34,351 nucleotides of DNA from NCBI RefSeq assembly GCF_000372725.1, contig NW_005201338.1:1-34351 (forward strand). The letters run 5' to 3'. The position numbers and the translations under genes are program-made. The notes under the pieces are model-generated. The model was not told the DNA's origin. It saw only the letters and a list, made by a program, of their open reading frames with translations, and did no database searches. Source of the DNA: Emiliania huxleyi CCMP1516 (taxonomy: Eukaryota). Of the stretch, positions 1-34,351 are shown one piece after another (the first letter of the stretch is position 1; every line of letters begins with the position of its first letter).

Positions 1-912
1 AACCCTAACCCTAACCCTAACCCTAACCCTAACCCTAACCCTAACCCTAACCCTAACCCTAACCCTAACCCTAACCCTAACCCTAACCCTAACCCTAACC
101 CTAACCCTAACCCTAACCCTAACCCTAACCCTAACCCTAACCCTAACCCTAACCCTAACCCTAACCCTAACCCTAACCCTAACCCTAACCCTAACCCTAA
201 CCCTAACCCTAACCCTAACCCTAACCCCAACCCTAACCCTAACCCTAACCCTAACCCTAACCCTAACCCTAACCCTAACCCTAACCCTAACCCTAACCCT
301 AACCCTAACCCCAACCCTAACCCTAATTCTAACCCTAACCCTAACCCTAACCCTAACCCTAACCCTAACCCTAACCCTAACCCTAACCCTAACCCTAACC
401 CTAACCCTAACCCTAACCCTAACCCTAACCCTAACCCTAACCCTAACCCTAACCCTAACCCTAACCCTAACCCTAACCCTAACCCTAACCCTAACCCTAA
501 CCCTAACCCTAACCCTAACCCTAACCCTAACCCTAACCCTAACCCTAACCCTAACCCTAACCCTAACCCTAACCCTAACCCTAACCCTAACCCTAACCCT
601 AACCCTAACCCTAACCCTAACCCTAACCCTAACCCTAACCCTAACCCTAACCCTAACCCTAACCCTAACCCTAACCCTAACCCTAACCCTAACCCTAACC
701 CTAACCCTAACCCTAACCCTAACCCTAACCCTAACCCTAACCCTAACCCTAACCCTAACCCTAACCCTAACCCTAACCCTAACCCTAACCCTAACCCTAA
801 CCCTAACCCTAACCCTAACCCTAACCCTAACCCTAACCCTAACCCTAGCCCGAACTAACCCAAACCCTAACCCTAACCCTAACCCTAACCCTAACCCTAA
901 CCCTAACCCTAA
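1..912 (+). repeat. Telomere, (CCCTAA)n = TTAGGG-type, C-rich strand; left chromosome end
   Basis: About 150 near-perfect CCCTAA units from base 1. A few variants occur (CCCCAA, TTCTAA near 325, a degenerate patch at ~845-865). The array ends at 912 before gtggatcc. Confidence 0.99.
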
Positions 913-1645
913 GTGGATCCTAATCTGAGACTTCGCTGCCGCTCCTGCCTGTGGACTGAGCTGCCGCTCTTGTGCTGTTGTCTGCGATACTGCCGCTGCT
1001 GCTACTCTTAACCTGCTGAGCCGTTTTGCTGCTGGCCATCCGGCTTACGAGGGGCTGGTAACACGGCTCGTAATTGGGCAGGCGCAGCAGCGCACTTTTG
1101 ATTCGTGTTCGTTGTGTGTTTTGTTGCTTTGAATGGGTTCGAAGAGGCTATCCCTTTCTTCAAACCCCATTTTGCTGTGCCGGGTCGTATCCAGGCTAGT
1201 TACAAGGCTAGTTTACCAGCGTCGAGCTCGTAGGTCCTACGAGGTCGGATCTACGAGCTCGAGGGCTTGTAACTAGCCCCGTTACCATATGCTCGTAGTT
1301 TTGCTGTGTAGAAGCGCAAGATCCGATCCTAACATTTAGGATCGGATCACAGTGTAGCTTTCGGGGGTCGGAGAACCGCCGTAAGAAACGGTCGGCTCCC
1401 CAGTGTGGCGGTCGCCCCTCGCCTCTTCGCTTCTGCCGCCGCGTGCGCGCCCAAGGGGTTGCGAGGGGCCAATCCGCGCTAGGGGATTGCAGGTCTGCCA
1501 TTGCCTCGAATTAGGATCGAATGAAGAGACGAAGCTCGCGCAACTCAGTCAAGCTCCAAAATACACTAGGCTGCCGCCTCACCTCCTGCTGGGCGCTCTT
1601 CTACTTCGCTGCCGCTCCCGTGGACTGAGCTGCCGCTCTTGTGCT
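913..1645. repeat. Telomere-adjacent sequence rich in inverted repeats, with an internal duplication
   Basis: 930-976 is duplicated at 1603-1645 (acttcgctgccgctcc..gtggactgagctgccgctcttgtgct). Perfect stems at 1194-1206/1266-1278, 1222-1233/1251-1262 and 1320-1332/1336-1348. Confidence 0.75.
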
Positions 1646-1783
1646 CGCTTTCGCCGCTCTGGCGGGTTTCGGAGGGGGGGGGGATATGACGGAAAACGGC
1701 GGGCGCATTTGGGCACATGACTGGGAGAACTCTGTGGTGGACCCGCTGGGCGAAAGGTTCTCGCAGACCGTTGCTTCCTCACA

Positions 1784-2290
1784 ATGTCGTTGAGCGGAGC
1801 GAGTGCGAGCGCGGCGGCCAAGCAGCGGCACCAGGAGCAGCGGCGAGCTGACACGAGCGCGCTCGCTGATGCGGCGAGGGGGCAGAGGCAGATGCCCGAG
1901 CTGCCGCCGTACGTGCCAGAATTTGACCTCGCGTTCATGTCTCAGATGCTGGGCGTTGGAGCCGTCCGGTCGGAGCCAGAAGACCCAGCCACTGGCGACG
2001 ACGAGACGATCATGCAGGAGGCCGCCGTCGACGTTGCCCTCCAGCTTTTGTGTTTTGACGGATGGCGAGGGGCTGCAGGCGCTGCTCGCATCTGATGAAC
2101 CGAGCGCAGATAGGGTTGCGCTGGAGGGTGCCGACAACGCGCTTGCAAACTCGGGTGCGAGGGTGGATCAGCTTTACGAACTGGTCAGGGCGAGCGAGGG
2201 AGGAGCGGCGGTGCGCCGCATGGGCGAGGCGCCGAAGGCGCCCACTATGAAAACGCATTCGGCCGTTGCTGTCGCGTTCCGTGCGTTTAG
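1784..2290 (+). pseudogene. Probable frameshifted gene relic, unknown product
   Basis: ORF 1784-2095 reads protein-like up to VDVALQL. The protein-like text continues in the next frame (CVLTDGEGLQALLASDEPSADRVALEGADNAL...). Removing one T from the run at ~2046-2049 joins the two. No family recognised. Confidence 0.35.
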
Positions 2291-2377
2291 ATCGCGATGT
2301 TTTTCGAGGTCAGACGGCAGCGAGCGACTTTTGCCTGCAGCCGTAACTCGGCCTCTGGCCGCCGACAGCGCCTAACT

Positions 2378-2495
2378 CGGGGTCTGGGGCAGAGCCCCAG
2401 CCTGGGGTCTGGGGCTGGCAGCCCCAGCGGGGTGCGGGGCAGAGCCCCGCGCGAAGAAAATTTTGAATTTATAGCACCAAAAACCGACCAAAAAG
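2378..2495. mobile_element. Fragment of a non-autonomous DNA-transposon/MITE-like repeat
   Basis: Three GGGGTCTGGGGCAGAGCCCCAG-like hairpin units followed by an AT-rich tail (gaagaaaattttgaattt). This layout is common in eukaryotic MITE interiors. Termini not identified. Confidence 0.4.
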
Positions 2496-3426
2496 AGGGC
2501 TGTGAGCTGCTGTCCAAGAGCCCCCAGACAAGAGCGCAATATACAAATCTCGTCCGTCAGATCTGTGTTTTTCTCGTTGTTTTGTCGCTCGCTCCGCTCG
2601 CCACCTCACGCTCGGCCGTCCCGCCATGGCCAGTACCCCGCGTCTCAGTGAGACGCGTGGTACCATCCAACTCCGGTCGATGGGCTCGAATGCGCTCAGC
2701 CTCAGGAGGGACAAAACCACGCGAATTCTGCACGCCTCGCTGCGCCGCTGGCTTGACTGAATCAGGCAGCAGCAGGCTGCTGCTGCTGCCACAGCAGCAG
2801 CCTGCTGCGGCCCCATTACGCAAGTTAATGACTAGCAGCACTGCCGGGGGCAACGAGCCGCCAGAGCCGGTGTGCGGCTGTGCACTGCCACCTGCCCGCG
2901 GCTACGCACAATGTGCGCTCGCATTGGATGCCCTGCTGATGGACCTGCGTCGCCTAGCTGCACGAGAGCAATGCCGTAGGCGGCGGCCGTAGCATACACT
3001 GCGAGCACACTCGGTGCAGCTGCGAGGTGCAGCAAGAGCACGTCGTTCCTGCCTCTGATGCCACTCTCGCGGCTCGTTGTACTGACGTAGCGCGTCACTC
3101 GCGCATGCTCTCCAGGAGCTATGGCGGGCGCGTGTGTGGGGCTGTAGCCTGTGTTTGGCCGGTCCTGAACACCGTTTACTATCAGTACCATGCCTGGGCC
3201 ACAAGAATCGCACACGGGGAGCGGCTCAGGGGCCCAGTAAGCCGCGGAATCGCCAAATGTCACAACCCATGCCACCCAGGGCTGGACCTAGTCTTTCAGT
3301 ATTCAGACAAGGGGCGGCCCCACACCCCACCTTCCCCACCTCAGAGGCGACGGGCGGGCGCCCAGCCCCGCAGATCCAGAGATTAAAGCGGCCCGCGAGC
3401 GAGAAATGACAAGACGTACACTCGCC

Positions 3427-4866
3427 TCACACGCCAATCTCCCTGCGAATGTCCACTAGCCGAGCGAGCGCGAGCCGCAACCGCTCAGCCGTCCCGTCCG
3501 CCTCGATCACCTCCTGGTAGGGCGACCCGCCGTACGCGTTCACGCCCACCGTCTGGTTGCCGATGATTGCCCAGATCGCCCAGCTCAGCCGCTCCGCCCT
3601 CCGCCGGGCCGGGTATGCCGCGTCGACGGGCACGTAGCTCAGCTCCTCCTCCCCCTTCGCCCTCAGCCTGTATTCGAGCGAGAGCCGCGCGGCGGACACC
3701 CCCAGCCGGAAGCTGTCTGGCCAGCCGGCCTCGGGCGCGGGCGGCATCAGCCCGAGCAGCTGCGACGGGACGGGAACCGGACCTCTCTGCCCCTCGATGT
3801 CCCGGAGCAGGCCGTCGAGCTCTGTCCACACTCTTTCCTCGAGCCCCTCGAGCATCTCGGCACCGATATCAGCTGCGGCCTCCTCCCCGCCCGCCGCCAC
3901 CCGCTCGGCCGCCTCGACGGCACCGTCCAGCAAGCGCAGCGCGGCGCTGCCCTCGTAGAGCGGGCCTCCCGACCCGTCCAGCGACGAGAGGGTGCCTCGA
4001 ATCGCCTCCTCGACGGCCGGCGCCGCCGCGGCAATCACGGCCGCCGCGGCGCTCACGTTGAGCTGGTTGAGCGGCGCGAGGTGTCCGCCGGCGTCCACCG
4101 ACACCTTGACCGCCTCGTACGGCAGGTGCGCCTCCAGTTCCGCCGCCGCCGCAGCAGCCACCAAGCGGCGCTTGACTGCACGAGCGGGCGCCGCCACCGC
4201 CGCCGTCCCCAGCACTCGCTCACTCGCTAACGCACCCGCCAGGAGCGCCTCGCAGTCGGGCAAGAGCTGCACGTCGCCGCGAGAGTACGGCAGCATCTGC
4301 GTCGGCCGCAGCACGACGCCACGCCCCAGGCCCTGCACGACCAGCGTCAGGGTGCTGTCCGCGTTCCGCTGCCCGACCGCCACCCTGCAGAGTGTGCCCA
4401 TCAGCGAGGCCTTTGAGCCCGGCTCCAGCTCGTAGCCGGGCTCGCCGAGCGACTCTGCACCGCCTGGCATCAGGACGTGCAAGTAGTAGTGCGGACCCGG
4501 CTCAGAGAGCAGGCGGTTGAACATGAGCGTGTACTGCGGCTGCCAGACGCTCATCGCGACCTGGTGGCCGGGCAGTAGGCACCAAGAGTACCGACACAAC
4601 GGAAGATCGAGGAGCAGGCCGAGCTTCTGAGCGGCCACCTTCTCTGCCGCTGCCTCGACCGCCTCCTCGGCAGGGACGTCCTCGGCGTCTGGTGCGTTGA
4701 AGCGAGCACGCAAAGAGGCGACCTGCTTGTTCCGCTGCTCGTCGTTGCCGCCAGAGAGGTCGCCGCCGCCGCCTGCTGCAGTGCCGGCCGCACCGCCACC
4801 GACCATGCGCGGCGAAGGCGCACGGCCGAGGCGCAGGGCTGTGGCGGCGCCCAGCAAGAGCAGCAT
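3427..4866 (-). CDS. Stand-alone Lon protease N-terminal (substrate-binding, PUA-like) domain protein, probably plastid-targeted; 479 aa, intronless
   Basis: LDLPLCRYSWCLLPGHQVAMSVWQPQYTLMF...MGTLCRV...DSTLTLVVQGLGRGVV...PYSRGDV matches the Lon-N pattern. No Walker A/AAA+ or protease domain. ATG 4866 gives MLLLLGAATALRLGRAPSPRM, a bipartite signal/transit-like leader. Confidence 0.75.
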   Translation of the reverse strand: MLLLLGAATALRLGRAPSPRMVGGGAAGTAAGGGGDLSGGNDEQRNKQVASLRARFNAPDAEDVPAEEAVEAAAEKVAAQKLGLLLDLPLCRYSWCLLPGHQVAMSVWQPQYTLMFNRLLSEPGPHYYLHVLMPGGAESLGEPGYELEPGSKASLMGTLCRVAVGQRNADSTLTLVVQGLGRGVVLRPTQMLPYSRGDVQLLPDCEALLAGALASERVLGTAAVAAPARAVKRRLVAAAAAAELEAHLPYEAVKVSVDAGGHLAPLNQLNVSAAAAVIAAAAPAVEEAIRGTLSSLDGSGGPLYEGSAALRLLDGAVEAAERVAAGGEEAAADIGAEMLEGLEERVWTELDGLLRDIEGQRGPVPVPSQLLGLMPPAPEAGWPDSFRLGVSAARLSLEYRLRAKGEEELSYVPVDAAYPARRRAERLSWAIWAIIGNQTVGVNAYGGSPYQEVIEADGTAERLRLALARLVDIRREIGV

Positions 4867-5262
4867 GGTCGACCGCTGAGAGCGAGGTGCGAGCCGGCGC
4901 GCCGCAAGTGCAGCGAACCGAGCAGCCAACCTGTCGGCGGAAAGCCACTGCAAGAGAAACCGCGGATCGGACTGCCACTGCTGTAAGGGGAACAACTAGA
5001 GATCCAACAAAGGGGGACAACTCGCACCGAGACAGGACACCGAGGGCAAAAGAAAACCCACAGGGCTAACACAAGCAGTCTCGGACGCAAGTATCAGCAC
5101 AAGAATCAGAACGTATTAAAAGCACCTAAAGGAGCAAGGCATACCGGTGTGAACAAGTCTCCACCGACACAACCGAAACCTTACGGCATTGATGTTTTCT
5201 TTTTTCAGCGTTCTTTCTGTTTTTGCTATGATTGAAGAGCGGCCTACGGTGGCTTCACGAAG

Positions 5263-7176
5263 TCACACCGCTCTGCTCTCCGGCGGTTCTGTGCTCCCCC
5301 GCGGCTCCGCTCTCGCCGCCAACGCGAACGGGTCCACTCCTCGCCGCAGGCTGGACAGCAGCTCCGCCGAGAGCGTGTCCCAGGACAGGAAGCCTGGCGC
5401 GGCGAGCGCAGCGCCACTCTCCGTCGAGTAGGCCTCGTGCCACGCCCGCGAGCGGCGGAGGTCGGCGGCGAGCGCTGCCACCGCGCGCGAGGCTATCTCG
5501 AGCGCGAGAGCGGTGTGGCCGTACTTTGCGAGGCCGTAGCACGCGAGCGCATTTGCGTTGAGCCACATGGGCCCCCGCCAGTTTGAGTATGGCACGATGG
5601 TGTCCGCGTTCGAGTAGCGCGGGTCCGAGGAGCTCGCCGAGCGCAGCCCGACCGCCGACAGCATGTCGGGGCCGGCGAGGCTGGCAGCGATCGCGTCGGC
5701 CTGCGACGCGTTCACCGCGCCCGCCCACAGAGGCAGCGCCATGACGTACGTGCGCGCCTCGATCCACTCGCGGCTGCTCGTGTTCCAGGCGGCGTGGTGG
5801 CCGAGGTCCTGCCGCCAGAGCCGCGCGTGCAGCGTCGCGGTCAGGTTGGCGGCGGCCGCGCGGTGAGCCGCTGCTGCGGTGCGGTGCGCGCCGCCCCAGT
5901 GCTCGCGAAAGAGGGCGGCGGCCGTGTGCTCACGGATCAGCAGCGCCATCACGTCCGCCGAGCCGAGCGTGAGCGCCTGCGAGTCGCTCCAGCAGTTCGA
6001 GCGCGCAGAGGGGCAGCGCGAGAGGACGCCGTTGTCCGCGCCGCTCTCGAGCTGGTCGTGCCACACGCGCAGCCCCGTCGCCGGGTCGCGCCGAGGCGGG
6101 CGGTCCCAAAAGGCGAGGAGCGCCGCCATCGCCGGCGCGTGGCGCTCAAAGCGGCCCGGGTCGCCGCCCGGCGCCGCGGAAGCGAGCCAGGCGCCCTGAA
6201 TCAGGACTGGCTTTGCATGCACGAGCGCGTTGCGGGCGGACGGGTCGGAGGAGCAGACGGTCGGCAGACTTGCGGTGAGGCAGCCCGTGACGCTGCCGGT
6301 GCTCCGGTTGACGGCGGCGAAGAAGTTGGCCATCGATCCCTCCAGGTACGGGCGCGAGCCGTGCGCGAGCGTCGCCACGCCAAGGAACACGGCATCCCAG
6401 TCCCACAACTGCGAATACGGGCCAGAGGGAACGAGGTACGGGAAGCGGAGTTCACCCGACGGTTCGCGCCACGTCTCGTGGGCGCGTGCGGCCGTGTGTG
6501 CAGCGCAGAGCTCCGCGTCGTCCGTCAGGTTGAACCGGGCGATGTCCCTCCCGCGGAGGACTGTGCCGTGCGCGCCCGTGGACCCGACAGCGACGACGTC
6601 CGCCCGGAAGGTCGCGCCGGGCTCGTACGCGAGCTGCGCCACCGCGGAAGCCACCGAGGACTCGTCCGACGCCCATCCCACACTCACGTGCGCGCGGAAC
6701 TGATCGAAGACGTTTGGGCTACCGAACCGGCGGACGTCGGCAATCTTTTCGGAGCGCGCCGGCTCGGGCAGCGCATAGACCCACTCCGGCACGCTCTGGT
6801 TGGGCGCGGCGAGGCGGTGCGTCGCGTTGACCACGGCGTCCGAGGCGACGCGCGCGCAGGGTGCGCTGACGTTGAGCATCGCGAATTTTCCCGCGGCGTA
6901 GGCTCGGCCGAGCGTGACGCGGCAGCGCTGAGTCGCCAGCTGCACGACGGCGGAGCGGAGGGCGCTGACCAGCGCGTCGCTGCGACACTGCCACTCGGTA
7001 AGGTATAGAGTGATGTGTGGAGTATGCTTGGTCCCAAAGTCGATCTCGTTGTTCAGCAGCCGCAGCTTCTGATTGACCGCGAGCGCCGCGGCCTTGGCGG
7101 CGCCGAGCAGAGGCAGGTGCACGTCCGCTGTGAAGGGAGCGCAGAGGCCGAGCGATAGCGCCGCGAGGAGCGCCAT
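5263..7176 (-). CDS. Secreted fusion: N-terminal 2H phosphoesterase-like domain plus C-terminal GH63/MGH1/trehalase-like (alpha/alpha)6 glycoside hydrolase; 637 aa, intronless
   Basis: Signal peptide MALLAALSLGLCA. 2H motifs HITL (~7006-7017) and HVSV (~6679-6690). GH motifs VPSGPYSQLWDWD, LESGADN, NWRGPMWLNAN, WHEAY..ESG, GFLSW. Confidence 0.8.
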   Translation of the reverse strand: MALLAALSLGLCAPFTADVHLPLLGAAKAAALAVNQKLRLLNNEIDFGTKHTPHITLYLTEWQCRSDALVSALRSAVVQLATQRCRVTLGRAYAAGKFAMLNVSAPCARVASDAVVNATHRLAAPNQSVPEWVYALPEPARSEKIADVRRFGSPNVFDQFRAHVSVGWASDESSVASAVAQLAYEPGATFRADVVAVGSTGAHGTVLRGRDIARFNLTDDAELCAAHTAARAHETWREPSGELRFPYLVPSGPYSQLWDWDAVFLGVATLAHGSRPYLEGSMANFFAAVNRSTGSVTGCLTASLPTVCSSDPSARNALVHAKPVLIQGAWLASAAPGGDPGRFERHAPAMAALLAFWDRPPRRDPATGLRVWHDQLESGADNGVLSRCPSARSNCWSDSQALTLGSADVMALLIREHTAAALFREHWGGAHRTAAAAHRAAAANLTATLHARLWRQDLGHHAAWNTSSREWIEARTYVMALPLWAGAVNASQADAIAASLAGPDMLSAVGLRSASSSDPRYSNADTIVPYSNWRGPMWLNANALACYGLAKYGHTALALEIASRAVAALAADLRRSRAWHEAYSTESGAALAAPGFLSWDTLSAELLSSLRRGVDPFALAARAEPRGSTEPPESRAV

Positions 7177-8087
7177 ATGCGCTTGCACAGACTAGCTTGC
7201 ACAGCTGTGGCGCGCAGAACGAATTTGGAGAGGGGACGCGCCCGCAGGGAAGGTAGTGCTCCGACTCGAGCGCTGCCGTACGCCCCCCCCTCGGAGACCG
7301 GTGTTACCAGGTACCCCATGTATCGGAGTTATGGCACACTTAAGAGCTGTGAACGTGAAGAGAGTGGTACCAGAACTGCGGGTCGTTGCGGCACGCATGG
7401 GGGGCCTCCCGGACGTATGATCCTAGCCCAATACGTCCCACGGAGCACATTTCGATTTTTGACAGAATTAAATGCACTGCCCCCGCACGGTACTAATAGT
7501 CGTAGTTTTGGCACCGCTGCCCTTCACCGCACCACACCGCCGCTTGACAGCCCGGGATTAGCCTAGCAGCGAGTGGGCATCGCCTGCCGGTCGGCTGGGC
7601 ACGAGCCAAGCACTTGGGCGGCCGTCAGGTGCTTGGCGGGTGCGGCTGGGAGCGGCTTTGGAATCAGGACCCCTCAGAATGGGGTCTACGAAGAGGGGGT
7701 GGCTTTGGTTGGTCACGATCGGGACGGATGACACGTCTGATGCAGACATGCGGTCACCTCGATTCCTGTTTGTTGAATGCTGATCCCCTCTTCAATGCCA
7801 GTGCAGGAGTGATAACCCATCGAGGTGGGAGCCGCCTGCGGCATACTGAATCCTCCACCAGTGGCGCAAGCCCGCTCGTCCCGACGCTCGAGCGACCGAC
7901 CGGGTGTTCGGCAGGCGGTCCGAACACGGTCGGAAAAAAAGGTCTGACGAGAACATGATCCGACCGCGTTCGACCACGTGTTCGAGTCCTACTCCGACCC
8001 TGTTCCGACCGTGATCCGACTGTTTTCCCCCGTAACTTTCTTTCGAGTGCTGTCGGTCCGTGATCTTTTTTCTTGCGCTGCGACACA

Positions 8088-8789
8088 ATGCTCGCAAAGG
8101 TGGTCGGCGGCGGTTTTTGGCCTCGCGCCGCGCGTTTGCCCACGCGTGCGCTCGCCGGCGCGCCCGGCGCGCTGCCGCACGCGTCGCGGCTACCGGTGCC
8201 CTCGCTGCTCCCGGCGGCCGCCGGCGCCCTCTTGCGGCAGCCCGCGCGCGGGCTTCTCTGCCTCAACACCCGGCTTGGGCGGGGGCGGGCGCACCGGTGG
8301 GCGATGCTGCGGAACCTCGTCAAGTCCCTCATCGAGCACGAGCGGATCAAGACGACGCACGCGCGCGCGCGCGAGCTGCGGCGAGTCGCCGATCGCGTGA
8401 TCAACTTTGGCAAGCAGGGCACGGCGCACGCGCGGGTGCAGGCGGGCAAGTATGTCTCCACCCGGCCGGAGCTGGTCAAGCTCTTCACGATCCTCGCGGA
8501 GCGATACAAGGACCGGCCCGGCGGCTACACGCGCGTGCTCAAGACGTACCCCCGCATCGGCGACTCCTCGCCGATGTCCTTTGTGGAGCTCGTGGACAGG
8601 CCCCTGCACACGCTGCGGACTCCTCCCACGCTGGCCGAGCAGCCGCAGTCGGCGTACCCCGGCCGAGGCGGGCGCAAATGGCGCGCGCACAAGCGCGACA
8701 TGCGCAGCGAGTGGCACAAGCAGGGGACACCGCGCAACACAGTCGACGCGCGTCGATATGGCTACGAGCCCGGCGCCGACCCGTCTTGA
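8088..8789 (+). CDS. MRPL17: Ribosomal protein bL17, probably mitochondrial; 233 aa
   Basis: RLGRGRAHRWAMLRNLVKSLIEHERIKTTHARARELRRVADRVI...RYKDRPGGYTRVLK...RIGDSSPMSFVELVD is the bL17 signature. The Arg/Ala/Leu-rich, acid-free N-terminal extension resembles a mitochondrial presequence. Confidence 0.93.
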   Translation: MLAKVVGGGFWPRAARLPTRALAGAPGALPHASRLPVPSLLPAAAGALLRQPARGLLCLNTRLGRGRAHRWAMLRNLVKSLIEHERIKTTHARARELRRVADRVINFGKQGTAHARVQAGKYVSTRPELVKLFTILAERYKDRPGGYTRVLKTYPRIGDSSPMSFVELVDRPLHTLRTPPTLAEQPQSAYPGRGGRKWRAHKRDMRSEWHKQGTPRNTVDARRYGYEPGADPS

Positions 8790-9273
8790 CGCAATTAGTC
8801 TGATAGATCATAACCATGTCGGCCTTGCAAGCCAGGACGTGTGCTATTGCTCCCACCCCCGCTTCTGTCTTTTCCTCTTGTGCATTCGCTCATTCGCTTG
8901 CGAAAATATTGAGATCAGGCCGCGCCGCTCAACGTGTGTCAACCCCGAGGTCAACCCCGCCCCCCCTCGCCCCTGCGCGCCCCGCGCAGGCGCACAGTCC
9001 AGTGAGCCGGAACGCGCTCACGAAAGACGAGCGCCTCACCTCCTCCCCGCCTAGCTCCGACTGCCTCCAGAGAGAGAGCGCACACACGCAGAAAGCCGAG
9101 CCCTTGGAGTTGGACCGAGAGGCGACGGGGGCCTGCGTGTGGCGTGCGCGACCGCAGGGGGCACTCACTCTCGCTCCGCTCTCTCTCTGGTGGACTGGTG
9201 CAATCGCATGGGAGACAAGACGCGTACAGACCACGGTACCTACGTATTATTGCTCCTCCACCTTCCTCTCCAC

Positions 9274-9984
9274 TTACCGTGGATCATGCACCCGCAATAT
9301 ACACACATGCACGGCCACCGCCGGCACATGCTGGCGATACCGCTCGATCTTGAGCGACGTGGGGTCGCCCGCGGCGCAGAGCTCGCGCCGGCCATCGGGA
9401 AGCCTTCCCAGCCGCTCGACTCGCAGCCTGAGGCCCGTGGAGACGTGCTCCAGAAGGAGCGGGTCGCCGAGCTGCACGCGCTGCCCCTCTGCGTGGATGC
9501 GGAGCCGTGGCGTGATGCGAAGCCACGCGGCCTCGCCCGGCTCCGCCTCGAGCGTCACGCGGCGCGCATCCTTGGAGACGTGTGCCGAGCGCCGCGTGAC
9601 GGCCAGCAGCGCGCCGCTGTACGCATTGCGCAGCTGGATGACCTGCCCGTACCTCACCTCGCGGCCGGCAGTCCGCTCGAAGGCGGCGGCATTCGCCTCG
9701 CGCTCCCTCTCTCGGTCTTCGAAGAGGCGTCTGTGCGCAGGGTCGGCGGCCAGCTCGAGCGCCGACCGGCCGACCGACTCGACCAGCGCCCGGATCTGCT
9801 TGGCAGCAGCGTAGTTGTGCTGCTGGCGCACCTCAAAGACGCATTCGCTCGCAAAGCGCGCAGAGGGCGCGGCGCCCTCGCAAGCGCCCATCTGCTCACT
9901 CCCCGGGCCGGCGACGCCGAGCAGCGCGCCTTCGCCCTCGCCCTCGCTGAGGTAGATGCGGTCGCCGACGTGCAGCGTGGCCAT
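9274..9984 (-). CDS. Inositol 1,4,5-trisphosphate receptor N-terminal (suppressor, beta-trefoil) domain without the rest of the channel; 3' end may be spliced
   Basis: LHVGDRIYL, ECVFEVRQQHNYAAAKQ, GREVRYGQVIQLRN, DARRVTLEAEPGEAAWLRITPRLRIHAEGQRVQLGDPLLL and TSLKI are colinear with IP3R residues ~1-225 (LHIGDICSL, DCLFKLCPMNRYSAQKQ, VIQYGNVIQL, NAMRVTLD, TSWKI). A GTAAGT donor overlaps the stop near 9277. Confidence 0.8.
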   Translation of the reverse strand: MATLHVGDRIYLSEGEGEGALLGVAGPGSEQMGACEGAAPSARFASECVFEVRQQHNYAAAKQIRALVESVGRSALELAADPAHRRLFEDREREREANAAAFERTAGREVRYGQVIQLRNAYSGALLAVTRRSAHVSKDARRVTLEAEPGEAAWLRITPRLRIHAEGQRVQLGDPLLLEHVSTGLRLRVERLGRLPDGRRELCAAGDPTSLKIERYRQHVPAVAVHVCILRVHDPR

Positions 9985-10250
9985 CGGCCCGCGTTGCCAA
10001 TTTTTTCGATCTGGCAGTCCACACTGGAACCATCGGCGGGCGGATGGGGACGTTGGCCCGCTGATTTCTGTGTTTATTAGTGCCACGCGCCAGTCCCGTG
10101 CCTTGGCAAGGCAAGACACAGGTAGTGTTGTGCGACGAGAAAAATGTGGCGTACGCAAAAGAAGAAAAACGCTGAAAATTCTTTTGCGCGGCGGCGGCCT
10201 CGCGCGCCCTCGAACCGCTTTTGGCTCCCGCTGGGCAAAGCGAGGCACCC

Positions 10251-11692
10251 ATGTCTGCTCCGCCGCCGCCGCTGCCTCCGCTCGCGCCGCCCTCCTCCTC
10301 GGCCAGCGTCGCGCCGGCGCTCAAGGCGGCCAACTACCTCCTGCTGTTCGTCCTGATCCTGTGCCTGACTTCGGCGATCGACCTGGACGTGCTGCGCAGG
10401 GACTGGCGCCGGATCCCGCGAGGCGTGCTGTGCGCGATGCTCTGCCAGTTTGTCCTCCTCCCGCTGCTCGGCTTCTGCTCGGTGCTGGCCTTCCGTTTGA
10501 GGCTCGAGACGGTGGAGGGGACCATGCTGCTCGTCATCACCTCCTCGCCGGGGGGCTCGTACAGCAACTGGTGGTGCAGCCTCTTCAACGCCGACCTGCC
10601 GCTCTCCATCGCCTCGACCGCCGCCTCGACCCTGGCGGCCGCCGCCGTGCTGCCGCTCAACCTCGCAATCTACCTCTCCTTGACCTACGGTGGCTCGCTG
10701 CTGGGCGAGCTGCCGTGGGCGCAGCTCCTCACCTCGGTCGCCATAATCGTGAGCGGCGTCTGCGCCGGCCTGCTCGCCTCGCTCTGGATCTCGCGCAAGC
10801 GGCGCGAGCGCGCCCCAAAGCTGCGCGAGCGGCTCAGCCTGCTCGGCAACGCGTGCGGGCTCGCGCTCATCGTCATCGGCGTCAGCTTCTCCTCGTCGAG
10901 CAGCGCGCCGCCCTGGAGCCGGCCCGGCGCCGTCTACGCCTCCCTCGCGCTGCCCGCCCTCCTCGCCGTGCCCCTCTCCGCCGCCGTCGCCTCCCTCCCC
11001 GCGGCGGGGCTGGTGCCGCCCGAGCGAGTCGCCGTCGTCGTCGAGTGCCTCTTCCAAAACATCGGCGCCGAGCCGCCCAGCCCTCCCCCCAACCGCCCCG
11101 CCCACCATTTGCCAACCCCCCCCACCACCCCACCACCCCCCCCCACCCCCCTCCGGCGGCTCTCGCCTCGGCCCAGCCCCCCGCCGGCTCTCGGCTTCAC
11201 AGGCGTCGCATCCGCCCTCGCCATCTCCGCCTACCGTGAGCCAGAGGCGGGCCGCGCCGCAGCGATGCCGGCGCGCGGCCTCCCGCAACCCGCACCCCTG
11301 CCCGCCCCTCGGCCGCCCCCGACTGTTCCGCGCGGCGGCAGGTGATCTACGGCTTCATGCAGTCGATGATCGTCCTCCCCGTCCTGCTCGTCTCGTGGAA
11401 GGCGGGCTGGACGCACGCGCCCCCCTCGGCGCCCCTGCTCCGCGTCCTCCTCGAGTCGTGGCAGCCAACCTACCTCGACATGCAGCAGGAGCAGCAGCAG
11501 CAGCAGACCGACAGCAAGCCACAGACCGCCACCGAACTGTCGTCCACCGGCAGCGTCGGCGCCGTCTCGCCGGCGCAGGCAGCCGGGGCAGCTTGCGGTG
11601 CCAGCGGCCAAAGAGGCACCGACACCGACGAGGGCGGCGCCGGGAGCAGCCCGGCTTGCGAGCCGGATCTGCGGCCCGGCGGCTTGCGGTGA
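10251..11692 (+). CDS. Bile acid:sodium symporter (BASS/SLC10/SBF) family transporter; exons 10251-11064, 11203-11270, 11342-11692
   Basis: Multiple TM segments. Motifs LCQFVLLPLLGF, SSPGGSYSNWW, NADLPLSIAST. Removing GC-AG introns 11065-11202 and 11271-11341 restores ECLFQNIGVASALA and MPVIYGFMQ. Confidence 0.88.
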
Positions 11693-12518
11693 GGAGCTCA
11701 GAGAGATGGTGGGGGTGGACGCCTGCATATGTGAGTTGCGAGTCGATGCACGTGTGGAGAGAGAGGAAGGCGATACAGGAGAGCCCGTGGGGGAGCCATG
11801 TGGGGACATGCACATTGCGCTTATTTGTACGTGCGCGCGCTGAGTACTCGAGGGATTCCTCTCTTTACTAGAATTGTGGTAGGGGCGAGCTCTTGCGTGT
11901 TAGAGACTAGAGGAGTAGTTCGCGGCTCTTCGGGAGGGTGCACTTCGGGATCACTTGGAGACTCTCCACCACCTATACCCCCATGCACGATGCAGCACCA
12001 CCCTCTCGGTTCCCAGACCATCGCCCATCTCGCGGCGCCCGGCGGCCCACAGCGCCACAGGGTGCACGTGAGGGGGATCTATCTTCTATGCGCTAGCAGT
12101 CGCGGCCACCCTTGGTCGCCGCCTCTTCTTCTTCGCAGTAAACGAGGGATAATAAATAAATAGAGCAGTCATCTCCACAGGAGCGAGATGGGGGCAACGC
12201 ACGAACACAGAGGCACAGTGCGCACCCCGCCCCGCTCACAGGGCGTGCATCACAGGCGTGGACTATGCGACTCCAAACGAGGGATGTAAGGAGGACAACC
12301 CCCAGCGAGCCCCCTCCAACCCACCCGCGCTAGGTCGCGGGTTTGACGCATGGGGTCACTCCCGCGAAACTCTCGTGAACTAGCCGGGGCAGTCGGAGAA
12401 GGGGCAACTCACGGTCGGCCGCCAGAAAACACGCCTGCGTGGATCGCGTCACACCAATCCTCGCTACCCAACGCGGCCAAAGGATATCCACCTAGTCCTA
12501 CCGGTAGAAAGAAAGAAA

Positions 12519-12557
12519 GAAAGAAAACAGACAACCCAAGGGAGGGATGGGAGGACG
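12519..12557 (+). repeat. Dispersed 39-bp repeat, inverted copy at 23383-23421
   Basis: gaaagaaaacagacaacccaagggagggatgggaggacg matches the reverse complement of 23383-23421 with one mismatch. Confidence 0.8.
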
Positions 12558-12660
12558 GCACCGGTAGAGAACCAGGAGACACTTTGGGCGCGATTTCTTC
12601 CGATCGCCCAAGCCCGCCTCGCTGCTTTTCAGCAGCCATCTCTCCCAGCCGCTCGACGGC

Positions 12661-15313
12661 ATGAGGCGCCTCCTCTGTGCGGCGGCATCGCTTCTCCTGC
12701 CCGCCCTGGTATTCCTCGGCTCCGCAATGTCGAGGCTGGGCGACGGCTCGCACGCAGCTGCAAGCGGCCGCTCGGTGCACGAGCACGCGACTGTGCGCTT
12801 TGGTGGCAGCTTTGAGGGCTCTCCACGCAGCACCGAGCAGCTGGCGCCGCCTCGAGCTGCGCCCTCGGCCGCACCGCCGGTGCGCGCAGGAGCGCCGGCC
12901 GCCAGCGCCACCAACGCCAACTTTCTCAAGCCAGGCGGCGGCTCGAAGCTGCTGTTCAACGAGGCGGCGCGGCAGCAGCTGGCGCCGTATGCAGGTGCCG
13001 CCGGCACCACCGTCCACTTCACGTTCGGCTCCTCCGTCATGGTCGACTTTGTGCAGAACTGGCTCCACTTTGCGCGCCGAGCCGCGCTCAAGCCGCTGCT
13101 CGTGGGCGCCGCGGACGCGGCTCTCCTCAGCTTTTGCAACAACAAGTCGGTGCCGGCCGCCGCCATCTCCCCCGACCTGGACGTCTGGACATACGAGCGG
13201 AAGCCCGCGCAGGAGGGCGTGTACCAGATCAAGACGCAGTGGGCTTACTTTCGCCACCACGACTCGGACTTTCTCGAGATGGGCCTCGTCAAGGTTGCCT
13301 TCTTGTGGGAGCTGCTGGTCGCTGGCCTGAACGTGCTCATCTCCGACTTGGACGTCGTGTGGCTCAACGGGCACTGGGCGCGCTGGATGGCCTACGGCGG
13401 CGCCGAGCCTCCTCTTCCCGAGGCGTCGCTGCTGGCCGCCGCAGACATCCTCGTCTCGACCGACGAGCTCAACGCCGAGGCGGACCTGGCGGGCCGGCGG
13501 CCGAGCCACGGCTCCGACCTCAACACGGGCGTCGTCTTCCTTCGCTGCACGCAGGGCTCAAAGGCGATGGTGCAGGCGTGGCGGCAGGCGATGCTGGGCA
13601 GGAAGGGAGACAAGCACCTCAATGAGAATGTCAACGACCAGTCGCTCTTCCAAGGCGTCGTCCGTGGCGCGGAGCTGCGCGGCGGCGAGCTCGACGAGCT
13701 GCTGCGGCGCAGCGGTGCCGTGGACAGGCTTGGGCTCGCCGAGGCGACGTCGACGCGAAGAGTCTACCGCGCGCTGGGGGGGCCGCCGTGCTTGCCGCAG
13801 GAGCGCTGCGCGCCCTCCTCCTTCACCTTTGGCACGCTGCCGATGCGTCCCTTCAGCGGTGGCCACACCTGGTTCAACCAGAACGTGCAGGACATGGCCG
13901 GGCACGAGCAGCCTCGCAACGAGCCCATCACCGTCCACTTCACCTTCCAGTTCGGCGACACCGGCACCTACCCGCACGGCAAGCGGCAGCGAGCGCGCGA
14001 GGCCGCGCTCTGGGCCGTCGACCCGCCTGAGTACTTCACGGAGGGGGTCTTTGTCGCCCTCGACGGCCCAACCTACTCGGAGGCGGAGCAGGCGGCCGTC
14101 TACGCTCGCTTCCCGTCGTGGTCGCCGCAGAGGCACATGCACATGGACGCGCCGCAGAGGCAGGCCGTGCGCGACCTGCTCGGACTCGCCACCGCCGTCG
14201 GCGGCATCCCCGTGCTCCCCTCTCTGTGGTGCCACTGCGACCGGTATTGGGGCTTCTTGAAGAACTGCCGCTTCCCGATGGTGCCGAACATGAATTTGCC
14301 TTTCAACTGCCCCCAGGACGCGCTCTACGACCCGACTCGGTGGGCGGCCAAGGGAGTGCGCTGGTGCGCTCGAGCCCGCCCCGGGCCTCGCGGCAGAGGC
14401 ACTCTCTCACACGAAAACACAACCCCGGGCCCGAAATCGCACAGAGACAGTCACGCAACACGGGGTCCCAGGGAAGGCGAGCAAAACACTCTCTCACCCA
14501 CCACGCCGAGCGAACAGGCGCGAGCACACCTTCCTCGACAACCCCAACGTGCCTGCCCTCTTGCGAACGCAAACCGTCACCGTCACGGTCGCGGCGCCCG
14601 GCGAGGTGCCGGCGGCGGCCGCCCCCGACCAAATCTCGCTGGCGTACGGCACGCCGATGAGCGAGGTAATGGCGGCGGTGAGACAGGCGCGGCCCGGCGT
14701 TCGCGTCATTCGAATCGCCAACCACCACTTGCGCCGCCTCTGCCGCTGGCTAGGCTCGTCGCAGGCCAACGCGAACTTCAACAAGCTGGCGCGGTACATC
14801 TTGACGGAGAGCTCGAGATACTGTCCGCAGGAGGATATGGGCGGCTATGGCGGTGGCAGCTTCGATTGGCAAAATCCGTTCGTCGCGTATAACTGCACGT
14901 GGGGGTTTCACTATCCTTCGCCCTTCCCGGAAGGCAAGGCCGCATGTAGCGCGACGGGCGAGCAGCGTGAGCGCTCCTCCTCGGCCGGTGGTCTGCTCTC
15001 GTCGCTATTGCCGCCGGTGAACGCCGCCGGTGAGCCGCTGGCGGGTGCCGACGGCGTCAATGTCGCGGAGCGTCCCAACTCGACCACGTGCCCGCGCATC
15101 ATGCTGTGCGACTACAACATCCTCCCAGACGGCTCGATGACGAAGCCCATCCGATGGTGCAACATTGAGGGGTACAACGGCATGAAGCAGGACCACCTGC
15201 CTGCCACGCGCGCGATGCTCGCCAAGATGCCAGATGGCCGCTGCCCTTACCCTCCCGGCGACATCCCCGGCATGCCAGGCTTCGACCGGAGAGGTCACTA
15301 CATAGGTGCCTAA
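12661..15313 (+). CDS. GT77 nucleotide-diphospho-sugar transferase, XEG113 arabinosyltransferase-like; exons 12661-14363 and 14518-15313
   Basis: N-terminal signal anchor. Motifs FVQNW, MGLVKV, VLISDLDVVW (DxD), LNTGVVF, NDQ, VHFTFQFG...KRQRAREA, LWCHCDRYW. GT-AG intron 14364-14517 restores WREHTFLDNP. Confidence 0.85.
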
Positions 15314-15697
15314 TAGCAATCATGAAGTACATGTATGTCAAGAGAGGAGAGGAGAGGTGTGTAGGTATTATAGGTTTATTTAAAGTTACGCAAAATTCCG
15401 ACACGACACAGGTTTGGCAAGATCCAAGAAAAGGTTGCAGCCTGAGAATACACAAACATTTTGTTCTCCCGCGCTCGATCGATCGCTCTTCGCTGCAAGA
15501 GCGTCCGCGAAGCGCGCAGCTAGAGCCCGGGGGGTGGGCGTCGCGCGTCGCGTGGAGAAGTACGTACTTTTAGCTAAGGGGGGAAAGGGAAGAGGGGGTA
15601 TTCTCTAGGCCCCTAAACGCCCTACCCCGAAGTACACTACGACGCTCACGCATGAAGTCATTAGGGACGGTCGGGTCGGTCCGTGCGCAGCGCAGTT

Positions 15698-17055
15698 ATG
15701 AGCTCGGCCGATTTCAGGTCGCTCTCGCAGTACAATGAGCCTCTGATCCGATCGCCATCGATCTATTCGTCGATCGGCTCTGGCATCTACCTCCCTCAGG
15801 GCACGCCCTTGCACGGCGGCGTCTTCGTTCTTGCAAACACCATCCTTGGCGCGGGAATGCTTGGGCTGCCTTTCGCGTTTGCTGCGTGTGGCTACCTCAT
15901 GGGCACGCTCATGCTCACCGGCTTCGGAGCGTGTGCGACCGGGGCACTCGTGATGCTGTCCGAGGCGGCCGACCACGTCGGTCGGCCAGCCTCGTTCAAC
16001 TCGGTCGCAGAGCTTGCCATCCCTGGCGCTGGCATCGCGTTTGATGCTGCAATCGCAATCAAATGCTTCGGCGTCGCCACGTCGTACCTCATTGTAGTGG
16101 GCGACTCGATACCAAAAGCCGCCGTTCATCTTGGTGCGAGCGGCATCCTCCTGGAGCGCCGTTTCTGGACGTTGGCCGCCCTGGCGGTCGCCGCGCCACT
16201 AGCCTACATGCCTAGGATCACGGTGAGGGCTACCTGAGAGGAGGTCCACCACGGACGAGATTGAGTGAGCCTGTGTGACCGTAGGCGCTACGTCACGTGT
16301 CGGCGGTGGCGCTGGCCTGCGTGGGTCTGATCACCGTGATGATCGTCGTCTTTGCCTTCTCCCCGAGTTCTGACTTTGACCCCTATTCCGAGTGCGAGAG
16401 CATCGAGCAGTGCAAGGGGCCAACGGCACTGGTCACGAACCCGAGCCAGACCCTGCATGCGCTGCCACTGTTTGTTTTCTCGTACACGTGCCACCAGAAC
16501 ATCTTCTCCATCACGAACGAGCTGAGCGATCCAACCCCGCAGCGCAACATCAAGGTCTGCGTCCTGGCGGTTGGCGCAGCGTTGGCGGTCTACATCATCC
16601 TTGGCGCGTCGGGCTACTCGACCTTTGGCGGCCTCGTGGACCACGACATCCTCGCATCGTACCCTTCGGACAACGGCATTGTTGCCGTCGCCCGTCTAGC
16701 GATCTCGCTCGTGGTGTCGTGCTGCTACCCCCTGCAAGCCCACCCGTCGAGGGCGTGCACCACGTCGATCGTCAGGGCGTGCGGCGGCGAGGACATCGAC
16801 GACTTCGTCCTGCACATGGCAATCACAACGGTGTTTGTGCTCGCCTCGGGCTCAATCGCCCTCGTCGTGACGGACCTCGGGCTCATCCTCTCAGTGGTGG
16901 GTGCCACCGGGTCCACCACCGTCTCCTACATCCTTCCCGGAGCGTGCTACTTCATCCTCTTCCCCGAGCGACCATCGCGCTGGCTCGGCTTTCTCCTTGC
17001 GTGCACTGGGCTAATCATCATGCCCCTTTCCCTGTGTCTCATCTTCTGGAAGTAA
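15698..17055 (+). CDS. Aa_trans (AAAP/SLC38/AVT-type) amino acid transporter; exons 15698-16222 and 16285-17055
   Basis: Motifs VFVLANTILGAGMLGLPFAF, IKCFGVATSYLIVVGD, FVFSYTCHQN, YPLQAHPSR, VGATGSTTVSYILPG. GT-AG intron 16223-16284 joins the two ORFs in frame. Confidence 0.92.
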
Positions 17056-17409
17056 GGGGTGCGTCGTCTCGGAAACTGAATAATATCGTGTTGATACAGT
17101 GTGTGTGCGCGCGCTGCCGGCGTTAACGCCGCTCCAGAGAGTGGTCCCTCCCGCAGCGCTCCTCTGAAGACTTGGACCATGGCCTGGCCCTGGAGAGACC
17201 TATGCTCTGGAGTCATCTCGCTCTTGATGTCCGAGCCTGTAGTGTGGCTGTGCACACGAGAGATGGAGCTGAGAATGAGGGGCTAGGCGTCCGAGCGATA
17301 TTGTTTTTCACGGCTGCGCTCGTTCGTCTCGCTGCACAAAACGAACTCTACGTCACAAAATATGCACGCCCGCAAACCTGCCGCTGCGGGCCCACATATG
17401 TCAGTATGC

Positions 17410-17497
17410 GATAGGGTCGATTCCGCGTGGTACGGGACCCCTCGATCGTCTCGCCCTCCCTCGCTGGTGTGTTCACCAGGGGGGGGGTCATAACAAA
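17410..17497 (+). repeat. Dispersed ~90-bp repeat, copy 1 (copy 2 at 19346-19442)
   Basis: gatagggtcgattccgc..tacgggacccctcgatcgtctcgccctccctc.ctggtgtgtt...G-tract..cataacaaa is shared in direct orientation. Confidence 0.85.
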
Positions 17498-17605
17498 GTT
17501 TGTATCAACTCTCCGGTGTTTCTCTCTCTCTCTTCACTTTTGACGCTCCTCTCACTCGCGTGTCTCGTGTCCCGTCCCCCGCGGTGTGCACACACACCTC
17601 CATCG

Positions 17606-18395
17606 TCAGTTCAAACAAGCCGGCGTGGGGAGGTGTTGTGGTTGGGATGGGTAGCGCCTGTGGAACAGCCGCTCCGCAGCGGCGACTCGCTCGGCGCACC
17701 TCGTTCGATCGCGGGCCCCGTCCCAGAAGGAGGTGCCGACTCCACGATCGGTGGCCGGGTCGTACTCTCGGCCCCCGCTGCGCTGCAATGCTCGGTAGTC
17801 TCCGATGCCCGCGAGCTCATCCAGAGTGATGTGGCCGACCAGCTTCAGCTCCCAAGTGCAAGTGGGAGAGCCGTCGGGCGCTCGGCAGCGCCCACCGGGC
17901 TCCGCCGCGCGGCACGCCTCGGTCTCGTCGCGGAACTCTCTCGAAGGGCAGGGCCCCGGGACCGAGTACCAGACCGCGCCCTCGTAGGCGTGGATGCTCC
18001 CTGCCCCCTGCGTCTGGCAGCCGACAAAGTAGCCAGAGCTGGCCCAGCGCGAGGCGCACGCGGGGACGGTGCAGCGACCGCTGTCGAAGGCGGCGAAGAC
18101 GTGCTGCTTGGCGAAGCAAGTCGGGCCGGGGTTGCGCACGAGCACAGAGAAGCGAAGGATGCGGTCGATCGACCAGAGCCTGTTGCCCGGGTGGTTCATC
18201 GGCACGATCTCAGTATGGAGGTACTTGAGCACGCCCGGAAGGGTCCCCAGGTTCATCGAGCCCCACTCGAAGGTGACGCGACTTTGGGCGCGATACATGT
18301 AGAAATGGCACGCGCCCTCGTTCATCACGGAGGGGTCGAAGCGCCAGCTTACTTGGCCGAAGACTAGTTCAGGCGGTGGAGGTGATGGGTGAGGC

Positions 18396-18427
<32 letters not shown>

Positions 18428-19045
18428 TCGTTGCGGCGGAGGGGACGAGGGCGAAGGCGGCGGGGCGGGCGCCGGCGGCGGTGCCGGTGGAGCAGGCGGC
18501 GCAAGCGGCGAGGGTGAAAAGGGAGGCGTTGGAGGCGGCGGCGGCGCAGCCGGCGGCCCTGGCGGGCGGTGCGGCGGCAGCGGCGGCGGCAGCGGCGGGA
18601 GCAGCGCGTGCCACACGCGATCTGCGAGCGGAAGGGTCGGGTTCAGCCAGCTCGAGGCGGTGGCCGCCATCGCGCCGGCGGCCAGCAGCAGAACGGGCAG
18701 CAGGGATAGCGTGAGACAGCAGATCCAGGAGCGGCCAGATCCGTGCGTCATCAGCCGGAGGTCGCCTTCCTGCTCCTGGTCCTCGCTTACTACGGCCCTC
18801 GTCGCCCGGCTCTCGCCCCGGCTCGCGCGCTTCCTCCTGCCTCCAGCGCTGCTTGCCGCCGCCCTCGCCTCGAGGTCGGGCTCCTTCATGCGCGGAGCTG
18901 CTCGGGTGCTCGCTGCCTTTGACCGGGTCCTGTCCCTCCGCTTCGTGCGAGACGAGGGAGTCACGACGGCGATGGATGTGCACAAGTCGTCGAAGTCGTC
19001 AAAGTCGAGGCTCCTCGTACCGACCACGCCAACAGCGGTTGCCAT
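17606..19045 (-). CDS. Predicted type II membrane protein: TM segment, poly-Pro stalk, ~250-aa Cys/Trp-rich C-terminal domain of unknown function; 479 aa, intronless
   Basis: Single ORF from ATG 19045. TM WICCLTLSLLPVLLLAAGAMAA, then a Pro-rich linker, then a globular domain FYMYRAQS..GVLKYLHTEIV..IDRILRF..FDSGRCT..GYFVGCQ..WYSVPGPCPS..TCTW..LDELAGI..EYDPATDRGVGTSFWDG. Confidence 0.75.
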
Positions 19046-19345
19046 TTAGCCGAGAGGCTGAGCAACTCAGCGGTCAACGACACGCGCGCTCTCCACGGCG
19101 TCTTTTGAACGAGAAAAATTGGAGCCGCTTTTGTCTTTCTTTCTTTCTTTCGTGACCTTGGTTCCCCTCTAGAGAAAACCAGAGCGCAACAGGCCAACAG
19201 CACCCGCGACCCCGGGTCCCGCGGCACGTCTTCACCAGGTCTTCACGTTAGACTCTATTGCTTTTGGCAACCAACCCAACAACAAATGCCTCTAGACGAG
19301 TATACAGCTTGTGAGCTTGATTGAGCACACGTGCGATGAGCACTG

Positions 19346-19442
19346 GATAGGGTCGATTCCGCATGATACGGGACCCCTCGATCGTCTCGCCCTCCCTCAC
19401 TGGTGTGTTGATTGGGGGGGGCGGGGGGGGGGGCATAACAAA
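19346..19442 (+). repeat. Dispersed ~90-bp repeat, copy 2 (copy 1 at 17410-17497)
   Basis: Direct copy of 17410-17497 with a few substitutions and a longer G-tract. Confidence 0.85.
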
Positions 19443-19755
19443 CACGGTACAGGGTCGAGGTGCACGCTGCCGAAGCAGTGTCGTCCCCCCTCTCCTCGAC
19501 GGTGATGGCGGTGTGACCGATCGAGCTACAAGAGGAGCTTGTTCAGCAGGATCCGGGCCGTCGGATGTGTAATGTGTGCATGATTCTTGATTGTGGAAAA
19601 AGAAGTAGGCAAACTCTGAAAGGCGAAACCGAGGAAATCGGCAAAATGCCGGGGGTTTTCCAGGTATATTCCAAAATACGTGCGTATCTGTTGATGATCG
19701 AGACTCCTCTCGAGAGGACGCACAAACACGCTCTCACCCGGCGTGCGCGAGGATG

Positions 19756-22461
19756 CTAAGCGTCCCAGTCCTCGTCGGACGACTCGTCCGAGTCGCCAGC
19801 GAGCGCCGCGCGCCGCGCGAGGATCGCGGCAACCTACTCGCGCCCCACGCGGTGAGGGACCCGGGCGGGAGAGGCTGAGAGGTGGGGCGGTGGCGGCGCG
19901 GGCGGGGACGCACCGACACGCCCCCAAAGCCAACGCCCGCCGCCGCGGCCGCCGCCGGGGGCTTGGCACGCTGCTCTGACGTCACCTTGCGCAAATGCAC
20001 GGCGCCACCGCGGATGGCCGCCATGAGGTCTGAGCGCGCCTGCGAGGGGGGCGGGCGGGCGGGGCAAGCGTCCGTGAGCGCCAAGCTCGCGGACGTCGCA
20101 GCCGCTCAGGCGGCCGCACGTCGGTGCCGCCCGAGGCCGGCGCCTCCCGCTCCGGCCGCTCCGCAGCCTTCCGCAGCGTCGTGCCGCCGCGAATGGCCGC
20201 GAAGAGCGCATCGGCTCCAGAGGCAGCCGGCGGCGGCGGCGCGGCGGCCGCGGCCGCGGCCGGCCGCAGCTTTGCGCCGCCCCGAATGGCCGAGAAGAGC
20301 GCGTCGGCGCCCGCAGCTTGCGGAGGCGGAGGCGGCGGCGGCGGCGGCGGCGGCGGCGCTCCCGGCGCAACTGGCGGCGGCGGCGGCGGCGCGAGCGGCG
20401 GCGGCGCGAGCGGCGGCGGCGCGAACGGCGGCGGCGCGGGTGGCGGAGGCGCGGGCGGCGTCGTGGCTGCAACCGGTGCACGTGGAGTTGCGGATGGCGG
20501 CGGGGGAGCCCGCGGCGGCGGCGGCGGAGGCCGTGCCGTCCCAGTATGGGCCGGGGGCGGCGGTGGCTTTGGCAGCTGTGCCGGCGGCGGTGGCCTAACA
20601 GCATTCATTACAGTGATGCGATCGTGTCGGGAGTGGCGTCTGCGAGACTCCCAGCGGCTGCCTCTTTGAGGCTCCGGGCGGCGGCCTCGCAGGTGGCGGC
20701 TGGCTGGGCGGGGGCGGCTTGCTGGGCGGCGGCGGCGGCTCGCCCCCCGACAGGGCTGGAGGGCCTAGGGTTAGGGGTAGGGTTAGGGTTAGGGTTAGGC
20801 TCGCCCCCCGACAGGGCTGGAGGGCCTAGGGTTAGGGGTAGGGGTAGGGTTAGGGTTAGGCTCGCCCCCCGACAGGGCTGGAGGGCCTAGGGTTAGGGGT
20901 AGGGGTAGGGTTAGGGTTAGGCTCGCCCCCCGACAGGGCTGGAGGGCCTAGGGTTAGGGGTAGGGTTAGGGTTAGGGTTAGGCTCGCCCCCCGACAGGGC
21001 TGGAGGGCCTAGGGTTAGGGGTAGGGTTAGGGTTAGGGTTAGGCTCGCCCCCCGACAGGGCTGGAGGGCCTAGGGTTAGGGGTAGGGGTAGGGGTAGGCT
21101 CGCCCCCCGACAGGGCTGGAGGGCCTCCGAGCGGCGGCGGCGGCGGCTGCTGCGGCGGCGGCGCTGCGCCTCCGCGCGAGAAGGAAGCCGCGCCCGCGGC
21201 CGGCAAGCCCATCTGCTCCTCGAAGGTCATGAACTTTTTGCGCTGCACGCGCTTGGCCTTGCGGTCGACGGAAGCAGAGCCGACCTGCGGCGGCCGTCGG
21301 GCAAGCTTGACGCGCATGTTGCGTGTGCGTATGCTCGAGGCATCTCTTACGAATCCGATTGTCAGCTGCGGAGGTCGCGCGCGCGTGTGGCCTTGGCACT
21401 GGGCGGGCGCGCCTGCGCCGGGCGAGCGCTCCGCCTCGCCGCGCGCCTCGCCTTGCGCTCGTCGAGCAGCCGCCGCCGACGCGCCTGCAGCTCGCGCGCG
21501 CGTGTGCGGCGCACATCCTTTCGCAAACCGTTTGTGCGCGCGCGCGGCGGGGAGGGAGCCCGTCCGCCCTCAGCCGCTCTCGACGGGTGTCCGGCCGACA
21601 GTGCGGGCGCGAGGAGGCGGGGCGGGCGCAGGTGGAGGGGTTTGGCTGTGCGCCCCACGCCTCCTCCTCGGCAATCCACTGCTTGTGGAAAAAGTGCGGG
21701 TCCGAGAAGCCGTCGGCGCAAGACGGAGATATGCCGCACGCCGCGTAGATCTCGCGCAAGTGCACGTCCTCCTCTGCCGGCGGCGGCGCCAGCGCGTCGA
21801 GCCGCTGCAGCGCCGGCGGGGGCCGTGCCCGCTCCAAGGCGGCCACGACCCAAGGAGGCCTCGACGCCGCAGAGAAGAGGTGGCCGCTGCCTTCGGCGGG
21901 CGCGGCTCGGTAGTCGAGGCCGGTGCCCGCGTCGCACAGCTCCGTCGTCTCCTCGGGCGGCGCCGCAGACAGCGCGTCGTCCACCTACAGCTGGGCGCCC
22001 TTTCTGCATCCCGCACCACCTTTTGCATCCCGGAGAGGGGGCGGCGCGGGGGGGAGGTGCGGAGTCGCGCCTGCGCCAGCCGCTCGGTCACCCCGACGAG
22101 GCGGCCTCGGAGCGTGCCGAGCTGCTCGGAGCTCCGCGCCACCTGGCAGGTGGTTGAGCGGGTGAGCGATTGTCTGCGCGTGAATGACTGACTGCGGACG
22201 ACTCGCCACCTCTTCTCCGAGAGAGTCGAATAGGTCCGCCGCGACCGTGGAGAGCTGGCCGAGCTGCGATGGGAGGCGGCACGGGTGCGTGTGTGAGATT
22301 CGGTCCGGATCCGCAGAGGCAGCGGCAAGGCGGCCGGCCTGGTTGAGCAGGCCAACCATAGTCGCCATGGAGACGTCGCCCAGAAGCTCCTCTGGCGGCG
22401 AGCGGCGAAACAGGGCGTTGGCCCCAGGTGACGACAACGGGTCATTCAGGCTGATGGACAT
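19756..22461 (-). CDS. SCAR: SCAR/WAVE-family Arp2/3 nucleation-promoting factor, ~528 aa, 10 predicted exons: 22461-22339, 22263-22210, 22142-22071, 21984-21661, 21484-21413, 21284-21125, 20764-20662, 20594-20120, 20039-19914, 19833-19756
   Basis: WAVE-homology domain (TMVGLLNQLGQLSTVAADLFDSL; LFSAASRP...PPPALQRLD...FSDPHFFHKQW), a basic region and poly-Pro. Three WH2 motifs (ADALFSAIRGGAKLR, ADALFAAIRGGTTLRK, RSDLMAAIRGGAVHLRKV). C/A tail VAAILARRAALAGDSDESSDEDWDA*. The exon lengths sum to 1587 nt, in frame. Confidence 0.85.
20737..21126. repeat. Tandem array inside SCAR/WAVE: 7 copies of a 30-bp exon-derived block alternating with 6 telomeric TTAGGG/GTAGGG blocks (5 x 61 bp + 1 x 55 bp = 360 bp)
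   Basis: Block ggctcgccccccgacagggctggagggcct starts at 20737, 20798, 20859, 20920, 20981, 21042 and 21097. Confidence 0.97.
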
Positions 22462-22927
22462 GTAGGCGCTTGGGCGGCCCTCGCTCGCTTGACAGCCTTG
22501 CGCGACTTTTCCCTACCGAGAGCGGCTCGCCGACAAAATCGTGAAAAAACCATTCACAGCCTTGTTATTGAGAAGAAAATACGTCCGTGGCGCTGTGCGC
22601 TGGTCTGTGAGAGTTCACACAAACACACAACCCCGGACCCAAGACGCACAAGCAAGCACAGACAGTCGAGAAGGGAGAGACAGCAACGACAGTCAGAAGC
22701 CAGCGCTGGGTACCAGGAAGGCGAATGCGATGACGGCCTCTATTGTGAGCTCTAGCTAAATTTTTAGCAATACCTTAAAGAGAGGTTAGGGTAAGGTCCG
22801 TTAGCGGGAGATCGGCGGGAGCGGCGCACGTTTCGAATTCGGCGGGCGTTTCGAATTTGTCGACGGACCGTTTCAGGTCTCTCTCTGCGCTCCCGTATGA
22901 GCGAGGCTGCCGACGCTGCCATGATTG

Positions 22928-23780
22928 ACAATACCAAACAACTCTAACACTCACACGTCATTTGGGGCCTGGAGCCCCTGCACAATGATGTTTATGGTGC
23001 CCTGTTCACGCGCGCGCGAGACGTGCAGACAGGGTTGCCAGGTGAGAGCGAATGGCGCGGCGGTTCACGCCTCGCACAACAGAGAGAGAGATGCGCTCTG
23101 CATGGTGGGACATAAAAGAGAGCGAGTACTTGGGCGAGTAGGCCGTGCGGTCAACGCTGCCGCGCGCGACTTTGCGCGCGAGGCGGCGCAGCTTGAGAAC
23201 GGCGGTGGGCGAGAAGCCGCCGCCGAACGTCTCGTGGAGCAGCAGGTCAATACCAAACAACTCTAACACTCACACGTCATTTGGGGCCTGGAGCCCTGTT
23301 CACGCGCGCGCGAGACGTGTTGTTTTGCTAATTAGTGAGCTCGATTCACACAACAAATTGGAAGTTGGCAGGGACTGGCGCGCGTCCTCCCATCCCTCCC
23401 TTGGGTTGTGTGTTTTCTTTCTTTTTTTTGGCGCGCACTGGCACTAACACAGGTACACCACGCAAAAAGAATTCTGCGTTGGGACTGACTGGCACTACAT
23501 ATACTCGTAACACAAAAACAACACTAACCCTAGCGTCGACCGCACGGCCTACTCGCCCAAGTACTCGCTCTCTTTCATGTCCCACCATGCAGAGCGCATC
23601 TCTCTCTCTGTTGTGCGAGGCGTGAACCGCGCCATTCGCTCTCACCTGGCAACCCTGTCTGCACGTCTCGCGCGCGCGTGAACAGGGCACTCTTCCGTTG
23701 AAAATCTGTTTTCCACCAACCTTTAATCCAGGGCTCCAGGCCCCAAATGACGTGTGAGTGTTAGAGTTGTTTGGTATTGT
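22928..23780. mobile_element. Foldback/MITE-like element with ~230-bp interrupted inverted arms
   Basis: 22928-22980 is inverted at 23729-23780. 22997-23158 is inverted at 23532-23690, near-identical. A third partial direct copy lies at 23248-23319. No TSD or transposase seen. Confidence 0.7.
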
Positions 23781-23906
23781 TAAAAATCTCTCTCTGTAAC
23801 ACAGGCTTTAAGAATTTTTACTGACTGGCGCTTACTGCCACTGGCACTAACACACAGGCTTGCAAGAAGAATTTTAGGCAGTGCTGATGTGCTGTGTACT
23901 GCGCAG

Positions 23907-24016
<110 letters not shown>

Positions 24017-24902
24017 TCTTCTTCTTGGTGTGCCGATGTGTGTGCTAGTGTGCGCCAGTCCACGACCTTGTCGTTTCTTTTACGCAGTGCGCGCCAGTCC
24101 CGTGCCCAGTGTTGTGCGAGGGAGCTTTGTTGTAAAATTCTTCTAGCACGCGCCAGTTCGCACCTGTGTCGAGCCTGTGTGCTGTGAGAGAGAGTTCGAT
24201 TGTTTAAATTCTTTTACGCGGAGTTGCGTTGTTCAATAAGCGCCGCCGCGGAAGCGACGGCGTGACTGTCGGCGGTGCGTGTCCCACGGTCTCGTCGCAG
24301 ATAGCCGCGCAGCGGCTATGTAGGTTATCCGACAACGCGAGGAGAGGAACCGACAAACTCAACCCACCGTGAGGGGGGAACCGTGACTCAATCGTCACCA
24401 AACTAACGTTCCGCGCGCGCGCGCTGAAACGAGCGTTTGTCGGACCCTCGCGCTTCTAGGCGCCCGAGTCATGTTCGCGTCAGACGTGTTGTAATGTGTG
24501 TGTGTGTGTGTGTGTGAGCGCGTCGGGCCTCTTATTTGGGCGCCGACGCTCGGGGTCGTCTGGCAACGGCACCGGGAGCTCGAGACGCAGCTCTCGGGGC
24601 CAGCCAACCCAGGAGTCGATTTTAGGACCAATCTCAATAACAATCTATATCAGCATGAACAACGGGGACTCGGACGCGATGGATAAAGCACGCGAGCCGC
24701 GACAGCCGACACGCTGTTCTTTCTCGCGATCGTTTTTCAGCGACAGCCGATAGGTTTTTCTCGGAGAGGTACTGATCATCAAGCGGAGATCCAACCATCA
24801 TGGCACCCTCATCCGGCAAACATCCCCCTCACAGAGTACAGAGAATGCCTCGCACCAAGTACACGGAATGCCACCTGGGGAAGGTAGCGAGCGCCCCGGG
24901 CG

Positions 24903-27900
24903 TCACCAGAGCAGGATTGAGAACCCGCGCGGCCGCGACAGCGGGCCCGCCGACCAGCTGCTTGAGTCCTCCTCCTCCTCCGCCTCGGCGCGGCCCGAGC
25001 GCCGCACGATGTAGTGCGCCAGATAGCCGCCGATCGGGAGGCCCACGACGAAGCCGATGAAGCCGGCCGTCGTGACGAACGGCACGAGGATGGCGGGCAC
25101 GGGGTCGACGAGCAGCACGATGATGCCCGTGAGGCCGGCGGCCACGGCGGAGCAAAAGGCCAGCGTGAGTGTGAACGCGAGGAAGGCCAGGATGACCCTG
25201 CGGCCCGTGGCGCCGCGGGGCGTCGGCGGCGTCGTGGCGTCGGGCCTCGTCGCCAGCAGCTTGAAGAGAGCGTAGTAGGAGCGCTTGGGCAGGCTCACCA
25301 GCACCTCGATGAGCAAGCCGGCCGCGAGCAGGAAGACAAGCAGGCGGATAGCGGCGAGCTTGAGCACAGAGTCGACGCCGACCATGTAGTGCAAGCACCA
25401 CGTCGCGCGCCAGAGGATGGCGAAGATGCCCAGGATGGCGCAGATCATCGGGCCCTGCGCTCCGGTGGCGAGAGAGACGTAGGCGAGGAGGAACGGGCCG
25501 ATCCCGACAAAGACAGCCCACCGCCACGGGTCGTCATTGTACGGGCAGCCGGTCGCGGCGAGCGCGCCGACGAGCTGCACAGAGGCGGCGGTGGCGAGCA
25601 GCAGCCTGTAGGAGCGTGGCAAGTGTCCGCCCGCCAAGGGCTGCTGCGTCGTGCGCGAGTGGCGGCGGATCTGGAGGAGCGACACCGCCGTCATGGCGAG
25701 CGTCGTCATCACCGCCGAGCAGAGCACGACGTAGACGGTCTGCGCGCGAGACCGCCAGATGCAAGGGTGCCACAAGGAGAGCCAGACCGCCGCGTCGCCG
25801 CCCTCGGCGGACACGCCGCCGGGACAGAACTCCTTGTGGTAGTCGTCGCACGGCACCACGCACACGAGCAGCCGCTGCCCCGCCACGCCGCGAGGGTGCC
25901 GGATGCGCAGCCGCGAGCTCCCCACCTGCTCGATGTGCCCAAGGGAGGCGGGCGCGTCCGCCGCACCCGGTGCCGCCTCCTCGGCCGCGAGTCTCCTCGC
26001 GCCCGAAGCCGCACCCGCCGCAGCAGCCGTCTGGTCGAGGTACTCGCGCGGCTCCAGCTTCGACACGAGAACGGCAAACCCGTCCGGAAAGTGGAGCGGG
26101 GCGGCGAGGTGGACCTCGGTGGTGCGCCCCTCGTCCGAGTCGGCGTCGGCCGCCTCGTACTCGAGGACCATCACTCGCCACCCGGCGCTCCACACCATGA
26201 GCAGCGGCCGCCCTGCGACGGCCTGCGCGAACGGCGTGGCGATGACGCGCAGCTTCTCCTCGGCGAGGAGCCCGTCCTTCGGGTAGAGGGAGAAGCCGCC
26301 GCCGGACGACGTGTGGTCCTCGAAGTTCTTGTACTGCCAATAGAAGCGCGAGACCAGAAACTCGTCGGCGACGGTGCCGGCGCGCGCAATCTCCGCGAGG
26401 CAGGCCGAGCCGTGCCGGTCCGCGCAGTCGGCGCCGGTCGATCCGAGCGAGCCGTACTCGGAGAGCAGCGAGCCGCTGCGCTGCTGCTTGGCCGAGAAGT
26501 CCTGCACCGCGAAGAGGTGGCGGTGGTAGATCGCGCACAAGAAGGAGAGGTGCGGAGTCACGTTCGGCGCCCACCAGCAGTACGAGTGCCACGAGAAGGC
26601 CTCGCGCGACTCGTCCGGCTCGTCCGGCTCGAGCCGCTCGCCCAAGAAGCCAGACGACCACACGTCCCACATGACCGGCTCGTACGCCACGATGTGCCGC
26701 TTATTGACGGCGCGGATGGCGGCGACCACGTGCCGGTAAAAGGGCAGCAGCAGGTCCCTTTCGGCGGCGGGCGAGTTGAACCACCAAGACATGAAGAGGG
26801 AGTAGTTACCGGGGTCATTGGTGTCGCCGGGCCACGGCTCGTTCATGAGCTCGAGCGCGAGCACCGCCGGCTCGTCCGCCAGCGCCTCGGCGACGTGGGC
26901 CCAGTGCTCCTCGAAGGCGCGTCGGACGCCGCCGCCGTCCGTGTACAGCGCCTGCGCCGTCTTCGTCTGCGAGTTTGTGCTGTAGTACTCGAAAAAGTCG
27001 CGGTTCGTGCACTCCTTCAGCTGCGGGTACAGCCCCGCAGCGTCGAGCAACTTGAAAACCTCGGTCGAAGTCTGGGCATCTCCAGCCAGCTCGACGGCGC
27101 ACCAGTCGCCCCTCTGCCACGCAACGGAGCCGCCAATTCTGCGGATCGCCGGGGGGGTCGGAGGCGTCGGCGAAGGGGGCGATGGCAGAGGCGTTGGCGA
27201 CGGCAGCGGCGGCGACGGCAGCGGCGGCGACGGCAGCGGCGGCGACGGCAGCGGCGGCGACGGCAGCGGCGGCGACGGCAGCGGCGGCGACGGCAGCGGC
27301 GGCGCCGGCAGCGGCGGCGACGGCAGCGGCGGCGACGGCAGCGGCGGCGACGGCAGCGGCACGGGCAGGGGTGCCGCCGCCACGCAGCAGTGATACCCGT
27401 CGCAAGCGACTCGCGGGCAGCCTGCCGCCTCATAGTCCGTCATGCAGCAAGCCTGGCCGGGGCCGCAATAGTCATCGCACGGCCCCGCCGCGCCGCCACA
27501 CCCGTCCCAGCAGTTTGCAGGCTCGCTGGGCGATGTCGCCGGCGGAGGAGGCGGCACCGGAGACGGGAACGGCGGGACAGCGAGAGGCGCTGGTGGTGGC
27601 GCAGGCAACGGTGAAGGTGCCGCCGGGACGCAGCAGTGATACCCGTCGCAAGCGACTCGCGGGCAGCCTGCCGCCTCATAGTCCGTCTTGCAGCAAGCCT
27701 GGCCGGGGCCGCAATAGTCATCGCACGGCCCCGCCGCGCCGCCACACCCGTCCCAGCAGTTTGCAGGCTCGCTGGGGGGCGGTGATGGCGGAGGAGGCGG
27801 CACCGGAGACGGCGGCGACTCCGGAGAAGGGGGCATGGGCGGTGGCGGAGGCAGAGGCTCCGGTCTAGCCGGCGGCTCTGGTGCAGGAACGCAGCAGTGA

Positions 27901-29084
27901 TACCCGTCGCAAGCGACTCGCGGGCAGCCAGCCGCCTCGTAGTCCGTCTTGCAGCAAGCCTGGCCGGGGCCGCAATAGTCATCGCACGGCCCCGCCACGC
28001 CGCCACACCCGTCCCAGCAGTTTGCAGGCTCGCTGGGGGGCGGTGATGGCGGCTCGGCGCTGCCGTCTCCCCACGGGTTCCAGCCACGACGGGAGTTGAC
28101 TTCCTCGGTCCCGATGTCAAAGAATGCCGCCGGCTCCAGACCCAGGAGTGGAGAGGGGAAATCGCCAAAGGGCGGCGGCTGGCTGGTGTTGCGCAGCGCG
28201 TCGTCGACGGCCCAGTCGGGCATACCTGCGAGGAGTGGCGCATCGGTCGCACAGGCGGGGCGCGCGAGGCAAACAGTGTGACCCAGCCGCAGGCGGAGCG
28301 AGCGCGCCGTTGCCACAAAAGCGGCGCGAGAGCACGTCCGAGTGGAAGTCGATGACAACGTGAATGCCTGGACGAGCGGGCAGCGGCGTAAGGTCTTGTC
28401 AGTACGAGCCGATTGAGCACACGAAAAAACGCGGCGGCGGGAGGCGGGCACCATGCTCCTCGCACACCGTCACAATCTCCTGCACCCTCTTGATGTAGCC
28501 CGGGTCCGCTACGCCGCGCCGCGCCGGAAAGGTTCCCGCCCAGAGGACGCCTATCGTTGGGAGCAACGCTTCGCTTGGCGTCGGCCGGGCCATGGCGAAG
28601 CCGCGCGCGCTGCTGCCGGCACCCAAGCGGATCGCGTTGAACCCCCACGCCGACAGGTTGGCGGCATCGGCCTCGCCGAACGACGTCTCCGCGTCCCATT
28701 CGCCCGCGTCGGGAAGGTGCGGCGCCGTCTTGAAGACCACGTTGAGCCCGTGAAAGAGCCGCACACGGCCATCCTCATCAACAAAGTGCGCCGTCGCGGG
28801 GTCCGAGCGGATCCACTGCGCCTTTCGGGACGCCTAGGGAACGATGCGACGGTGACGGAGGCTCGCCCTTTTGCATCCACCCCAGCGTGATCCCGCGCCG
28901 GCGGGGTGCCAGTGACCACAGCCTTTGGCCGCAGGGCGTACGAGTCGAAGGCAAAGAGGTAGAGGAGCGGAGCGCCCAAGCCGGCGCCGGCGGCGAGGAT
29001 CAATGCAACGCAGACGTGACCCGTCCGCAGCGTGTTTGACGACGAGGCGGGCGCTGTCTCGGCGGCCCCAGGAGTGGTGAACAT
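24903..29084 (-). CDS. GH5 endoglycoceramidase-like glycoside hydrolase with N-terminal TM, internal Cys-rich/Pro-rich insertion and C-terminal multi-TM region; introns ~28880-28834 (uncertain), 28622-28551, 28451-28368, 28307-28226 (GC-AG)
   Basis: After splicing: HFVDEDGRVRLFHGLNVVFK, WGFNAIRLGVLWAG, GIHVVIDFHSDVLSRRFCGNGMPDW, acid/base ELMNEPWPG, FSWHSYC, nucleophile LLSEYG, FYWQYK, PFAQAVAGRP (EGCase C-terminal beta domain). Confidence 0.85.
27199..27360 (-). repeat. Coding 15-bp minisatellite (PSPPL)n, ~11 copies
   Basis: (gacggcagcggcggc)n on the + strand. Confidence 0.9.
27381..28031 (-). repeat. Three near-identical 144-bp coding repeats, each a 48-aa 10-Cys module (27888-28031, 27627-27770, 27381-27524)
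   Basis: EPANCWDGCGG(V/A)AGPCDDYCGPGQACC(K/M)TDYEAAGCPRVACDGYHCCV x3, separated by Pro-rich linkers. Confidence 0.95.
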
Positions 29085-29681
29085 AGCGACCCGGCGCCTT
29101 TGCGTCGGCACACGACTCCGGCGCGAGACGTGGCGATGTGGCAGCAGCGTTCGCCGTCCTCGGTCCGGCTCCAGCGGCGGCTAGAAGCGGCAAGGCGAGA
29201 CCTCGCTGCTACTCGAGTACCGAGTACAGTTCAGACTCTGCTCGTTCTCAGGGAGGGGCATAGTCCCGTTCACACCCTCACTTAGGCATGAGCGCCCGAA
29301 ACTTGAACGGCGGGCGCTTGACGAATCCGAGGGGGGGACGGGGGCAGCAACGGCTGCGGCCCCGAGAGTCGAATTGGCAACTCATAGTTCGAACTGGCGA
29401 CTCATAATGAAACTTGCCGAAATCGCCCTGTGGGGGCGGCAGCGGCGACCGCCCCGGGGGCGGCAGCGGTGACCGCCCCGGGGAATATGTTTAGCGACTC
29501 CCACCCCCAAGGAAGTTCTGATAGACATGTCCAGGACTCTGTGGCTGAAGTAGCGTGTGCGTCGAAGCCACAAGAGGGCTGGCTACGTCAGAGAGTTAGG
29601 GGGGGGGGGTTCGCGTATTTTGTTTTCTTAATAGTTCTGGGAGCAAACGATTCCACAGCGTACTGGTCGTGAAGAGGCGCG

Positions 29682-32600
29682 ATGGAAATCGTGGGACGCG
29701 AGCTGAGCGGCGGCCGGGTGTCAAAGGTCGCGCGCACAGAGGCATCCCCCCCAGGGCCGCCGGACGGGTCGGTCCCGGCGCTGTTCACAGCGCCGACATC
29801 CGTTCACACCCCAAGGGACATCATCAAAGGAGGGGGCATGGCCATGGCCATCTCTCCCTCCTCCTGCCCGCAATCGGCCCGCGGCGCGTGCAAGCCGCAG
29901 GGCCCCCACTCCGCGCAGTGTGGTAGCGGCGGGCATAGTCCCAAGGCGGTTCCCGCTGTCGTCAAGGCGGGCTCCGCACCCCCATCTGTCTGCCCTTGGC
30001 AAGTCAAGGTGTCTCGGGGCGAGGCGCCTATTGGGGAACCGATCGGCTTTGTGCCAAATGGCACGTTAGAGCTGATCGCGCGGCTTCGGCACCCTCACCC
30101 CAACGTGAGGAAGGAGACCGAGGCCGCGCCCTTTGCACTCGAGGCAGTTCACGGCTTGTATTGCCACACCTGCCCAGATGCGTGCCACGGCCCACTGTTC
30201 TCGTGCGAGTTCGCAAACTGCAAGTCGGCCATGTGGGCGCTATGCGCCTCATTCATCCGGCTGCTCATCAACGAGCTTGTGAGCCGCGGCGACCCGTGCC
30301 GAGAATGCACGTGGGAGGAACTCAACGACATCATCCGAGCCATCAACCCGCGCGACTGCGGATGGACGCCACTTCGGACGGGCGCGTTTGACCCGATGTC
30401 GGAAAAAATCGCCTACCTCGCCATGAGCGACGTGGCAAACACGCTGCTATCGCGCGCGGCTTCGCCCTTCTTCCTGGTAGGCGACCTCACGATTGGTCTC
30501 CACCTTGTGCTCGACGTCCTCGATGCAAAAACGCTCGACCCCGAGAACTGGACGAGTTCGATCCGCTGGGACGTGGTTAAGTCGCTCGTCAACTATGGCG
30601 AGGACGAGCCGAAGAGGGCTTACCTGCAGGGACCGCCCGAGGGCGTTGCCCTCAAGCCGCACCATTTCCAGGGCATTGACGATGTCCTCGCCCCCGCCAA
30701 TTTCAAGGAAATTTCCGAGGATCTCTTCGACCTCGGAACCTTTGCGATGCCGCCCGAAGGGGGGTCGGCGTGTGCGACTACTGGGTCGTCACCGATTGAA
30801 GGGGGGCCATCGCATGCAGCCGGGGCCCCCTTGCCCATGTGCATCGCAAATTGCAGCGAGAATTCTACGAAGGATTCGATAATTGGACAAGGGGGTGTTG
30901 CACATCGCTCGCATACTGCCGAGAGCACAGTCGCACGCCGCCCCGCTGCCTCTATGACGCCCTTCATGATCCCCTCGCGCTCGTCCTCGACCGGCTCGAC
31001 TTTCATGACCGGGGCCGACGACGGGTATCGCGGTGCGCGCGAAGCGCCCAAGCTGCGCTGCCCTGCCGCACCTCCGCCCGCTCCGCGTGCCGCACAGCCA
31101 GGGGAACCACCAGCCCAGCCGTCTGGCGCTGACCCACGGCTGGCTGGCGCGCTCGCCACTCACGAGGCTGGGCCTGTGCATGGCACAGGTTACCACCCCA
31201 CGATTGGTGGCAAGCAGCCGACGCACTATCCCGCTGACACGGGTGACGGGCCGGAACTTGCCCAGCCCGCCCTGGGCAAGGAAGCATGCGCTATCATCGA
31301 CCTCGACATGCTGAACGCACAGCTGAAGGCGGCCATGACGGACCTCTGGCATGAGCTTCTCCGCAAGGGCGCCGAGGCCGAGCGCGCCACCTCCGTCCTG
31401 CGGTGCATCAACACCGAGGTGGCGTGCGGAGACGTGACGCTGCTCTTCTCCATCATCCCAATGTGGGGCATCGTGTCGGCCAACGAGGGACCTGGAGATT
31501 TCTCGGTCGGCGACTTCTGCATCGACATGCCACACGTCGAGGTCCTTGTCAACACCCTAGTTAACCGCGCCTTTGGCTCCCTCCGCGAGGCAATCCCCCC
31601 CGGAGGCAAGATCGTCATTACGGCGGCGGACGGGATCATGCTTCTCGCGACCGAGACCGAGAACCCGGGCTCCATCGACATCACAAAGGGCAACCCGCTC
31701 GCGTACATCTGCGCCGAATTCCGCATGTACGTCGCCCTCTACCTGCGCAAGCTCAACTACATGTCCGTCCGCCCGTGCCGCTCCGAGTCCCTCGGCGGCA
31801 CCGCCCCGGTCGCTCCGACCTTCAAGCAGACCGCGCGCGGCAAGGTTGGGGAGTTCTACTTCCTCAAGATGTGGTCGATGGGGCTCGAGGAGATCATGAA
31901 CCGGATCCTTGGCGCCAACTCCACTGGCCTGACTCTCCTCTCCCTGCACGCGGTGCGCGAGGCCGCCTCGAGCTCGGGGTGCGCGCCAAACACGTCACCC
32001 TGCAGCATAGTACCGCCACCCACGCAGCCCTCACCTACCCTAGGCACTGAGCACGGCCCAGCGGCGCCGCCCAGCGCGGCACCACTCGGGAGAGGCGGCG
32101 ACGCTACAGCCGCCGCCCCCATTACCCCCGCCAGCAGCGGGGCCAGGGGACAGGCCCGACACCTGACAGGCTCTGACGCCAGCCAGGCAGAAGTCGGGCT
32201 TGGGAATATGGTAGGACTACATGTCGCATTACATGACACTGTCGGGTCACTGTGTGACGCAAATCCATGTGGCAGGACGGCACGTGCTTATTTATGCGAA
32301 GGAAAGGCGAAAGGGGGAGAAAAACTAGACACGCACGAAATGTGCTGGGACCGCGTTGAGCAGAGCAGCTCAAACGGGCACGAAGTCGGGCTGCAAAACC
32401 GACCACTGATCAACGAGGCGCGGCCTGTGATCCCGGTCATGATGACGCGCATGTTAGCTGAGGGGAAATACGGTGGCGCCTCCGACGCGGACCCCGAGTC
32501 CGACCATTGCGGCCCCGTTTTCGGGAGCAACGTAACGGACACTTCCGAGGGTGAGACCAGTCCTGACATGAGGGATGTCACGATGGGCGGACGGGAGGGC

Positions 32601-33038
32601 CCCTATACCGGACCACATGACCACGCCATCGATTTTACACGCGTTTTTCGGCCGATCACACCGCGGCCTGTCGCGCGACGACGCACGGCATACTCGGATC
32701 CGTATGCTGGAGATGACCTCGGAGGTAACCAGGGTTTCTCTGGATTCACGCCCATGACCGAGAGACGCGGAGGCAGCGCCCTCGTGACGAGAGAGGCGAC
32801 ACGGGCGAATGCAGAGGAGCAACGGGCGTGCCCAAGACAAGGGCTCCCGTGCGTGTGGCGCGTACTACGACTACCTCTGGCACATCCTGCACAGGGCATG
32901 GAATGCGCTGTGCCACGCCCTCTGGGGCAACTCAATGACGCGCTCTGGGCGCACTCGGGGGGACAGGTGGCTGATCTGTTCACGAAGCCGCTGACGGCGG
33001 CTATCTTTCACCCCTTGCGCGCCTTCGTTGTGGCATAA
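29682..33038 (+). CDS. 1118-aa intronless ORF of unknown function, ending in a Ty1/copia RNase H-like tail; probably retroelement-associated
   Basis: Uninterrupted 3.36-kb ORF. C-terminus GQVADLFTKPLTAAIFHPLRAFV matches the copia pol end (Q.AD.FTKPL....F..LR). Upstream AYSDPYAGD weakly resembles YSDADWAGD. Cys cluster CHTC..CHGPLFSCEFANC. No RT YxDD or clear integrase. Confidence 0.55.
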   Translation: MEIVGRELSGGRVSKVARTEASPPGPPDGSVPALFTAPTSVHTPRDIIKGGGMAMAISPSSCPQSARGACKPQGPHSAQCGSGGHSPKAVPAVVKAGSAPPSVCPWQVKVSRGEAPIGEPIGFVPNGTLELIARLRHPHPNVRKETEAAPFALEAVHGLYCHTCPDACHGPLFSCEFANCKSAMWALCASFIRLLINELVSRGDPCRECTWEELNDIIRAINPRDCGWTPLRTGAFDPMSEKIAYLAMSDVANTLLSRAASPFFLVGDLTIGLHLVLDVLDAKTLDPENWTSSIRWDVVKSLVNYGEDEPKRAYLQGPPEGVALKPHHFQGIDDVLAPANFKEISEDLFDLGTFAMPPEGGSACATTGSSPIEGGPSHAAGAPLPMCIANCSENSTKDSIIGQGGVAHRSHTAESTVARRPAASMTPFMIPSRSSSTGSTFMTGADDGYRGAREAPKLRCPAAPPPAPRAAQPGEPPAQPSGADPRLAGALATHEAGPVHGTGYHPTIGGKQPTHYPADTGDGPELAQPALGKEACAIIDLDMLNAQLKAAMTDLWHELLRKGAEAERATSVLRCINTEVACGDVTLLFSIIPMWGIVSANEGPGDFSVGDFCIDMPHVEVLVNTLVNRAFGSLREAIPPGGKIVITAADGIMLLATETENPGSIDITKGNPLAYICAEFRMYVALYLRKLNYMSVRPCRSESLGGTAPVAPTFKQTARGKVGEFYFLKMWSMGLEEIMNRILGANSTGLTLLSLHAVREAASSSGCAPNTSPCSIVPPPTQPSPTLGTEHGPAAPPSAAPLGRGGDATAAAPITPASSGARGQARHLTGSDASQAEVGLGNMVGLHVALHDTVGSLCDANPCGRTARAYLCEGKAKGGEKLDTHEMCWDRVEQSSSNGHEVGLQNRPLINEARPVIPVMMTRMLAEGKYGGASDADPESDHCGPVFGSNVTDTSEGETSPDMRDVTMGGREGPYTGPHDHAIDFTRVFRPITPRPVARRRTAYSDPYAGDDLGGNQGFSGFTPMTERRGGSALVTREATRANAEEQRACPRQGLPCVWRVLRLPLAHPAQGMECAVPRPLGQLNDALWAHSGGQVADLFTKPLTAAIFHPLRAFVVA

Positions 33039-33299
33039 CATCGCCGAAGGCTACTGACGCCCTGTGCATGCACATGTGCATGCACGCTCCAACGTGGACA
33101 CACACCCACGTAGCGGACACACACCTTTGGCCCCGCTCTCGGCTCTACCTCTCGGTCTCGGCCGGCGGGCATGAAACGGCTTTTCGGTCAGGCATCAGGG
33201 CGAACACACATGACGCACTATGCATCCGGGTGCGTGCCCTCCGCTCATCTTGCGGATCGCATTCGTCTCGCCTCGCCCCCGTCGAGCGCACGGACGCCC

Positions 33300-34186
33300 A
33301 TGCTCGTGCGCGCAACGCGACTTGTCTTTTTGCTCGCGCTCGGGGTAGCCGGCGCCCTGATTGCAGACACGGCGCTGCAAGGCTCTGCCGCCATGGACCC
33401 GGAGGGCCTCGAGCGGGATTATGCGACACGGTATCGAGTGTGCCGCCATCTCTGCTGCTGCACGCACCATTTCTCACTCCGGTCTCCCCTTTTTGCAGGC
33501 TGCATTTGACTCGCCGCCGTCACAACTCCGTCGCTGCCACAGCAAGCTTCCGGACAAATCACGTGACGATGTTCGGGCGAGGGGCGTCTCTGCTACGACA
33601 GGCGCCTGAACTCGCAGGGCCATCTCTCCCCCCGCCAGCGCCCTGGCCACCAGATCCGCTGCTATCATTCCGTCTGCTGCCGAAATTCCTTCTTACTTCG
33701 CTGCCACCGCCAGGGCCATCATCTGTGTCGCCACCGCCGCCGTCGATACTTCCAAGCGATGTACAGCCAGCTCAGGCGCCAGGGCACCGGCCAGATCGGC
33801 CCGTGCCTGAACGACCCTGGCCACGAATGCATGCCAGCCCCGATGGCCCCTCGGAGAGCGAGACCAGCAGCCGGCGGCGCCGGTTGGCACAGCCCGAACC
33901 TCCCGAGCCGTCTCCGCCGCCGCCGCCAGCGCCTTGGTCTCCAGATCCGTCACCCCCGCCCCCGCCTCCACTCTCTCCATCACCGTCCCCGCCACCTCCA
34001 CCTTCGCCGCCGCCGTCGCCCCCTCCGCCACCGCCGCCGCCGCCACCGCCGCCTGCCCTTCATGATATTGCGCTGGTCAACGTCGTCAGAGTCGACGTCC
34101 GAGCTCTCACTGGCGCTGCCGCCGTCGTCGCCCACGTCATCACAATCTCTGTCGCTGCGAGCGCTGCTGAAGAGAGAAGAGTGTGA
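33300..34186 (+). CDS. Predicted secreted Pro/Ser-rich (extensin-like) protein; exons 33300-33430 and 33499-34186, 3' end uncertain
   Basis: Signal peptide MLVRATRLVFLLALGVAGA. GT-AG intron 33431-33498 with a pyrimidine tract joins in frame to the SPPPP-rich ORF. Confidence 0.55.
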
Positions 34187-34351
34187 GACGTCAGCAGGAT
34201 CGCTGGCCGACAGCGCTCGCAAGAGCTCGCGCCGAGAGCGGCAACGGCGGCTCGGGTCGTCGCGCCGATAGGCGTAGTAGTCGCCGACCGCGCTGCTCTT
34301 GTTCACCCTCGCAATCCACTGTACATGGCAACGGCCGCTCACGCGCACCGT
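34050..34351 (-). other. Possible coding fragment entering from beyond the window, with an MBD-like motif and acidic stretch
   Basis: The frame is open to the window edge. WIARVNKSSAVGDYYAYRRDDPSRRCRSRRELLRAL resembles the methyl-CpG-binding-domain core (D.YY....RS..E..R.L). Confidence 0.3.

What the first reader, a model, noticed from the sequence alone, without database searches (positions are those of the whole stretch)
20737..21126. Intron built from telomeric repeats plus duplicated exon sequence inside SCAR/WAVE
Seen: on the gene's sense (-) strand the 360-bp array reads exon..GGAG|GCCCTCCAGCCCTGTCGGGGG GCGAG CCTAACCCTAACCCTAACCCTACCCCTAACCCTAG|GCCCTCC.., six times over. Unspliced, the frame stops at TAA (21039), yet the downstream WH2/C/A exons are intact, so the array should be spliced out. 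Each telomeric block is C-rich on the sense strand, carries CTAAC (branch-point consensus) and ends in CCCTAG, a ready 3' splice site. Excising 21124-20765 (GC..AG, exactly 360 nt) restores a single GPPALSGGEP through a duplicated AG|GC proto-splice site. Inference: telomeric DNA was added at an internal break with duplication of the flanking exon and then tandemly amplified, and GC-donor tolerance turned it into a working intron. This would be a telomere-repeat-driven route of intron gain.
Basis: partly seen in the sequence, partly recalled or inferred. Interest (0 to 1): 0.9.

Follow-up and report, generated by a model that had tools for sequence, protein, structure and literature searches.

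The report
Stacked telomere-repeat intron in algal gene
An actin-regulator gene of a marine alga is interrupted by six stacked copies of a short piece of its own coding sequence plus chromosome-end (telomere) repeats, which is likely spliced out as a newly made intron, suggesting that patching DNA breaks with telomere repeats can create introns.

Summary
The array is real: seven identical 30-bp copies of exon sequence, each beginning with AG|GC, separate six telomere-like tracts (units 55 + 5x61 = 360 nt) in a SCAR/WAVE gene. Three independent database sequences carry the tract, so it is no assembly artefact; no empty allele was found. Splicing was not observed: no reads were available and no transcript crosses the site. 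Indirect support: two spliced transcripts show expression, 5 of 5 confirmed donors are AG|GY (4 GC), and 7 of 8 allelic differences lie in introns (p=0.008). Corrections: the acceptor AG comes from the duplicated exon, not the telomere; 360 being a multiple of three is irrelevant, as each unit is a self-regenerating GC-AG module; block 1 lacks a usable CTAAC. In GC-rich marine contigs such tracts are common (10 of 39 with flanking duplications, null 0.6; one splits METTL3 seamlessly) with only about 2:1 C-rich-sense bias (35 vs 16). The ingredients are known (telomeric insertions at breaks; intron gain by duplication); their union was not found in print. The scan noted single-unit cases before on other DNA. 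New variant of a known kind.

The parts
1..912 (+). Terminal telomere (CCCTAA)n of this chromosome arm; defines the organism's repeat. The internal tracts are in the opposite orientation (G-rich on +).
   Evidence: 145 CCCTAA, 0 CCCTAC
21125..22461 (-). SCAR/WAVE exons 1-6 (22461-22339, 22263-22210, 22142-22071, 21984-21661, 21484-21413, 21284-21125) with five introns of 75, 67, 86, 176, 128 nt, all with AG|GY donors (4 GC, 1 GT)
   Evidence: spliced-transcript proteins P0001 and P0156 mapped to the window
21097..21126 (-). First copy of the 30-bp duplicated exon segment; starts with AG|GC, proposed donor at 21124
20765..21124 (-). Proposed 360-nt GC-AG intron = six units (21124-21070, 21069-21009, 21008-20948, 20947-20887, 20886-20826, 20825-20765), each 28 nt exon copy + 27/33 nt telomere-like block ending in TAG; splicing inferred
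21039..21041 (-). First in-frame stop (TAA) if the array is retained: codon 297 of about 520
20767..20797 (-). Telomeric core of unit 6 (31 nt); CTAAC branch-like A at -19, -25, -31 from the acceptor
20737..20766 (-). Last copy of the 30-bp duplicated segment; supplies the acceptor AG (20766-20765) and the resumed exon
19756..20764 (-). Predicted downstream exons (20764-20662, 20594-20144, 20039-19914, 19833-19756): proline-rich region, three WH2-like repeats, central and acidic tail; three further introns are inferred, not seen in a transcript
   Evidence: stop-free 520-aa model; C-terminus matches homologue P0013 by eye

Best explanation
A staggered DNA break in exon sequence of this SCAR/WAVE gene was likely patched with about five telomere repeats, leaving the 30-bp duplication seen on both sides; the 61-bp unit was then likely amplified to six copies, and the whole 360 nt is predicted to be spliced out as a GC-AG intron. 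The duplicated AG|GC gives both the donor (first copy) and the acceptor (last copy); the telomeric tract would supply a branch point (CTAAC), spacing and stop codons. Because every internal junction is again AG|GC, removing any number of units from the 5' end regenerates the same donor, so copy number should be neutral and splicing could be one-step or stepwise (recursive-like). Shown: anatomy, expression and donor usage of the gene, presence of the tract in other alleles. Inferred: splicing, donor choice, branch point, telomerase, order of events.
For: Perfect 30-bp flanking duplication with 1 nt (T) and 2 nt (GG) in register with the repeat at the two junctions, the pattern described for telomeric insertions at breaks (PMC2246262; PMC7215372). 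Retention stops the protein at codon 297, before the WH2/central/acidic end; excision gives a stop-free 520-aa model. Two spliced transcript proteins (P0001, P0156) show expression; 5 of 5 confirmed donors are AG|GY, 4 GC. All 3 database sequences that reach the site (P0002, P0003, P0020) carry the tract, with variants differing from the window. 7 of 8 distinct allelic differences upstream of the array are intronic against 40% expected, p=0.008, and one allele has a substitution in the second exon copy, as expected for relaxed intronic DNA. Regenerated donor after removing 1-6 units. Class evidence: 10 of 39 usable marine tracts have near-exact flanking duplications of 12 nt or more, null mean 0.57, max 2; exact 10 nt or more in 5 of 39, null 0.035; in L150 the tract separates METTL3 residues 102-157 from 156-184.
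Against: No transcript crossing the array was found: P0001 turns chimeric just before it, P0156 ends before it, and searches with the adjacent and downstream exons gave none. No empty allele, so the gain is undated. GCCCTC is a poor match to the usual donor consensus, and two other open-frame donors exist (21103, 21169). Single units (55/61 nt) are shorter than the shortest confirmed intron here (67 nt). Intron retention is frequent in E. huxleyi (PMC4028052) and P0156 itself retains intron 4. Allelic differences were read from protein translations in non-coding frames, which hide some substitutions, and number only 8. Strand bias in other organisms is modest. Nothing here separates telomerase from capture or template switching of telomeric DNA.
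Confidence: 0.62

Rival explanations
1. The array is spliced, but from another donor: G|GCGAG at 21103, as one 339-nt intron or as six 34/40-nt mini-introns with 21-nt micro-exons that add proline/glycine repeats, or GAG|GCGCAG at 21169 (405 nt).
For: All give open frames (the micro-exon variant follows from 21 being a multiple of three). GCGAG/GCGCAG resemble the intronic side of confirmed donors 3-5. In several marine look-alikes the frame-restoring donor lies inside the duplicated copy or at the tract start (L075, L086, L077).
Against: The 21103 donor lacks the exonic AG found in 5 of 5 confirmed donors; 34-40 nt is far below the 67-176 nt seen here; P0001 reads through 21169 by at least 8 gene-specific bases before its chimeric join.
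Confidence: 0.18
2. The insertion is not efficiently spliced: it is a disruptive mutation that truncates SCAR/WAVE (null or N-terminal-only product), tolerated because the gene is dispensable or duplicated.
For: No spanning transcript; a recent insertion would leave downstream exons intact whether or not it is spliced; a second gene copy could not be looked for (no genome held).
Against: The tract is in 4 of 4 haplotype-like sequences that reach the site and has diverged among them, while exons 1-5 show no visible change and introns show 7; the gene is transcribed and spliced upstream.
Confidence: 0.14
3. Telomere-like DNA did not create the intron; an older intron or plain tandem duplication existed first and was overwritten or filled by CCCTAA repeats through slippage.
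For: In other marine contigs many tracts have no duplication (29 of 39), and L076/L102 share an intron position with different tracts, so tracts turn over within introns.
Against: Here the interval holds nothing but perfect exon duplicate and telomere repeat; no seed for CCCTAA slippage lies in the flanks and no other internal tract of two perfect units occurs in the remaining 33 kb.
Confidence: 0.06

Closest known systems
Short interstitial telomeric sequences inserted during double-strand-break repair (Nergadze et al. 2007, PMC2246262; Santagostino et al. 2020, PMC7215372; passages seen; author names recalled)
   Same: Short telomeric tract at an internal site, direct duplication of the target, nucleotides in register with the repeat at the junction.
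   Different: Duplication accompanies only 4.5-16% of mammalian cases; none of the human ones lies in a coding exon and an effect on splicing is left as an open question there. Here the insertion is in exon sequence, tandemly amplified and likely an intron.
Intron gain by tandem duplication of an AGGT/AGGY proto-splice site (Rogers model; ATP2A1, PMC3265369, abstract seen; fission-yeast multi-copy cases as cited in the introduction of PMC4974935)
   Same: Duplicated exon segment gives donor and acceptor, protein unchanged, several tandem copies inside one intron.
   Different: Each unit carries foreign telomeric filler that would give the branch point; the donor is GC.
Intron gain during double-strand-break repair in Daphnia (as summarised in PMC3488318, passages seen, and PMC4974935)
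   Same: New introns flanked by short repeats.
   Different: There the source of the filler was found for 1 of 21 introns; here it is evident.
Pervasive interstitial telomeric tracts in the coccolithophore Calcidiscus leptoporus (PMC13518057; passages of text and supplement seen)
   Same: Many internal TTAGGG tracts in an intron-rich haptophyte genome with many GC-AG junctions.
   Different: The passages seen do not place the tracts in introns or link them to intron gain.

Membership tests
SCAR/WAVE family (host gene) | N-terminal SCAR homology domain, basic and proline-rich regions, WH2-central-acidic end | tested here: met
   Profile of P0001 and 24 relatives hits WAVE1 at E=1.6e-42; WH2 in 9 of 14 relatives scanned; the Pfam copy on hand gave no hit to P0001 or the window's exons
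Spliceosomal GC-AG intron | GC donor and AG acceptor whose excision restores the frame | tested here: met
Spliceosomal GC-AG intron | Removed from mature mRNA | tested here: inconclusive
   No transcript-derived protein crosses the site; read mapping was not available
Spliceosomal GC-AG intron | Branch point use | not testable with these tools
   CTAAC at -19, -25, -31 in unit 6 is a motif match only
Short interstitial telomeric insertion at a repaired break | Host telomere repeat at an internal site with a modified (duplicated) target and junction bases in register | tested here: met
Short interstitial telomeric insertion at a repaired break | Empty orthologous or allelic site | tested here: inconclusive
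   0 empty of 3 outside sequences reaching the site; more distant homologues are not alignable there; no locus
Intron gain by tandem duplication of a proto-splice site | Both splice sites derive from copies of one exonic AG|GY segment | tested here: met
   conditional on donor 21124 being the one used
Recursive splicing (zero-length exons) | Stepwise intermediates at AG|GY ratchet points | not testable with these tools
   Sequence permits it; intermediates need nascent-RNA or lariat reads

The most novel reading that the evidence does not exclude
Telomerase-type patching of staggered breaks is an active, general source of spliceosomal introns in GC-tolerant marine algae: the duplicated AG|GC plus telomeric filler is a self-contained intron module that can stack into a recursively spliced array (this locus), and in some lineages it has built a large share of all introns (134 further tracts in 89 kb of flanks, about 1.5 per kb).
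Probability: 0.45. Interest if true: 0.85.

Novelty: new variant of a known kind. Interest (0 to 1): 0.63.

Why it matters
The source of most newly gained introns is unknown. Here the filler has an obvious source (the host telomere repeat) and the splice sites an obvious origin (a duplicated exon segment), so the break-repair model of intron gain becomes directly testable with existing algal genomes and transcriptomes. The stacked units also give a natural test of whether tiny tandem introns with no exon between them are removed in one step or recursively. The frequency of such tracts in marine eukaryote contigs suggests that internal telomeric repeats reported as an assembly nuisance in haptophytes may largely be introns.

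Tried and rejected
No whole genome is held, so no genome-wide scan or paralogue search in this organism; within the window no other internal tract of two perfect units exists. Read-level evidence could not be obtained, so splicing and raw-read support for six copies stay open. The search for related loci with the adjacent exon found no locus among 598 pattern matches. The viral collection gave 42 loci, mostly repeat arrays or contig ends in AT-richer DNA, uninformative. Search with the downstream WH2 exon gave one distant homologue only. P0001 looked like a spanning transcript but is a chimera with an RBM5-like gene at a shared proline/glutamine run. Assembly artefact rejected for the tract (three outside sequences), though copy number beyond two is not confirmed outside the window. 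RNA folding shows the array is less structured than all 100 shuffles (z=+4.45): no structural role. Exclusive C-rich-sense bias rejected.

Full report
Observation. The window starts with a terminal telomere, (CCCTAA)n at 1-912. At 20737-21126 lies an array of period 61, 6.5 copies, 97% matches. On the minus strand it consists of seven identical 28-nt exon-like copies separated by six telomere-like blocks; units are 55 + 5 x 61 = 360 nt. The duplicated segment is really 30 bp, since it includes the AG before each copy (20737-20766 equals 21097-21126); the telomeric core of the last unit is 31 nt, with one base in register with the repeat at one junction and two at the other. The tract is G-rich on +, opposite to the nearby telomere, so it is not a healed end of this arm. 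Blocks differ: unit 1 has one CTAAC only, 7 nt from the AG; units 2, 3 and 6 have CTAAC at -19, -25 and -31 as well; CCCTAC variants do not occur among 145 terminal repeats, so they arose after insertion or are sequence errors. Retained, the array stops the frame at TAA 21041-21039, codon 297.

Host gene and organism. Protein search with exon 4 returned P0001 and P0002. P0001 and its relative P0156 are translations of spliced transcripts; mapped to the window they fix five introns of 67-176 nt, all with AG|GY donors, four of them GC; P0156 retains intron 4. A profile of P0001 and 24 relatives hits human WAVE1 at E=1.6e-42, the Atlas returns SCAR_helical clusters at 0.94, and 9 of 14 relatives scanned carry WH2; the Pfam copy on hand did not hit P0001 or the window's exons. 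With the array excised and three further, inferred introns the model is a stop-free 520-aa SCAR/WAVE. No call named the organism. About 65% GC, GC donors and TTAGGG telomeres fit Emiliania/Gephyrocapsa huxleyi, for which 56-65% GC donors and frequent intron retention are reported (PMC4028052, passages; telomere motif in 10.1101/2024.05.26.595999, passages, supplements not seen); this is inference.

Is it real, is it spliced? Three outside sequences read from unspliced DNA reach the site and all three carry the tract: P0002 (stop right at block 1, so a different first block), P0003 and P0020 (full-length first block with another variant hexamer, then a second exon copy and a stop). Two units at least are thus confirmed outside this assembly; six copies are not. 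No empty allele was seen. No transcript crosses the array: P0001 becomes chimeric with an RBM5-like gene just before it, and searches gave no spanning sequence; read mapping was not available. Indirectly: among fetched alleles (P0002, P0003, P0005, P0018, P0020, P0006) I count 8 distinct differences upstream of the array, 7 in introns (532 nt) and one in-frame proline/glutamine slippage in exon 6 (805 nt of exons), binomial p=0.008. The count was made by hand from translations in non-coding frames, which hide some substitutions; P0006's one mismatch is a start-codon call and was dropped; P0001 and P0156 printed no rows in that comparison. It indicates that the gene is conserved in haplotypes bearing the array, which is hard to square with a null.

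Which splice sites? Many GY..AG pairs keep the frame open in this GC-rich region; with the AG|GY rule of the confirmed introns and the last TAG acceptor two remain, 21124 (360 nt) and 21169 (405 nt), and P0001 reads through 21169. A donor at 21103 (339 nt, or six 34/40-nt mini-introns) is open-frame but lacks the exonic AG. Two points differ from that reading. The acceptor AG is duplicated exon, so the telomere repeat supplies at most branch point and spacer. And the length need not be a multiple of three: each unit runs GC...TAG, and removing one to six units from the 5' end regenerates the same donor junction, so the array can be removed at once or stepwise and copy number should not matter. 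The RNA is less structured than all 100 shuffles.

Is it a class? A scan of metagenome contigs for a telomeric tract ending in CCCTAG gave 110 loci (about 840 estimated). 76 have GC of 55% or more, 4 of the 110 were redundant, and 39 had clean flanks. Exact adjacent duplications of 10 nt or more occur in 5 of 39 (null mean 0.035), near-exact ones of 12 nt or more in 10 of 39 (null 0.57, max 2), and AG|GY lies at the tract start in 15 of 39 against a 17% background. The 73 non-redundant GC-rich loci hold 134 further tracts in 89 kb, 89 in the same and 45 in the opposite orientation. Of 398 stop-free flank segments, 300 of the 303 with 50 aa or more went to Pfam; leaving out low-complexity families (Trypan_PARP, KRTAP, keratin head, LisH_2, pentapeptide), 13 loci had hits, 8 with the C-rich strand as sense and 5 with the G-rich strand (p=0.58; two hits are below curated cut-offs; L076 and L102 are homologous). 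A codon model trained on this window (29 of 29 held-out pieces right; same sign as Pfam in 11 of 11, one of them marginal) scored 55 loci and called 35 C-rich against 16 G-rich among the 51 clear ones, p=0.011. The sample is conditioned on the search pattern. In L150 a 132-nt GT..AG tract separates METTL3 residues 102-157 from 156-184, so such tracts can be introns in a conserved gene. The organisms of these contigs are unidentified.

What is known. Telomeric insertions at repaired breaks, some with target duplications and most with junction bases in register, are described in mammals (PMC2246262; PMC7215372, which finds none in human coding exons and leaves splicing effects open). Intron gain by duplication of a proto-splice site is shown for ATP2A1 (PMC3265369, abstract) and, with several tandem copies, in fission yeasts (as cited in PMC4974935, introduction). 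Break repair is a proposed route in Daphnia (PMC3488318, passages). Pervasive internal telomeric tracts are reported in Calcidiscus leptoporus without a link to introns in the passages I saw (PMC13518057; figure S5 itself and the rest of the supplement not seen and may bear on this); passages of PMC11347835 and PMC13685798 show no such link. Ten searches of the open-licence library found no paper on introns built from telomere repeats; subscription papers are not covered. This scan has noted single-unit cases on other DNA; those are unchecked notes, used as a lead only.

Verdict. Real feature; likely a young GC-AG intron made by telomeric patching of a staggered break plus tandem amplification (0.62; spliced by some route about 0.8). 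New variant of known kinds; interest 0.63, limited by the lack of a junction read and of an empty allele.

Noticed in passing
window 22209-22143 (-): Intron 2 of the same gene has the same 8 bases around its donor and its acceptor (AG plus six), a possible older duplication-type gain.
   Followed up: no
L150 (match at 304-435 region): A 132-nt telomere-repeat intron inside the METTL3/MT-A70 domain of an unidentified marine eukaryote.
   Followed up: partly
L076 and L102; L067 and L143: Pairs of homologous genes with a telomeric tract at the same position but of different sequence and length: tracts turn over while the intron position stays.
   Followed up: partly
L043-L152, GC-rich subset: About 1.5 further telomeric tracts per kb around the index tracts, suggesting lineages in which a large share of introns are telomere repeats.
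   Followed up: partly
window 22929-23025 and 23248-23319; about 23045-23160 and 23530-23650: Upstream of the gene: perfect 49-bp and 31-bp direct repeats and, by eye, a roughly 110-bp inverted repeat next to a short CTAACCCTAG motif at 23524.
   Followed up: no
window 22795-22786 (-): Two degenerate telomere-like units upstream of the start codon; could be chance.
   Followed up: no
window 24903-28454 (-): Long intron-free GH5 cellulase-like ORF with three cysteine-rich 246-bp repeats and eleven 15-bp proline repeats.
   Followed up: no
P0001: Database protein is a chimera of this SCAR transcript and an RBM5-like gene (P0008), joined at a shared proline/glutamine run; likely an assembly artefact.
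   Followed up: yes
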